Shown: positions 1 through 64,000 of the stretch, piece by piece
How the letters are laid out: the number at the start of each line of letters is the position of its first letter
Numbering within the stretch: the stretch's first letter is position 1
Source: Candidatus Tayloriibacteriota bacterium
GTDB lineage: Bacteria; Patescibacteriota; Minisyncoccia; Phycocordibacterales; UBA10002
Direction: 5' to 3'
Length of the DNA stretch: 64,000 nucleotides
NCBI GenBank assembly: GCA_009694955.1
Contig: SIBZ01000001.1
Coordinates: forward strand, 63 to 64,062
Notes under the pieces: generated by a model
Told to the model about the DNA's origin: nothing
Databases searched by the model: none
Seen by the model: the letters and a program-made list of their open reading frames with translations, nothing else
Translations under genes and position numbers: made by a program

Positions 1-770
1 TCAAGCGTTACTTCTATCACCCTGTCAGGGCTGTTTGCGGGAAGGCTGGCATTGTGAGCGGCAATGAGTTCTTGGTAGCGTTTGCCAATATTTTCGTGTC
101 TTCCCCCATCCGTATCTTCCCCCCCGTTATAGTACTCAAAGTACAGTTCCGGTCCGAATTTCGTCAGCTCTTCATTAGCCAATTTTCGCAAGTTGTCGAG
201 CTCCGTTGCGCGGGTTCTGTGTAGCTTCTTCGTTGCGTTCGGGTCAAACCCCATCGTCAAATCAGCGCTGTACATCACGTACTGTCGCTTTTTAATGCGC
301 ATTTCTTCCTTAAATCCGGAATCAAACTCATCGCTCTTGCGTACCTCAACCCAGACTCCCTGCATAATCGTTTCCGTCAGCTGTTCGTTTTGGAAGATTT
401 CAGGGGCATAGCGGTACCAGAGGGCTAGCTCCTTCGTGTCACGCATATTTCTGAGAGCCTTACGGAGTTCAGGATTTTCCCACCCGGGTTGCGTAGGTGC
501 CTCCGGCTTTACGTACTCTCCCGCCCTTCGCTTTTCCTCCATTTGCGTTTCCACCTCCTTTTGCAACGTAGCAATCACCTTTTCATTTTCTGCTACTTTT
601 TGTTCAATCCACGCAACAATAGCGCCGATTGTTTCTTTGTCGCCTTTGTCGATGCCCTGGACCCGCTTCAGGAGGTTTCCTCGGTCGGTATTGGGTCCCA
701 TCAGCCGAAGTTCGTTCAGAATGGCCTCGGCCTCGGGTTTTGCTTCAGTTAGAGGTGCTTCAGATACCAT
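1..770 (-). CDS. Hypothetical protein, 3' end outside window
   Basis: ATG at 770 (MVSEAPLTEAKPEAEAIL...); frame open to the window edge, so absent from the ORF track; co-oriented with 800..3856. Confidence 0.7.
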   Translation of the reverse strand, partial: MVSEAPLTEAKPEAEAILNELRLMGPNTDRGNLLKRVQGIDKGDKETIGAIVAWIEQKVAENEKVIATLQKEVETQMEEKRRAGEYVKPEAPTQPGWENPELRKALRNMRDTKELALWYRYAPEIFQNEQLTETIMQGVWVEVRKSDEFDSGFKEEMRIKKRQYVMYSADLTMGFDPNATKKLHRTRATELDNLRKLANEELTKFGPELYFEYYNGGEDTDGGRHENIGKRYQELIAAHNASLPANSPDRVIEVTL

Positions 771-799
771 ATGCACATATTACCTTATTAATGTTGTCT

Positions 800-3700
800 T
801 TAGTAAAGCAAATCACTCCCCCCTTTTTTCTTTCCCCTCTTCAATTCAGCCAAAATCTCCCTTAGGTATTCCTGTTCTTTTCTCATACCAGACAAGCTCA
901 TCTGTGACGGAAGTGCGTTTCGAATCGAATCCTCCCGGTTGACCGCAGTCTGATATTCGATATATCTCGCGTTGTACTCCTGCTTTCGCGTCTCACCGCG
1001 CTTTGAGTCTTCGACGAGGCGTTTTACGCGCGCGTGTATCATTTCCTGCTTTTCGCCTTCGGTCAGCGCGTGCTCATCTTCGGCAAGGGCGCGCACGAAA
1101 CTTGCGGGGAGCACTCCGTAATCCACGAGCTCCGGCTTGAAGTGGTCGTCCTTCGGGGTTAGTTCGATGTATTCCTGCGGGGTTAGTTTGGCGAACGCCG
1201 TCGACATCTTATTAACTAATTGGTCAATCGCACCTTGGTTTTTAACATTGAATTCCTTCAGCTCCTTCTCCGCCTCCTCCATTGCCTTCTCCGCTTTCGC
1301 CAGTCCGTGATACTCCGAAGAAAGTTGCGGTTCCAGGCTTGCTATTGCCGCTTTTGCGGCCTGGTCAGTTGGATTTTTGGCGAACTTTTCCTTTGCGTCT
1401 TTGTATTCAGTCCACCTCCGCAGAGCGTCTTTTTGGGCTTGTGTGGGTTCCTGCGCTGTAGCCAGACTCTGTCCCGCTAAAGTAACTCGGGATTGATGCT
1501 CTTTTGTCGCCCGTTCAAGCTCTTGTTCCGCCGCTGTAATTTGTACCTGTTGCGCCTGCTTCGCCAGCTCGAGTTTTTGCTCCGCCGCTGTAATTTGTAC
1601 CTGTTGCGCCTGCTTCGCCAGATCGCGTTTTTGCTCCGCCGCGGTAATTTGTACCTGTTGCGCCTGCTTCGCTCGGTCAAGTCCTTGCTGTGCGGTTGCG
1701 ATGGCAGGGGCTTGTTTTGCTTTCTCGGCATCCAGTTTCTTTTGCGCGTTTTCAACAAATCCTTGGAATATTTTGTTGTTCGGGTCTGTAGCAAGATCCG
1801 CCTTCTCTTCAGCGAGTCTTTTTTCTGCTGCCTCAATTTCAGGTGTTTTCCGCTCGGCTCGTTCAAGCTCTTGTTCCGCCACTGTGACGTTTCCTGCCGG
1901 TACTTTGGCCCGTTCAAGCTCTTGTTCCGCCACTGTGACGTTTCCTGCCGGTACTTTGGCCCGTTCAAGCTCTTGTTCCGCCGCTGTGACGTTTCCTGCC
2001 GGGACATTTGCCTGGTCAAGCTCTTTCTGAGCAGCTTCAATTTCCCTCACGTCTGCTTTCGCATCCGTGAGCGCCTTTTCCGCGGCGGCAACCTCCACAG
2101 GGTTGGGGTTTGCTGTCTGGGCCAGCTTGGAGGCATTTTCCGCTTCCGTTACGTTCTTGCGTGCATCCGCAAGAGCTATTTGATGTTGGCGTTGGTCTGT
2201 CCGAAGAGGGTGCAACTTCTCCCCCGCCCTCCGTGCGACATTTATGTGACCAATGGCGCGCCGAACCGAAGCGTCATGCTCGGACTCTTCGTACGCCTCT
2301 TCGGCAGACTTGCTCCCGCCGAATTTCGCATCCGCCATACGACCGGTTGTTTGTTCGCGGAAGAATTTGCCGACTGCGGTGTTTCCTCTGGGAGTCTGCG
2401 ACAGCCGTTCGTTGAGGTTACGCATACTGGTATATTTTAGCGCGCCGGCGCCAATTTTTGAAAACAAGCCGACGTGCTTATCATCCGCCATTTTCGCTGC
2501 GTTCTTCTCTTGCCACTTTTCCCCGAGATGCCCAAGCCCGAACCCCTGCATAGCGTGTCGTCCGACGAGGCCGGTCCCCTCTCCCTTCAGCTTGTGGCCC
2601 CATTCCATCATAAGGTCGCTTCCCCGAGCACCGAGCGATTGTGCGACGATGAGGCATCCGACCATTAAGCCGATGAGAATAATAAAGTTGAATACGATGA
2701 TAAGCGGAGCAGAAGTCGTTCCCGTCAGTGCCGCGGCGAATCCTTGCGTTCCGCTATTCGCGGCAATGCTCATCGACTGCTGAAAGGCGTCGGAGTTGAT
2801 GGTATACACCACGATGTAGGAAAGGAGGAGGTAGAGAGGCGCGAAAAACGCCTGGCTCCAGAGTTTGTTCCACCACGCGCTCGCAAGTCCCGACGCTCCG
2901 GGCAGAAGCCACGACACGAACGCGAGCGGGGAGAGGAGCATCAACATAATCAGTGTAATACCCCGCAAGACAAACATTATGGACGCCGCGAAGAAGACGA
3001 ACGCGGCGACAAGCATCAGCACCGAGCCGAAGAGGCCCATTAAGATGATGTTCAGCATATTGATGCCTCCGCCGATAAGGCTTGTGGTATTCGCCTGCTT
3101 TCCTCCCCCGTTCAGGCTGTTCGGGTTGTAAATCGTCTGGAGGCGGAGTCCTTGCATAAATGCTTCGGAGAGTCCCGCGTCCCCGCCCTGCCGATGTTCC
3201 GCTGGCGCTATGAGATTGTAGAAATGGAGCGCGGCTATATTGGACGCGTCAACCACCGCTTTGGTGATAAAGAGCGAAAAGTTGATGAAGATGGCGACGA
3301 GCACCATTTGTGCGAGAAACCCCCACGCCTGTTCGGCTTTGAGGCCGAGCGTAATCGAGATTCCACACCAGAGCGCGATGAAAATGAATACGATATTGGA
3401 TACATCGCGGATAACCTTCCATCCGATATCCACAATCGGAAGGTCATGCAAGAGACTGCTCATATTGAGCGTCCGCTCAAGTGTGATGTTAAGGAGTGCG
3501 CCGGATACCCAGAGTGTCCGTGCCGCGAGCCACATACCGAGGTTCGCAATCAAGGCGACACAGCCGTCGAGATTGATTGACGGGACGATACCAAGTCCGC
3601 TATATGCGACACAGCCTTTGGTCTGCGGAGGCTCCGAAGGCAGTTTACTCTTTCCGTTTTGCGGAGCGGTCGGAGACCCACCCTTTCCGTCGGGGGCGTA

Positions 3701-3856
3701 GCCTTTCTGGGCGGGAGGAGAGTCAAGTCCTGTCGCTCCCGGGTCAATACCCGGTATTCCTTGCGCGAGTACAAACGTCGTTGGCACAAAGAGTACCCCC
3801 GCAACAACGCTCGAGAGAAGGAGGCTCACTATACCGGTTGTGAAGAAGCGGTGCAT
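800..3856 (-). CDS. Large polytopic membrane protein, VirB6/TrbL-like N-terminal region plus long coiled-coil tail
   Basis: Signal-like N-terminus, many TM helices (GWKVIRDVSNIVFIFIALW..., FINFSLFITKAVVDASN, LMLLSPLAF) typical of CPR VirB6-like proteins; Ala/Glu/Lys/Gln-rich C-terminal half. Confidence 0.75.
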   Translation of the reverse strand: MHRFFTTGIVSLLLSSVVAGVLFVPTTFVLAQGIPGIDPGATGLDSPPAQKGYAPDGKGGSPTAPQNGKSKLPSEPPQTKGCVAYSGLGIVPSINLDGCVALIANLGMWLAARTLWVSGALLNITLERTLNMSSLLHDLPIVDIGWKVIRDVSNIVFIFIALWCGISITLGLKAEQAWGFLAQMVLVAIFINFSLFITKAVVDASNIAALHFYNLIAPAEHRQGGDAGLSEAFMQGLRLQTIYNPNSLNGGGKQANTTSLIGGGINMLNIILMGLFGSVLMLVAAFVFFAASIMFVLRGITLIMLMLLSPLAFVSWLLPGASGLASAWWNKLWSQAFFAPLYLLLSYIVVYTINSDAFQQSMSIAANSGTQGFAAALTGTTSAPLIIVFNFIILIGLMVGCLIVAQSLGARGSDLMMEWGHKLKGEGTGLVGRHAMQGFGLGHLGEKWQEKNAAKMADDKHVGLFSKIGAGALKYTSMRNLNERLSQTPRGNTAVGKFFREQTTGRMADAKFGGSKSAEEAYEESEHDASVRRAIGHINVARRAGEKLHPLRTDQRQHQIALADARKNVTEAENASKLAQTANPNPVEVAAAEKALTDAKADVREIEAAQKELDQANVPAGNVTAAEQELERAKVPAGNVTVAEQELERAKVPAGNVTVAEQELERAERKTPEIEAAEKRLAEEKADLATDPNNKIFQGFVENAQKKLDAEKAKQAPAIATAQQGLDRAKQAQQVQITAAEQKRDLAKQAQQVQITAAEQKLELAKQAQQVQITAAEQELERATKEHQSRVTLAGQSLATAQEPTQAQKDALRRWTEYKDAKEKFAKNPTDQAAKAAIASLEPQLSSEYHGLAKAEKAMEEAEKELKEFNVKNQGAIDQLVNKMSTAFAKLTPQEYIELTPKDDHFKPELVDYGVLPASFVRALAEDEHALTEGEKQEMIHARVKRLVEDSKRGETRKQEYNARYIEYQTAVNREDSIRNALPSQMSLSGMRKEQEYLREILAELKRGKKKGGSDLLY
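1511..1672. repeat. 54-bp coding tandem repeat x3 (AKQAQQVQITAAEQxxxx)
   Basis: tccgccgc(t/g)gtaatttgtacctgttgcgcctgcttcgc recurs at 1527, 1581, 1635. Confidence 0.95.
1860..2012. repeat. 51-bp coding tandem repeat x3 (AKVPAGNVTVAEQELER)
   Basis: gttcaagctcttgttccgcc(a/g)ctgtgacgtttcctgccgg recurs at 1861, 1912, 1963. Confidence 0.95.
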
Positions 3857-3859
3857 GGA

Positions 3860-6793
3860 TTAGTTGATGACAAAATCAAGCGGAAACGCAAGTGTCTTGT
3901 CCGCCCCCGAGTCATCTTTATACAAAGCCTCAATGAGTATTCGGACGGTACGTCCCTTTTCGAATCCGCCCGTAGCGAGAAGCGCATCCTTAAAGCCTAT
4001 GGCAACGGGCTTGTCAGGAGTTGCAGTCAGTCCCTCGGCGAAGATAATCGGTTTTGAGGTTTCTTGTATGTCTCCTAAACAAGAACCTTTCAATTTCCGG
4101 TTCGGTGGAGCGTCGGCGCAGACAATCGGATTTATTTTTCTGTCGCCTCCTGTGCCGAGAAGGAACGGTGGTGTCTCGCCGGACGTGATGGAATTCCCAA
4201 ACGCGAACACGAAGCTTTTGGTCCCGTTCGCGAACGTATCGAAATATTGCCTCCACTGCGCCGGAATAGTCGGAGGGCTTCCCACAAGCAGTTTCGCCTG
4301 GAGTGTTATGTTTTTTAGCTCTTTATTTGTCCGGAGTTGAATGGCGAGTTCCGGCGGAAGCGCGAGTGTTTCTCCCGCGATGAAGTCACGGCAAATACCC
4401 GAAGGACAGTTTCTCACGGAAAGAGATGTCGGATTAAATCCAACTTGCAGGGGAATGTTCTGGGGGACGGTCGAACCGGCACTGCCGACGGGTGTTTGCT
4501 TGCCGAACACCTCCACTTCGACGATGATGAGAGGGAAAAAGTATCTATCTGTGGCCAATGCAGATTGTTCTATTCGTACGTAACGCCCTTTAGTTCCAGT
4601 GGGGAGGGGAATAGTGTACCTAGGACTTCTGTACGTGTACAACGGAGCAGAGTTAGAAGAAGTTTGAGCTCGAACAGGAACCGAGTACACCACTTGTCTG
4701 GCGTCGTTCAAGACGGAGACCACAAAGCTTCCATTTCTAAGCGTGTTGTTGAACTCGCCATTTTTATCTGAGTCCCACGGTCCGGCGGGGCGGTAGATGA
4801 CCACCTCTTTTATTTCATCGGTGGTCCACCCCCTTGTCTTGTTTGCCCCGCTAGCTTCCAAGTCAACCTCCCACCATTCCGATGATTCCGATGAACCGGC
4901 GTTTGTGCAGGAAAAAGACAGATAGTTTCCGTCCCCTCCCGAAGTATTACCGTCTACCGCAACTTCGGCGAAAGGTTTTTGCGCCCAGTAGTTCCAGAAT
5001 TTGGTACAGTCGCTTGATTGCGAGGCAAGTTTCCCAACTGACATATTTCCTTCAATCGCTTGTGTTGGCGGAGGCGTAGTCCCGGTATTGCTTGGAGCAT
5101 TCGGTGCTCCGGCGCGAGTGAGTGCGTCATCGTTGTTCTGTTCCGCGTACTGGTTGACGCGGTTCCGGCAACCAACCTGCACCTGCTGGAAATACGTGGA
5201 CCATTCCGTGTCATCGGACTTGGTGATGAACTCCTGTCCCTCAGCCCTAACGAGAGTTTCATCTGGCCCGGGTGGGGCGCTGTGCTCAATTTCAGTCCCA
5301 TTCGTCTTTCGGTATGTCGGCACACTCGTGTTGTACACATAAGGGTCCCCCGTTGTTACTTTTCGATATGATTGCTGGCCCCCCGCCGTACTCTGACGCA
5401 CCGCAGCCGTTGGAAATCGAATAGTTTCTACTCCTTCGTAGGTTGCCCCACTATTTTCAAAGAGGTCGAACGGTACGGGTTTTGGGCTAACTGTAAGTCG
5501 TTGCCCGCGATTTTCAACCGTGTACGTCCTTCCCGCTTGTGCACCGTCGAGCAGTTTTACCGACAGGGTTTGAACTGGATTTGTTGCGGTCGAATCAGTA
5601 ATAATCCTTATGACTTCTGCGTTCGCCCGTCTATAGGAAACCAGCATCACACGATTGCTCCCCCCTCCTTCTGCTTGGTACTCAAAATCGCAGTTAATAC
5701 CCGCGGGTGGACGTATCGTTGCCAGCCGTTCCGCCGCTTCGGGGCTTGCGACCAGCTGGTCGAGGTATGACGGTCCTCCCCCCTGCTCCGGCTCGCTATT
5801 TCCAAGCAGTCCTCCGGGGCCGAGCGTTCGAACAAGGAGTTGGTTCACTAATGCTCCGAAAATCTCGTCAAGTTCGTCGGCGACCTCGAGTTCGCGGAGT
5901 GTGCTCGAGAGCGTGCTGTTTCCTTGCCCTACAATCATAGCGCCGGGAGTCTTTATCTTCCCCGGTGTCTTACACGCGCCTGTTCTCGTCACTTTGCCGT
6001 TGCGGTCTTTTTCGTCCGGGTAGTACTCTTCGCAACTTCTCCACGATTTAAATCCTTGGCCAAAATCGAGCAGTTTGATTTCTTTTCCGCTCGCGGTCAC
6101 AATGCTCGCATCGAGCTTGCTCACTGTCCCGAGGTACGCGCCGTACACATTGTTTTGCGGGTTGCCGGTGATTGATATCCAGTTGCGCCAACCGCCCGAA
6201 CGGAAGTTTCCCGTGACGAACGAGTCGTACGAACCGCGCACATTGGCAATCACATCGGAAAGCCGGCAACGGACATCTTCGCGGGTATTCAGCGAATATT
6301 GGAGACCGAGCGCGAATTGCAGGTTAAGGCGGAACGGAGCACAGAGCATTGGGGCGATTTTCTCTATTTCACGCCCGAATTCTTTATCGGCGACATCCAT
6401 AAGGAACCCTTCGGGGTTCGTTATGAAGGAAGGCTTGCCTTCAAATCCACTGTTTATCCAGTTAACGACGCTTTTGGTGAAACTCTGCAGTATGGTGCGA
6501 GCTATTTGTTTGGCCGTAATGTCCAGAATGCATTCTTTCAGCAAGCTTCCTTTTGTATTCGAATCAGTTTTTCTGTTATATGAAGCGACCGTAGAGTCGT
6601 ACGTAGGCACTTTAAATACATTTATCGCTGCTTCCCCAAGCGCCTGTGCCCCGCCAATAAGAGAGTTAAAGAGGTATCCTCCGAGGCATCCGAGTATGGC
6701 GTCCGTGCGTTTCGGGTAGAGCAAAAGAGCCGTTGGTGCAATAAGCAATACGGCAAAAAAAGGCGGCAACCATTTTTTCCACACCCTCTTCAC
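3860..6793 (-). CDS. Large exported protein: CPR-type N-terminal domain plus F5/8-type C / F-type-lectin-like domain
   Basis: N-terminal TM/signal; SVVNWINSGFEGKPSFITNP motif; later GKLASQSS..AVDGNT..WWEVDL..GRYVRIE..IVEVEVFG, a discoidin/fucolectin pattern. Confidence 0.75.
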   Translation of the reverse strand: MKRVWKKWLPPFFAVLLIAPTALLLYPKRTDAILGCLGGYLFNSLIGGAQALGEAAINVFKVPTYDSTVASYNRKTDSNTKGSLLKECILDITAKQIARTILQSFTKSVVNWINSGFEGKPSFITNPEGFLMDVADKEFGREIEKIAPMLCAPFRLNLQFALGLQYSLNTREDVRCRLSDVIANVRGSYDSFVTGNFRSGGWRNWISITGNPQNNVYGAYLGTVSKLDASIVTASGKEIKLLDFGQGFKSWRSCEEYYPDEKDRNGKVTRTGACKTPGKIKTPGAMIVGQGNSTLSSTLRELEVADELDEIFGALVNQLLVRTLGPGGLLGNSEPEQGGGPSYLDQLVASPEAAERLATIRPPAGINCDFEYQAEGGGSNRVMLVSYRRANAEVIRIITDSTATNPVQTLSVKLLDGAQAGRTYTVENRGQRLTVSPKPVPFDLFENSGATYEGVETIRFPTAAVRQSTAGGQQSYRKVTTGDPYVYNTSVPTYRKTNGTEIEHSAPPGPDETLVRAEGQEFITKSDDTEWSTYFQQVQVGCRNRVNQYAEQNNDDALTRAGAPNAPSNTGTTPPPTQAIEGNMSVGKLASQSSDCTKFWNYWAQKPFAEVAVDGNTSGGDGNYLSFSCTNAGSSESSEWWEVDLEASGANKTRGWTTDEIKEVVIYRPAGPWDSDKNGEFNNTLRNGSFVVSVLNDARQVVYSVPVRAQTSSNSAPLYTYRSPRYTIPLPTGTKGRYVRIEQSALATDRYFFPLIIVEVEVFGKQTPVGSAGSTVPQNIPLQVGFNPTSLSVRNCPSGICRDFIAGETLALPPELAIQLRTNKELKNITLQAKLLVGSPPTIPAQWRQYFDTFANGTKSFVFAFGNSITSGETPPFLLGTGGDRKINPIVCADAPPNRKLKGSCLGDIQETSKPIIFAEGLTATPDKPVAIGFKDALLATGGFEKGRTVRILIEALYKDDSGADKTLAFPLDFVIN

Positions 6794-6817
6794 TGTGCTA
6801 CTAGTATAGCAGACGAG

Positions 6818-6848
6818 TGTGGATAAAAGGTGGAAAAACAGTGGATAA
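6818..6848 (-). promoter_or_regulatory. Three DnaA-box-like 9-mers at 11-bp spacing
   Basis: tgtggataa 6818 (perfect), ggtggaaaa 6829, agtggataa 6840; just upstream of a TATACT -10 (6803-6808, minus strand). Confidence 0.5.
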
Positions 6849-6969
6849 AAGAGAAAGGAGGGGGTAGTAAGCAGAAAGCAATTAAGCGAACTAAGAAAAA
6901 GAGGTTGTGCGGATATTCTTAATTAATCCGTTGTATAGTTGCTCGCCTTTGAATCACGAGACTTTTATC

Positions 6970-6999
6970 CTGTCATTCCAGCTTTTGCTGGAATGACAG
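6970..6999. repeat. TGTCATTCC...GGAATGACA palindromic repeat (dRS3/REP-like)
   Basis: ctgtcattccagc-tttt-gctggaatgacag; relatives at 37894-37962 and ~51988-52014. Confidence 0.75.
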
Positions 7000-7064
7000 A
7001 GGGCTAAGAGGACGGCTCGAACCTCGGTCTTTTTTCTTTCCTAAGAAGCTAGCAAGCTAAATAG

Positions 7065-8024
7065 CTACTCCAGTATCGCTACTCCGGGTTCCTTTGGGTC
7101 GAACGAGACGTTATGAAGCGTGAAAATCCGCTTCATTTCGGCGAAGGTGTTAGAAAGAAGCTCAAAACTATGTGGATATGTCCCAATACTGGCAAGCGCC
7201 TTTGCAGGGTCGCTTATCACGAACTTCATACCTGCGACGCTCTGCGCTATGCCACTCATCGCGTTTACGAGACTAATATGGCTATTTACAAAGGGTTCCG
7301 GCACCTCAACAAGCACGAGCTCATTTAGCATGCCCTTGTAGACTCCAATACGCTCGTCGAGGTCTTTGAGCACTGAATCATCCTCTCTTTCTATGGCGAT
7401 TGTAATGGTGTTGAGTTCATTTTCTCCTATGTTTGCGTATTTTTTGAAGATACCGGCGACTTCATTTCCGTATGTTCTTAAAGTTTTCAGGTTAAATGCT
7501 TCGCTGACTGTCAGGTCGGGCCGCTCATACAGCCTTACCGCATCGATCGGAGGAGGGTTGTTGAAGAATTTCAGAAGTAATTTGCGCTCATCATCGGCGG
7601 TAAGCGGTTGCCCGCTTTGTTTCATTTTGAGATATTCCCCGAACAGGTTTTGAGCGATATTATCGGTAAGCGTGGGCTCGTTTTTAAGTCCCAGAGTCGT
7701 TTTTTCTCCGACGGTTTGCGCATCAAGCTTGTCGTCAGGTCCCGCTTTAAGCGGGTCTCTACCCGAAGCCACTTCGACGCCGTCCGCGGTCGTATCTCTG
7801 TCAGTGTCGGGGTTGTTTCTGTCCGTCTTCCACAACTCCTCTTCCCAATCCTTCAGTCCGTCGCCATCCGTGTCGCGGTCAAGAATCGCGTTCACCTTCC
7901 CTATATTCTCTGTTGAGAGCGCCCCATAGACCGTTTCGCGCTTTTTCACCTTGAAACCGAAAAAGACCCCTACACCGATGATGGAGAGGGCGACGAGAAT
8001 GATAAGAAAACGGCGGAACATCAT
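7065..8024 (-). CDS. Membrane-anchored protein with TSP3-like Ca-binding repeats
   Basis: N-terminal TM; DTDGDGLKDWEEELWKTDRNNPDTDRDTTADGVEVASGRDP. Confidence 0.8.
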   Translation of the reverse strand: MMFRRFLIILVALSIIGVGVFFGFKVKKRETVYGALSTENIGKVNAILDRDTDGDGLKDWEEELWKTDRNNPDTDRDTTADGVEVASGRDPLKAGPDDKLDAQTVGEKTTLGLKNEPTLTDNIAQNLFGEYLKMKQSGQPLTADDERKLLLKFFNNPPPIDAVRLYERPDLTVSEAFNLKTLRTYGNEVAGIFKKYANIGENELNTITIAIEREDDSVLKDLDERIGVYKGMLNELVLVEVPEPFVNSHISLVNAMSGIAQSVAGMKFVISDPAKALASIGTYPHSFELLSNTFAEMKRIFTLHNVSFDPKEPGVAILE

Positions 8025-8073
8025 AATTGCTCTAGTATAGCATCACTCACATTCTGGGTTACCCGAACGCGCC

Positions 8074-8946
8074 TCAAAAACTGAAAATGGCCCCCGGTTC
8101 TTCAGGACCAAAACGTATGCGCGCTTTCGTAAATGATTGCATAAGATTACTAAACGCCTGAGCCGCTGCAATAGCGGCATCATTGTAGTGGTCGAGGAAA
8201 CTCTGAGCCTGCAGAGTGAAATCTTTTTGTTCCGCGACAAGTTCTCGCACTCCTTTGCTTAACGCAGTATAACTCTTGGTAAGCGCTGTGTGATACATTT
8301 CAACGGGGGAAGGAGCGCGTATCGCTTCGAGCTTTTCGGATACTGTCCTGTATGTCTCGCTGAGCGCAGAAAGCCGGGCAATCGATGTTTCGCTTGGATT
8401 TTGCGTTGCTTCAGTAAAGACCTCATATTCAAGCTTCCCTTTTTGTAAGTAGAACAATATAAGCGTTCCAGCCTCATTTCCGTACGTGTGAAGTGCCTTT
8501 TGTTCGGCTGTTTCGTCCTGCTCCACGGGAGGCGGGGCATCCGCGGTTTTTGGTGCCGCTACATCTTGAGTTTTCGCGAAAGGGGAAAATGAAAGAGTAT
8601 AGTACGGAGCGAGAATTTTTTCTGTGACATCAGTACGCTGGTCCATCCCTTTTTTCGTAGGGTCGCGGCGAGATTGTACCTCGTTCCCATCTAAAGTTCC
8701 GTCTGCGTCAGTATCTGGGTTATTGGGGTCAGTGCGGTAAAGCACTTCTTCCCAGGCTGAAAGACCATCCTTGTCCGTATCGGTATAGACACTTATTATT
8801 CCGGAAGGGTCGGGCGCGGCGGCAGGCGACTTGGGAAGCAAGATTCTCTCAGTTTTTTTGAGGCCCACGTCTTGTTTGAGGAGTGGCCACACGCCCCATA
8901 TTATGGCGCATAAAGACAATAAAACTATGAAAATCTTCCGCGGCAT
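8074..8946 (-). CDS. Paralogous membrane-anchored protein with TSP3-like repeats
   Basis: DTDKDGLSAWEEVLYRTDPNNPDTDADGTLDGNE; shares TYGNE and F..xEPG C-terminal motifs with its neighbour. Confidence 0.8.
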   Translation of the reverse strand: MPRKIFIVLLSLCAIIWGVWPLLKQDVGLKKTERILLPKSPAAAPDPSGIISVYTDTDKDGLSAWEEVLYRTDPNNPDTDADGTLDGNEVQSRRDPTKKGMDQRTDVTEKILAPYYTLSFSPFAKTQDVAAPKTADAPPPVEQDETAEQKALHTYGNEAGTLILFYLQKGKLEYEVFTEATQNPSETSIARLSALSETYRTVSEKLEAIRAPSPVEMYHTALTKSYTALSKGVRELVAEQKDFTLQAQSFLDHYNDAAIAAAQAFSNLMQSFTKARIRFGPEEPGAIFSF

Positions 8947-8984
8947 TCTTACATTGTAACAGCATTCAGCCGGTATGTTACAAT

Positions 8985-9434
8985 ATGGATACAGTGCGTG
9001 TTATGAAACTATTTCTACCCTCCCGGCGGCACTTCTGTGTCCGAGGTTTCTCTGTGCTAGGAATACTGCTTTTGTTGGTCAGTGTGTCAGCGCCTCTTCC
9101 TGTTTTGGCACAGGTGTCATTCGGCGGGCGAGTTACTTTTCAAGACCCCATCTGCCAAGGGCCACCATTCGTGCCGGTTGCCATGGAGTTTATCATTGCG
9201 CAACCACTACCTGAGGGAACTGGCGCGATACCCGTCCCGCTTATGTGGCCGCTTGGCCTTGTCACCTTTCAAAATGGACCACCAACGCACATCGGGCAAA
9301 ACATACTTGGAAAATGGTGGGGGTGGTTCCCTTGCATTCTCTGGATTTGGGTTCCCTGTGGGCTTTCAGTCTGTCCGTACCCCATCATTAAAGGCGGGGG
9401 CGGTATCATTATCTACAACGGTTCAGGCCTCTAG
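8985..9434 (+). CDS. Small exported Cys/Pro/Gly-rich hypothetical protein
   Basis: Signal peptide ending VLA-Q, then SFGGRV and several Cys; overlaps the rsmA 3' end by 26 nt; start uncertain. Confidence 0.55.
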   Translation: MDTVRVMKLFLPSRRHFCVRGFSVLGILLLLVSVSAPLPVLAQVSFGGRVTFQDPICQGPPFVPVAMEFIIAQPLPEGTGAIPVPLMWPLGLVTFQNGPPTHIGQNILGKWWGWFPCILWIWVPCGLSVCPYPIIKGGGGIIIYNGSGL

Positions 9435-10185
9435 CAAGTGCAAACCATTGTTCGCAAGAGACATTTTCCGCCCGCGCGGTTGCGGAGATGTCGCATTGAA
9501 TGAGTGTTTCTCTCGTCACGCGCAGATTCGAGGAAAGCAGTTTCCGCGGATGTGAGAAGCCTTTTTTGAGTGTTTCAAAAAAAATCTGCTCGCTGATACC
9601 CTCAAAAAAATTCTTCGATATCCCCTCTATCGCGATAATCCCCGAATCTACTTTCGGAGGAGGAGAAAAGGACCCCGCTTTCACGGTGTCGATGTATCTG
9701 GGCGCGCCGTACGCTTTGACGCTTATCGAGAGGATGCTCTCTTTCTTGTCGCTTGCGACTATTCTCTTCGCCACCTCTTTTTGCAAAAGTAGCACCATTG
9801 CCGAGGGCTGTCTTTCCGATTCCAAGAATTTTCGTATCAGAGCCCCTGTAATGTAATACGGTATGTTTGCAACGACTTTATAGGAAGGAGTCAGTAGTAA
9901 GTAGTTAGTAGGAGAAAGGGTAAGGATATCGGCGTGAATAAGGCGCAGTTTCCCCTCGGCGATTTCTCTCGCGAATTTTTGTGTGAGTACCGGTATAAGC
10001 CGGTCGTCTTTCTCAACCGCGACAACCTTCCCTGCCAGTGCAAGCAGAAGCGCGGTGAGCACACCTTCTCCAGGGCCGACCTCGAGCACGGTATCTTCAG
10101 GCGAAAGACGGCCCGCTTCGGCGATTTTGTGAAGTGCGCTTGCGGAGCGGAGAAAATGTTGACCTAGTGATTTCTTTTTGAACAT
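9409..10185 (-). CDS. rsmA: 16S rRNA m6,2A dimethyltransferase KsgA
   Basis: KKSLGQHFL, LEVGPGEG, VVANIPYYIT, FSPPPKVDS. Confidence 0.97.
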   Translation of the reverse strand: MFKKKSLGQHFLRSASALHKIAEAGRLSPEDTVLEVGPGEGVLTALLLALAGKVVAVEKDDRLIPVLTQKFAREIAEGKLRLIHADILTLSPTNYLLLTPSYKVVANIPYYITGALIRKFLESERQPSAMVLLLQKEVAKRIVASDKKESILSISVKAYGAPRYIDTVKAGSFSPPPKVDSGIIAIEGISKNFFEGISEQIFFETLKKGFSHPRKLLSSNLRVTRETLIQCDISATARAENVSCEQWFALARGLNRCR

Positions 10186-10241
10186 AGGTGAGATGGTACT
10201 CCTCTGGAAAGCGTTTTGGAATCAGAGTATTATTACCGAAT

Positions 10242-10997
10242 ATGGCTTCTAAGCATATACAAAGTCCACAGCCTGGGTTTTTGGATAATCCAGAAAGCCG
10301 TCTCTCGCTCCGAATCAATAAGGTGCTCGCACTCGTTACGATATTGTCTATACTCGGCTTTGTACTTGAAACCGTTCCTTCGCTCGCATCTTACCACACC
10401 ATTTTCGCCGTAGTTGAATACACCGTGGCCGCGATTTTCACGGTCGAATACGTTATACGACTTGTGACGGAACAAAAACGCTGGAACTATATCTTCAGTT
10501 TCTACGGTCTCGTGGATATTGCCGCCATTCTGCCGACCTATTTGGGACTTGGCAATCTTACTCCGCTGAAAGCGGCGCGAGCAATTCGGATTCTTCGCTT
10601 TCTGCGACTCTTGCGACTCTTAAAGATAACACGCATGCATGGGATGCGTCAGCATACGGACGTTGATAGCGTCTACAAGCTCAACATCCAGATTTATTTG
10701 GTCGCGGTCTTTACATCTCTCGTCATGTTGGGGAGCGCCCTATATCTCTCCGAGCGCACCCAGTCTGCGTTCGCATCTATTCCCGCAAGTATGTTCTGGG
10801 TAACGCACATCATTCTCGGTGGCGAACCGTTCGCTTCGCCGCAGACCGGATTCGGCATGGGGGTTGAACTCCTCGTGCGTTTCGTCGGCCTTATCCTCTT
10901 TGGCTTCTTGATTCACATCGTCGGTTCTTTCGTCAACAGCGTGCTTCTCGGAACAAAAGTAGACAAAAGTTCATCTGTTCGAGGAGAAGAGGCATAA
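10242..10997 (+). CDS. Ion-transport (6TM voltage-gated-channel-like) protein lacking the TVGYG filter
   Basis: FTVEY..R, FYGLVDIAAILP, S4 helix RAIRILRFLRLLRLLK; pore region SIPASMFWVTHIILGGEP. Confidence 0.8.
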   Translation: MASKHIQSPQPGFLDNPESRLSLRINKVLALVTILSILGFVLETVPSLASYHTIFAVVEYTVAAIFTVEYVIRLVTEQKRWNYIFSFYGLVDIAAILPTYLGLGNLTPLKAARAIRILRFLRLLRLLKITRMHGMRQHTDVDSVYKLNIQIYLVAVFTSLVMLGSALYLSERTQSAFASIPASMFWVTHIILGGEPFASPQTGFGMGVELLVRFVGLILFGFLIHIVGSFVNSVLLGTKVDKSSSVRGEEA

Positions 10998-11004
10998 CCG
11001 AGAA

Positions 11005-12948
11005 CTACTCAAAAAAGATTATCTTCCCTCCTCCTTCCAGATAATTCTCCGCCTGCAGAAACTCCTCATCAATGTCAAAAATAAACTCGGACGGAACGGT
11101 GACTTGCCGAGAGCCAAAGATGGTACGCACTCCCGCGTACGAGAGAAATACTTTTTTCTTCGCCCGCGTGACTGCCACGTAGAACAGTCGGCGCTCTTCT
11201 TCAGAGGAGTCTTCGTTCTTTGTTTCGTTCATACGCTCGTGCGGGAACAGTCCCTCTTCAAGGCCGGCAATAAATACGTACTCAAATTCAAGCCCTTTTG
11301 ACGCATGCACCGTCATCAGGCGTACTGCCGGTTTTTCGTCTTTCAGCTCATCTTGGTCGCTCTGGAGAGCGACATCGGACAGGAATGCATCCACAGCGGA
11401 CAGGCGGTCCGTTTTCGCGTCATACCTCGTCGCAAACGTGACCAGTTCCTTGATGTTTTCGAGACGCTCTTCGTCTTCGGAACCTCCCTTTTTCAATTCC
11501 GCTTCAATTCCACTCGTACTTACAATCCATTTGATGGCCTCGGAAAGTGGGAGACTCGAGAGCTTCTGCCGGAGCTCGAGGAGGAGTTTCTTAAACGCGG
11601 AGAATTTCTCGCGCATCGCCGGCGGGAGCTCCCCTTCCTTCCCCGCGAATATTTTAAGAAGCGTCACTTTGCCGATACCGCGCGCCGGCACATTGATAAT
11701 CCTCCGAAGGTCGCCGATACTTTCCGGATTTTCGGCTGCGCGGACATAGGAGAGCACGTCCTTGACCTCTCTGCGTTCGAAAAACCGCACGCCAAGCACT
11801 TGATAGGACACTTCTTCGCGAAGAAACGCTTCTTCAAGTACCCGGCTCTGGAAATTTGCGCGGAAAAGTACCGCGATTTCAGCGGGAGAAACCCCTTCCC
11901 CGATAAGCTGTTTGGAGCGCTGTGCGATGAACGACGCTTCTTGGACTTCATCATAACCGGTAAAGAGTCCCACTTTCTCGCCTTCGCCGTTTTTGGTGAA
12001 CAGTGTCTTCTCCCTGCGCATCTTGTTTTTCTCAATGATGCGGTTGGCGACAGTGAGAATGGTTTGTGTCGAGCGGTAATTTTCTTCAAGCAACACTATT
12101 TTCGAATTCGGATAATCCTTCTCGAAATTAAGAATGTTCTTGATGCTTGCTCCGCGCCAGCTGTAAATATTTTGGTCAATATCCCCCACAACCGCGATAT
12201 TTTTGTGTGCTTCGGCGAGGAGCTTCGTAAGCATATACTGCACATGGTTCGTGTCCTGATACTCGTCAATGTGGATGTAGCGCCACAGTTTTTGGTAGTG
12301 TGCGCGGACGGCACCTTCCTTTTCGAGAAGAATGGCGGTTTTGAGTAAGAGGTCGTCAAAGTCGAGCGCCTTCTCCTTTTTCAGGAACGCTTCATATTTT
12401 TCCCACACCTCCCCGACTATCTGAGGATAGTATTCCCCCTCCGAACGCTCCTTAAACTTCGCGAGTTCGACCATCTTCCCTTTCTCCCTGCTGATTGCTC
12501 CAAGGATTTTTCCTGGCTCGAACTGCTTCGGGTCAAGGTCGGTTTCTTTGAGCGCCTCTTTGACGGCACTTATGGAGTCGCTTCGGTCAAAAATGGTAAA
12601 ACGCTTTGAAAGGCCGAGACGTTCGCTGTTTTCCCGCAGGATGTGTACGCCAAGAGAATGAAAAGTGCCGAGCCATGGGTATGTCGGAAGGACTGGGTGG
12701 TCCGGAGAAAGGGAACGGTCACTCGCCACGAGAGCGTGCACCCGCTCGCGCATTTCTTTTGCCGCTTTATTGGTGAAGGTAATGGCGAGAATGGATTCTG
12801 GAGGAACCCCTTTCTTAATGAGATGCAAAATCCGGTGCGTAATGACACGCGTCTTCCCCGCTCCGGCACCCGCGACGATAAGTAAGGGGCCTTCGGTGTG
12901 CTCAACAGCCTCCTTTTGTCGGGAATTGAGTCCGTGTAGATACTCCAT
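11005..12948 (-). CDS. pcrA: UvrD/PcrA ATP-dependent DNA helicase
   Basis: AGAGAGKT, IDEYQDTN, LEENYRST, MTVHASKGLEF, EERRLFYVAVTRA; start placed at MEYL because the upstream codons belong to a repeat. Confidence 0.95.
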   Translation of the reverse strand: MEYLHGLNSRQKEAVEHTEGPLLIVAGAGAGKTRVITHRILHLIKKGVPPESILAITFTNKAAKEMRERVHALVASDRSLSPDHPVLPTYPWLGTFHSLGVHILRENSERLGLSKRFTIFDRSDSISAVKEALKETDLDPKQFEPGKILGAISREKGKMVELAKFKERSEGEYYPQIVGEVWEKYEAFLKKEKALDFDDLLLKTAILLEKEGAVRAHYQKLWRYIHIDEYQDTNHVQYMLTKLLAEAHKNIAVVGDIDQNIYSWRGASIKNILNFEKDYPNSKIVLLEENYRSTQTILTVANRIIEKNKMRREKTLFTKNGEGEKVGLFTGYDEVQEASFIAQRSKQLIGEGVSPAEIAVLFRANFQSRVLEEAFLREEVSYQVLGVRFFERREVKDVLSYVRAAENPESIGDLRRIINVPARGIGKVTLLKIFAGKEGELPPAMREKFSAFKKLLLELRQKLSSLPLSEAIKWIVSTSGIEAELKKGGSEDEERLENIKELVTFATRYDAKTDRLSAVDAFLSDVALQSDQDELKDEKPAVRLMTVHASKGLEFEYVFIAGLEEGLFPHERMNETKNEDSSEEERRLFYVAVTRAKKKVFLSYAGVRTIFGSRQVTVPSEFIFDIDEEFLQAENYLEGGGKIIFFE

Positions 12949-13066
12949 CCCGTTAGAAGCAGGACACGGACACACGATATTGTCCGCATTCACCACTTAG
13001 TATATTACTGACTAATATTTTCATATGCTCGCTCTTTTTGTGTACGTGTCCGCGACTTCTAACGGG
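12949..13066. repeat. MITE-like element with CCCGTTAGAAG...CTTCTAACGGG termini
   Basis: 11-bp terminal inverted repeats plus inner ggacacg/cgtgtcc; abuts the pcrA ATG. Confidence 0.75.
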
Positions 13067-13099
13067 ACCATAGCGTGAACACTATAGCACGCATGAAGC

Positions 13100-13151
13100 A
13101 GTAAGTAGAAAGTAGTATGTAGTAAGTAGAAAGTAGTATGTAGTAAGTAGA
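13100..13151. repeat. 21-bp tandem repeat x2.5
   Basis: agtaagtagaaagtagtatgt at 13100 and 13121, partial at 13142. Confidence 0.9.
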
Positions 13152-13238
13152 TTACAATTTAAATCCCGTTTTTTAGTCTTCACTACGTACTACTTTCTAC
13201 GAGCCACATACTGCTTTTGGGTTGCCCCACTTGTTTGA

Positions 13239-13352
13239 TCGACCCCGTTAGAAGTCTGTAAGAATCTCCTCTTGCTTTTCAGCAAGGACCCTCACATTTT
13301 TATAGTAGATTTTGATTTTTCCGTTATCCACAGTGACTTCTAACGAGGTTGA
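13239..13352. repeat. Second CCCGTTAGAAG-family MITE-like element
   Basis: tcgaccccgttagaagtc ... gacttctaacgaggttga (18-bp inverted repeat, 2 mismatches); contains ttatccaca at 13324. Confidence 0.75.
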
Positions 13353-13377
13353 CTTTCGAGGGTTTTTCAGCTACTGT
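13349..13377 (+). promoter_or_regulatory. Sigma70-type promoter
   Basis: TTGACT-17 bp-TACTGT. Confidence 0.55.
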
Positions 13378-13382
13378 TAAAG

Positions 13383-13549
13383 GGTCCTGGAAGACTGGGA
13401 GACAGACGAAAATGGCCTAGCAAGGCCGTTTTTAACGGAAGGCACGACAGTGACGATAACCGAGAGCAGAGCTTTGTAAGCAATCTAACCAGTGCCTATA
13501 CCATAATCACGGAAACCCATGTAACACCTCGTCGGGTTTCTGTCATTTT
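13383..13549 (+). ncRNA. Candidate structured leader/ncRNA upstream of the LysM-M23 gene
   Basis: Starts at the predicted TSS; stems gtc/gac, ctg/cag, aaaatggcct/aggccgtttt, aggcac/gtgcct, cggaaaccc/gggtttctg. Confidence 0.4.
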
Positions 13550-13689
13550 GATAGCACGTTTGATTTCTCAGGAGTTCTCCTTTCGGCCTTTCTTTTATAA
13601 CGATACACACTCACAACTCACACTCCAGAACCTCCTTCTCCCGCCGAGTCGTTGTTAAAACGGCCAAGTACAGCGCTCATACTATAGCG

Positions 13690-14679
13690 TTGCTTTTGGT
13701 GTTCTCTTTCTTTTTGGCACCTATCGAAGCACACGCGGGCGTCTTTTCGTTTGTCGCCGGCCTGTTCACCGAAGAAGCCAAAGCGGAAAACACCTCCTCC
13801 CCCGTCAACTCCCAGAATGTCGGACTGCTTGAAGCTGTTCGCAATCCCGACCCTAATGCCGCAAAAGGCGGGGGTGATATTACCGTTGTCGGGGGTGTGG
13901 CGCTTCTTGCGGAAGCTGGTCCCGAAGGCACGCTCGCCAACATCGAAGAAAACCAGAGTTCCGCCATCAGTTTGTACATCGTGCGCGAGGGCGACACGCT
14001 GGGGGCTATCGCCAAGATGTTCGGCGTTACTACGAATACGATTGCGTGGGCAAACGACATTTCACGAGGCGTCATCCGTCCAGGACAGACGCTTATAATT
14101 TTGCCTATTTCCGGAGTCCGGCACACGGTAGCCAAAGGCGACACCATTCAAAGTATCGCCAAGAAGTACAAAGCAGATGTGACCGAGGTTGCGCAGTATA
14201 ACCATCTCACCGAGAGTGCAAAACTTGCTATTGGGGATATTGTGCTTGTGCCGGATGGTGAAATCGCCGCTCCCCCCACTGCGAGCGCGGCAGGACGGCC
14301 AGCGACACTCCACGGTACCAACGGACCGAATCTCGAAGGATACTACCTGCGTCCTCTTATCGGCGGACGCAAGTCGCAGGGTTTGCACGGATACAACGGT
14401 GTTGACCTCGCGAGCTATATGGGTGCCCCGGTTCTCGCCGCGGCGGCGGGTGATGTTATTATCGCTCGTTCATCAGGGTGGAACGGCGGGTACGGAAACT
14501 ATATTGTTATTGCTCACCCGAACGGAACACAAACACTCTACGGCCACCTTTCAGCGCTCGCTGTTACTCCAGGCAAGACCGTTGCGCGCGGGGAAATCAT
14601 CGGCTATCTCGGCAACACGGGGCGTTCGACCGGTCCGCATCTCCACTTTGAAGTTCGCGGAGCTAAGAATCCATTCTGA
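13690..14679 (+). CDS. LysM x2 + M23 metallopeptidase (cell-wall hydrolase)
   Basis: YIVREGDTLGAIA, HTVAKGDTIQSIA, HGYNGVDLA, YGHL, STGPHLHFEV; start uncertain. Confidence 0.93.
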   Translation: MLLVFSFFLAPIEAHAGVFSFVAGLFTEEAKAENTSSPVNSQNVGLLEAVRNPDPNAAKGGGDITVVGGVALLAEAGPEGTLANIEENQSSAISLYIVREGDTLGAIAKMFGVTTNTIAWANDISRGVIRPGQTLIILPISGVRHTVAKGDTIQSIAKKYKADVTEVAQYNHLTESAKLAIGDIVLVPDGEIAAPPTASAAGRPATLHGTNGPNLEGYYLRPLIGGRKSQGLHGYNGVDLASYMGAPVLAAAAGDVIIARSSGWNGGYGNYIVIAHPNGTQTLYGHLSALAVTPGKTVARGEIIGYLGNTGRSTGPHLHFEVRGAKNPF

Positions 14680-14715
14680 AAAATAAGTAGTTAGCAGAAT
14701 GTAGTACGTAGAAAG

Positions 14716-14741
14716 AAAAACCGCGGAAACGCGGTTTTTTT
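14716..14741 (+). terminator. Intrinsic terminator
   Basis: ccgcg-gaaa-cgcgg followed by a T7 run. Confidence 0.75.
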
Positions 14742-14788
14742 GTTTTCTTGACTCATACAGCCATTTCATTATAGCTCCGTCAGAACTC

Positions 14789-15304
14789 ATGTCCGGAAAC
14801 ATTAGTCTTTCGGAGGAAGGAATGATGAAGATAAGTCGTATATGCGGTGGATGCACAGCGTGCTGTAAAACTCACGCTATCGCCGAGCTTCAAAAGCCAG
14901 AAGGCACAGTATGTTCGCACTGTACCGTGGGTACGGGCTGCCGGATATACGCGTCACGTCCCAAATCGTGCAGGACATTTCAGTGCGCGTGGCTCATGGG
15001 CTTTGGTCTTTCAGAGTATCGCCCAGACATGACCGGTATCGTTCCCGATTTTCAACAAACCGCGAAGTTTGGTTTAGTGTTGTGTCTGTGGGAGACGAAT
15101 GAGGATGCGCTGAGCACTGCGTTTGCGATTCGACAGACAAGACTCAATTTTGAACTCGGCAAGCCCGTTCTCCACGTACCGATTCTTGGTACCCCCAAGT
15201 TCTATCTTCCAAGAGGAAAACGAAGGTCTGATGGTTCCATTATTCTTGATGGAACTAAGGTCAAGCTCGTTGAGGTAGTGGAGTTTGTTGAAGGAAGATT
15301 CTAA
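14789..15304 (+). CDS. YkgJ-like cysteine-cluster (CxxCxxCC) protein
   Basis: CGGCTACCK...CSHC...CRIYASRPKSCRTFQCAWL. Confidence 0.8.
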   Translation: MSGNISLSEEGMMKISRICGGCTACCKTHAIAELQKPEGTVCSHCTVGTGCRIYASRPKSCRTFQCAWLMGFGLSEYRPDMTGIVPDFQQTAKFGLVLCLWETNEDALSTAFAIRQTRLNFELGKPVLHVPILGTPKFYLPRGKRRSDGSIILDGTKVKLVEVVEFVEGRF

Positions 15305-15394
15305 GCCGCCTAGTAACTCTTTGTGAATGGCGGTTTTTTTGTACATAAATCGAGGTCCGCGCACTCCGCAGACCTCGCACAGCACTGTTTCAGT

Positions 15395-15790
15395 TTAATT
15401 GCCGACTCGTCCGAGCCAGCTTGCTCTCCCTGCACGGGCGAGGTCGGTGAGCATAAAGCAAATGGCGTTTCGAACGATGTCCGCTGCCCGCCCATCTTCT
15501 TTGTGTCCGTTTCTCCGTTCAAAACTCTCATCAACCCGAGGTATTTTCCTCTTTCCGGCGACCCGGGGCGGAGTGTAGTCGAGCCGGTAGACGCAAATCC
15601 TATGTTTCCCTCTGTGGACCAGGAAATGGCACAGCTCTTTTTCTTTCGGCAGAGTGAAACCGCGCTTTACTTTGACGCGGACTTCGCGCAGGGTGAATGT
15701 GGTTGCGCCGATGTGCAGACGCCTCTTTTTCAGTAGTTTTGAGGGTGGTCCGGAAAGGCCGATGCGAATCTCAATTCTCGGTTTCTTCAC
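15395..15790 (-). CDS. Basic hypothetical protein
   Basis: GTG at 15790 preceded by AAGGGA; no family recognised. Confidence 0.4.
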   Translation of the reverse strand: MKKPRIEIRIGLSGPPSKLLKKRRLHIGATTFTLREVRVKVKRGFTLPKEKELCHFLVHRGKHRICVYRLDYTPPRVAGKRKIPRVDESFERRNGHKEDGRAADIVRNAICFMLTDLARAGRASWLGRVGN

Positions 15791-15957
15791 TGGCTTATCC
15801 CTTGGTTGAGGGTGGAACTGTTGTTTGGAACCATCATACGCCTTTCGTTGCAAAGGGTAAAACAGAGAGAGGTGCTTATCCGTGTCGAGTTTGACTTGTT
15901 TCAACTTTTATGTCAGTGTTCTCGCAAACGAACAGTTCACCCAAAATAAATTAGACT

Positions 15958-16593
15958 ATGAATGATATCTCCCTCTTCTCGCAGTTCTGGAACATTGCGG
16001 TCCTCCACATCGGAGTAGTCATGTGGCCCGGACCCAATCTCACTTTGGTGGCAAAAAATAGCGTCACTCTACAGCTTCGGTTCGCTCTCTACTGCACGCT
16101 CGGAATCGCAATCGGAACCATTGCTCATGTGAGTCTGGCTCTTGTGGGAGTCAGCGGAATCGTCGCAGCTTCACCGGTTATGTATAGGGTTCTTCAGGTT
16201 ATCGGTGCTGGCTATCTCATCTATGTAGGCACGAAAGCGATTAGAGCAATGCCCTACCGGTTGGAAGAGGAGGTCGGGGCTGCTAAGCAAACACGCACGG
16301 CCCATGGCGCCTTCAGGGAGGGTTTCACCAACCAGATGACGAATCCAAAATCATACTTCTTTTTCTTCACCCTCTTCACCCAGGTGGTGGGGGAAACTCC
16401 CGTCGGCATAAAAGTGCTCTACGGTCTATGGATGGCGACCATAACGTTTCTGTGGTTCGCTTTTGTGACCGTCACGCTTTCGAATCCGCTAGTGAAGAAG
16501 AGATTCAGTGCGAGCATTCACTATGTGGCGCGAGCGGCCGGAGTGTTCCTGATTGGTTTTGGGATATGGATACTCCGCTCGGCCTTTCGGTAG
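15958..16593 (+). CDS. LysE/RhtB family amino-acid exporter
   Basis: PGPN, GAGYLIYVG, FREGFTNQMTNPKS, six TM helices. Confidence 0.9.
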   Translation: MNDISLFSQFWNIAVLHIGVVMWPGPNLTLVAKNSVTLQLRFALYCTLGIAIGTIAHVSLALVGVSGIVAASPVMYRVLQVIGAGYLIYVGTKAIRAMPYRLEEEVGAAKQTRTAHGAFREGFTNQMTNPKSYFFFFTLFTQVVGETPVGIKVLYGLWMATITFLWFAFVTVTLSNPLVKKRFSASIHYVARAAGVFLIGFGIWILRSAFR

Positions 16594-16684
16594 CCGGACG
16601 TCATTCAAACCCCGGCACTCTCAGCCGCCCCGATGGTACATTGGGGCGGTTTTTCTTATCCATATTCCAAGTGCTCATTACTAG

Positions 16685-16875
16685 CTACGAGTTCTGCAGC
16701 TGCTTCGGACGATACTGTAGGGCTTCCATGAGGTCACCGGTGGTGATCTCATCATGACCCTCCAGATCAGCAACGGTACGTGCGAGTTTGATGAGTCGGT
16801 GATAGGATCGGGCCGAGAGGTCCAGCTTCTTCGCGGAGAGGTTGAGCGCCGCTTTCACCTCATCGGAGAGCGGAA
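16685..16875 (-). pseudogene. Orphan diverged copy of the comM/YifB 3' end
   Basis: PLSDEVKAALNLSAKKLDLSARSYHRLIKLARTVADLEGHDEITTGDLMEALQYRPKQLQNS matches the C-terminus of 19291..20865. Confidence 0.9.
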
Positions 16876-16987
16876 ACTCCGTGTCGGCGATTATCGCGTC
16901 ATTTTCAAGATAACGGGTACAGAAGTACGTGTACTCATCATCGGCCATCGGCGGGATGTCTATACTTTTTTGGATAAGCGGATGTAA
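16871..16987 (+). pseudogene. RelE/ParE toxin 3' fragment
   Basis: RKLRVGDYRVIFKI...VLIIGHRRDVY; 5' half missing. Confidence 0.8.
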
Positions 16988-16998
16988 CGCATTATCGG

Positions 16999-17826
16999 TT
17001 AGAATTTTTCACCGAAGAATTGTTCAAATTTTCTGCGGAGCTGAGCTGCTTTTCTTGTATGGTGCTCAAGCGTTATCTTGGCCGGTTTTGAATCGGTGAA
17101 GAGGGTGATTGCTTTTTGTATAAGTGTTGGGCTGAACGAGGAAGTGGTGCGATACAGCTCCTCGATCTGTTCTAGCGTAGTCGGATGTAAAGTGACGGTC
17201 AGAACATAGTCGCCGATGATATTTTTGTACGCAGTATTTTTCCCATGAAAAGGGCTTTTGCCGAAGGAGTACGTAACCGTTTCTTTCGATAAGAACGAAG
17301 TAGCCGCCCAAGTATCGAGAAAGGATTTGCTTCCGATGATCACATAGAGTTTCCTCCCTGCTTGCGAGAGCGCATTGATATATTGTTTCTCCTGTTTCGT
17401 TTGAACCAAGTGGAACCACAAGTGCGGGTTCCAGCCGAGCAGCTTTTTCCGATCCGGTCCGGAAGAGAGGATGAGAAGCAGATGGGACCACAGCTCATTA
17501 AGACGCAGGAGATTCGTGAATTTCCACGAGCGCTTCTGCCCGCGGTCGGGGATAAGGTGTTCGTGTGTCGCATCCAGGTACATTTTTGACAGAGAATCGG
17601 TAAACGAAAAGAGCGAGAGCACCCAGGCCATCTGCAGGCTGTACTGTTTTTTGAATTTTACAAGTGCACCCTCTCTTTGCAGTGCCCGCAATGCTTTATA
17701 CACTCCCTGAATACTCGGGGGTTTCCTGCCAAGATGCATGCGGATCTCCCCTGCGATAAGTGGGGTCTTTTCACCGAGGAGGCGGATTATCCGCTCTTCA
17801 AGTTGTTCTTTAGTTCCGAAAAGCAT
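16999..17826 (-). CDS. Winged-HTH regulator (TrmB-like architecture)
   Basis: N-terminal HTH (PSIQGVYKALRALQREG), C-terminal KNIIGDYVL and FEQFF resembling a TrmB effector domain; divergent from the cupin. Confidence 0.6.
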   Translation of the reverse strand: MLFGTKEQLEERIIRLLGEKTPLIAGEIRMHLGRKPPSIQGVYKALRALQREGALVKFKKQYSLQMAWVLSLFSFTDSLSKMYLDATHEHLIPDRGQKRSWKFTNLLRLNELWSHLLLILSSGPDRKKLLGWNPHLWFHLVQTKQEKQYINALSQAGRKLYVIIGSKSFLDTWAATSFLSKETVTYSFGKSPFHGKNTAYKNIIGDYVLTVTLHPTTLEQIEELYRTTSSFSPTLIQKAITLFTDSKPAKITLEHHTRKAAQLRRKFEQFFGEKF

Positions 17827-17831
17827 GCCTG

Positions 17832-17856
17832 TATTTTAAACCTTTAGTTTAAAATA
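17832..17856. promoter_or_regulatory. Candidate operator palindrome
   Basis: tattttaaac-cttta-gtttaaaata, 5 bp upstream of the regulator ATG. Confidence 0.5.
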
Positions 17857-17951
17857 TGCAATTTAAGGCCTATTTAGTGGTCATAGATTGTACTACGTGG
17901 TGTACTATACGCAGCAAGCACATTGTCGTGATTGCTAGAAAGGCAAATCTT

Positions 17952-18287
17952 ATGAAAGTTTCCGCTTGTGTCGGTACAACGGTTTCCCGCCTTGCTCCCG
18001 TGGAAGGGCTTCAGTGTTTGCGGGTCGAGGTGGCTCCCCATGGGGAAATTCCTCTCCATCGGCACGACTGTGCCGCGACCATGATAGTGATCGCTGGAAC
18101 GGCTCGAAAGCTTCTGGCAAGTGGTAGGCCGGGCAGGATGGTGAGGGCCGGGGAGGTTGTCGTCAAGCAACCGAGAGAACTTCACGGTTTTGTTGACATC
18201 GGCCCCGAAGGATTTAAGTTTATCTCCCTTTCTTCGGGAGAAGGCATTGTTAAGGGCGAAAGTACATGGGACATAGAGTTCGCCTAA
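17952..18287 (+). CDS. Cupin domain protein
   Basis: IPLHRHDC...AGEVVVKQPRELHGF. Confidence 0.8.
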   Translation: MKVSACVGTTVSRLAPVEGLQCLRVEVAPHGEIPLHRHDCAATMIVIAGTARKLLASGRPGRMVRAGEVVVKQPRELHGFVDIGPEGFKFISLSSGEGIVKGESTWDIEFA

Positions 18288-18326
18288 CGTCAGAGGGTTC
18301 AGCGCTTACGCACTGAACCCTACTTC

Positions 18327-19055
18327 ATGAAAGGAAGTATGAACATGATCAGCGCAGAAGAACTTCAGGTTTTAGAGCAAGCGGCACAGGGCGATCCATC
18401 AAAACTCCATCGGCTGATGGTAAGGAGACAGTTTGGTGAATCCCTGTCCTATGTGGTGGGAAAGGTACGATTCTGCGGTCGAGAATTCTGTGTCGATAGG
18501 CGTGTCTATATTCCAAATGTTGAGACGGAACAACTGGTGCGGTTGTTGCTTCGGGAGATGTCCCCCGCAGCTCGGATCATTGATGTCGGGACGGGTTCCG
18601 GAGCGATAGCGATAACCATACAAAGAGAGTGTCCGAAGTCGATGGTGTATGGGGTGGACATCGACCCGAATGCTCTCGAAGTCGCCCGCGCCAATGCGGC
18701 GAAGCATAAGGCCAAAGTCCGCTTCGTTGAAAGCTATTATCTCGACAATGTTGTATCTCCGGCACCCGACGCTATCATTGCCGATATTCCCTATGGGGAT
18801 CCACACTGTCAGCTTTCGAGCATTGTATGGAATGATTTTGAACAGGTTCCGAGAATCGCCACATTCCATCCCGATGGAAGGCTGACTGCCTATCAGGAAC
18901 TGATAGAGTCTATTGTAAAGAAGAAGTGGCACACAGTCCTCTATATCGAGACCGGTAAGATTTCAAAATCAGAAGTATCTGAGATCATTCCCGTTTCCCA
19001 CAAGTGGAAATATGTAGCTATGAAGGGCTACTCGGTTACGAAAGTATATTTCTAG
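18327..19055 (+). CDS. HemK/PrmC-like SAM methyltransferase
   Basis: RRQFGESLSYVVG, VYIPNVETE, IDVGTGSGAIA; ADIPY in place of NPPY. Confidence 0.85.
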   Translation: MKGSMNMISAEELQVLEQAAQGDPSKLHRLMVRRQFGESLSYVVGKVRFCGREFCVDRRVYIPNVETEQLVRLLLREMSPAARIIDVGTGSGAIAITIQRECPKSMVYGVDIDPNALEVARANAAKHKAKVRFVESYYLDNVVSPAPDAIIADIPYGDPHCQLSSIVWNDFEQVPRIATFHPDGRLTAYQELIESIVKKKWHTVLYIETGKISKSEVSEIIPVSHKWKYVAMKGYSVTKVYF

Positions 19056-19072
19056 AAAACGTCGCCATGGTT

Positions 19073-19252
19073 TTAGTAACCGTGGCGATTTTCTTTATAG
19101 ACGCGAAATCCTATTTTCTGGGGAGGCGTTGTGGGGGGGGAAAGAAGTTTCTTAATAGCATCGAAGACGACTTTGAATTGCTGGTCGTACTTATTCTCCA
19201 TTTTCTCTATCTTTTCTGGAATTATGGATAGCTCGTTGTTTCGAATATTCAT
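19073..19252 (-). pseudogene. Internally deleted ORF6N-family DNA-binding gene (59 codons)
   Basis: MNIRNNELSIIPEKIEKMENKYDQQFKVVFDAIKKLLSPPTTPPQKIGF: typical N- and C-termini with the ORF6N core missing. Confidence 0.6.
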
Positions 19253-19290
19253 GTAATTTTCTTCAACTAACAGCTAGAACCTAAAATCTA

Positions 19291-20865
19291 TCAGCTATTT
19301 GTCAGCTGCTTAGGGCGATACTGGAGAGCTTCCATTAGGTCGTCCGTCGTAACGTCGTCGTGACCTTCAAGGTCGGCGACCGTGCGGGCGAGTTTGATAA
19401 GGCGGTGATACGAACGGGCGGAAAGGTCGTGTTTTTTGGCAGCAAGGTTGAGCGCTTTTTTGACGTCATCTGAAAGCGGAATCGCGGTGGCGATATCACG
19501 AGGGCCGACGTCGCTGTTGGTTTTAAACGGGAGTTTCAGTTTCTTATATCGCTCTTCAGCCTTTGCTCTCGCTTTCGCGACCTTGCTCCGCACCTGTTCG
19601 CTCGTCTCCTCGCTTCCCCGCCCCTCGGTCAGCTTCTCGTGTTCCACAACCGATACTTCGGTCCACAAATCAATGCGGTCTACGATGGGACCGGAGATTT
19701 TCCGCTTGTAGCGGTCAATCTGGTGCTGGGCGCAGGAACAAGTCTTTCCCTTTACTCCGTTATTTCCGCACGGGCACGGGTTCATCGCGGTGATGAGTGT
19801 AAAATGCGCAGGAAACTGCGCCGAGCCTTTTACACGCGCGATGGAGACAACGTGGTCTTCAAGCGGTTGGCGGAGCGCGTCAATAACTCGGCGGTCAAAC
19901 TCCGGGAATTCATCGAGAAAGAGCACACCACGGTGCGCGAGCGTGATTTCACCGGGCTTCGGTATGGCACCTCCGCCGACAAGCGCGATATATGAGGCGG
20001 TGTGATGCGGAGCACGCAGTGGCGGGTAGGTGATGAGAGGTTCTTGCAGTGCTCCGGCGACCGAATGAATGCCGGTGACTTCAAGTGCTTGCTCAATGTC
20101 GAGCGGGGGCAGTATAGAAATGAAGGCCTTGGCGAGCAGTGTCTTCCCCGTGCCGGGCGGTCCCCACATCGCGATGTTGTGTCCGCCCGCAGCCGCGATT
20201 TCAAGTCCGCGCTTCGCGGTTCTTTGCCCTTTCACGTCGGCAAAGTCCACTTGATAATCACGCGCACCCACCTCAAATTTTGTCAGTGGGAAAGGCTTCA
20301 TCTTCCGCTTCTGAATAAACGGCCGTTCGTCATCGGGAAGAATATCTTTTTCCGTGAGGTGTGCGGAAAGGTCCCAGAGATTTTTCACACCGTACACATC
20401 TATACCGTCAATCAGCGCCGCCTCCTTCGCGTTTTCAAGCGGGACATATACTTCTTTAAAACCGGAACGCTTTGCTTCACGGACAATCGGAAGCACGCCA
20501 TCTATTCCCTGTACCATTCCGTCAAGCGAAAGTTCTCCTACGAACAATTTTCCCTTCACGTCAGCAGGCAAGCACTTAGAGGCGATGAGATACCCGACTG
20601 CCATCGGGAGGTCGAAGCTCGGACCCTCCTTCTTGGTGTCGGCCGGAGCGAGCGAAATCACGATTTTATGATTCTTTTGTTTGGGAGATTTGAAACCGGT
20701 GTTTTTGATTGCCGCACTGATGCGGTCCTTCGCTTCCGCGACTGCTTTGTCGGGAAGTCCCACAATCGAAAACGCGTTGAGACCCTTCGACAGGTCAACT
20801 TCAACGCGTACCAGAGAAGTCTTTAAGAGATGGACTTGAACGGAACTGACGGTCGCGAAAGACAT
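19291..20865 (-). CDS. comM: YifB/ComM Mg-chelatase-like AAA+ ATPase
   Basis: IVGLPDKAVAEAKDRI, GPPGTGKT, RAPHHTAS, LFLDEFPEF, AMNPCPCG. Confidence 0.95.
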   Translation of the reverse strand: MSFATVSSVQVHLLKTSLVRVEVDLSKGLNAFSIVGLPDKAVAEAKDRISAAIKNTGFKSPKQKNHKIVISLAPADTKKEGPSFDLPMAVGYLIASKCLPADVKGKLFVGELSLDGMVQGIDGVLPIVREAKRSGFKEVYVPLENAKEAALIDGIDVYGVKNLWDLSAHLTEKDILPDDERPFIQKRKMKPFPLTKFEVGARDYQVDFADVKGQRTAKRGLEIAAAGGHNIAMWGPPGTGKTLLAKAFISILPPLDIEQALEVTGIHSVAGALQEPLITYPPLRAPHHTASYIALVGGGAIPKPGEITLAHRGVLFLDEFPEFDRRVIDALRQPLEDHVVSIARVKGSAQFPAHFTLITAMNPCPCGNNGVKGKTCSCAQHQIDRYKRKISGPIVDRIDLWTEVSVVEHEKLTEGRGSEETSEQVRSKVAKARAKAEERYKKLKLPFKTNSDVGPRDIATAIPLSDDVKKALNLAAKKHDLSARSYHRLIKLARTVADLEGHDDVTTDDLMEALQYRPKQLTNS

Positions 20866-20932
20866 AGGAGCTGAATTAAGAATTAGGAATTATGAACTAA
20901 GAATCAGAAGAGATGTCGTCTCCCCTTAATTC

Positions 20933-21289
20933 TTAATTCATATGTACCTTGCATGTCGTTGCCCCCGGGTTCGCTTCCAAGCGGTCAGTCTCGATTTCTT
21001 TTTTGCAGGTGACGCAGTGCCCGTAGTTCCCGTTCTCTATCCGTTCAAGCGCGTCGGAAATCTCACTGAGACGCGATTCGAGTTGTCGTACAATCGCGAC
21101 ATTGTCTTCAAACGACTCAAGTTTATCGGCTACCTCATCGCGGGAGGAGGGGCGTTCGTCGGTGTCCGCGACAGGCTCCCAGTCCTTCTTGTTATCAGGA
21201 TTACGGCGTGCGACAGTGCCGAGCTCTTTTTCGACAAGATCCTTTTCCGCGAGTAATTTTCTCTTGAATGTGGTGGTGTCTAGGGTCAT
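20933..21289 (-). CDS. TraR/DksA C4 zinc-finger protein
   Basis: ALERIENGNYGHCVTCKKEIETDRLEANPGATTC. Confidence 0.9.
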   Translation of the reverse strand: MTLDTTTFKRKLLAEKDLVEKELGTVARRNPDNKKDWEPVADTDERPSSRDEVADKLESFEDNVAIVRQLESRLSEISDALERIENGNYGHCVTCKKEIETDRLEANPGATTCKVHMN

Positions 21290-21379
21290 ATGAATAAGTA
21301 TACGAAGATACGATTTAAAGTCCAACGAATTGCTACGAATCAAACTCCCTTATTCGTTGCCATTTGTATATTCGTATAC

Positions 21380-22330
21380 CTAGCGAAGCTTCCCCCCTCC
21401 CGCCTTGCTCTGGAGCATCCGAAGCGTATCTTCGTTCGTGGTAAAGACCAGCGTCTGCTTATCCAGAAAAGCGTACAGAAATACGATAACACCCTGCGGG
21501 TCAAATGCTGCTCGGGCATCTTTGTTTCGGATAATAACGTCTTTAATAACAATGGTGTTTGAGAGGGCTTTCGCCGTGGTGCTCCCCACGTCATTAAGTA
21601 TCCCCCGGGAGGAAATGTTGAATAGCGGGCCGATATCGTCAAGGAGTGTCGGTTCCCATGCAAGCATTCCCGCAAACGCATTGTCGAACGATGTGACACC
21701 GAGCAAAAGGAATGTCTGTCCGCCTTTGAAACCGTGAATACCGAGGAGAGGTGTTGGCAAAAGCGCGCGGACAAGTGTGGGTGGCGCCTTTGTTTCGAGC
21801 CTGCCCAAAAGCTCCGTCGTCGTGAGCGGTACATCCCCTACCTTGAGTGGAACCGTTCGGACCTCGCTTTGAGGCACCGAGATAGACTGCACTGTTTCTT
21901 GAATAGCACCGATGACCCCCGCCCGCCCTTCCTTCCCCTGTAGTTCGACGCCTATCGCCTTTTGTGTTTCCTGAACAACAGGCGGGGTCTCTGGAGGAAC
22001 ATCTCCCCGCAAGAAATAAAAAGCTCCGACTCCGATGCTGGTGAGTACCAATATTCCCACAACCACCACCACGATAAGCTTCACGTTCCACCGCGTGCCG
22101 AGAGGAAGAGCGCCAGAGATGCTGAAGATTTTTACCGGCAGTGCGGGAGTGTTTCTCGGTTCCGGCTCCGGTTCGGCTTTTTTCTCGAGAGTCTTCTTCG
22201 CTTCTGCAATGACAATTGTCGCTTTGGACACCTCGGTCTTATGCATCAACTCTTCCACGTCGCTCTGGTACGTCCGAAGAGGCTTCAGGGCGTCCGAAGG
22301 TTTTGTCTCTGAAGAAGTTTCCGGTGGCAT
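21380..22330 (-). CDS. Single-TM hypothetical protein (CPR-type)
   Basis: LRTYQSDV N-terminal motif, one TM, AFAGMLAWEP and DVIIRNKDAR motifs. Confidence 0.75.
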   Translation of the reverse strand: MPPETSSETKPSDALKPLRTYQSDVEELMHKTEVSKATIVIAEAKKTLEKKAEPEPEPRNTPALPVKIFSISGALPLGTRWNVKLIVVVVVGILVLTSIGVGAFYFLRGDVPPETPPVVQETQKAIGVELQGKEGRAGVIGAIQETVQSISVPQSEVRTVPLKVGDVPLTTTELLGRLETKAPPTLVRALLPTPLLGIHGFKGGQTFLLLGVTSFDNAFAGMLAWEPTLLDDIGPLFNISSRGILNDVGSTTAKALSNTIVIKDVIIRNKDARAAFDPQGVIVFLYAFLDKQTLVFTTNEDTLRMLQSKAGGGKLR

Positions 22331-22373
22331 AGCTGTATTTTCGCAACAATTCGCTCACTAATCAAATTGAAAA

Positions 22374-22415
22374 GTAAACACCCCGCTTCGCCGACTGGCG
22401 AAGCGGGGTGTTTAC
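22374..22415 (-). terminator. Terminator-like hairpin after pnp
   Basis: gtaaacaccccgcttcgcc-gact-ggcgaagcggggtgtttac. Confidence 0.7.
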
Positions 22416-22422
22416 ACACTAT

Positions 22423-24549
22423 TTACACTCTCGGTTCGGGCTTCTTGATGAAGTTCGGGTCGGCATCTTTGATGGAGAGTTTGATGCGGCCGCGCTCGGC
22501 GTCAATTTCTTTGACGACGACCGGTACCTTGTCCCCTACTTTCAGCACGGCCTCTACACGGTCAATACGGAATGGCGCGATTTCGGATACGTGTACCATC
22601 CCATCGGTGTTGGCATTGAGCTCCACAAATGCGCCGAACTCGGCGATTTTTACCACGGTACCGATGAGTCGGTCCCCCGCTTTGAATTCATGCGTGAGTT
22701 CTTCTATCATCTTCGCCGCTTTGTCAGCGCTTCCCTCTTTGCCGGAAATGAATATCGTGCCGTCCTCTTCAATATCAATCGCGTCAACGCCGGTCTTTTC
22801 CTTGATACCGTTGATGGTCTTGCCCCCGCCACCAATAACAAGTCCGATTTGTTCCTTCTTGACCTTGACGATAATAATTTTCGGAGCAAGCGGTGAAATA
22901 TCCGGCCGAGGCGCGGAGATTTCACTTGTAATCACGTCCAAAATTTTATAACGAGCTTGTTTCGCTTTCTCAAACGCTTCGGTGAGAATCGGAAGCGGAA
23001 TGCCATTTACTTTCACGTCCATCTGTACGGCAGTGACTCCGGCTTTCGTGCCAGCAACTTTGAAGTCCATATCACCGTGATGGTCCTCGGGTCCCTGAAT
23101 GTCAGTGAGCACTTTGTATTCCTTCGGATTTCGCATCATTAAACCTGACGCGATGCCGGCTACAGGCGCGGTAATCGGAACTCCGCCGTCCATAAGGGCG
23201 AGGGTTGAACCACAGACGCTCCCCATTGACGTTGAGCCGTTTGAAGCAAGTGCTTCGGAAACGAGACGGATAGTATACGGGAATTTCTCCATTGCGGGGA
23301 TAACCGGAAGAAGCGCCTTTTCCGCAAGCGCGCCGTGTCCAATCATGCGGCGGTTCGTGGAACCGATACGTCCCGTTTCTCCGGTTGAGAACGGCGGGAA
23401 GTTGTAGTGGTGGAGGAAACGCTTCTTGGAGTCATGAATCTCCATGTTGTCTATGATTTGCGCGTCACCGGGACCACCGAGGGTCAATACCGAAAGCACG
23501 TGCGTCTGTCCGCGGTAGAATATACCGGTACCATGAAGCATCTTTGAGACGCCTCCCGCCTTCGCGAAGAGTGTCCGCACATCATCCATTCCGCGCCCGT
23601 CGGGACGGCGGTTATTGTCAATCGCTTCGTCGTGAATGAGATTGTTCACTTCGTCTTCAAAAAGGTTATCAAAGATGCTCGGTTTCTCGCCGGCAAAACG
23701 CTCCTTCGCGATAGCCATCCACTCACCTTTCAGTTCATAGATGCGGGCGTTCCCCGCTTGGCCAAAGACATATTCTTTCATGCGCGGAACAATCTTCTCC
23801 GCGAAGAGTTGTTTCAATGTCGCGGGAGTTTCGGGGAGCGTGACCACCTGCTTCTTCTTTCCGATTTCGGAGGTAATCTGTTTCTGCCATGTCTGCAATT
23901 TCTCAATTTCTTTGGACGCTTCTTCAAGCCCGGCGACAATGACGCTTTCCTGTATCTCCTTCCCTCCTACCTCAATCATATTGACGAGCCCGTCCTTTCC
24001 GCAGGCGACGAGGTCCATTTCAAATCCGGGATTCTCGGCACGGTCTTTATAAATCGGGTTGATGATGAGGTGATTCGTCTCGCGGAGTTTGCCGATGCGG
24101 ACAGCCGAAACTGGTCCGTCGAAGGGGATGTCGGACACGCCGAGTGCGAGAGAAGCGCCGATGACAGCGAGAATATCCGGATCGTCTTCATCAATAGAGA
24201 GAATCGTTATGACGACTTGCACGTCACGGCGCATACGCTGGTCAAACAGCGGACGGATGGTGCGGTCCACAATACGTCCCGAGAGTACCGCTTCGTCGGT
24301 CGGTCGTCCTTCACGGCGGAGAAAGCGTGAGCCGAGAATTTCTCCGGCGGCGTAAAAACGTTCCTCGTAATCAACGGTGAGCGGGAAGAAATCCATGTCC
24401 TTCTCGCCTTTTGACATCGTCGCGGTCACGAGCGCGGTTGTGTTGCCGTACTTCATAATGACCGACCCGTTTGCCTGGTCGGCAAGGTCGGTAAACTCGG
24501 CGGTCAATTTCTTTCCGCCGACTTCTATCGAAAACTCTTTCTTCGTCAT
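22423..24549 (-). CDS. pnp: Polyribonucleotide nucleotidyltransferase
   Basis: DFFPLTVDYEER, RRPDGR, HHYNFPPFSTGE, GDMDFKVAGT, KH and S1 domains; start MTKKEF. Confidence 0.97.
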   Translation of the reverse strand: MTKKEFSIEVGGKKLTAEFTDLADQANGSVIMKYGNTTALVTATMSKGEKDMDFFPLTVDYEERFYAAGEILGSRFLRREGRPTDEAVLSGRIVDRTIRPLFDQRMRRDVQVVITILSIDEDDPDILAVIGASLALGVSDIPFDGPVSAVRIGKLRETNHLIINPIYKDRAENPGFEMDLVACGKDGLVNMIEVGGKEIQESVIVAGLEEASKEIEKLQTWQKQITSEIGKKKQVVTLPETPATLKQLFAEKIVPRMKEYVFGQAGNARIYELKGEWMAIAKERFAGEKPSIFDNLFEDEVNNLIHDEAIDNNRRPDGRGMDDVRTLFAKAGGVSKMLHGTGIFYRGQTHVLSVLTLGGPGDAQIIDNMEIHDSKKRFLHHYNFPPFSTGETGRIGSTNRRMIGHGALAEKALLPVIPAMEKFPYTIRLVSEALASNGSTSMGSVCGSTLALMDGGVPITAPVAGIASGLMMRNPKEYKVLTDIQGPEDHHGDMDFKVAGTKAGVTAVQMDVKVNGIPLPILTEAFEKAKQARYKILDVITSEISAPRPDISPLAPKIIIVKVKKEQIGLVIGGGGKTINGIKEKTGVDAIDIEEDGTIFISGKEGSADKAAKMIEELTHEFKAGDRLIGTVVKIAEFGAFVELNANTDGMVHVSEIAPFRIDRVEAVLKVGDKVPVVVKEIDAERGRIKLSIKDADPNFIKKPEPRV

Positions 24550-24567
24550 ACGCGGATTTCCCTTCTT

Positions 24568-24606
24568 CCTCCTCCCATCTTTAGAGGGGAGGATTGAGGT
24601 GGGGTG
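24568..24606. repeat. CCTCCCC...GGGGAGG palindromic repeat family member
   Basis: cctcctcccatctttagaggggaggattgaggtggggt; near reverse complement of 56434-56473; relative at ~51900-51945. Confidence 0.65.
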
Positions 24607-24761
24607 GAGTTGTTCTCTGAAATGAAGACTTGAACCACTGTTCAAATCTCTGTTTCCAGAGACCAACCGTTACTGATAAGTACAAGCAGTCTAGCAGAAA
24701 ACTCTCAGTTTTTATATTTGACAAATCAATCTAAATATGTGAAAACAATACCGATTGTTCT

Positions 24762-25082
24762 ATGAAAAACACCTTTTCGCCTGTCGTCTGGTTTTTTGCC
24801 AGTCTATACCTCATTTTTTCCTGCGTGTACTATGTAAGTCCTTTTTTAGGAACAGTACTGGTATTCGTATTCGCAATCCAATCAAAGGTTTTCCCGCAAC
24901 CTTTCAAATTAGGATTTGGTTTCGGTTGCGCAAGCGGACATGGCTGTGCAATTCTGCTTACTTTTTTCCCGACATTCTATTCACTTTCAGGATTCCATTC
25001 CCTTTTTCTGTTAGTGATCCTGTTCGGGACAATGACGTTCATTTCTCTCTTCTTCTTTCTGAAAATTGCGAATGAACCGTAA
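24762..25082 (+). CDS. Small hydrophobic membrane protein
   Basis: 106 aa, Phe/Leu-rich; TTGACA promoter-like sequence at 24718. Confidence 0.5.
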   Translation: MKNTFSPVVWFFASLYLIFSCVYYVSPFLGTVLVFVFAIQSKVFPQPFKLGFGFGCASGHGCAILLTFFPTFYSLSGFHSLFLLVILFGTMTFISLFFFLKIANEP

Positions 25083-25165
25083 GTCCCCATTTCAAAGGCG
25101 AAGGCTCACCCCTTCGCCTTTTTTCTTTACCTAAAAGCTACCAACTACGATATAAGGACTTTCCT

Positions 25166-25678
25166 CTACCTCCTGCTCCCAAGGAGATATTTTCTGGGAT
25201 TTTCGTCCAAGTCGAGGAAGTCGTCGCAGACTTCAAGCAGCTTCGCTGATGTTGATTTGCCGAAAGCGGCCACTTCCACCTGGCATCCCTGCATCTTAAG
25301 ATATTCCGCAAGCGGGACGAAGTCCCCATCTCCGGCGACAATGACCACGACGTCCAATTTTGGGGCGAGTTTAACCGCATCAATCGCAATTCCAACGTCC
25401 CAATCGGCCTTTTTAGCCCCACTGCCGAAGATTTGAAGCGGTTTTGACTTGGTTTCAATGCCGACTTTCTCCAAAGCCTCAAAAAACCCTTTCTCTTCAC
25501 CACCTTCCGTCGTAATAAGGTATGCAATAGCGCGGACGAGTATGCGGTCAGACACCACGTCTTTCAGGACCTGGCCGAAGTTTACGTTCGCATGATAGAG
25601 ATTTTTGGCACTATGATAAAGGTTCTGCGTATCAATAAAAACACCAACACGTTGCTCGGCATGTTTAATAATTGCCAT
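25166..25678 (-). CDS. NYN/LabA (DUF88) domain protein
   Basis: VFIDTQNLY, KADWDVGIAIDA, AGDGDFVPL. Confidence 0.92.
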   Translation of the reverse strand: MAIIKHAEQRVGVFIDTQNLYHSAKNLYHANVNFGQVLKDVVSDRILVRAIAYLITTEGGEEKGFFEALEKVGIETKSKPLQIFGSGAKKADWDVGIAIDAVKLAPKLDVVVIVAGDGDFVPLAEYLKMQGCQVEVAAFGKSTSAKLLEVCDDFLDLDENPRKYLLGSRR

Positions 25679-25794
25679 AAAAGTAGATATTTCCTACATC
25701 TCTTATGTTGAGAGACGGGGATTTATAAAAAAGAGGAGTTAGTAATAACTTATAAAAACAGTTCATGAATCCTCGGTTCATGAACAACGAGAAA

Positions 25795-26061
25795 CTATTT
25801 CTTCAACTCCAGCTTCTTAATGAGAGCATTATACCGTCTCGTGCTCTTCTTTTGAAGATAACGGAGATGTGTTTGCCTGTCCGCAACCATCGAGAGGAGA
25901 CCTCGGCGAGAATGCACATCCTTCTTGTGTTCTTTCAAATGTTTTGAGAGTTCGTCAATTCGCTTGGTGAGTACGGCAACCTGAACTTCCGGAGAGCCGG
26001 TGTCCTTGTCGTGCATCGCAACCTCTTTGATGATTTTCTGCTTGCGTGTTTTCGTTAACAT
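25795..26061 (-). CDS. rpsO: 30S ribosomal protein S15
   Basis: DTGSPEVQVAVLT, HKKDVHSRRGL. Confidence 0.98.
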   Translation of the reverse strand: MLTKTRKQKIIKEVAMHDKDTGSPEVQVAVLTKRIDELSKHLKEHKKDVHSRRGLLSMVADRQTHLRYLQKKSTRRYNALIKKLELKK

Positions 26062-26225
26062 AGGAAGTAGAATAGCATAGAAAGCTTAGAAATGCAACTG
26101 TTTTTTGGAGCCATACTTGCACACTCACATCTTTTACCAAACAGGTAAAGCGTATTTTTGTGCCATCAGCGTCCGCTGTACCCCAAAAAAGCTAGTAGGC
26201 AGGCCTTTTCTCCAGGCGTCCTTTA

Positions 26226-26283
26226 TAAAGGACAGTTATCCACAGATATGTCCTTTACGTTGTCCTTTAGCACAGCGTATAAT
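26226..26283 (+). promoter_or_regulatory. TAAAGGACA/TGTCCTTTA repeat cluster with a perfect DnaA box and TATAAT -10
   Basis: taaaggaca-gTTATCCACA-gatatgtccttta-cgt-tgtcctttag...TATAAT(26278). Confidence 0.6.
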
Positions 26284-26289
26284 ACTCAG

Positions 26290-26625
26290 CAGTCGGGGGA
26301 ATGCTTAGATTGCATTGTCCTGAAAAAATGAGCGGAGGGGCCTGTTCACACATCTTGTCTCGAGGTAAAGACTTCGGCCGAAGTTTGTGAACAGGCTCAA
26401 TCTGCTTGCGGTTCTTTGAAAGAAGATTAAAACTCTCTCTTTTTCGGAGGAAAATTCGACAAGCTAAATTCTTGGGAAATATTTTCACAAATTTCTTTAT
26501 TTCAGGAATTATCTTCCCAAGCTAGCGATTCTCAGTCTTTTCTCTCCGATTCTCCTTATGCCGGTCTGATTCCTTCAGACTTAGGCTAAGCCGCCCCTCA
26601 TAGGTTAACCTTCTTTCAAGCAACT
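26290..26625 (+). ncRNA. Candidate large structured ncRNA
   Basis: No credible ORF; promoter upstream and terminator downstream; multiple long stems and a crossing 15-bp helix. Confidence 0.5.
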
Positions 26626-26626
26626 A

Positions 26627-26660
26627 AAGAAGGCCGCCCTATTCGGGCGGCTTTCTTTTT
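26627..26660 (+). terminator. Intrinsic terminator, possibly bidirectional
   Basis: aagaaggccgccc-tattc-gggcggctttctttt. Confidence 0.8.
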
Positions 26661-26707
26661 GTTTTCTTTTCTTCCTAAAAGCTAGAAGCTGTCAGCTAAA
26701 AGCTTCT

Positions 26708-28192
26708 TCATTTCACCCAATGCTTCTTCCTGATTTCCGTAAGCGTCTTCTCCTCTTCTTTTTCTTTTGTCTGTTTGGCTTTTGCTCCGATAGCCTCAAG
26801 CTCTTTGTCCGGCAAAGCGGTGAGCTCTAGAGCCCTCTTTTCAAGATAGTCTGTCGTATTTTTGGTCGGGTCGTCGAGAACTTCTTCAAGTAATGCGTGC
26901 AGTATTTGACCGATTTTGGGTCCCGGAATCAGTTTTGTGATCTCGATAATTCTCCCCCCGTTAATTTTGAGCATTCCGACCGAGAGCGGGTCCCGCATTA
27001 CCTCGTCAACCATAGAATGGTACTTTCTGAGACGGTACGGGCTCTCCTTCGGCCTGCCGGTGCCAATACGGTCACAGGTACGGACGTCCATAAGGTGCCA
27101 GATATGCTCCTTGCCTACCCTATTTACAATCCGGCGCACCGCCGAATGCGTAATTTGTTCCGTATCTGAAAAGAACATATGCCAGCGGACAAGCGTCGTC
27201 ACGGTTTCTATCGTCTTTTTCGGGAATGCGAGGCGCGCCATAATCTTCGCGGTCATTTTGGCACCGACGACGTCGTGGCCGTAGAACGTCCAATCCTTCT
27301 TTTCTTCGGACCACCTCCGTGTTGCGGGTTTCCCGATGTCGTGGAACAGTGCCGAGAGGCGTGTTTCAAGTGAAAAGTCTTTTTTCGCCGAATGCTCAAC
27401 GGTCCGCAAGATATGTTCAAACACATCAAAAGAATGCGCCTTGTTCTGAGCTACGCCTATTCCCTCCTCAAATTCCGGAGCGATATGCTTTAAGAGTCCA
27501 AGTTTTTGGCTAAGAATAAGGCCAATATGCGGTTTTGGGGACATAATAATACGGATGAACTCTTCGCGTATCCGTTCGGAGGCAATCTCTTTCAGGTGTT
27601 TTGCGTTTTCTGCTATGGCTTCCTGTGTCGCGGAGTCGATTGTGAAGTCGAGTTCTACGGCGATACGGATAGCTCGGAGCATACGAAGCGCATCCTCGCT
27701 AAAGCGGGCCTTTGGGTCTCCAACTGTCCGAACTGTCTTTTTCTTCAAATCGGTGCGACCCTCGTAGATATCCACAATGTCTCCAGACAAAGCAAGTGCG
27801 ATAGCGTTAATCGTGAAATCGCGCCGTTTCAGGTCGTCTTCAAGTTTCGAGCTCCATGTAACCGAGTCCGGACGGCGTTTGTCCGTATAGCCACCTTCAA
27901 GACGATAAGGAGTCACTTCAACCACCTTGAGCGTCTCATCCTCTACCCCATCGTTAACTACACCGACGGTCCCGTACTCATTTTCATAGAATGTATTGGG
28001 GAATAAGGCTGAAATTTGCTCAGGTATCGCGTTAGTGGTGATATCCCAATCCTTCGGCTTGCGTCCAAGGAGCATATCGCGGACGCATCCGCCGATAAGG
28101 TGTGCCTCAAAACCCTTGTCTTCCAAGGCTTTTGCAACACGTGCCACTTCGGGAGGAATCGCAAATTTTGTCGTATTTTCGGCCTTTTTCAC
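26708..28192 (-). CDS. cca: CCA tRNA nucleotidyltransferase with HD domain
   Basis: GGCVRD, DWDITT, RRDFTINA, EDALRMLRA, LFHDIGKP. Confidence 0.93.
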   Translation of the reverse strand: MKKAENTTKFAIPPEVARVAKALEDKGFEAHLIGGCVRDMLLGRKPKDWDITTNAIPEQISALFPNTFYENEYGTVGVVNDGVEDETLKVVEVTPYRLEGGYTDKRRPDSVTWSSKLEDDLKRRDFTINAIALALSGDIVDIYEGRTDLKKKTVRTVGDPKARFSEDALRMLRAIRIAVELDFTIDSATQEAIAENAKHLKEIASERIREEFIRIIMSPKPHIGLILSQKLGLLKHIAPEFEEGIGVAQNKAHSFDVFEHILRTVEHSAKKDFSLETRLSALFHDIGKPATRRWSEEKKDWTFYGHDVVGAKMTAKIMARLAFPKKTIETVTTLVRWHMFFSDTEQITHSAVRRIVNRVGKEHIWHLMDVRTCDRIGTGRPKESPYRLRKYHSMVDEVMRDPLSVGMLKINGGRIIEITKLIPGPKIGQILHALLEEVLDDPTKNTTDYLEKRALELTALPDKELEAIGAKAKQTKEKEEEKTLTEIRKKHWVK

Positions 28193-28368
28193 CTCAATAT
28201 TGTAGTATTTCTTTTGAATTTCGCCTAATCTAGCGTATTATTTCGTCTAGCGAGGATCGCCGCCCAAACTTCTTAGTTTGCATGGCGTCCGACCTGCCCG
28301 CCATGGGCTTTGGCAGGCGGGGCGAAGATGAAATATAAGGGTTTAATACCGCTTTTATTTCAGACACC

Positions 28369-28432
28369 GCTTTCGTGGTGAAATGGACCCCAGTAGCACT
28401 ACAAAGCATAGCTACGGGGTGCGTATCACACC
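28369..28432 (+). pseudogene. tRNA 5'-half remnant interrupted in the D-loop by a palindromic element
   Basis: GCTTTCG-TG-GTGA-AATGGA-[ccccagtagc...gctacggggtgcg]-TATCAC, parallel to the tRNA-Arg 5' half just downstream. Confidence 0.5.
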
Positions 28433-28435
28433 GAC

Positions 28436-28507
28436 GCGCCTATGGTGAAATGGATATCATACCTGCCTTCGAAGCAGATGTTCCAGGTTCGAATCCTGGT
28501 AGGCGCA
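28436..28507 (+). tRNA. tRNA-Arg(TCG)
   Basis: GCGCCTA/TAGGCGC acceptor stem, anticodon loop CT-TCG-AA, T-loop TTCGAAT; CCA not encoded. Confidence 0.9.
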
Positions 28508-28636
28508 AAGTGACTAAGGAAGCACGGGGTGCTTCCGTCCAGAATTCGAAGCCCAATTGAGCATTTTTTGAGGCTTTTGCGAGAAAAAGGCCAATCGGGG
28601 TACTGAAGCTGTAAGCTTCGAATCCTGGTAGGCGCA
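28508..28636 (+). mobile_element. tRNA-trailing structured element, copy A
   Basis: Ends with a 20-bp direct repeat of the tRNA 3' end (28617-28636); contains a degenerate antisense copy and conserved stems; mobility is inferred. Confidence 0.65.
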
Positions 28637-28736
28637 TAAAACGAAGAAGGAAACATCTCAATTTTGCGTAAACACCGATTTCTGCTATCCTGTTCTCTGT
28701 TGTTAGCTGTAGGTCGTGCATTGTTAGTTAGCGTCT

Positions 28737-28810
28737 GCGGGTATGGTTTAGTGGTAGAACACGTCCTTGCCAAGGACGGGATTCGGGTTCGATTCCCGGT
28801 ACCCGCACCA
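28737..28810 (+). tRNA. tRNA-Gly(GCC)
   Basis: GCGGGTA/TACCCGC acceptor stem, cgtcc-TTGCCAA-ggacg, encoded CCA. Confidence 0.95.
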
Positions 28811-28965
28811 AAATCGAACGAAGTGAGTGTTGGTCGGGTAGAAAGCGCTGGGAGCGCTTTCGGCCGGAATCGAAGCCTGTTTGAGCCTTTTGTAGAGCCG
28901 ACGGCGAATACAAAAGCCAAATAGGGTACTGAAACTGTAAGTTTCGATTCCCGGTACCCGCACCA
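28811..28965 (+). mobile_element. tRNA-trailing structured element, copy B
   Basis: 23-bp direct repeat of the tRNA 3' end (28943-28965); antisense copy tggtcgggta..ccggaatcgaa. Confidence 0.65.
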
Positions 28966-28995
28966 AGTAATTCTAAAAAAGACACCGTGCACAAC

Positions 28996-29024
28996 TGTGG
29001 ATAAGACAGTGGATATGTGCATAA
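28996..29024 (-). promoter_or_regulatory. DnaA-box-like cluster
   Basis: tgtggataa 28996 (perfect), agtggatat 29008, tgtgcataa 29016. Confidence 0.5.
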
Positions 29025-29036
29025 AAGACAGGAAAA

Positions 29037-30056
29037 GTTTCAGGTGAAAGCAATGCTCAAATTTTAATTATACGGCCTACTCTAGGCCTTTTAAAAAGAC
29101 AAAGCCATAAAAGTCATCAAGTTTCACGTGAAACTAGTACTCATTTTGCAATAATTTATGGATAAGTCAATTCTTCTCCAGGTTGGGGTAAAAATCTTTC
29201 TGAAGAATATAGAGGGTCGGTATCTACTGCTCAAGCGGTCACCTGTTAGGTACCCGAACGTGAAAAATTTCATGGATATACCCGGCGGGAGGATTATCCC
29301 CGGAACCCCTCTCTTCGAAAACATTAGACGCGAAGTTTTTGAGGAAACAAAGCTAACCGTTCTTGGGGAGCCAAAGTTAATCGGTGCTCAAGACATTATC
29401 AGGCTTCCTGAGAAGCACATTGTGAGGCTTACGTTTATCGGAGAAACTTCCGGTACTCCAGTGCTCGATGAAGAACATCTCGAGTTTAAATGGGTGACGC
29501 TTGGGGAAATGAAAAACGAACAAGAGCTTGATGAGTTTACACGTGAAATCTTGGAAAAGAATTTTAATGGATAAAATATTTGTTTCAATCTCGATAGCCG
29601 TAGCCTAAGGAAACAAATATTTTCTGTGTTACAAAAGTGGGGAAGACACAAAAAGTCGGTTCGCTTGGTGAAGAACTTGTTGTAAGGTTTCTTATGAAAC
29701 GAGGGTATTCAATTCGCGACCGAAACTACCGAAGGCCGTGGGGTGAGTTGGATGTTGTTGCAGTGAAGAAAAATAAAATTCATTTTGTTGAGGTAAAAGC
29801 TTTAAGCTCCAAGGTTGAAACTTGTTTACCTCGTAGCAAGCCGAGTCTGCGATGTTCTACTGCTAGGGTTTCAGATGAAACAAAAGGCAACGTTTCATCT
29901 GAAACATTCGAGCGCGGAAAGGCGTTGGTGTACATACGGTCTAAGATAAAGAAGGATCGCTTCAGAGCAGAGGATAATGTTAATGCTGAAAAAATGAAGC
30001 GTTTAAGCCGTATAATACAGACCTATTTAAATGCGGAACATGTTTCATCTGAAACA
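29037..30056. other. Cluster of seven parS-like palindromes
   Basis: GTTTCACGTGAAAC at 29121; variants at 29037, 29536, 29687, 29868, 29892, 30042. Confidence 0.7.
29158..29574 (+). CDS. NUDIX hydrolase
   Basis: DIPGGRIIPGTPLFENIRREVFEET. Confidence 0.9.
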   Translation: MDKSILLQVGVKIFLKNIEGRYLLLKRSPVRYPNVKNFMDIPGGRIIPGTPLFENIRREVFEETKLTVLGEPKLIGAQDIIRLPEKHIVRLTFIGETSGTPVLDEEHLEFKWVTLGEMKNEQELDEFTREILEKNFNG

Positions 30057-30143
30057 AACTGGCAGTTTGATGTGGCGACTGTTTACATAGATGGGGCACA
30101 GAAGAAAGCAAAAATAAATTTTATGGAAGACCTGATTTTGTGA
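29637..30143 (+). CDS. yraN: YraN family endonuclease-like protein with internal insertion
   Basis: GSLGEE, RNYRRPWGELDVVA, FVEVK, WQFDV. Confidence 0.88.
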   Translation: MGKTQKVGSLGEELVVRFLMKRGYSIRDRNYRRPWGELDVVAVKKNKIHFVEVKALSSKVETCLPRSKPSLRCSTARVSDETKGNVSSETFERGKALVYIRSKIKKDRFRAEDNVNAEKMKRLSRIIQTYLNAEHVSSETNWQFDVATVYIDGAQKKAKINFMEDLIL

Positions 30144-30148
30144 ATATA

Positions 30149-30195
30149 TAAAGGACATAGCATATTTGATATGTCCTTTATATTCTGTCCTTTAG
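30149..30195. promoter_or_regulatory. Second TAAAGGACA/TGTCCTTTA cluster
   Basis: taaaggaca-N10-gatatgtccttta-tattc-tgtcctttag, same layout as 26226. Confidence 0.55.
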
Positions 30196-30231
30196 AAAAT
30201 TGTCGTAAGTGTGTTAGGATGTTTTGACTGT

Positions 30232-30302
30232 CGGGGCGTAGTGTAACGGTAGCATTCATGCTTTGGGAGCATGCGGTCCGAGTTCAAATCTCGGCGCCCC
30301 GA
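30232..30302 (+). tRNA. tRNA-Pro(TGG)
   Basis: CGGGGCG/CGCCCCG acceptor stem, catgc-TTTGGGA-gcatg, T-loop TTCAAAT. Confidence 0.92.
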
Positions 30303-30304
30303 AT

Positions 30305-30691
30305 ATGGGAAAGTATCACGGAGTTATCATTGAAGAGTCTTTAGCTGATAAGAAGATTCTTAATCAGATTAAGATTATTTCCACGAAAGTTGAGGCCGTC
30401 ACGGAAAAACATCAGACGCCGTGGCTTACGAAGTGGACACTCCATACTGTTGAAGTTGAAAGGGGAGAGGTGGAGATGGCCGCTCAAAAAATAAGTGCCA
30501 GTCTGGACCGCACACGCTCACATTCGTGGTATGCGGATATTAATGATGGGGAACAGGAGTACATCATTTTTCCGAACAGAATATTTCGTATCAATATGTG
30601 TCTGCAGACTGAGTATGACAAGGCGAGGGAATACGGGGTTCTAATCGGTATACCCGAGTATCAGGTTGATTTCAAGGCAGGAAAGAGATGA
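30305..30691 (+). CDS. Hypothetical protein
   Basis: YHGVIIEESL...WTLHTVE...WYAD...GIPEYQVDF; coupled to the next gene. Confidence 0.75.
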   Translation: MGKYHGVIIEESLADKKILNQIKIISTKVEAVTEKHQTPWLTKWTLHTVEVERGEVEMAAQKISASLDRTRSHSWYADINDGEQEYIIFPNRIFRINMCLQTEYDKAREYGVLIGIPEYQVDFKAGKR

Positions 30692-31446
30692 AAGTCATCA
30701 TCAACAATTTGGCTATAGAGTACTCTGACGAGGGGAATGGCCCCGTTATGATCCTTTTGCATGGTTGGATGACCAGCTTGCACACCTTTGATGCACTTGT
30801 AGTACTCCTTTCAGGAAGTTTTCGCATGATACGGCTTGATTTGCCGGGGTTCGGGGGGAGTGAAGCGCCAAAGGAGGCATGGGGGGTAGGGGAGTACGTG
30901 GAGTTTGTGAAAGCTTTCAATGAAAAGCTCGGAATTACTCCCGAAGTATTGGTAGGGCATTCGTTCGGCGGTCGCATACTCTTGAAAGGGGTCTCACAAG
31001 GCATATTTTCGGCAAAGAAACTGATTTTTGTTGCTTCTGCGGGAATAAAAACGCATCAAACTAGGGCGATATTGTTTCTTGTCGCCGCTAAGATTGGAAA
31101 AATAGCCTTAGGTTTCCTTCCTTCAGGTATTCGAGAACGGTTCCGTCGCAAATTATATAGAATGGCGGGAAGCACCGACTATCTTGATGTCTCCTCTCCT
31201 ATGATGAAGGAAACCTTTCTTCGTTCCACAAGAGAAGATTTAACCGATTTTGCGCGGAATATCCGTGTCCCGTCCTTGCTTATCTGGGGACAAAATGACC
31301 TGGTTACACCGCTTTCTGACGGAAAACGGTTGCAATCGTTGATTTTGGGTTCAAAATTGGAGGTTATACGTGATGCCAGGCATTTCGTACATGAGGAGAA
31401 ACCGGAAATAGTTGCAAGTTTAATTCGGGAATTCCTCCTTTTCTAA
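30688..31446 (+). CDS. Alpha/beta hydrolase
   Basis: LLHGW, DLPGFG, GHSFGG, WGQND, HFVH. Confidence 0.92.
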   Translation: MKVIINNLAIEYSDEGNGPVMILLHGWMTSLHTFDALVVLLSGSFRMIRLDLPGFGGSEAPKEAWGVGEYVEFVKAFNEKLGITPEVLVGHSFGGRILLKGVSQGIFSAKKLIFVASAGIKTHQTRAILFLVAAKIGKIALGFLPSGIRERFRRKLYRMAGSTDYLDVSSPMMKETFLRSTREDLTDFARNIRVPSLLIWGQNDLVTPLSDGKRLQSLILGSKLEVIRDARHFVHEEKPEIVASLIREFLLF

Positions 31447-31524
31447 AGGAGGGGAGTCGAGTCTTCGAGACGGAGGATTTTAAATCCCTCGGCCTATCGG
31501 CCACTCCCTTTAGTAAAGGGAGAA
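31432..31524. repeat. Double-hairpin REP-like element
   Basis: tcctcctttt..aaaggagg..ggaggattttaaatccctc..ctcccttt..aaagggagaat; sister copy at 47341-47432. Confidence 0.75.
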
Positions 31525-31533
31525 TAAAAATTA

Positions 31534-32973
31534 ATGAACAGCACCCTCAAAAACTTCATTTCGCGCTACCACCCGCGCTACATCCGCTCTCTCGTCTATA
31601 TGGCGCAACAGAGCGAATACCATATACGTGACTATCTTGCGTGGTTTTGGCGAACTCGAGATTTCTTGCGTGTCGAACAGCGAAAAACACTCGTAAAGAC
31701 TCCAAAGGCTCTTCTACTCCTCGTTTTAAGCTTCGGAGGGCTCATTTTGCTGTACGCTTTCGCTCTGTGGGTACTTCTTGTCGGTGTTGTCTGGTGGAAA
31801 TATCTCGTCTTTTTGCTTGTGGTTCTCGGTGCACCTTTTATACTTGCGTATGGTTTGGTCGTGGTACTGTTTCTTGGACGACTCATGCAGTGGCCGGTAG
31901 AATATTTGCTCGTTGACTACGCCAAACGAAAACTTCAGGCACATAAAGGTTTGAAAATCGCCATTGCAGGGAGTTTCGGCAAGACGACGATGCGGGAAAT
32001 CCTCAAAACCGTGCTCGGAGCAACAAAGAAGGTGTCCGCCCCGCCCGGAAGTTACAACACCCCGCTCGGCATCAGTTCGTTTATACGGGGGCTCAAGGGG
32101 GACGAGGAAATACTTATTTTTGAAATGGGGGAGTACTACAAGGGCGATATTCAACATTTGTGCGCTTTAGTCCGTCCGGACATCGGTATTATCACTGGCG
32201 TCAATGAAGCACATTTGGAGAAGTTTAAGGATGTTGAACAAACTCGCGCGACCATTTTTGAGCTTGCGGACTATTTGGGCGACAAACCACTCTATATAAA
32301 CGGGGAGAACGAACTCGCGCGGAAATACACGCATGCAGGTAATATTTTCTACACCAGAACGGGCGTAGGGAAATGGAAGGTGGAACGGGCGCAAACAGGG
32401 CTACAGGGGACTTCCTTCACGTTACGTAACGGTTCAGAGGAACTTTCTGTCCGTTCACATCTCCTTGGTTTACATCAGGTCGGACCGCTTGTCGTAGCTG
32501 CACATATTGCCTCTAAGCTTGGACTCACGGCTGAACAGATTGAAAAGGGAATTGACGCATCAAAGCCGTTTGAACATCGGCTGGAACCGAAAATGGATGC
32601 GCAAGGGGTCACGACGCTTGATGACAGCTATAACGGCAATCCTGACGGTGTGCGTGCGGTTACTGAGTTTCTTTCGTCCTTACAGGGTCACAGGCGTTGG
32701 TATGTAACACCCGGACTCGTTGAAATGGGACCGAAGAAAGAGGAGATACATAAAGAAATTGGCAGGCAACTTGCTCGCGCAGGTATAGAAAAAGTGATTC
32801 TCATCCGCACATCCGTCACACCGTTCATCTTTGCGGGGTTACAGGAAGAGAACTACAGCGGGGAAGTGATATGGTTTGATAAGGCACTTGATGCTTTCTC
32901 CGCACTTCCGAACCTTACTGTGAAAGGTGACACCGTACTCTTGCAGAATGACTGGCCAGACCAGTACGCGTAG
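31534..32973 (+). CDS. murF: Mur ligase (MurF-like) with N-terminal TM helices
   Basis: IAGSFGKTT, SYNTPLG, FEMGEY, DDSYNGNP, TPGLVEMG. Confidence 0.85.
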   Translation: MNSTLKNFISRYHPRYIRSLVYMAQQSEYHIRDYLAWFWRTRDFLRVEQRKTLVKTPKALLLLVLSFGGLILLYAFALWVLLVGVVWWKYLVFLLVVLGAPFILAYGLVVVLFLGRLMQWPVEYLLVDYAKRKLQAHKGLKIAIAGSFGKTTMREILKTVLGATKKVSAPPGSYNTPLGISSFIRGLKGDEEILIFEMGEYYKGDIQHLCALVRPDIGIITGVNEAHLEKFKDVEQTRATIFELADYLGDKPLYINGENELARKYTHAGNIFYTRTGVGKWKVERAQTGLQGTSFTLRNGSEELSVRSHLLGLHQVGPLVVAAHIASKLGLTAEQIEKGIDASKPFEHRLEPKMDAQGVTTLDDSYNGNPDGVRAVTEFLSSLQGHRRWYVTPGLVEMGPKKEEIHKEIGRQLARAGIEKVILIRTSVTPFIFAGLQEENYSGEVIWFDKALDAFSALPNLTVKGDTVLLQNDWPDQYA

Positions 32974-33122
32974 GACACGGAAGCGACACAGAATAAGAAC
33001 ACGGAAAAAACACAGAACCCCCCGCCTCCTCTGACCCTTTAGAGGGGAGGTACCGAGTCTGCGAGGCGAAGCGGTGACGAGAAGGTGGTATGTCTCTAAT
33101 AATTCTGTACACTTATACCTGT

Positions 33123-35051
33123 ATGAAGTTACCTGAAGAGATTCCTAATTCAGCTGCTACTACTCCACCTGTTGAACAGTCAACGGATGAGCCTGAAGTA
33201 ACTCTCACGCGGCAACACGTTCGAGGGTACTCAAAACTCCATTCTAAAGAAGGGAGGGATATGGTGGCAGAGGAGGTACGCGGTTTACGCGCAGACTATT
33301 TTAGCCGTATCAGACAACTTGAAGATTCTCTCGCATTAGTTTCGAGCCAGCTTGCAGAGAAAAAGGCAAATTATGCTGAGGTTGGTGCTGCAATTCCAGA
33401 ATTAGAGCGGGAATTGGCAGCGCTTGAGGGAAGTTCCCTCAATTCTTTTTTGTCGCTTCTTAATCTCAACAGAAAAGAGCGGAGTTTAAAGAGGGAGGCG
33501 ATACTTCAAGAGGGAACATTCAAAGAGCTTGAAATTTCCACTGGCCGTCTGACCGAAACACTTGAGGCGCTTAAGCGCGAGCGCGATTCACGCACGGAGT
33601 TGGAGCAGGCCAAGGACCGAGTTAAAGGGTTCTACGCGGAGCAGAAAGCGGAGCTGAAAACCGAAGTTCTAAAGCTTTTTGTCGAGCAGGCGAAAATACG
33701 GGATATCAACCGAATTTCTCAAGAGCATGACGTCATGTTTGTTCACGGCATACATCCAAAATTTGTTCCGAAACAGAATTCACTAATGCATAATCAGGCT
33801 GATTGGCAAACGAAACTCAAGGTGACTTTGGCGTTTGCACCTACTGTCTCTAGCTCCACTCTTTCAGATGGAGATGGTCCTGATGCCATGTGGGCACGGA
33901 TGGGCGTTATCCTCAATGGAGGTCAGGCGGAGAGTGCTTCGCGAGATGACAATGCTACGCAAGCGCGAGGCTTTGAAAAACGTAGTGAAAGTCAAACAAA
34001 AATGACAGACTATGAGATTCAAAGCGCTATTTCCGGTCGATATATGAGAGGCGCAAAGCGATATAATGAATTTTCTGTAGCAACGCCTAAGATAGCCGGT
34101 TTTTACTTTTCCAGGGAAGAAACTAAAAACTCACCACCCGACCTCGTTCCTCTTTCGGAAATCACCGAGACCTGTACTGCGCTCCGACTGCCGCTCTACG
34201 AGATTGTAAAGGGTCAACCGTATCGTACTCATGTGGATGAAAAAACAGGTGAGATAATCCGAGGTGAACCCGTTCAGAAAGGAGATTTGGTGAAAAGTTC
34301 GTGGAAGATAAGTGAAATAGAGAGAAGTCAGATTATTGAAGAACTGTTAGACACCTCGCCGTTCAAGATTATTCCTGAGGAGGGGGAGAATCTTGATGCG
34401 CGGGCTCATGGTGTGGAGACATACCTAAATCTTAATCTGAAAAAACTACCACAAAAGAAACTGGCCGGAGTAAAGTCTACGACAACTTCCGGAATCTATA
34501 CATATAGCATCGACTCGACCGTTAATGCCTTAACGCGAAGCTGTGATGTGCCATTCCGCAAAAAGGAACTGACAAATGAGGAAAGATTGGCTTGGCAAAT
34601 ACATGATGACCTACCAAGGAATCTTTACAGGAGAAATATGGATGAGTGGCATCCTAACAGCAGTACATATATAACGGAGCGACTTTCTATTAACACCTCA
34701 AGCTACTTTAACACAGAGACTTACTTGCAGGCTCTTGATAAAGAGGTTTCTGTTTTTTTGGAGTTAAAGGGGCAGTTTTCTCTTTTTTCTTCGTTGACAG
34801 CTGAAAAGAAAGAGCAAAAGAAAGAGTGGTTAGGTAAACAGTTAGCTTTCCATTTGCGTGGCTTTGGAGAAACTGCTGCAGAGTTTGGCGAAACTAAGTT
34901 GGCGGAGAAAGCAAAATCAATTGCGGACCGTTTGGGGACCGAAAATGAGTATCAGGATGTTTTGAAACGACGAATCAACACCCGTGGGTTCTTCCGACTT
35001 ACTAAGGAAGACATTAAGTATTTGCAAGAAGGAACAGTTATTGAGGTGTAA
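33123..35051 (+). CDS. Hypothetical protein: coiled-coil N-terminus plus unknown globular domain
   Basis: 642-codon ORF between murF and ddl, followed by a hairpin. Confidence 0.8.
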   Translation: MKLPEEIPNSAATTPPVEQSTDEPEVTLTRQHVRGYSKLHSKEGRDMVAEEVRGLRADYFSRIRQLEDSLALVSSQLAEKKANYAEVGAAIPELERELAALEGSSLNSFLSLLNLNRKERSLKREAILQEGTFKELEISTGRLTETLEALKRERDSRTELEQAKDRVKGFYAEQKAELKTEVLKLFVEQAKIRDINRISQEHDVMFVHGIHPKFVPKQNSLMHNQADWQTKLKVTLAFAPTVSSSTLSDGDGPDAMWARMGVILNGGQAESASRDDNATQARGFEKRSESQTKMTDYEIQSAISGRYMRGAKRYNEFSVATPKIAGFYFSREETKNSPPDLVPLSEITETCTALRLPLYEIVKGQPYRTHVDEKTGEIIRGEPVQKGDLVKSSWKISEIERSQIIEELLDTSPFKIIPEEGENLDARAHGVETYLNLNLKKLPQKKLAGVKSTTTSGIYTYSIDSTVNALTRSCDVPFRKKELTNEERLAWQIHDDLPRNLYRRNMDEWHPNSSTYITERLSINTSSYFNTETYLQALDKEVSVFLELKGQFSLFSSLTAEKKEQKKEWLGKQLAFHLRGFGETAAEFGETKLAEKAKSIADRLGTENEYQDVLKRRINTRGFFRLTKEDIKYLQEGTVIEV

Positions 35052-35053
35052 AT

Positions 35054-35087
35054 AAAAACCCCAGACACGAAAAGTGTGCCTGGGGTA
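35054..35087. terminator. Terminator-like hairpin (U-tract on the minus strand)
   Basis: aaaaaccccagacac-gaaaa-gtgtgcctggggt. Confidence 0.55.
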
Positions 35088-35458
35088 AGGAATTGTTCAT
35101 GCGAGCTGGGGTCGCACTAGTGCTTGCGCACAGATTCCTTCTTTGTTCTGCAGACTGCTGCAGTCAGTGGGACTAGTACAGGCCAACAGTTGTACTAGGA
35201 GTTAGGTTTTTGGACAAGCATTTCCCGGGTTTTCTTGGGGAAGAGAAAACTTTAATCCCAAAAGTCTTCCTTATAAAGAATCCGGTGAGTACAAGTTGCA
35301 AAGCATAGTGCCAGTGCGAAAAGGTACGTCCTGCAGGATTACATAAGAAGCAGAAAGTGTCAAGTCTGTTTAGCTTCTTGGCAGAAATAGGGCTAAATGT
35401 CTGAGTAATCAACCTCTTCTGCTAACATTGGAAGTAATTCAGGGAGTTGTAGGTGTAT

Positions 35459-36616
35459 ATGAAAACAATCGCAGTCATTTTTGGAGGAAGAAGCGCGGAG
35501 CATGATGTCTCCATCATCACTGCGCATATTCCGATTATAGATTCACTTAAGGCGACCGGTAATTTTGATATTTGGCCGGTGTATATCACGAAAGAAGGGG
35601 ATTGGTACGCCGATAAAGCCATGAACGACATGGCATTTTTCAAACAGCCTAATTACGAAGCTGTTTTGAGGAAGCAGAAAAAGATTCAACTTTCTTTTGA
35701 TAATGGACTTACACTAATCTGGCCAGGGCTTCGGAATAAAAAGGTAAAGATAGATGTCGTGTTCCCCTCAATGCACGGCACGTACGGTGAGGACGGTTCG
35801 CTTATGGGGCTCCTTCGTATGGCTAAAGTTCCGTTTGTCGGTTGTGACATGGCCGCTTCTGCCGTAGCGATGGATAAAGCATTCACCAAACAGATACTTG
35901 AGCACGAAGGCGTATCCGTCGTGCCATTTGTCGTATTCACCAAAACCGATTACGAGAAAGACAAAAAGCCGTTTCTCGAAAAAATCGCGAAGCTCAACTA
36001 TCCGTTATTTGTTAAGCCGGTACACCTTGGTTCCAGCATCGGTATCACAAAGGTAAAAGATGTCGCACAGCTTGAAAACGCGATTGAAGTTGCACTGCAC
36101 TATGACGACAAGGTTTTGGTGGAGGAAGGAGTGGAGAATCTTATCGAGGTGACGCTTCCCATCATCGGTAACGACGAGCTAAAGCTTGCGTCGGTTGAGC
36201 GGCCGCTCAACAAAAGCGAGCTCTTTGATTTCAATGCCAAATATCTCTCAGGCGGCGGCAAGAAGAGCGGGGGAGTGAACAATGCCTACAGCGAGATTCC
36301 TGCGAGTATCGGTGACGAGTTGACGAGAGAAGTGCAGGAGCTGGGTAAGAAAACCTACAAAATCCTCGGTTGTGCCGGCATCGCCCGTGTTGATTTTCTT
36401 ATTGACGGCTCGACTAAAAAAGTATTCGTGAACGAAGTGAACCTTCTCCCCGGCAGCCTCTATGCGCACAACTGGAAAAAGTCCGGCGTCTCGGGTGTAG
36501 AACTCGTCACGAAACTCATCGCGCTCGCCGAAGAGCGCTTCGCCGCCGAACAAAAACTCACCCACACCTTCTCCTCCGATATTCTCACCAAAGTCGGTGG
36601 TCCTAAGGTGCAATAA
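35459..36616 (+). CDS. ddl: D-alanine--D-alanine ligase
   Basis: IFGGRSAEHDVS, HGTYGEDG, FVKPVHLGSSIG, ARVDF, NEVNLLPG. Confidence 0.93.
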   Translation: MKTIAVIFGGRSAEHDVSIITAHIPIIDSLKATGNFDIWPVYITKEGDWYADKAMNDMAFFKQPNYEAVLRKQKKIQLSFDNGLTLIWPGLRNKKVKIDVVFPSMHGTYGEDGSLMGLLRMAKVPFVGCDMAASAVAMDKAFTKQILEHEGVSVVPFVVFTKTDYEKDKKPFLEKIAKLNYPLFVKPVHLGSSIGITKVKDVAQLENAIEVALHYDDKVLVEEGVENLIEVTLPIIGNDELKLASVERPLNKSELFDFNAKYLSGGGKKSGGVNNAYSEIPASIGDELTREVQELGKKTYKILGCAGIARVDFLIDGSTKKVFVNEVNLLPGSLYAHNWKKSGVSGVELVTKLIALAEERFAAEQKLTHTFSSDILTKVGGPKVQ

Positions 36617-36638
36617 CTGTCCCGTCTCTCCTTTCCGA

Positions 36639-37349
36639 CTATGCGATATTCCAGATCAGAGCTCCTGGAGTGGCGTGTTCTTTCACGAACCGCCAGATTT
36701 TGGAATCGTACCACGGTGAAGAAGGGTAGGGAGGAGGAAGTTCCGCTCTATTGAATGGTTTTTCCGGCACTTTGTAAATGGTTCCGGCCATTTTTGCATC
36801 CGGCATCATGCCCAGATTTACCGTATTGATTTTTGCGTTTGGCCACGCTTTTGTAAGACATCTTGAAGTTGTCCCTGACCCGCCCGCGACCCACACCTCC
36901 TTTGGAGATATTGGGAGGGACTTTGCTAGAGCAATTAAATGTCTTGTAAATGAGGGATAGTCAAAACCAATCGGTATGAAATACGCACCATTTTTCTTTG
37001 CATATTCTCGGGCAATCGTCACCAAATCTTTCTGATGAGAGACTTCGTCAATAATGTTGCAGGTTACATTATTAAGAGATTTTGTTTTGGTATAGATACA
37101 GGTATCCACTTCCGGTCCCGAAAAGAACAACGTTACCTTTTTGTTGTGGTAAAGACCCGCAAGTCCAAGTGCGTACCCCGAATGCCCGTAGGCATGAGCC
37201 GCGTAAACCACCTCGCCCTTTTTTATTTCCGAAAATACTTCAGCTATACATTTTGCTTTAATGCCGCCGGGAAGTAAATCGCCCCGTACCACGAGGAAAT
37301 CCTCGTGGTTTTGAAGTATAAGGTCGGGCAGTTTGGTGTTACGGTTCAT
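36639..37349 (-). CDS. Compact fold-type-II PLP-dependent enzyme
   Basis: VVRGDLLPGGIK (putative PLP Lys), EVWVAGGSGTT, PPPYPSSPWYDSKIW, ALIWNIA. Confidence 0.7.
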   Translation of the reverse strand: MNRNTKLPDLILQNHEDFLVVRGDLLPGGIKAKCIAEVFSEIKKGEVVYAAHAYGHSGYALGLAGLYHNKKVTLFFSGPEVDTCIYTKTKSLNNVTCNIIDEVSHQKDLVTIAREYAKKNGAYFIPIGFDYPSFTRHLIALAKSLPISPKEVWVAGGSGTTSRCLTKAWPNAKINTVNLGMMPDAKMAGTIYKVPEKPFNRAELPPPYPSSPWYDSKIWRFVKEHATPGALIWNIA

Positions 37350-37359
37350 AGCTGAGGGA

Positions 37360-37773
37360 TTAAGCAACGATATCAAGTCGCTTTTCACTGTCGGCCGGTT
37401 GATGGTCGTTGCCGATGGCGACCAATACCAACTCGGTGATTGCCTCAATGGCGTGGGGGATGTTTGAAGGAACGAGATATATCATTCCTTCAAACATATC
37501 AAATTTATTTTTGCCGTAGATTAAGACACCACGGCCTTTGGTTACCATAAGTATGTGAGCACCGATATGCGTATGCAGTCCTACGCCTTTGCCCCCCGCG
37601 AATCGGATAATATCGGCTCCAAACCGGTGTTCGGTGGAGTCATCAAGTACCAAAGGGAGAGCGGTTCCATCACTGTGCTGCATTTTGACCGGCTGTTCTC
37701 CCTCTATTGATTTAAGCTGACCGATTTCCTGATTAAAGTTTGCCCATCTCGCCTGTTTGAATTGATAATTCAT
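37360..37773 (-). CDS. Cupin domain protein
   Basis: VGLHTHIGAHIL...GMIYLVPSNIPHAI. Confidence 0.85.
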   Translation of the reverse strand: MNYQFKQARWANFNQEIGQLKSIEGEQPVKMQHSDGTALPLVLDDSTEHRFGADIIRFAGGKGVGLHTHIGAHILMVTKGRGVLIYGKNKFDMFEGMIYLVPSNIPHAIEAITELVLVAIGNDHQPADSEKRLDIVA

Positions 37774-37846
37774 ATTTTTTCTTGCATCTTCTTGTAATGG
37801 TTACCACGATACGTTTTGAAGAACGAGTGGCAAACAGGACTCGCGA

Positions 37847-37860
37847 GTGGTAGTTACCAC
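37847..37860. promoter_or_regulatory. Candidate TrmB operator GTGGTA-NN-TACCAC
   Basis: gtggta-gt-taccac; half-sites at ~37801 and ~37827; variant at 39573. Confidence 0.5.
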
Positions 37861-37893
37861 CTTTACAAATCCACGGCCTTATGTATAATCATT

Positions 37894-37962
37894 CTGTCAT
37901 TCCACTGAAAAGTGGAATCCAGAGAAAGTAAGACTAGATTCCCGCCTACGCGGGAATGACAG
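37894..37962. repeat. dRS3/REP-like element TGTCATTCC..GGAATCC..GATTCCC..GGGAATGACA
   Basis: Nested inverted repeats including ATTCCC-N8-GGGAAT. Confidence 0.8.
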
Positions 37963-37979
37963 GCTAATTAGAAAAACTT

Positions 37980-38735
37980 ATGGACCATCAAGAGCTGCTT
38001 CAGTCGCTTGGGTTATCGAAGAACGAGGCCAAGATATATGAAACCCTGCTTCGGCAGGGCGAGGTTGGCGTGGGTGTTATCTCGGAGAAATCCGGCGTAC
38101 ATCGTCGGAATGTGTACGATTCCCTTAATCGCCTTATGGAAAAGGGTCTTGTGTTTGAGGTTGTTGAGTCGGTAGAGAACAAATATCAGGCGTGCGAACC
38201 GAAGAAACTGACGGAAATCGTCATCGAGAAACTTGAGGCAGTTGATAAAGCACTACCGGAACTGGAAAAACTCCACTTCAGCACACCGTCCACTTATCGC
38301 GTACACACATACCGCGGCAAGGAAGGTTGGAAGCAATATATGCGCGATATCATCAAGACTGGCGAGCCGTTTTACTCCATCGGCGCGCAGGGAGCATGGC
38401 TTGATGAACGGGTAAAGTCGTTTATTCCGGCGTTTCTGCAACAATTAAAAACAAAAAAGATACCGATGCATCATTTGTTTGATTCCGACGTGAAGGCAAG
38501 CAACCATCCCATTCTCAAAGAGGTGGGGAAAGACTATAAATTCCTGCCGAAAAAGTACGCGACCACCTCCGGCGTTGATATCTTCGGGGACCATGTGAAC
38601 ATCATGCATCATCAATATCTTGGTCAAGTCGGCACCGACGACGAAATCACCTTTACTGTTATTGTGAACAAAAATCTCGCCGACTCCTTTCGCACGTGGT
38701 TCCAGTACATGTGGGACATGTGCCCAAGAAATTAG
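37980..38735 (+). CDS. TrmB family transcriptional regulator
   Basis: LGLSKNEAKIYETLL, VHRRNVYDSLNRLMEKGLV, YRGKEG, DIFGD, FQYMW. Confidence 0.9.
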   Translation: MDHQELLQSLGLSKNEAKIYETLLRQGEVGVGVISEKSGVHRRNVYDSLNRLMEKGLVFEVVESVENKYQACEPKKLTEIVIEKLEAVDKALPELEKLHFSTPSTYRVHTYRGKEGWKQYMRDIIKTGEPFYSIGAQGAWLDERVKSFIPAFLQQLKTKKIPMHHLFDSDVKASNHPILKEVGKDYKFLPKKYATTSGVDIFGDHVNIMHHQYLGQVGTDDEITFTVIVNKNLADSFRTWFQYMWDMCPRN

Positions 38736-38817
38736 TGCCGATCTTCCGTCTTGCGCGGACTAGCTATAAGCTCCTCTTTACTTAAGTAAAGAGGAGCTCC
38801 ATGCCGTCGAAGATGAC

Positions 38818-39561
38818 TTAATTCGCGCAGTGGTCCCACATGAATTTAAACCAAGTGCGGTAACATTCTGCCAGCTCTTTATTCACAATCACAATAAGCG
38901 TGACATCCTCCGTTATGTTTTTTAGAGTGAGTCCGGAAAAAGTCACGATATGGTCCCCGAATATATCAATCGCGCCCGTAGTCGAATACGCGGGCGGTAA
39001 AAACCGGTGAGGTTTACCAAGTGCCCTGAGGAGCTCAGGAGCGAATTTTTTTACCTCATAGTCAAAGATGTGGTGATATTTTATTTTTTTCTTGGCTGCG
39101 CTCTCCAAAAACTTTTCAATAAAGGGTTGGAGGTCTTTATCAAACCAGCCACCTTTTGCTCCGACAAAGTACACATCTTCTCCAGCTGTTAAAATGTCCC
39201 GCAAATAATTTTTGAAACCCTCCGAGCCTTTGTAAATATATACCGCTTCATTGGTAGTGGCTTTTTCGAATTGGCTCGTAAGGGCGGGGAGGATCTGTCT
39301 CAACTTTTCCGCCTTCTCCCAAAGCAAATCTTTAAGCTTGTTTGGTTCAACGGGGGCGTATTTCTTCTCTTTTGCTCCCGCTATCTGGTAGATAAGCCCT
39401 TTTCGCATGAGCTTGGGAATAATGTCGTAAATATTGCGCTTGTGCACCCCTATTTTAAGGGAGATTTCGGGTACGGAAGAGACGCCAATATCAAGTAGGC
39501 CTTCATAAATCTTTGCTTCGTTCGGGGATAGCCCAATTTCTTGAAGTGTTTCTTTGTACAT
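38818..39561 (-). CDS. TrmB family transcriptional regulator (paralog)
   Basis: IGLSPNEAKIYEGLL, YKGSEG, DIFGDH, WFKFMW. Confidence 0.9.
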   Translation of the reverse strand: MYKETLQEIGLSPNEAKIYEGLLDIGVSSVPEISLKIGVHKRNIYDIIPKLMRKGLIYQIAGAKEKKYAPVEPNKLKDLLWEKAEKLRQILPALTSQFEKATTNEAVYIYKGSEGFKNYLRDILTAGEDVYFVGAKGGWFDKDLQPFIEKFLESAAKKKIKYHHIFDYEVKKFAPELLRALGKPHRFLPPAYSTTGAIDIFGDHIVTFSGLTLKNITEDVTLIVIVNKELAECYRTWFKFMWDHCAN

Positions 39562-39572
39562 AGTGTCTAGTG

Positions 39573-39586
39573 GTGGTATTTGCCAC
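39573..39586. promoter_or_regulatory. Candidate TrmB operator
   Basis: gtggta-tt-tgccac, 11 bp upstream of the trmB ATG. Confidence 0.45.
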
Positions 39587-39650
39587 TCACTCACTATTCT
39601 ATATCATTTTACGCAAAAGGCAACCTTTATGCCTTTTAGTCAATAAAGAT

Positions 39651-41162
39651 ATGGAAAAACTACTCACTTTAACGCCCACACAAGGCTATATTTTGCTAGG
39701 AGTCTATGGTGCCTTTATGATTGCGATTACCTACTTTTTCGCACGGTGGAAGCGGTATCGGAGCATTCAGGGGTTTCTTGTCGCCGAACGAAATGTCAGT
39801 TGGTGGCTCGGAGCGACAAGTATCGCGGCGTCCTGGATATGGGCGCCTGCGCTCTTTGTTTCGGTTCAATCGGCATATCAGCAGGGTCTCGCCGGTATTT
39901 TTTGGTTCACCGTCCCGAATGTCCTCGCGTTACTTCTCTATATTTTTCTCGCTCCGCGTATTCGCGAGAAAATGCCCTTTGGCTACACACTGCCGCAGTG
40001 GATACGGTTTCGCTTGCAGAGCGAACGAGTACATAAGATGTATTTATTCCCTTATTTTTTCTATCAGCTTATGGCTGTGGCGGTTCAGCTTTTTGCGGGA
40101 GGCCACCTCGTCTCGTTTCTCACCGGAATCCCATTCATAAACGCGATGCTTATTATGGCGCTTACGGTACTCATCTACGCATTCATTTCTGGACTCGAGT
40201 CTTCCTTTGTTACTGACTTTATACAATTCATTCTCATTATCCTCGGCGTCGTTATTGTGGTGCCGTGGGCGATATCAGCGGCGGGAGGCTGGTCCGCGGT
40301 AAGCGCTGGACTTGGCGGGGTCACAGGGGAGTTTAGGAATATGTTTGACCCGGGCGTTGCTCTCTCATTCGGTATCGTAACCGCTATCGGCCTTATCTCC
40401 GGTGCCATCTCCGACCAGCAATATTGGCAACGCGCTTTTGCGATCAAGAAAAATAATCTGGTACCCTCATTCATATTTGGGGCGATTATGTTCGGAATTA
40501 TCCCGGTTGCGCTTTCGGTTCTCGGATTTCTGGCGGCGAATAGCGGTTTAGGAATCACACTTCCGGCCGGAACCGATGTGTCGCTTATTGGAGTGGCTAC
40601 CGTAAGCGCGCTCCTTCCCGTAAGCGCCATCGCACTCTATGTGATTATGCTCTTAAGCGCCCTGTATTCCACGTTGGATTCGGGCATCGTTGCTGCCAGC
40701 TCGCTCTATGTTACCGATGTCGTGAAGTATACGGATAGGGAAAAAAATATCTTGCAAAAAATCGATAAAAATGAACCGCTCACTTCTGACGAGGAGAATA
40801 TTGGAAATGCCCTTGATACTAGGGGAGTGAAGCATTCAAGAAAGGCAATGGTTTGGATTACTATTTCCGGTTTATTGGTGGCGCTTGCCGCGAACTACAT
40901 TCCGGGATTTGGCCTCAAGCACTTATGGTGGATATTTAATACGGTCGCGGCATGCGTCGTGGTACCGACCGTCTTAAGTCTTTACTGGAGCCGACTGGAC
41001 GCCCGCGGAGTATTTTGGGGAGTACTGGTTGCCTTCGTGTTCGGTGTCCCCCTCTTTATCTACGGAAACGTGGTTGATAAACCAATCTGGATTGTCGGAG
41101 CATCGCTCTTCATCATCGCGGTCAGTACCGGATTTTGTTTGGCATTTCCTCGAAAAATCTAA
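39651..41162 (+). CDS. Sodium:solute symporter (SSS, DUR3/PutP-like)
   Basis: FLVAER, SIAASWIWAPAL, SFVTDFIQ, DQQYWQRAFA, STLDS. Confidence 0.9.
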   Translation: MEKLLTLTPTQGYILLGVYGAFMIAITYFFARWKRYRSIQGFLVAERNVSWWLGATSIAASWIWAPALFVSVQSAYQQGLAGIFWFTVPNVLALLLYIFLAPRIREKMPFGYTLPQWIRFRLQSERVHKMYLFPYFFYQLMAVAVQLFAGGHLVSFLTGIPFINAMLIMALTVLIYAFISGLESSFVTDFIQFILIILGVVIVVPWAISAAGGWSAVSAGLGGVTGEFRNMFDPGVALSFGIVTAIGLISGAISDQQYWQRAFAIKKNNLVPSFIFGAIMFGIIPVALSVLGFLAANSGLGITLPAGTDVSLIGVATVSALLPVSAIALYVIMLLSALYSTLDSGIVAASSLYVTDVVKYTDREKNILQKIDKNEPLTSDEENIGNALDTRGVKHSRKAMVWITISGLLVALAANYIPGFGLKHLWWIFNTVAACVVVPTVLSLYWSRLDARGVFWGVLVAFVFGVPLFIYGNVVDKPIWIVGASLFIIAVSTGFCLAFPRKI

Positions 41163-41182
41163 CAGGGACTTCGTTGTAGAGG

Positions 41183-41244
41183 ATCTCGCCGACTCATTTC
41201 GCACGTGGTTCCAGTACATGTGGGATATGTGTCCGAAAAATTAG
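41183..41244 (+). repeat. 62-bp direct repeat of the trmB 3' end (38674-38735)
   Basis: 57/62 identical; encodes LADSFRTWFQYMWDMCPKN*. Confidence 0.95.
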
Positions 41245-41285
41245 GCCGTTGACGGTGGTGTATCTATCGTATATACTATGTGTAT

Positions 41286-41585
41286 ATGAAGACTATCATC
41301 AATATCAAGGCTGACAGAGATATCAAGATTAAAGCGCAGAAGGTGGCGAAGCAGCTCGGCGTACCGCTTTCGCTCGTGATTAACAACTACTTGCGCGATT
41401 TCGTGCGCACGAAAGAGGTCCATTTCTCGCTTCGCGACTCCTTGCCTCTTGGCAAGCCCGAGGGAGTGCTTAAGCCCGCTGTGGCCCGCCGTCTCGCACG
41501 GATACACAAGGATATTGTGGAGGGAAAAAATCTCGTTGGCCCGTTCAACTCTGCGAAAGAAGCGATTTCCTATTTGCGAAGCTGA
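41286..41585 (+). CDS. RelB/DinJ-like antitoxin
   Basis: IINIKADRDIK..LGVPLSLVINNYL..GPFNSAKEAISYL; promoter TTGACG-17-TATACT. Confidence 0.8.
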   Translation: MKTIINIKADRDIKIKAQKVAKQLGVPLSLVINNYLRDFVRTKEVHFSLRDSLPLGKPEGVLKPAVARRLARIHKDIVEGKNLVGPFNSAKEAISYLRS

Positions 41586-41845
41586 TGCGCATAGATTTTC
41601 ACCGCACATTCAAGAAGCAATACAAGAGAGCTCCCGCCAAAATTCGGGAGCAGTTTAACGAACGACTCCAATTGTTTGAAGACAACCCCTTCCATCCTCT
41701 TTTGGTTAATCACGCGCTTGGAGGTGACCGACTGGGCAAGTGGAGTATCAACATCACCGGCAATTGGCGGGCGTTGTATGAGTTTCAGAACGCAGAAACA
41801 ATTATTTTTGCCGAAATCGGCACACATCCTCAATTGTATGGATAA
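41585..41845 (+). CDS. YafQ/RelE family mRNA interferase toxin
   Basis: FKKQYKR, NHALGG, SINITGNWRALY, IGTHPQLY. Confidence 0.88.
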   Translation: MRIDFHRTFKKQYKRAPAKIREQFNERLQLFEDNPFHPLLVNHALGGDRLGKWSINITGNWRALYEFQNAETIIFAEIGTHPQLYG

Positions 41846-41896
41846 CATTCCAACATTCTGCAGAATGTCAGAATAATAATTCTGTGGCCTAATTGT

Positions 41897-42511
41897 ATGG
41901 ATCAAAAGACCGCGATACGACAATTGAAAGAGTTGGAACGGCTGGGAGGAGTGAAAAAGATGCGGCTGGCGGCGGAGGGGTGGAGGGAGGAGTGGCAGAC
42001 GCTTATTTCAATACTCATGTCCGCGCGGACGCGCGATGAGGTGACGGTCATTGTGGCTGAGAATCTGTTCGCGGAATTTAGCACCCTTGATGCAATCGGC
42101 AAGGCAAACCCGCGCGATATCTCGAGAGTCATCGGACCGGTCAATTTCTTTCAGAATAAGACGAAGTATGTGATTGCGATTTCCAAGATCCTGCATGAAA
42201 AGCATGGTGGTAAACCGCCGCGCACCATTGAAGAGCTGATTACGCTTCCCGGTGTTGGCCGTAAGACCGCCAATGTGTTTCTCGCGGAGTACGGTGCGGA
42301 CGCAATTGGTGTGGACACGCATGTTTCCTATATTTCGCAAAAGCTTGGGTGGACGAGTCACACCGACCCCGACAAGATTGAGCAGGATTTACTCATGCTG
42401 TTTCCGCAAGCACAGTGGCGAGAACTTAACTCAACGCTGGTGCGTTTCGGGAAGACCTATCAGAGTAGGATAGAGAAAAACAGGTTGTTGGAGAAAATAG
42501 GAAAAATATAA
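41897..42511 (+). CDS. nth: Endonuclease III-like HhH-GPD glycosylase (no Fe-S motif)
   Basis: MSARTRD, LPGVGRKTA, GVDTHV. Confidence 0.88.
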   Translation: MDQKTAIRQLKELERLGGVKKMRLAAEGWREEWQTLISILMSARTRDEVTVIVAENLFAEFSTLDAIGKANPRDISRVIGPVNFFQNKTKYVIAISKILHEKHGGKPPRTIEELITLPGVGRKTANVFLAEYGADAIGVDTHVSYISQKLGWTSHTDPDKIEQDLLMLFPQAQWRELNSTLVRFGKTYQSRIEKNRLLEKIGKI

Positions 42512-42564
42512 ACACCACCACCCCGTCCCGCCGACGGGACACCCCTCCTCAACTGAGGAGGGGA
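42510..42564. repeat. 55-bp double-hairpin element
   Basis: aaacaccaccaccccgtcccgccgacgggacacccctcctcaactgaggagggga; identical to 46995-47049. Confidence 0.95.
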
Positions 42565-42727
42565 GGAAGAAGCAGAAAAAAGTTGATTTTTTCGGAGAAA
42601 GATGCTACGATATGTTTTTGGAGACTCCTGCAGGTCCTTCATAGAAAATCCCAATGATTTTCTACAAGGGAGAAAGGTTCATGTCGAAACCTCCTCCTTC
42701 CTTGTACTTATCCATGGCGCAAATGCT

Positions 42728-42904
42728 ATGGGAATTTTTCAAGCGATAGGACTCGCGCTCGTCATTATTGTTCTTAGAGTGTTGGTTCCCGAGATTTGGA
42801 ACGCGCTTGAACACACAGCGCTTTCCATCCTCACTACCGCCGGTATGCTTGTAGACCATCTGCAAGCTTCCATCGGTACACTCACGTTCCCGCCAGCACT
42901 CTAG
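42728..42904 (+). CDS. Small membrane protein
   Basis: MGIFQAIGLALVIIVLRVLVPEIW; terminator-like hairpin follows. Confidence 0.55.
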   Translation: MGIFQAIGLALVIIVLRVLVPEIWNALEHTALSILTTAGMLVDHLQASIGTLTFPPAL

Positions 42905-43001
42905 AAACAGGCCGAAGACATTTGTCTTCGGCCTCGTGTTTCCTTTTGCCCTCAGTCTGAAAGAGGGTATACTTTACGGATAGTCAGTTAATTTCGCTCC
43001 T

Positions 43002-44939
43002 ATGTACTACGGTGGATTTTCATTATTTTGGGTCATCGTGTTCGCGGTTGCGGTTATCTATCTGAACGGCAAGATAAACCGCCTCGCTTCCCGCTTGGAT
43101 AAAGCGGAAAAGAAAGAACCTGTGCGTCCTTCAGCGCCAGCAACGGCTCCGTCGCTTGCCGATATCGCTTCTTCATTCTCCGTCGAGAGCGGAACAGCTC
43201 CCACGGCTCCCGCTGTCGTAGGACCTCTCGAGAAGGCGCTTACAACCGATGACGCGTTCAAAACAAAGGTGGATGGTGAAGAGAAGGGTGGCCAGTGGCT
43301 CGGGAAAATCGGTGTCGCTGCCATCGTGCTCGGTGCCTCGTTCTTCCTTAGGTGGGCATTCGACAACAACCTGATTGGTCCGATGGGGCGGGTGATGCTC
43401 GGCGTCATCGGCGGTATGACATTCGTGGTTATTGGACAGTTCCTCCGCAAGAAATATCTCGTATACTCCGACATCGTGACAGGAGGCGGTATCGCCATTT
43501 TGTATCTCTCTATTTTCGCGGCGTTCGCGTTCTATCACTTCATCGGACAGGAGATTGCGATGGTGCTTATGTTCTTCGTGACCACGCTTTCGGTGACACT
43601 CTCGGTAATCGGCGGGACGCAACAGCTCGCCGTACTCGGCATTATCGGCGGTTTTTTGACGCCGGTTCTCGTTTCTACCGGAGAGAATAATTTCGGCGGA
43701 CTGATGAGCTATCTTGTCGTACTCGACATCGGCATCCTCATTGTCGCCATCTTCAAGAAATGGACACGGCTCAACCTGCTCGGTTTCATTGGAACGGTGC
43801 TTCTTTCTTTCGGGTGGTTCGCGAACTTTTATGCCGCGAAAGACCTGCCGAAAGTGTTTCTTGTCCTGACGCTCTTCTTTGTCATCTACCTCATCGCAGG
43901 TATCGTGCATAATGTCCTCTGGAAGAAACAGTCAAAAGGCGAAGATTTGTTCCTTATTACCTGTACCGCGGCTTTCTACGCGCTCGGCTCCTACACGATT
44001 CTGAATCCCGACTACCACAGCGTGATGGGCTTCTTTATGTTCTTCCTCTCCGTATTCTATTTCGCCATTGCGTATGTCGCCTACAGGATGAATCCGGAAG
44101 ACAAGACACTCAATCTGTATCTCCCTGGCATCGCCATTGTCTTTCTTACGCTTGCGATGCCCATCCAGTTTTCGGGGAAGTGGATTACACTCGCGTGGCT
44201 TATCGAAGCGGCGCTTCTTATCGGAGCGGGGAGTCTGGTTCGCCGGCATAGTATGAACGTCTTTGGCCTGATTGTGTTCGGAATCGGACTCATCAGACTC
44301 TTCATGTTTGATATGTACATACCGGATATCAGTACGTATCTCCCTGTATTCAACTCGCGGTTCTTCCTCACGCTCGTCGCGATTATCGTCGCCTACTTTA
44401 CCGGTTTTATGTTTTTGCAACACCTTGGTGATGGCGACGACAAAGGAAGAAAAGAAGGAGCCATCGCTTTCTTTGTGATTGCAAATCTACTTTCGCTCTT
44501 CATCCTGACATCCGAGATTAACGCTCACTATGCCAAGTCGATTCAGAACGAACAGAAACGGTTTGGCATTGAACGGACCGGTTTCTACGACAACGGCGGA
44601 GGAGAGCTCAGCGAGCGCACGCAGAACGAATTCAGGCAGAAAGAAGATGCGTTCTACAAAGCACAGCGCTCGACGCAAAACAGAAGGAATACAGTCGTTT
44701 CAATCGCGTGGGCATTCTACGCGGTCGCGCTCACCGCAGTCGGATTTGGCGCGAAGCGCCGGCTGATGCGCCTCCTCGGACTTGCCCTCTTCTTCATTAC
44801 CGCGTTCAAAGTGCTGATTGACGTGTGGGCGCTCGGCGAAGTCTACCGGATTATTTCGTCTATCAGCTTCGGCGTCATCGCGCTCCTGGTTTCGTTCGTG
44901 TACGCAAAGTGGAGACACCGATTACAAGAGGTACTTTAG
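43002..44939 (+). CDS. DUF2339-like polytopic membrane protein
   Basis: GGQWLGKIG, IGPMGR, GGGIAILYLS, GGFLTPVL, KVLIDVW..YRIIS. Confidence 0.85.
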   Translation: MYYGGFSLFWVIVFAVAVIYLNGKINRLASRLDKAEKKEPVRPSAPATAPSLADIASSFSVESGTAPTAPAVVGPLEKALTTDDAFKTKVDGEEKGGQWLGKIGVAAIVLGASFFLRWAFDNNLIGPMGRVMLGVIGGMTFVVIGQFLRKKYLVYSDIVTGGGIAILYLSIFAAFAFYHFIGQEIAMVLMFFVTTLSVTLSVIGGTQQLAVLGIIGGFLTPVLVSTGENNFGGLMSYLVVLDIGILIVAIFKKWTRLNLLGFIGTVLLSFGWFANFYAAKDLPKVFLVLTLFFVIYLIAGIVHNVLWKKQSKGEDLFLITCTAAFYALGSYTILNPDYHSVMGFFMFFLSVFYFAIAYVAYRMNPEDKTLNLYLPGIAIVFLTLAMPIQFSGKWITLAWLIEAALLIGAGSLVRRHSMNVFGLIVFGIGLIRLFMFDMYIPDISTYLPVFNSRFFLTLVAIIVAYFTGFMFLQHLGDGDDKGRKEGAIAFFVIANLLSLFILTSEINAHYAKSIQNEQKRFGIERTGFYDNGGGELSERTQNEFRQKEDAFYKAQRSTQNRRNTVVSIAWAFYAVALTAVGFGAKRRLMRLLGLALFFITAFKVLIDVWALGEVYRIISSISFGVIALLVSFVYAKWRHRLQEVL

Positions 44940-44969
44940 GATGGAATTAAGAATTAGGAATAACGAATT

Positions 44970-46391
44970 ATGAAAAGAAAACTTCTTCTCGCACTGTTTC
45001 TTGCGGTTCCGTTCTTTGTGGCAGCGGATTTTACTTCCTCAAACTGGCAGTACGAGCGGTCGCTTACGATGCCCGCGCTTCAAAGTTCCGGTTATGTCCG
45101 CGTTAAACTCGATGGGGCAGTCGCTTCGGGGAGCCAAGGATTCAAAGATATCCGCGTGATGCAGGGTGAGCGGGAAGTACCCTACCAGTTTTCCGTCGAG
45201 ACCGCCGAAGTCCGCGCACAGTATATCGACTCACAGGTGTTGGATACCGTCGTGGACAGCGCCGGACGTATGCAGTTCATTCTCGACCTCGGACAAAACG
45301 GAACGCTCCATAGCAAACTGCACATCGAAACCGGTTCTCCAAATTACAAACGGCAGGTGAGTGTGTACGCGTCTCCCTCACTTCTCCCTCACGGCTCTTC
45401 TGGCTGGGACTTGCTCACCGACAAGGGATACATTTTCAAATTTACCGATCCGGTCACTAAGTTCAGTACCGACTCGGGTGAGGTCGCGTACCCGCAAAAC
45501 AGTTCCCGCTATCTGCGTGTCGTGGTTGAGAGCGGTCCCGAGGGGGCGCTGTCGCTCGCGTCGGGAAGCGTGTATCGGTATGAAATCAGTTCCGCGAAAG
45601 AGGAGACGGAAACGGTTCCCGCCGACGTGCTTCAGAACAAAGAGACGCAGACAACCGATATTATCGCCGACCTCGGTGCCCCCGGTATCCCGACGCACCA
45701 GGTCACGCTCTCGATAAGCGACAGAGGAAACTTCAGCCGGACCGCGTATCTCTTTGGGAGTAATGACGCGACGGCGTGGTCGCGCATCGGGCAAGGGCAT
45801 CTCTCGCAGATTGATACTCCGAAATTCACCGGCGGAAATTCGACGATAGAGTACACCGAGTCAACCTACCGTTACTACAAAGTCAGTATCCAGAATTTTG
45901 ACGATATACCGCTTACGGTCGCGAACCATATTGAAGTGGTGCACATCATCCGCACGGTTGTGTTCGAGGCAACCCCATCGGCTACGTACACACTCTACTA
46001 CGGCAACCCATTGGCGTTCACCCCACGCTACGACCTCTCGCGTTATTTCGAATATCTCGAGACCACGTCGCTTCCCGAAGCGACACTCGGAGGCGAACGC
46101 GAAAATCCAAAGTATGTCGCGCCGGCTGGTCCTGTCGTGCCGTTCACCGAACGCAATAAAGTATTGCTCAATGTGACACTCGCGTTTCTGTGTCTCTTGA
46201 TCGCCGTGTTTGTCGGTTGGTATATTTGGAGACATGTGAAGCACCGCGCTCCGACAGGAGCAGCTTCGCCTGTCATACCGTCGGCACTTCCACAAACACC
46301 TGCACCTGCTCCGCAATCAGCGGCCTTGCCGTCACAACCAGCATCTCCTCCTCCGGCACCCGTGCAACCTACCGAAGCCCCGCGACAATGA
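44970..46391 (+). CDS. Exported protein with C-terminal TM anchor (DUF3999-like)
   Basis: Signal peptide, DIRV..EVPY, LYYGNP..PRYDL, TM helix then Pro-rich tail. Confidence 0.7.
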   Translation: MKRKLLLALFLAVPFFVAADFTSSNWQYERSLTMPALQSSGYVRVKLDGAVASGSQGFKDIRVMQGEREVPYQFSVETAEVRAQYIDSQVLDTVVDSAGRMQFILDLGQNGTLHSKLHIETGSPNYKRQVSVYASPSLLPHGSSGWDLLTDKGYIFKFTDPVTKFSTDSGEVAYPQNSSRYLRVVVESGPEGALSLASGSVYRYEISSAKEETETVPADVLQNKETQTTDIIADLGAPGIPTHQVTLSISDRGNFSRTAYLFGSNDATAWSRIGQGHLSQIDTPKFTGGNSTIEYTESTYRYYKVSIQNFDDIPLTVANHIEVVHIIRTVVFEATPSATYTLYYGNPLAFTPRYDLSRYFEYLETTSLPEATLGGERENPKYVAPAGPVVPFTERNKVLLNVTLAFLCLLIAVFVGWYIWRHVKHRAPTGAASPVIPSALPQTPAPAPQSAALPSQPASPPPAPVQPTEAPRQ

Positions 46392-46461
46392 TACTCACCG
46401 CTCCGACTCTCGTCGGGGCGGTTTTCGTTGCATGAACGCCATCACACGCTAGAATGACTGT

Positions 46462-47334
46462 GTGAAACATACGAAAGCGACCATTTCTCTGTTCCAAAGG
46501 ACGGTAACCAGGTACTATCGAAAGTGCCGGAGAGATTTTCCGTGGAGGGAAACGCGCGACTCGTATGCGATTTTGGTTTCAGAAATAATGCTCCAACAGA
46601 CGCAAACTGACCGAGTGGTTCCGAAATATCTGGAATGGATGAAAACATTTCCGACACTTGAAGCGCTTGCGCAAGCCGGTGTGGGTGATGTACTAAAGAA
46701 ATGGCAAGGACTCGGTTACAATCGGCGCGTACTCAATCTGAAACGTTCCGTGGAAATGATTGTGAAAGAGTACAACGGAGTGTTTCCTAAAACGGTTAAG
46801 GAAATAGATACGCTTCCCGGCGTCGGGCCGTACACGGCAGGAGCTATCGGCGCCTTCGCGTTTGGAATTCCTTCCGTATTTATTGAGACGAATATCAGGA
46901 CAGTGTATTTGCATTTCTTTTTTAAGGGAAAGAGGAAGGTGAGAGATGAGGAGATTTTGGAGATAATAGAGAGGACATTGCCTACGACCAAAAAAAACAC
47001 CACCACCCCGTCCCGCCGACGGGACACCCCTCCTCAACTGAGGAGGGGAAGCATTCGGGAATGGTACAACGCACTGATGGACTACGGATCAATGTTGAAA
47101 AAGACTGAAGGAAACGAGAACACGCGTAGCGCGCAGTACACGAAACAGCCGGCCTTCAAAGGTTCGCGTAGAGAGGTGCGGGGAGCGATTCTTAAACGAG
47201 CAGCGGAAAAGAGGAAAGTAACCGTGGATGATTTCAAGCAGTACGTTTCTGCTCATCCGGTGGCTGATATTATGTCCGAATTAACAGAAGAAGGTTTCTT
47301 GAAAAAAGAAGGAAAAGCATTTAGGCTAGCATAG
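46462..47334 (+). CDS. mutY: MutY-like A/G-specific adenine glycosylase
   Basis: RDFPWR, VSEIMLQQTQ, WQGLGYNRR, LPGVGPYTA, ALMDYG. Confidence 0.88.
   Translation: MKHTKATISLFQRTVTRYYRKCRRDFPWRETRDSYAILVSEIMLQQTQTDRVVPKYLEWMKTFPTLEALAQAGVGDVLKKWQGLGYNRRVLNLKRSVEMIVKEYNGVFPKTVKEIDTLPGVGPYTAGAIGAFAFGIPSVFIETNIRTVYLHFFFKGKRKVRDEEILEIIERTLPTTKKNTTTPSRRRDTPPQLRRGSIREWYNALMDYGSMLKKTEGNENTRSAQYTKQPAFKGSRREVRGAILKRAAEKRKVTVDDFKQYVSAHPVADIMSELTEEGFLKKEGKAFRLA
46995..47049. repeat. 55-bp element inside the mutY coding sequence, frame preserved
   Basis: Identical to 42510-42564; translated as NTTTPSRRRDTPPQLRRG. Confidence 0.95.
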
Positions 47335-47340
47335 TTCTTG

Positions 47341-47432
47341 TTCCTCCTTTGTTAAAGGAGGTGGCCGACAGGCCGGAGGATTTAAATCCCTCCTTTCGCA
47401 GACTCAAGTCCTCCCTTTAGAAAAGGGAGAAT
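47341..47432. repeat. Double-hairpin REP-like element
   Basis: Sister of 31432-31524. Confidence 0.75.
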
Positions 47433-47441
47433 TAAGACCAT

Positions 47442-47750
47442 ATGAAACGCTTTACCCGAACCAAAGAAGACTTCATCTGCGCCCATTGCGGTACCTGTGT
47501 AACCGGCACCGGTTATACAAACCACTGTCCAAAGTGTCTCTGGAGCAAGCATGTTGATGAAAATCCGGGAGACCGCGCTTCCCTCTGTAGGGGGGCGATG
47601 GCTCCGCAGAGTGTGGAAGTTTTGTCAGGTGTGTACCGAATCCTGCATAAGTGTGAGCGATGTGGTTTCGTCCGAGTTCAGGATGCTTCGAAAGAGGACG
47701 ATATAGAGCGCCTCATTGAGCTCTCGGCTCAGCCGTTTTCAAAACCGTAA
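47442..47750 (+). CDS. RNHCP domain protein
   Basis: FICAHCG, YTNHCPKCLWSKHVD..PGDRASLCRG, HKCERCG. Confidence 0.9.
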   Translation: MKRFTRTKEDFICAHCGTCVTGTGYTNHCPKCLWSKHVDENPGDRASLCRGAMAPQSVEVLSGVYRILHKCERCGFVRVQDASKEDDIERLIELSAQPFSKP

Positions 47751-47754
47751 CGCG

Positions 47755-48939
47755 TCAGTTGGGAAGTAGTGCGTCTTCGAGTGCTTTCTTGAGCGCCGGA
47801 GCGACGTTCTCGTTGAAACTCTCCATACTCACCTGCACGTCTCCTTCGAAAAGCGTGTCGATACTTTCTTTTGTGTGCTTTTTAAAACTGTCGCCGATGT
47901 GACTCATCGTGAGTGCGTTGAGGTCACGCTCGCCGGTCGTATCTCCCATCGAGGAAGTCACAATGAGGCCGATAAGTTTGCCTTCACGGCTCACGATTGC
48001 TCCACCACTTGAACCCTGTTGCGCGACGACTGAGCCTCCGATGGAAAACATATCGGAGGTTCCTCCTTCGAAACTGTAGATGGTGCCCGGCTGTACGATT
48101 GATGAGCTCGGGTAGAGGTCCTTCTGGATATTGATGCCACTGAGGAACCCAGCCGGATATCCGGCGGCAAGAGCTTCTTCCTTCGCGCGGATAGCTCTGT
48201 TGCTGTAGTCCATCGGAATGTACGGGAAGGTCTCAGGCAAAGGGGCATCAACATTTGTCGAACTCTGTATCAGAAGGAGAGCAAAATCGTGTTCTCCTGT
48301 GCCTGTCGCATCGGCAATGTCTATCTTTTTCGCATTCGCTGAAATCCAAAATGGTGAAAGATACAGAAGCTTTGCGCGATAGCGATTTTGCGCCGGTTCT
48401 CCGGTACGGATGACGCAGTCAAGAAAATCTGGAGTGAGGTAATCCTTTAGCAGAAAGTACTGCCCGATGTGCGCGTTGGTGAGGATAACCCCGCGCGGGT
48501 CGATTAAACTGCCGCTTCCCGAAATCGGGTTGAACGACCCGCCCCGCCTCGTCGTGCACAAGATATTCACGAGCGCCTCGCGCGTCTTCGTGTTCAACTC
48601 ATCAAATGAAAGCTGTGGTACGACAGGCTCGGGGGTAACCGGAGTGACGACGGGCGTCGTGGTGGCGGGAGAAGTAGGAAGGGGGACAGTCTTGGCGGTG
48701 GGAACCAAAGGTACTTTTTTTGGAGGAATTTTTACAGGCTCTTTTTCCACGGCGAGTGTTGTTGAGGCTACCTTCGGCTCTTGCACACGCGCCAACGCAG
48801 TTGAAGATGCAAGAGGTTTCTCCGCCACGTCTGCGACCGGCACGGCAGGCACCTCATGCGAAGGTGTAGGCGTTGCCACAGCCCAGAGCAGGGCGATACC
48901 CCCGAGCGCGTGAATAAGGAGTCGGGCAAGAAATAGCAT
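47755..48939 (-). CDS. Exported trypsin-like serine protease
   Basis: SGSGSLID, ILTNAH, DFALL, QGSSGG. Confidence 0.88.
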   Translation of the reverse strand: MLFLARLLIHALGGIALLWAVATPTPSHEVPAVPVADVAEKPLASSTALARVQEPKVASTTLAVEKEPVKIPPKKVPLVPTAKTVPLPTSPATTTPVVTPVTPEPVVPQLSFDELNTKTREALVNILCTTRRGGSFNPISGSGSLIDPRGVILTNAHIGQYFLLKDYLTPDFLDCVIRTGEPAQNRYRAKLLYLSPFWISANAKKIDIADATGTGEHDFALLLIQSSTNVDAPLPETFPYIPMDYSNRAIRAKEEALAAGYPAGFLSGINIQKDLYPSSSIVQPGTIYSFEGGTSDMFSIGGSVVAQQGSSGGAIVSREGKLIGLIVTSSMGDTTGERDLNALTMSHIGDSFKKHTKESIDTLFEGDVQVSMESFNENVAPALKKALEDALLPN

Positions 48940-49028
48940 AGGATTGGATTATACTAAAGTCATCCGCGAATGACGAACGGAAAGGAAAATTGCGAGCATG
49001 CATTTTTTCTGTTAGGCTTTGCAACGAA

Positions 49029-49099
49029 GCGGGATTAGTTTAATGGTAGAACTGCAGTTTTCCAAACTGTAGGCGGGAGTTCGATTCTCCCATCCCGCA
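49029..49099 (+). tRNA. tRNA-Gly(TCC)
   Basis: GCGGGAT/ATCCCGC acceptor stem, gcagt-TTTCCAA-actgt, T-loop TTCGATT. Confidence 0.92.
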
Positions 49100-49264
49100 T
49101 ACACAAGTAACCGGCCCAAGGCCGGTTTTTTTGTGCGGGATAGAAGATGTGGGACATCTTCGTGGGAGAATCGAAGCCTCTTTGAGCATACTTTCGAGCC
49201 TCTGCGAAGAAAGCATCCAAAGAGGGGACTGAGTCTGTAAGACTCGATTCTCCCATCCCGCATA
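49100..49264 (+). mobile_element. tRNA-trailing structured element, copy C
   Basis: 21-bp direct repeat of the tRNA 3' end (49244-49264); antisense tgcgggat..tgggagaatcgaa. Confidence 0.65.
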
Positions 49265-49295
49265 ATAGTAAGTTCAGCCTCACAATTTAGGTAAG

Positions 49296-49327
49296 TACAA
49301 TATATTTGCGGTCGCAAATATATTGTA
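49296..49327. repeat. 32-bp palindrome upstream of the PaaX/Cas2-like gene
   Basis: tacaatatatttgcg-gt-cgcaaatatattgta. Confidence 0.9.
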
Positions 49328-49337
49328 TACTGAAGGG

Positions 49338-49922
49338 ATGCAGATACAGACGGGGAAAAGAAAAAGTACGAAAGAGAGAAAAGCGCGTATCGCTACTGTA
49401 CAAAAAGCGGTACTCTTTTCTCTGGCGGCCGCAGGAGGATTAACCCTTGCGTTACTTGCTCCAAATGCTCTTCAAGTACTTGAGCAATTTGGCTGGGTAA
49501 AGACAAAACGCAACTTTCGGCAGACAATCAATATTTCAGTTGAACGCTTGTCTCGTGCAGGATTGATTATTAAAGATAACGACGGTCACATCAACCTTAC
49601 CAAAAGAGGGGAACAACGTCTTTCTGAATTGGAAAGGATGCACTACCGAATTGATCAACCGAAGAGGTGGGATAATAAATGGCGTTTAGTCAGTTTTGAT
49701 ATAAAAGAAACCCGAAAAGAGGTACGGGAATTATTACGCTCGACACTTCAAAGTGTCGGATTCGTGCGTCTTCACCGGAGTGTCTGGGTATACCCGCACG
49801 ATTGCGAGGATTTTCTCTCACTTCTTAAGGTCGATTATCATATCGGCGTCGAAGTTCTCTATATTATCGCAGATTATATCGAGAATGACGGCTGGCTTCG
49901 GAAGCATTTTGACCTGTCGTGA
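49338..49922 (+). CDS. PaaX-like protein (wHTH plus Cas2-like ferredoxin-fold domain)
   Basis: INLTKRG, KRWDNKWRLVSFDIKE..R..LQSVGFVRLHRSVWVYPHDC. Confidence 0.85.
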   Translation: MQIQTGKRKSTKERKARIATVQKAVLFSLAAAGGLTLALLAPNALQVLEQFGWVKTKRNFRQTINISVERLSRAGLIIKDNDGHINLTKRGEQRLSELERMHYRIDQPKRWDNKWRLVSFDIKETRKEVRELLRSTLQSVGFVRLHRSVWVYPHDCEDFLSLLKVDYHIGVEVLYIIADYIENDGWLRKHFDLS

Positions 49923-49944
49923 TACGGCAAGGTATCAATGAATA

Positions 49945-49976
49945 TACACTATATTTGCGGTCGCAAATATAGTGTA
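49945..49976. repeat. 32-bp palindrome downstream of the PaaX/Cas2-like gene
   Basis: tacactatatttgcg-gt-cgcaaatatagtgta. Confidence 0.9.
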
Positions 49977-50042
49977 CGTCGAGGAAAGTGAGGAAAGATT
50001 TTAGATGGCGCAGATAGAAACGAGAAGGAGTATATTTAGGAT

Positions 50043-50825
50043 TTAGGAACGTAGTGTCTTATCCAATCGTTTCGCTTCCGCCCACGCGAGCTCGTAGATT
50101 TTTTTCATCGCGTCGGCGATTTCCGCGCTCTCTATAATGACGCCGAGCTTCTCGCGCCATGAGGCAATCATCACTTTGTTGTCATAGATATTTATTTCCG
50201 GAGAAAAGTAATATTTATCTTCGGGAACAAACGCAATCTCGCGCTTTTCTTCTTCGTTGTACGAAGAACGTGCCCGCGCGATGAGTGTGCTCGGGACGAT
50301 AGCGCGAATGGCAATACCCGCTCCGGCACGGCGCTTATAGTATTCCGGAAAATAATTCGGGAGGCCTTTGTGCATGTCGTCTACGTTCGCGTACGCACGT
50401 ATCGCCTCTGCTGAAGTGAGCGTATCTTCATATACCTGTTTCAACCCCTCGGTACCCTCATAGAATTTTATTTTTGGGCGGTTTTGCGTGGCGTGTACGG
50501 AACGAAGCTCCGGCAGAAGCGCTTCGGCCCTTGTGATACGTTCCCTTGCGGCCTCGGCTTCCTTTCGAAGGTATGCAATGACCGACTCGGGCGGTTCGGC
50601 CGAGTACTCCTGCTTCGGCTCTTTGCCCGACACATTGACCACACCCTTGTTTGAAAGGGAATCAAGAATGTCATAACCGGTCGTGCGGTTGATACCGGCC
50701 TTCCGGCTGATTTGTGTGACGGTTCCTCTGCCAAGCTCAAGGAGAGCCACATACACTACTGCCTCCTTTTCGCCAAATCCGAGCGAGTGAAGGGTGGCGG
50801 GAAGTTCTTTCATTCCGTCATTCAT
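50043..50825 (-). CDS. TrmB family transcriptional regulator
   Basis: LGFGEKEAVVYVALLELG, INRTTGYDIL, FYEGTEG, INIYDNKV. Confidence 0.9.
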   Translation of the reverse strand: MNDGMKELPATLHSLGFGEKEAVVYVALLELGRGTVTQISRKAGINRTTGYDILDSLSNKGVVNVSGKEPKQEYSAEPPESVIAYLRKEAEAARERITRAEALLPELRSVHATQNRPKIKFYEGTEGLKQVYEDTLTSAEAIRAYANVDDMHKGLPNYFPEYYKRRAGAGIAIRAIVPSTLIARARSSYNEEEKREIAFVPEDKYYFSPEINIYDNKVMIASWREKLGVIIESAEIADAMKKIYELAWAEAKRLDKTLRS

Positions 50826-51004
50826 ACCGGCGAGTGTATCATCTAGCCAAAAATGTGTCAATTTATTTCCACATAAATATGCCTAAGATACTAAATACTA
50901 TTGCAAAATACGGCTTTGTTAAGCATTTATAGTGACGATATCTTTTGACAGTATGTATAGCATTACGATATAATATACTCCGGAAGTCAAACGCCTTGAA
51001 AACT

Positions 51005-51382
51005 ATGAGAAAATTCAGAATTCGACACATGACTGTGTACCCATCGGACCGATGGTTCCTTGATGCAGAGGACGGCGCTAATTTCTTCAGCGAGCGTGGC
51101 TTTGAGGCGGTTCTGCAGAGTGAAGAAGTCCTCGTGACACCTGAGAAACGAATGGTCGTCTTCTTGTGTGTGTGTGACGACGGTTCATTTAAGCTCGTTC
51201 GAAAAGAAGGACGCTATGCGGAAACAATCATTGACCAAGGAATTTCATCGGTGTGCGAAAGTCTTACCGATGAAAACGCTGTCTTCCGCGGAGAAGGAAA
51301 CTATATGGAACACTACCGCTTCTTCTGTTGTGGGGAAGCCAAACAAGGATACTATGAAATTCAAAGTATGGAGAACCGTTAA
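51005..51382 (+). CDS. Hypothetical protein
   Basis: ATG at 51005, divergent from trmB; no family recognised. Confidence 0.45.
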   Translation: MRKFRIRHMTVYPSDRWFLDAEDGANFFSERGFEAVLQSEEVLVTPEKRMVVFLCVCDDGSFKLVRKEGRYAETIIDQGISSVCESLTDENAVFRGEGNYMEHYRFFCCGEAKQGYYEIQSMENR

Positions 51383-51827
51383 GGTTGGGACATATCCAAC
51401 CTGCGCTGACTTGGAAAAAGCTGTAAACGGTAAATGTGGAGGGCGAACGTGGTTTTCAAGTCTGCCTTTCATAATTCAGCCTGCCGGGACACTGGAACTC
51501 ACGTTGGTAAAAGGGTTTCAGCTTGGACAGCGTAGAAACGCAAGCCGTAAAGAGATTTGCGAACTCGCAAAGCGGGCGAGACTTCAGGAATGCCCGAATG
51601 AAGTGGCGGTTCAGTTGGTGTTACAGGATTTTATTGACCCGTACACGTTCGAGACCAACATCGGTTCGACGGAAAAATTGGGAGACCGCTCCGACTGCTA
51701 TATGAGCGTTAACTCCCGACTCGGAATGGTGTGGCTCAACTGCTATGTTGACCAGCCCGAGGGATTCGAACCCTCCATCGTCTGGGTGTTTGTGGTCCCG
51801 CAAACTGAAAAAAGTCTGGCAGTGTAG
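51354..51827 (+). CDS. Hypothetical protein
   Basis: FKVWRTVKVGT...EICELAKRARLQECPNEVAVQL..WVFV; AAGGA upstream; terminator downstream. Confidence 0.65.
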   Translation: MKFKVWRTVKVGTYPTCADLEKAVNGKCGGRTWFSSLPFIIQPAGTLELTLVKGFQLGQRRNASRKEICELAKRARLQECPNEVAVQLVLQDFIDPYTFETNIGSTEKLGDRSDCYMSVNSRLGMVWLNCYVDQPEGFEPSIVWVFVVPQTEKSLAV

Positions 51828-52026
51828 AAATTCAATATACTTCGCAGTTCGCTTCGGCGGACTGCGGGGTTTTTTATTTCTAATATAAAATAAGAAACAC
51901 CACCCCCTCTTCAATTCTCCCCCTCAACTGAGGGGGAGAGGAAGAGGAGAACACAAAACCCGCCGAGTGGCGGGTTTTGTGGAATTCTGGATTCCCGTTT
52001 CCACGGGAATGACAGAAAAGAAAAGA

Positions 52027-52299
52027 CTATTTGACTGCGTCCTTGAGTGCCTTGGCGGCGCGGAATTTCGGAACCTTCATAGCTTGTACCTGCACCATCT
52101 CTCCGGTGCGAGGGTTGCGTGCCTGACGGGCAGCGCGCTGTTTGACTGAGAAGATGCCTAAGCCCGCGATGGAGACTTCCTCTCCGGTCTTGAGCGTGTT
52201 GACGATTGACTCAAGAATCTTGTCTACCGCTTGCTCCGCCTGCACCTTCGTGCCGCCGAGTACGCCGTGGACCGCTTCGACAATACCTTGTTTGTTCAT
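52027..52299 (-). CDS. hup: HU DNA-binding protein
   Basis: MNKQGIV, GLGIFSV, ARNPRTGE, PKFRAAKALKDAV. Confidence 0.97.
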   Translation of the reverse strand: MNKQGIVEAVHGVLGGTKVQAEQAVDKILESIVNTLKTGEEVSIAGLGIFSVKQRAARQARNPRTGEMVQVQAMKVPKFRAAKALKDAVK

Positions 52300-52505
52300 A
52301 GGTATGAAATTATCTTATTCTGTTAACCCCGCGGACCTTCGACAGGGCTGCGGAAACTTATAATCACACTAAACATTATATAGGAGGCCGTTTTTCCCGC
52401 AATAGGTCGAGAAAGATTGACAGAAACCCTATTTATTGTACAGAAATAGAAAAACACCCATTCAAACAGGTGTTTTTCTATTTTCATTCTGCTACTTACT
52501 ATCTC

Positions 52506-54035
52506 CTATCTCGCGAATTCAATGCACCGAGTTTCCCTGATGACGGTAATCTTGATTTCACCCGGGTATTTCAGCTCCTTTTCAATACGGTCGGCAACTC
52601 CGCGGGCCATATTCTTCGCTTCAAGGTCGCTCATCGCTTCCGGTTTGACGAAAATACGGATTTCACGTCCCGCCTGCAAGGCGTACGCTTTCTCAACGCC
52701 GGGGAAGGACGTCGCAATCGCCTCAAGTTCCGCCAAGCGTTTCAGGTAGTTCTCTACCGTATCGCGCCGTGCTCCGGGACGAGCGCCTGAAATAGCGTCC
52801 GCTGTCTGTACGATATACGATTCAATCGTTTCGTATGGGTATTCGCCGTGATGAGCCTCCATCGCCTTAATTACGAGCGGGTCAACGCCGAATTTCTGCA
52901 TAATTCTGCGTCCAATCTCGACGTGGGTGCCCTGTACCTCGTGGTCTACCGCTTTGCCGAGGTCGTGGAGAAGCGCTCCTGCCTTGGCAATCGCCACGTT
53001 CGCCTTCAATTCTTCCGCAATCATACCGGCGATATGCGTCATTTCAATCGAATGCTGGAGTACGTTTTGCCCGTAGCTGGTGCGGAAGTGCAGACGGCCG
53101 AGAATGGCAATAACTTGGGGAGGAAGATTAATCACTCCGCATTCGTACGCGGCTTGCTGACCTTTCTCCTTAATGATTTTGTTGATATCTTGCTGGGCCT
53201 TCTCGACAACACCTTCAATCTTGGCGGGTTGGATGCGCCCGTCCAAAATGAGATTTTCAAGTGCGATGCGTGCGACTTGCCGGCGGATGGGGTCGAACGA
53301 GGAGATGGTAATCGTTCCCGGAGTGTCGTCGACAATCACTTCAACGCCTGTGACGCGCTCGAACGCCTTGATGTTGCGTCCTTCCTTGCCGATAATCTTG
53401 CCTTTGATTTCGTCATTCGGGATGTTGACCGTTGTGGTGAGGATGTCTGGCGAAACGCTGTTTCCGAGACGCTGGATGGCGGTCGTCAGGATTTCTTGAG
53501 CACGTTTCTCCAAGCGCTCTTCTCCAGAACGCTCGAGTTTCTGCATACGCAAGACGATATCCTCCTCATTTTTCTTCTCGAGGTTCACGAAGAGTTGCGT
53601 CTTGGCCTCCTCTTCGGAGAGGTGCGCAACTTTCTCAAGTTCCGCACGCTTTCCTTCCTCCATTTCCGCGATTTTCTCCTTGACGCGTTTTACTTCCGCA
53701 ATCCTAACCTTTATTTCTTCGACCTCTTTGTCGATGTCGGTCTGGCGCTTGTCCAGGAGGTCCTCTTTCTTAATAAGACGGTCTTCGGTTTTCTTGATTT
53801 TTTCTTCTTTTTCCCTGAGTTCACTGCGAGCTTCCGAAAGCACTTTGGTTGCTTCTTCTTCCGCGCGGAGCGTGATTTTCTTCGCCTCCTCGCGGGCGGC
53901 GAGTTCCATTCCCTTGATTTCGAGCTCCATCGAGCCCTTCTTACCAAGCGAAATAATCAGCCGGAGATAGTAGCCTAGTGCGATTCCGATGATGCCCGCA
54001 GCGCTCGCAAGGAGCACTACGAGTTTAACTGACAT
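52506..54035 (-). CDS. rny: Ribonuclease Y
   Basis: N-terminal TM, coiled coil, KH (KGKIIGKEGRNI), HD (LLHDLGK). Confidence 0.97.
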   Translation of the reverse strand: MSVKLVVLLASAAGIIGIALGYYLRLIISLGKKGSMELEIKGMELAAREEAKKITLRAEEEATKVLSEARSELREKEEKIKKTEDRLIKKEDLLDKRQTDIDKEVEEIKVRIAEVKRVKEKIAEMEEGKRAELEKVAHLSEEEAKTQLFVNLEKKNEEDIVLRMQKLERSGEERLEKRAQEILTTAIQRLGNSVSPDILTTTVNIPNDEIKGKIIGKEGRNIKAFERVTGVEVIVDDTPGTITISSFDPIRRQVARIALENLILDGRIQPAKIEGVVEKAQQDINKIIKEKGQQAAYECGVINLPPQVIAILGRLHFRTSYGQNVLQHSIEMTHIAGMIAEELKANVAIAKAGALLHDLGKAVDHEVQGTHVEIGRRIMQKFGVDPLVIKAMEAHHGEYPYETIESYIVQTADAISGARPGARRDTVENYLKRLAELEAIATSFPGVEKAYALQAGREIRIFVKPEAMSDLEAKNMARGVADRIEKELKYPGEIKITVIRETRCIEFAR

Positions 54036-54037
54036 AC

Positions 54038-54172
54038 ATTAAATAGATTCCGCTTTTATGCGTATTTCATCCCTATAGATATGAGTTTTTGAAGTCCCAT
54101 AATGCATAGTTCGAGTAGTCGTAAAGGGAAGATAGTCCGATACAAACGAAACCGTGAATAACAATTTTTAAT
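54038..54172 (-). ncRNA. Candidate rod-shaped leader / 6S-like RNA upstream of rny
   Basis: Promoter TGGACT-17-TATATT (54207-54179); 5' AUUAAA pairs with 3' UUUAAU, with nested helices. Confidence 0.3.
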
Positions 54173-54235
54173 GGATTCAATATACAAGAAAGTACAAAAA
54201 AAGTCCAACTCTATCGGAAGGTTTTTGGGAAAGAG

Positions 54236-54697
54236 TTACTGTAGTTTAATTCTTCCTTCAGCAATAGCTTTTGTAAGATGAACGCAAAAAAGCCACCAGA
54301 ATAACACAAGCACAACAAGGCCTATAATCCATCCAAAAACCACTTGATGCGCCAACAGCTGACTCACCATAGCCATGCATGCAATCACCACATTGAAACC
54401 AAATACAATATGTGTCCATTTAACAATGTCAGCCTTCACTTTTGAAAGCTTAATGGTATAGACAAGGCCTAAAACAAGTGAAACCAGATAAAGCTCAACG
54501 ACAATACCTACAAAACCATCAAAAGCAGCATGACCAAACGAATTAGCGATGCTATTCCCAATCACGTACATACACGCTCCAAAGATAATGTTTAAGATCT
54601 CAACAACGATAACAGACCACATAAAACCAGTCTTTTTGTTTGAATTCGCCACTATTGATTCTTGTGGAACATTCCGTATATTCAGATTCTGATCCAT
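54236..54697 (-). CDS. Four-TM hypothetical protein, AT-rich
   Basis: Four hydrophobic helices; composition differs from flanking genes. Confidence 0.7.
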   Translation of the reverse strand: MDQNLNIRNVPQESIVANSNKKTGFMWSVIVVEILNIIFGACMYVIGNSIANSFGHAAFDGFVGIVVELYLVSLVLGLVYTIKLSKVKADIVKWTHIVFGFNVVIACMAMVSQLLAHQVVFGWIIGLVVLVLFWWLFCVHLTKAIAEGRIKLQ

Positions 54698-54785
54698 ATA
54701 TAAAATACAAGGCGATGTCCAAAAATGTGCTTTTTCCCCAGTCTATTTCGAGTAATAGAACTTTCCTATAAAGATTTCAGCATGT

Positions 54786-55373
54786 TTACTGTATGACCTG
54801 TATCACCTTATCCACGATGCCGTACTTCTTGGCCTCGTCGGAGGTCATGAAGAAGTCGCGTTCAACGTCTTTTTCGATTTGGGTGAGCGGTTTGCCGCAG
54901 TTTGCCGAGAGCATTTTGTTCAGCTTGTCTTTAGTCTGGAGGATGTGTTTCGCGGTGATGGCGATGTCCGTTGCTTGGCCTTCCACGCCTCCGAGCGGTT
55001 GGTGAATCATGACTTCCGCGTTTGGAAGAATGTAGCGCTTTCCCTTCTTTCCCGACGAGAGTACCATCGCGGCGCCCGAGGCGGCGATACCGACACAGGT
55101 CGTCGCCACGTCATTCTTGATATGGTTCATCGTATCTATGATGGCCATAGTCGAACTCACCGAACCTCCGGGAGAGTTGATGTAAATATTCACCTCCTTT
55201 TTCGGGTCTTCCGACTGAAGGAAGAGAAGCTGCGCGATAACGAGGTTCGCGGTATGGTCGTCTATCGGGCCCGCGAGGAAGATAATGTTCTCCTTAAGGA
55301 GGCGCGAGTAAATATCATACGCGCGTTCGCCGTAGGTGGTTTTCTCGATAACTGTCGGTATTAAGATGTTCAT
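54786..55373 (-). CDS. clpP: ATP-dependent Clp protease proteolytic subunit
   Basis: [29 protein letters not shown]. Confidence 0.97.
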
Positions 55374-55524
55374 ATGATACGAATTACGAAGTACTACTAA
55401 TGCAACGGAAAAATACGAATAAGATGGGAAGAGAATAGCAGAAAAAGAGCGAATTGACAAACAGTGGATTTATTATATTGTGGTACTGAACGTTCTCAAC
55501 CAAAACTGCAGTCCCTATCTTGTT

Positions 55525-55767
55525 ATGAATGAACCGAAAGAAGAGTTTCCTCCGTCGATGCGGGAGGCGGTCCTGTGGGGCGCAATCTGCTGGATTGCGA
55601 CAGGCATTGTTGTCGGCGGTATCGCGAAGGCAATTTACGAATGGGGGAGTGACGCCGTGGGAGTTCTCATTTTGTGCGTCTTCGTTGTCTTCTCCGTTGC
55701 CGTCTTCTCGCGGAAGAAAGGGGAGAACTTCCTCGACAACTACGATAAGGACGAGGCGGAGCATTGA
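55525..55767 (+). CDS. Small two-TM hypothetical protein
   Basis: Two hydrophobic helices, acidic tail, terminator at ~55824-55857. Confidence 0.55.
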   Translation: MNEPKEEFPPSMREAVLWGAICWIATGIVVGGIAKAIYEWGSDAVGVLILCVFVVFSVAVFSRKKGENFLDNYDKDEAEH

Positions 55768-55879
55768 ACCGTTCTGTCCCTGGTGCGGAGTCGTCCTTTG
55801 GTCGACTCTTTTTTTACCAACGTAAAACCCGCTTCGACTTTCGGCGAGGCGGGTTTTGATGAGTTCTGTGTTTGTCCCC

Positions 55880-56302
55880 TTACTCAGCAATCACGACACC
55901 GACGGTTGTGGGTGAGTTGAGGTTTTTGTAGCCCCAGATACCCGGTATGGTGACGGTAACTCCGAACGTTTCTCCTTTGTGGATTGAGCGCGATGCTTCA
56001 AATCCGAGATAGCCACTCGTGGCGTCCTTCGGGTCCTTTATCGGCGCGACGCGGAGCGATTTCCCGCTCGCGTTCAGGAAGAGGACAGAGTCGCCCCTCT
56101 TGATTGACACAACCGTGGGACTAAACCCTGTGTCGGTGTACGTTACGTTTACCGTCTTGTGCACGCCTGAGTCTTCCGTTGTTACCGAGGGTGAGGCGAG
56201 TGACGATGTACCTGTCGCAAGGTCAGAGGGACTTCGGAGCGCGACTCCGGTGGCGAGGACCACAGCTGCGAGAAGGCCGAGCGCTAGATGTGCTTTGTTC
56301 AT
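55880..56302 (-). CDS. Exported cupredoxin-like protein lacking Cu ligands
   Basis: VTYTDTGFSPTVVSIKRGDSVLFLN...PGIWGYKN. Confidence 0.7.
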   Translation of the reverse strand: MNKAHLALGLLAAVVLATGVALRSPSDLATGTSSLASPSVTTEDSGVHKTVNVTYTDTGFSPTVVSIKRGDSVLFLNASGKSLRVAPIKDPKDATSGYLGFEASRSIHKGETFGVTVTIPGIWGYKNLNSPTTVGVVIAE

Positions 56303-56479
56303 ATCGGTTACTTATGAGTAGGAAATAATAATCTACATATTGTACGCTGTTTTCAGGTTTCTGACATCGAAAGTTATCAACAGCATGGTACAATACGAAC
56401 TTACGAACACCGATACGAAATTACGAAAATAACACCCCACCTCAATCCTCCCCTCTGAAGAGGGGAGGAGGGGAAGAAA

Positions 56480-57184
56480 ATGAGATTACACAGATTTTTT
56501 GTTGAAGAACACATCGCTCCAGATATAAGGCTCGCAATTAAGGACGCGAAACTTCTTCATCAATGGCGAAACGTCCTCCGGCTGAAGGCGGGGAATGAGG
56601 TGATTCTCTTTGACGGGTTCGGTATGGACCACCGATGCGAACTCGCTTCGCTTGATAGAGGAGAGGCCATGTGCATTGTGCGCGAGTCTTCCAAAAGCGC
56701 GCCGCCGTCCACGCAACAATTTTTCCTCTTCGCATCACTCATCAAGAAAGAACGTTTCGAGTGGCTTCTCGAGAAAGCGACGGAGCTCGGCGTCGCGCAA
56801 ATACGGCCGGTGATTGCCGACCGCTCGGAGGTGAAGAAGTTCAATCTCGAACGTGCGAAGGATATTGTGAAAGAGGCGTCTGAGCAGTCGGGACGTGGAA
56901 GTCTTCCCGCGCTCTATAAGCCGATGGAACTACAGAATGTCTTTAAGGAGTACACGTATTTTAAGACGATGGCGTTCGACCCGCATGGTGAACTGTTCAA
57001 AAAAGACGGATGGAGCAAGGAAGAAAAAGTCGGAGCATTTATCGGGCCGGAAGGTGGGTGGAGCGCCCGCGAACTTGAGCTGTTCCGTCAAGAAAAAATC
57101 CCCGTCTATTCGCTAGGGGTTTCCACGCTTCGCGCCGAAACGGCGGCGGTGGCCGTGACGTCTCTTTTACTCCTACCGTCGTAA
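56480..57184 (+). CDS. rsmE: 16S rRNA m3U1498 methyltransferase
   Basis: NVLRL, EKATELGV, EASEQSGR, IGPEGGWS, LRAETA. Confidence 0.95.
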   Translation: MRLHRFFVEEHIAPDIRLAIKDAKLLHQWRNVLRLKAGNEVILFDGFGMDHRCELASLDRGEAMCIVRESSKSAPPSTQQFFLFASLIKKERFEWLLEKATELGVAQIRPVIADRSEVKKFNLERAKDIVKEASEQSGRGSLPALYKPMELQNVFKEYTYFKTMAFDPHGELFKKDGWSKEEKVGAFIGPEGGWSARELELFRQEKIPVYSLGVSTLRAETAAVAVTSLLLLPS

Positions 57185-57223
57185 AAGAATCACCAATCAC
57201 CAACTTCGTCTTCTTTTTGGTTA

Positions 57224-58588
57224 TTACTTAATATACACCGTCTTGATATTGGTGAACTCACGGAGGCCGAAACCGGAAAGCTCCCTGCCGTAACCGGACT
57301 GTTTAATCCCCCCAAAAGGAAGGCGTGGGTCGGATTTCACCATATCGTTGACGAAGACCGAACCGGATTCAATACGGGGGATAATACGTTTCGCCCGAGC
57401 TAGATTTTTCGTCCACACGGAAGCACCCAGTCCGTAGGGAGTATCATTGGCCACCCTGATTGCTTCTTCCTCGTCTTTCACCCCGATAACCGCGGCGACC
57501 GGACCGAACACCTCTTCGTCATAAACCGGCATACCTTTCTTCACGTGTGTAAGTATCGTCGGTTCATAAAAATATCCGGCACGGTCTATACGTTTACCGC
57601 CGCACACCACGTTCGCCCCGAGCGCGACCGATTCGGCAACCTGCCGTTCTAATCCACGTAGCATCCGTTCCGACGAAAGTGGGCCAACATCCGTTTTTTC
57701 ATCCGTTCCGTCACCCACAATCATTTCTTTAAAACGAGCCGCGAGGAGTTTGGTAAACAGTTTTTCTTTTTGGCGGGCGACGATAAAGCGTTTCGCGGCG
57801 ATACAGCTCTGTCCCGCGTTCTGAAGCCGCGCCCGCGCTCCGGTATGCGCCGCTTCCGCAAGGTCGGCGTCGGCAAGCACGATGAACGGGTCGCTCCCGC
57901 CGAGTTCCAAAATGCTTTTCTTTACGGCTTTACCCGCGAGAGACGCGACAATGCTTCCCGCACGCTCGCTTCCGGTAAGCGTCACCGCGCTCACACGCGG
58001 GTCGGCAATTATCGCGGGGATTTTCTCCGTCTCAATGAGGAGAACTTGGAACAAACCTTTCGGGAAACCGGCTTCGCGGAACAACTCTTCCGTGCGGAGC
58101 GCACAACCCGAAACCGTGGATGCGTGTTTGAGGAAAGCCGCGTTACCCGAAAGCAGGGCAGGGATGGCATACCGAAGCACCTGCCAATACGGAAAATTCC
58201 ACGGCATAATGCCGAGCACGATGCCGAGCGGTTCAAACGAAATAAAACTTTCGCTCGCATCCGTCTTCACGTATTCGGGCGACAAGAAACGCTCTGCGTT
58301 TTCAGCGAAATATTCGGTAGCCCACGCGCATTTCTCTATCTCCGCGATGGCCGCGCGGATGGGCTTGCCCATTTCCTGTGTCATTAGTTGTCCGAGTTCG
58401 TGTTTCTGTTTCCGGAGGAGAGCGGCGAGTTTCATGGCAAGACGGACGCGGTTCTTCAGCGGAACAACCCGCCACGCACTCTGCGCGCGCTTCGCGTCCA
58501 CGAGCTTCCTCTCCGTTTCCGCGGCCGTATGTTCCTTGAACCGCCTGATTATTTTCCCCGTAGCGGGGTTTGTTGAAATGAATGACAT
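57224..58588 (-). CDS. NAD(P)-dependent aldehyde dehydrogenase (SSADH/Sad-like)
   Basis: IMPWNFP, TLTGSE, LELGGSDP, GQSCIA, EEVFGP, PFGGIKQSG. Confidence 0.93.
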   Translation of the reverse strand: MSFISTNPATGKIIRRFKEHTAAETERKLVDAKRAQSAWRVVPLKNRVRLAMKLAALLRKQKHELGQLMTQEMGKPIRAAIAEIEKCAWATEYFAENAERFLSPEYVKTDASESFISFEPLGIVLGIMPWNFPYWQVLRYAIPALLSGNAAFLKHASTVSGCALRTEELFREAGFPKGLFQVLLIETEKIPAIIADPRVSAVTLTGSERAGSIVASLAGKAVKKSILELGGSDPFIVLADADLAEAAHTGARARLQNAGQSCIAAKRFIVARQKEKLFTKLLAARFKEMIVGDGTDEKTDVGPLSSERMLRGLERQVAESVALGANVVCGGKRIDRAGYFYEPTILTHVKKGMPVYDEEVFGPVAAVIGVKDEEEAIRVANDTPYGLGASVWTKNLARAKRIIPRIESGSVFVNDMVKSDPRLPFGGIKQSGYGRELSGFGLREFTNIKTVYIK

Positions 58589-58654
58589 AAAAGAATCACC
58601 AATAATCAATATCCAATAACCAACCAAAAAAAATAACCAATAACCAAAAGCACC

Positions 58655-60286
58655 CTATGATTGCTTCACCAATTTTGTGAACACTTTCGCGTTCTCGGAA
58701 TAATCAACAGGAACTTCAATAAGTGAGACTCCTTTTTGTCCCAGCGCTTTTTTGAGGAGTGGAAGAAACTCCTTTGTCTTCGTCACGCGGTAGCCTTTCG
58801 CGCCGAAACTCTTCGCGTACAGGGCGAAATCGGGGTTACTGTAGGAAAGACCGAATTTCTTCAGTCCTTCCGCCTGTTGTTTCCATTGTATCATTCCGAA
58901 TCCGTCGTCCCGTATGATGACGACGACGAGGTCGAGTCTGAGGCGCATCGCGGTTTCAAGTTCGGCCGAGCTCATCATAAAGCCCCCGTCTCCGCATACC
59001 GCGAGCACCTTCCGTTTCGGATAGACAAGTTTCGAAGCGATGGCGGAGGGGAGTCCCGCTCCCATTGTCGCGAGTGCGTTGTCGAGGAGAAGCGTGTTGG
59101 GAAGAAACGCGCGGTAGCTTCGCGCGAACCACAGCTTGTACATACCGTTATCAAGCGTGACGATGCCGTTTTCGGGCATCGCGTTTCTCACATCGGCGAC
59201 GATGCGTTGCGGTAGAAGCGGAAAGAGGGGAGAGTCCCCCTGTTCGCCGATGCGCGCGTCCATTTCTTTTTTTCCCTCCGAAAACCACGCAGATTCCCAC
59301 GATTTCTTTCCCGCAAGCTCCCCGCGTAGAGCTTGAAGTCCAAGCGCGATATCGCCCACGACTTCGATTTCAGGAGCATACACCGGTTCATTGCCCGCTT
59401 TCGAAAAGCTAAGATGTATGAGGACCGGCATCGCACCTCTCCTCACGAATGGAGGTTTTTCGGTTGTCTCGTGTCCGACACAAAGTACGACGTCAGCGTT
59501 ATGGATAAGCGTATGAACACAGTCACCGCTCGTGATTGCTGTCGTGCCGAGATAGAGCGGGTGGTCTTCGCGCACCACCCCTTTGCCCATTTGTGTCGTT
59601 ACAAACGGAATGCCGGTTTCCTCGATGAACAAGGCAAGTTCTTTCGCAATCGAGGACTGGTTCGCGTGCATTCCGATAAGTATGACGGGTCGTTTCGCAC
59701 CGTGGAGCGTTTTCACGGCAGAAGCGAGGGTAGTACTGTTCGGACAAACAGGAGTCTCCTTTGCCGCGGGTGCTTCGGGAATCTTCGGGGCATTTTCAGA
59801 AGCGATATTTTCGGGGAGTTCAAGATGTACGGCTCCGGGACGCTCTCCTTCAGCTGTCGCAAGCGCCTGCCGTACGAGTGGGACAAGTGTGTCCGCGGTT
59901 TCGATAGAAGCTGAAAACTTGGTAAGCGGAGTAAACATCTTGACCGCGTCAATGATTTGGAACTTACCCTGCTTCCGGAACGCATTCGATTTTTGTCCCG
60001 TGATAAAGAGCACAGGCATCGCACCGAGATTTGCGTACGCCGAGGCGGTGGTAAAGTTCGTCGCTCCAGGGCCAAGTGTCGAGAGCGCGACTCCGGTTTT
60101 GCCGGTGAGCCTGCCAACGGTCGCGGCCATAAAGCCGGCGGCCTGTTCGTGCCGTGTCACGATAAACGGAATGCGGAAACGGGCAATCGAATCAAGCAGG
60201 TCGAGATTTTCCTCTCCGGGTAAACCGAAAATGCGGTTCACGCCATGTCTTTTCAGTTCCGCGACAAACGCGTCGGATGCTTTCAT
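58655..60286 (-). CDS. ThDP-dependent acetolactate-synthase-like enzyme
   Basis: FGLPGEEN, RHEQAAGFMA, TLGPGATN, GDGGF. Confidence 0.9.
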   Translation of the reverse strand: MKASDAFVAELKRHGVNRIFGLPGEENLDLLDSIARFRIPFIVTRHEQAAGFMAATVGRLTGKTGVALSTLGPGATNFTTASAYANLGAMPVLFITGQKSNAFRKQGKFQIIDAVKMFTPLTKFSASIETADTLVPLVRQALATAEGERPGAVHLELPENIASENAPKIPEAPAAKETPVCPNSTTLASAVKTLHGAKRPVILIGMHANQSSIAKELALFIEETGIPFVTTQMGKGVVREDHPLYLGTTAITSGDCVHTLIHNADVVLCVGHETTEKPPFVRRGAMPVLIHLSFSKAGNEPVYAPEIEVVGDIALGLQALRGELAGKKSWESAWFSEGKKEMDARIGEQGDSPLFPLLPQRIVADVRNAMPENGIVTLDNGMYKLWFARSYRAFLPNTLLLDNALATMGAGLPSAIASKLVYPKRKVLAVCGDGGFMMSSAELETAMRLRLDLVVVIIRDDGFGMIQWKQQAEGLKKFGLSYSNPDFALYAKSFGAKGYRVTKTKEFLPLLKKALGQKGVSLIEVPVDYSENAKVFTKLVKQS

Positions 60287-60348
60287 GTGTAAATCACCAA
60301 TAACCAAACCTAGTGTCTTTTTGGTTATTGGATATTGGTGTTTGGTTA

Positions 60349-61401
60349 TTATTTCAGATTCTCCAAAAACTCGAGCACTCTCTGGTTGGTCATCAGCGTT
60401 TCCACGTAACTTCGCGCGTTTTCGGAGTTCGCGTTCTTGTAGTGCTCGAGAATGTGTTTCACTTCCGCTTCAATCTCGGCTTCTGGAACGGTCAATTTCT
60501 CGGCCCTTGCAATCTGGAAGAGCATAAGCTGTAAGCGCGCGCGGCGTTCGGCATCCTTTCCCCATTCTTTGCGGAGGGTCACCGCGTCCTTTTTGATTTC
60601 TTTCAGGTAGTCGTCAAATGACGCACCCATACGTTCGATTTGCGCGCGCATCTCGCTTTCCATACGGGAAAGTTCGCTCTCGACGAGTACGTCGGGTATG
60701 TCGCCCGCGCTTTTCTCGGTCAGTTTATCGAGAAGCGTAGCTCGGCGCTTCTCGCGGTTCTTTTCTTCTTTATGCGACAAGAGCCCTTCTTTCACTTTGG
60801 CGCGGAAATCGGCAACCGTTTCAAACGAGCCGAGCGCCTTTACGGTTTCGTCAGTAATTGAAAAATCTTTCGCGTCCGTCTCCGCGAGGCCAGAGTCCGC
60901 TCCAGCGTGGCGACGGCCCGTGGCGGACGTGTGCTGTTTGGTGATTTCGGTGATAACGGTATCGATTTCTTTGTCCGTAATCTCGGCGGACTCCGGTTTC
61001 TTCGCGTTTTCCGTTTTGGCGATTTTCTGGTATTCCGGAAGGGAGAGTTCGGGGTAGAGCGAAAGCGTTACCTTAAACTCGGCCGGGTTGTCCGGAGCAA
61101 GCTTCACGGCTTCGACGCGGGGGCGCCCAATCACGTCAAGCTTTTCCAACTTAAAGATTTCGGCAAGCGCTTCGCCGAGAGCGTCCGTCGAAGCTTCTTC
61201 CCAGAGCGCCATCTCGCCTATACGCTCTCGGATGATTTTTTCCGGCACGAATCCTTTCCGGAACCCAGGTAGCTCCGTATCTTTCTTCAGATGTTCAAGG
61301 ACGTGGCTCCGGTGCTTCGCGACTTCTTCGGGAGGGATTTCAAGTTCGAGAAGAACTTCCGATTTAGGGAGCACTTTCTTTTCTTTGAGCGTGTATTTCA
61401 T
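60349..61401 (-). CDS. tig: Trigger factor lacking the FKBP domain
   Basis: PGFRKG ribosome-binding motif, short linker, C-terminal SurA-like domain; 350 aa. Confidence 0.9.
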   Translation of the reverse strand: MKYTLKEKKVLPKSEVLLELEIPPEEVAKHRSHVLEHLKKDTELPGFRKGFVPEKIIRERIGEMALWEEASTDALGEALAEIFKLEKLDVIGRPRVEAVKLAPDNPAEFKVTLSLYPELSLPEYQKIAKTENAKKPESAEITDKEIDTVITEITKQHTSATGRRHAGADSGLAETDAKDFSITDETVKALGSFETVADFRAKVKEGLLSHKEEKNREKRRATLLDKLTEKSAGDIPDVLVESELSRMESEMRAQIERMGASFDDYLKEIKKDAVTLRKEWGKDAERRARLQLMLFQIARAEKLTVPEAEIEAEVKHILEHYKNANSENARSYVETLMTNQRVLEFLENLK

Positions 61402-61521
61402 ATACAAAAAATGTTATCAGACGACAAATGAACCGGTTTAACGTATCTTATTTTCCCCGCTTTGGCAATCCAAGGCGATGTAAAAACCTCTCCGGTCCGG
61501 AGAGGTTTACGAAAAGCAAGG

Positions 61522-61956
61522 TTACTGTGCGCTTCCGGTATCCGGCGCGGTGTCTGTCGTGTCGCTCGTATCGGCAGGAGCATCGGGTGTGAGCAGTGAG
61601 GAGTCTTCCTTTGAGAGCTCTGCGCCCCAGAAATACAGTCCGCCGATGATGAGAACGATGAGAATGATGATAATCCCCGCGAGCGCCCCCCATGACGTGT
61701 GATGTGCAGGAGCGGAAAGAAGTTTCCCCGGTGCCTTCGGAAGTTCCAGCGTTTTGGAAAGAGGTGGTGCTATCCCGACTGTTTGTCTCGGTTCGGGACT
61801 TTTAGGCTCTGCTTTGAGTGAGGCGATATCGCGTAGCACTGATTCCGGTGATGGAGTGGAAGAGGGCTGCGGAGACGTCACAACGGAAACCGGAGTTTCC
61901 GCTATCGGCTGTGTCGGCATTGCAGGGAGCGAGGATGGTGTTTGGTTAGGGTCCAT
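61522..61956 (-). CDS. Pro/Ser-rich single-TM hypothetical protein
   Basis: Disordered N-terminus then GIIIILIVLIIGGLYFWG. Confidence 0.7.
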   Translation of the reverse strand: MDPNQTPSSLPAMPTQPIAETPVSVVTSPQPSSTPSPESVLRDIASLKAEPKSPEPRQTVGIAPPLSKTLELPKAPGKLLSAPAHHTSWGALAGIIIILIVLIIGGLYFWGAELSKEDSSLLTPDAPADTSDTTDTAPDTGSAQ

Positions 61957-62056
61957 AACGAGTGGCGAGAATAGTATGACGGAATTATATCGTATGGCAT
62001 ACGAAAGCGCCATCCCAAATGGGATGGCGCTTTCCTTCGGTGAAGGCTGATATGAA

Positions 62057-64000
62057 TTACAGCAAGAACGGAATTAAGAGCAGAGCTACTATATTTAATA
62101 TCTTTATCATGGGATTTATAGCCGGGCCCGCGGTGTCCTTATATGGGTCGCCGACAGTGTCTCCCGTAATGGCGGCTTTGTGAGCGTCAGAGCCTTTGCC
62201 CCCGAAGTTCCCCTTTTCGATATATTTCTTGGCGTTGTCCCACGCTCCTCCACCACTTGTCATTGAGATGGCGACGAAGAGGCCGGTGACGATAGAACCA
62301 ACAAGCATTCCGCCGAGCGCGACAGGACCGAAGAGGAAGCCGACAAGAATCGGCGCGAGTACCGGAATAAGGGCGGGAACAATCATTTCTTTAATCGCCG
62401 CTTTGGTGACGATGTCTACCGCACGGCTGTAGTCGGGTTTCGCGGTTCCCGCCATAATGCCTTTGATTTCACGGAATTGCCGGCGAACCTCTTCCACGAC
62501 AGCGCTTGCCGCTTTGCGTACCGATTCCATCGAAATGGCCGCGAAGTAGTAAGGAAGCAGTCCTCCGATAAAGAGGCCGACAATCACAAGCGGGTCTTCA
62601 AGTCGGAATTGGAGATTTTTCCCAAGTGAGGAAAATTCCTGTGTGTATGAAGAGAAGAGTACAAGCGCGGCGAGACCGGCGGAGCCAATGGCGTAGCCTT
62701 TGGTGACCGCCTTCGTTGTGTTGCCGACAGCATCGAGTGCGTCGGTGATTTCGCGGACACTCTCGGGAAGGTTACTCATCTCGGCGATACCTCCCGCGTT
62801 GTCGGTAATCGGGCCGTAGGCGTCAATCGCGACGATAATACCCGCCATCGAAAGCATACTCATCGCGGCGACTGCGATACCGTAGAGTCCTGAGAAGTAG
62901 TACGAAGCTAAGATACCCGCGACAATTGTGAGAAGCGGAAGCGCGGTTGATTTCATCGAAATCGCGAGACCTTGGATGATGTTGGTTCCATGGCCCGACA
63001 GGCTCGCTTCAGCGATTGATTGCACGGGAGCGTGCGAAGTACCGGTGTAGTATTCGGTAATCCATACGAGAAGTCCGGTTACCACGAGGCCAACCAAACT
63101 TGCCGAAAAGAGCGAACCGGTGGCGTAGAGACCGTTGCCTTCCATAAGTGTCTTGGTGATGGGGTAGAACGCGATAGCAGAGAGGACACCGGACGCAATG
63201 AGTCCCTTATACAGTGCGCCCATAATGTTGCCCGACTTTCCGAGCCGAACGAAGAACGTGCCGATAATCGAAGCGATGATGGCAACTGCGCCGAGTGCGA
63301 GCGGGTAGAGAAGCGCGTTTGCGAAACCGGGGAACAAAATTTCGCCGAGGAGCATCGCGGCAATCGCGGTGACGGCGTAGGTTTCAAAAAGGTCCGCCGC
63401 CATACCTGCGCAGTCGCCCACGTTGTCACCGACGTTGTCGGCAATCACGGCTGGGTTTCTCGGGTCGTCTTCGGGGATACCCGCTTCCACTTTACCGACA
63501 AGATCGGCACCGACGTCGGCGGCCTTCGTGAAGATGCCTCCACCAAGACGGGCAAAGACCGAAATGAGCGACGCGCCGAATGAGAGTCCGATGAGCGCTT
63601 TCACATCTCCGGTCGCTGCGAAAAAGCCGGTGACACCAAGAAGCGCGAGACCGACAACGAGAAGTCCCGTAATCGCTCCGCCCTGAAAGGCGAGCGCGAG
63701 TGCCTGTTTCATCCCGACCGAAGCGGCTTGCGCGACACGCGTGTTGGCGCGCACCGATACATTCATACCGATGTATCCGGCCGCGGCGGAAAGAATTGCT
63801 CCGACAAGGAAGCCAAGCGCGCTTTTAAGACCGAGCGCGAAGAAGAGAATGACTGCCATGATGATGGCGACAACCGCGACGGTCTTATACTGGCGGTTAA
63901 GATAGGCTTTCGCGCCTTCCCTGATGGCACTGGAGATTTCCTGCATCCGCGCCGAGCCGGCATCTTTCTTGAGGAGACGACTGGCGGCAATGGCGCCGTA
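62057..64000 (-). CDS. hppA: Membrane pyrophosphatase, K+-independent H+-pumping type (5' end outside window)
   Basis: [34 protein letters not shown] (Lys determinant), [19 protein letters not shown]. Confidence 0.95.

Follow-up and report, generated by a model that had tools for sequence, protein, structure and literature searches.

Gene-less cassettes matched to the tRNA genes that they follow: an order-wide family in Patescibacteriota with signs of mobility

Behind three of the tRNA genes in the window – our name for the whole stretch of 64,000 nucleotides analysed here, from a Candidatus Tayloriibacteriota genome – lie copies of a short cassette devoid of genes and adapted to the tRNA that it trails. 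These cassettes belong to a family that is real, order-wide and apparently undescribed in the literature searched, and that is of the same kind as the tRNA-linked repeats (TLRs) of Escherichia coli and other non-autonomous hairpin elements. They are probably mobile as folded single-stranded DNA, and probably enter the T-loop of a tRNA gene with a replacement 3' end, for which an enzyme would have to act in trans. Mobility as such is well supported; the single-stranded route and the guidance by DNA are what we infer. Directly observed are the layout, the covariation, the tracking of the host tRNA, an occupancy that is patchy, a single site that is precisely empty, a sister form and insertion by IS1111. 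New in this analysis are the sister form, which stands away from tRNA genes, and a clade of IS1111 elements which enters the scaffold at GTACTG.

The cassettes of the window

An earlier note, made from the letters alone, had described one layout behind tRNA-Arg(TCG), tRNA-Gly(GCC) and tRNA-Gly(TCC), and on re-reading the window all three copies are where it had placed them. Their parts are the following (window positions).

28436..28507 (+): tRNA-Arg(TCG); T54-A73 (28488-28507) is read as the 5' arm of the left hairpin, H0
28510..28516 (+): Arg copy, antisense (degenerate) to the 3' strand of the acceptor
28518..28536 (+): Arg copy, hairpin H1, with flanking A and G
28539..28550 (+): Arg copy, antisense segment for the T-stem with its T-loop, 11/12
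28551..28599 (+): Arg copy, core stem P2
28600..28620 (+): Arg copy, GTAC junction and hairpin H3 (GTA loop)
28617..28636 (+): Arg copy, trailing direct copy of 20 bp, taken to be the old tRNA end that was displaced
28488-28616: Arg unit missing in strain X4, 129 nt
28737..28810 (+): tRNA-Gly(GCC)
28811..28874 (+): Gly-GCC copy, left part, with a linker of the GNA mini-hairpin type; acceptor antisense 28831-28840, H1 28841-28861, antisense T-arm 28863-28874 (10/12)
28875..28946 (+): Gly-GCC copy, P2 (28875-28925), GTAC and H3 (28930-28946)
28943..28966 (+): Gly-GCC trailing direct copy, running from T54 to CCA and one A beyond
30231..30303 (+): tRNA-Pro(TGG), an empty site in the window; the corresponding site holds a cassette in relatives G023 (L207) and G037 (L196)
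49029..49099 (+): tRNA-Gly(TCC)
49100..49175 (+): Gly-TCC copy, left part, its linker with a terminator-like stem (49109-49127); antisense acceptor 49134-49141, H1 49143-49161, antisense T-arm 49164-49175 (12/12)
49176..49246 (+): Gly-TCC copy, P2 (49176-49225), GGAC and H3 (49230-49246)
49244..49264 (+): Gly-TCC 21-bp trailing direct copy, from T55

The antisense T-arm and T-loop had been said to match the tRNA ahead of it, and each does: the positions that agree with its own tRNA number 11/12 in the Arg copy, 10/12 in the Gly-GCC copy and 12/12 in the Gly-TCC copy. The hairpins that split the antisense segment are found at 28518-28536, 28841-28861 and 49143-49161, the sense copies of the 3' end measure 20 bp (Arg), 24 bp (Gly-GCC) and 21 bp (Gly-TCC), and tRNA-Pro at 30231 is without a cassette. 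Compared with shuffled sequences the three copies fold with z-scores of -2.6, -5.0 and -6.7. TTGAGC and GAG..GCGA, which the earlier note took to be invariant, are like the GCC that follows TCGAA common to the three window copies but not to the family, in which the near-invariant parts are the GTA loop, the final A and the letters GAA, GTAC and CTG. As for TCGAA, it is the complement of the T-loop and no part of the scaffold: it reads TTGAA where the tRNA has A57 (18/18).

Overlapping contigs from an independent study (X3) span 28327-29300 and show 0 differences from the window; a single contig among them runs through the entire Gly-GCC element, and the duplications are therefore not artefacts of assembly. 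At gathering score Rfam recognizes only the four tRNAs in the window; at E<=1, Rfam 15 again yields tRNAs only, and no ribozyme, intron or riboswitch, at five cassette loci.

Extent of the family

Family elements measure about 100-170 bp across the order. A covariance model of the cassette core (R1, 47 sequences) has 16 matches in the source genome at 53-88 bits, after which there is a gap down to 23 bits; the 16 strong copies, some in arrays, trail 11 of the 40 tRNAs called by ARAGORN. Matches occur in 30 of 40 relatives, with 0-26 copies per genome, these counts being lower bounds (108 candidates scored per genome), and several relatives that are 99-100% complete have no cassette. The motif GTACWGNNNNTGTAAG is present in 216 of the 401 genomes of the order, with about 1000 matches, where the reversed motif used as a control gives 0-2 matches in a minority of genomes. 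Outside the order a slightly tighter motif produced three single matches in 197 genomes, which is the level of the control. The first, loose pattern applied to the genome collection had given at least 44 filtered motif matches among the 120 loci listed. Named records with true copies are of Parcubacteria/Paceibacteria type (Lloyd-, Kaiser-, Taylor-, Zambryski- and Nomurabacteria), and some carry a Saccharibacteria label.

At 89 fetched loci, R1 has 121 matches, 93 of them with a tRNA or tmRNA of 17 kinds on the same strand at most 450 nt upstream; the remaining 28 include ends of intron-split tRNA-Asn genes, contig ends and the non-tRNA form. By eye, the cassettes at L163, L193 and L223 stand behind an apparent 3' exon of such a tRNA-Asn. 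Decayed and nested copies are common, and tandem arrays occur. At G000:C22:9630-9721 there is a tRNA with a long variable arm, called Ser with anticodon ACT (A34), which recurs in relatives at L066, L097 and L214. At G000:C38:25791-25865 (-) ARAGORN calls Phe(AAA) for a short tRNA-like gene whose acceptor stem is of the Ser type.

Covariation and tracking of the host tRNA

The stems had been said to covary, and the 121 matches agree: in an alignment fitted to the model itself, 91.5% of cells pair, and covariation reaches 0.71, compared with 0.20 after shuffling and at most 0.17 in slid controls. For three H3 pairs this is circular, since the seed was filtered on them; the P2 pairs were not pre-selected in the seed alignment.

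Tracking of the host tRNA by the antisense arm, as claimed in the earlier note, was followed in 68 of the 121 matches, each of them the first to come after a tRNA whose T-loop could be parsed, and it is borne out. Positions 59-65 agree 7/7 in 35/68 cognate comparisons against 18/3942 non-cognate ones, and the antisense of the acceptor, sought in the same window search, reaches at least 7/8 in 32/68 against 138/3942. Position 57 is tracked as well (G:C 45, A:T 18, G:T 5, A:C 0), and so are the alleles of isoacceptors. Where the tRNA and its trailing copy are discordant, the arm agrees with the tRNA 13 times, with the copy once and with neither three times. Mismatches of the arm comprise 19 G.T, 4 A.C and 38 others, and this excess of G.T over A.C indicates that it is the tRNA-sense strand which folds. 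Beyond position 73 the arm pairs with the genomic trailer in 52 cases, with CCA in 7 and with neither in 6. An arm that follows both the tRNA and its genomic trailer points to fold-back of the gene strand and not to a guide aimed at mature tRNA; a retroelement model with a primer-binding site on the mature tRNA was rejected on this ground. H1 is present in 57/68, with its A..G flanks in 50 of these 57. The last bases of H3 mirror the T-loop, reading TCAA in 14 of 18 TCAA tRNAs, and H3 ends in GAGA or AAGA in 17/68. The trailing copy is identical at 12-13 of 13 positions in 51/68 of the relatives' copies.

Occupancy of tRNA genes

An empty site had been named as a check, and strain X4, about 99% identical (4 differences in 335 nt), supplies it: it lacks the Arg element, the gap being exactly 129 nt (28488-28616), with 20 letters that fit either side. 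This absence could also be the product of homologous recombination between the 20-bp repeats. Within the genus the Arg-TCG site is filled in 2/18 genomes and the Gly-GCC site in 3/17, with one remnant besides; orthologous tRNAs are mostly empty, and occupancy varies both within the genus and within a species. At the empty sites of G013 and G010 the flanks match the sequence that lies 3' of the trailing copy, so that the trailing copy is the old tRNA end.

The cassettes of G023 behind tRNA-Glu(TTC) and tRNA-Lys(TTT) have cores that are 92% identical and arms that fit 12/12 each, and the two tRNA tails differ at 9 of 15 positions. In G033 a left part that is 99% identical is found at both Leu-CAA and Leu-TAG, with an arm that is CAA-like at both, while at L201 H3 has been lengthened by a perfect inverted copy. 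Some of these patterns could have come about without transposition, by deletion between direct repeats and gene conversion.

A sister form away from tRNA genes

The same P2-GTAC-H3 scaffold, preceded by a short left hairpin, accounts for weak R1 matches in the source genome (C37, C52, C22 and C34), and a pattern search found 29 copies away from tRNA genes in 17 of 41 genomes. The left hairpin of this form holds the A-[stem]-G module which is the H1 of the tRNA form. Sister copies interrupt other palindromic repeats, empty paralogues of which are present in the source genome. Their left border is G|T in 24/24 parsed copies (the T is fixed by the pattern; the preceding G is informative in 23/24). 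The four nucleotides after the loop vary, yet they pair with the 5' arm of H3 in 22/24. In the 13 copies where it could be measured (11 had no measurable host hairpin), the host hairpin resumes 2 nt (6), 1 nt (3) or 3-5 nt (3) after the loop, one being unresolved, and none of the 13 shows a long target duplication. It follows that the mechanism makes no 20-bp duplication and that, the left hairpin being short here, the antisense arm corresponds to the arm of an end hairpin. The direct repeat of the tRNA form would accordingly consist of a tRNA end borne by the element and of the end that it displaced, with a junction between G53 and C56.

The source genome also has a palindromic repeat, GTCATTCC..GGAAT, with 34 strand matches, in the window at ~6970, ~37895 and ~51990 and outside it on numerous contigs; two of its copies are split by the non-tRNA form. 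At L181:1430-1640 and at L158 the non-tRNA form stands right after the D-arm in tRNA-like pseudogenes.

Search for a mobilising enzyme

Around about 100 cassette loci, no mobility gene recurs within 1.2-1.5 kb, and the open reading frames nearby are syntenic housekeeping genes; the check for a linked recombinase that had been proposed ties none to the cassettes. In the other direction, candidate mobility genes have four R1 matches around them in 89 loci. A PaaX/Cas2-like open reading frame directly follows the Gly-TCC cassette (window 49323-49922, +) and does not recur beside other copies.

Several candidates were weighed, and none emerged as the mobiliser. Y1 transposases are present in 31/44 element-rich genomes (70%) as against 236/401 overall (59%) and absent from the single-contig genome G217, which has 12 motif matches; the scaffold lies near 1 of 61 Y1 loci. 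The two Y1 genes of the source genome, RAYT-like and found at L130 (C27) and L131 (C14), have palindromes of their own, one of them GTAG-tagged, which are unrelated to the cassette. IS110 is present in 5/41 genomes. Large serine recombinases, first suggested by an island on contig C42, were rejected: they are absent from G037, G033, G025, G032 and G034, present in element-free genomes and anti-correlated with cassettes; one of 30 recombinase loci has an R1 match, behind a neighbouring tRNA, and the C42 island was inserted separately, at the very 3' end, and displaced a truncated cassette by 4.4 kb. Small GIY-YIG genes occur in all 41 genomes, with one weak R1 match in 30 loci. As to carriage by phages, of four patterns run against viral contigs three found nothing and the fourth had 2 matches, attributable to chance.

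These genes have peculiarities of their own. In G000, large serine recombinase genes on C42 (L121:212-1774), C13 and C38 converge on tRNA-Glu(CTC), Leu(GAG) and Leu(CAG), respectively; the C42 gene ends in codons antisense to the tRNA and has behind it an inverted copy of the 3' end of the gene. A different, long trailer is common to L352 (Arg-TCG in G018), C13 Leu-GAG and C38 Leu-CAG of G000 and is linked to serine-recombinase islands. GIY-YIG genes lie just upstream of Leu-GAG, Cys and Ala tRNAs (L200:4200-4500, L212:830-1220, L225:1420-1750), between two copies of the 5' half of that tRNA, and form a separate type of tRNA-targeting element; a tRNA or tmRNA stands within 1.5 kb of 14/30 GIY-YIG loci.

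An IS1111 clade inside the cassettes

In G013 the cassette behind tRNA-Ile contains an IS1111-type element (PF01548 and PF02371; L397) with sub-terminal inverted repeats and a right end of ~190 nt. Relatives of this element were collected at 25 metagenome loci, the upstream flank being visible in 22; the cassettes that contain its recombinase gene follow tRNAs for Ile, Gln, Ser, Glu, Lys and Pro. The insertion point is the scaffold sequence G/ATACT|G in 18 of the 22 (15 distinct, one being the G013 locus), with the reservation that some short IS contigs, in which halves of different cassettes are joined, may be wrongly assembled. The guide at the right end reads GTAC(T/C)G at cassettes; four of the 22 loci lie elsewhere, and there the guide, visible in three, changes with the target. 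This fits the bridge-RNA model (passages of PMC11208160). The clade at L397 and L406-L430 is a natural bridge-RNA system programmed to the GTACTG of the cassette.

The earlier note had likened the cassette itself to a bridge RNA. Were the cassette RNA-guided in this way, it would be either the guide or, in its IS1111-containing form, an autonomous parent, as the presence of the recombinase gene within cassettes behind six kinds of tRNA might suggest. We hold this to be very improbable: IS1111 has sub-terminal repeats and a target-tracking guide of its own, which makes it a parasite of the cassette and not its parent, and the clade is found in 3 of the 401 genomes of the order only, and not in the source genome. 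The cassette, moreover, has no linked recombinase gene, its mini-hairpins are predominantly of the DNA-type GNA class, and it matches one target strand, whereas bridge RNAs pair with both (passages of PMC11208160).

Folded DNA, RNA device or remnant

In the cassettes, GA-nn-GNA-nn-GA mini-hairpins number 18 on the sense strand, 0 on the opposite one and 0.28 after shuffling; GNA triloops number 80, 25 and 39, and GNRA tetraloops, mildly enriched, 35, 17 and 23. The loop of H3 is TGTAA in 94/121, a GTA loop whose closing pair varies. Triloops of the GNA type are a signature of DNA; G.U-type pairs, for their part, fit RNA as well as DNA. The proposal of a non-autonomous tRNA-targeting element has gained from arms that track the host tRNA, covariation that is real and an empty site that is precise.

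The probable course of events can be sketched. The unit would consist of a left hairpin, P2, GTAC and H3. For tRNA copies, the left hairpin would have as its 5' arm the tRNA from T54 to its 3' end and as its 3' arm the antisense arm; since that 5' arm is the tRNA's own end, insertion would be silent and the old end left as the trailing copy. Entry would take place in the T-loop, between G53 and C56, with a replacement tRNA 3' end, and the 5' arm of H3 may pair with the first 2-4 target bases past the junction. Once a cassette had moved to a different tRNA, its antisense arm would be matched anew by fold-back copying and by selection for pairing. A bolder version, which we regard as possible but tentative, makes of the cassette a DNA-guided element whose ~20-nt arm and H3 arm pick the cognate tRNA gene on single-stranded DNA, the guide being rewritten by fold-back copying and the reaction carried out by an unrecognised enzyme of the host or in trans; TLRs would then be an independent or distant case.

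Other explanations call for comparison with this folded-DNA element. The cassette might be an RNA device, a T-loop intron or maturation switch in which the arm occupies the upstream 3' end, leaving the trailing copy to complete the cloverleaf; a switch of this kind had been considered in the earlier note. The geometry is there in the predicted equilibrium fold: for all three window precursors, with RNA as with DNA parameters, the antisense arm lies on the upstream tRNA end and the 5' acceptor strand of the tRNA on the trailing copy, with 6.5-6.8 of 7 pairs predicted. The tRNA-sense strand is also the one that folds, and TLRs behind 5S rRNA in E. coli are transcribed and processed (passages of PMC8144298). 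The trailing copy is dispensable, however: it falls below 12/13 identity in 17/68, has 11-14 extra nt in 6 and is separated by ~1.3 kb from single tRNA genes where IS1111 has inserted. A terminator-like stem precedes the arm in 9/32 linkers, the majority of orthologous tRNAs are empty, the same scaffold occurs in intergenic hairpins without a tRNA, and Rfam has no ribozyme or intron match at E<=1. A switch is, then, unlikely.

Less probable again, in our opinion, is an origin as stationary remnants: att scars of tRNA islands, the inverted arm arising by quasi-palindrome copying and the spread being due to unequal crossover or gene conversion. Integrase islands typically show a duplication that begins within the T-loop, the source genome has serine-recombinase islands at tRNA ends, L201 displays fold-back copying, and L199 and L201 could be gene conversion. 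Yet scars would hardly share a fixed, covarying scaffold (0.71 against 0.20 shuffled) over about 17 kinds of tRNA and tmRNA, and both the separate C42 insertion, with its cassette 4.4 kb away, and the rarity of recombinase loci with a model match (1/30), recombinases being anti-correlated with cassettes, speak against this origin. We give a similarly low rating to a domesticated family of small RNAs or terminators with a host function, rarely mobile in the manner of TLR-like sRNAs. The design of TLRs is alike, three TLRs act as sRNAs that bind Hfq and CsrA in vitro (passages of PMC8144298), and more than half of the order has retained the family; against this stand its absence from several relatives of 99-100% completeness, the turnover of occupancy within genus and species and the frequency of decayed and nested copies.

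With hundreds of variants, an empty allele, a sister form and an IS1111 parasite at hand, the idea that tRNA-trailing repeats are mobile, self-matching DNA becomes testable. If it is true, targeting would follow a new principle, in which a long DNA guide that can be rewritten serves to insert silently into tRNA genes, and the IS1111 clade offers a natural bridge-RNA system aimed at a safe-harbour motif in these genomes.

Comparison with known systems

Islands that integrate into tRNA genes use tyrosine or large serine recombinases, and CTX-type elements have a folded attP. The cassette resembles such islands in its probable entry at the T-loop, its replacement 3' end and the displaced old end, and it resembles the CTX-type attP in that an inverted copy makes a duplex site from one strand. 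It differs from islands in being a unit of 130-165 bp without integrase or cargo (the integrase gene between two copies of the tRNA end is absent) and in having a sister form in non-tRNA hairpins. Casposons, too, target tRNA 3' ends and leave direct repeats of 14-15 bp (passages of PMC6614799); the cassette, unlike them, has no terminal inverted repeats and no open reading frame, and its sister form is without the long duplication. With respect to IS110/IS1111, the IS1111 clade targets the scaffold as IS621 targets REPs (passages of PMC11208160), and the titles of references point to the cases of IS4321-TIR and IS1111-attC; the cassette itself has neither a DEDD recombinase nor guide loops for two strands.

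The single-strand elements of the HUH/Y1 type (IS200/IS605 derivatives, and REP/REPIN with RAYT) come closer: they share with the cassette end hairpins, a tetranucleotide at the hairpin foot, pairing into the target, precise absence and the lack of a long duplication (passages of PMC6006769). The tag is GTAC or ATAC in the cassette and GT[AG]G in REPs (passages of PMC6006769). The cassette also differs in pairing with the target 3' of the junction, in its 20-nt target-matched arm and in that no Y1 gene could be linked to it.

The earlier note recognised no described family. For the cassette family itself this stands, within the literature searched; it does not extend to the TLRs of E. coli, whose design is related and includes an antisense piece. 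The tyrT 178-bp repeats (RtT, RF00391) have been known since 1978, function and origin lacking, and passages of PMC8144298, the source for this, hold no evidence of mobility. In TLRs the antisense is short and unsplit, and there is neither H1 nor the P2-GTAC-H3 scaffold; R1 scores at most 6.3 bits on TLR units, and RF00391 finds nothing in the source genome at E<=1. Like the cassettes, TLRs stand directly behind tRNA genes, in tandem arrays, and end in a copy of the 3' end of the upstream gene, of 18-19 bp where the cassette has 20-24 bp (passages of PMC8144298). The K-12 tyrV/tyrT units, finally, have what the cassettes have, GNA mini-hairpins and a stretch of 8-10 nt antisense to the end of the T-arm, a stretch which may already be described in subscription papers or supplements.
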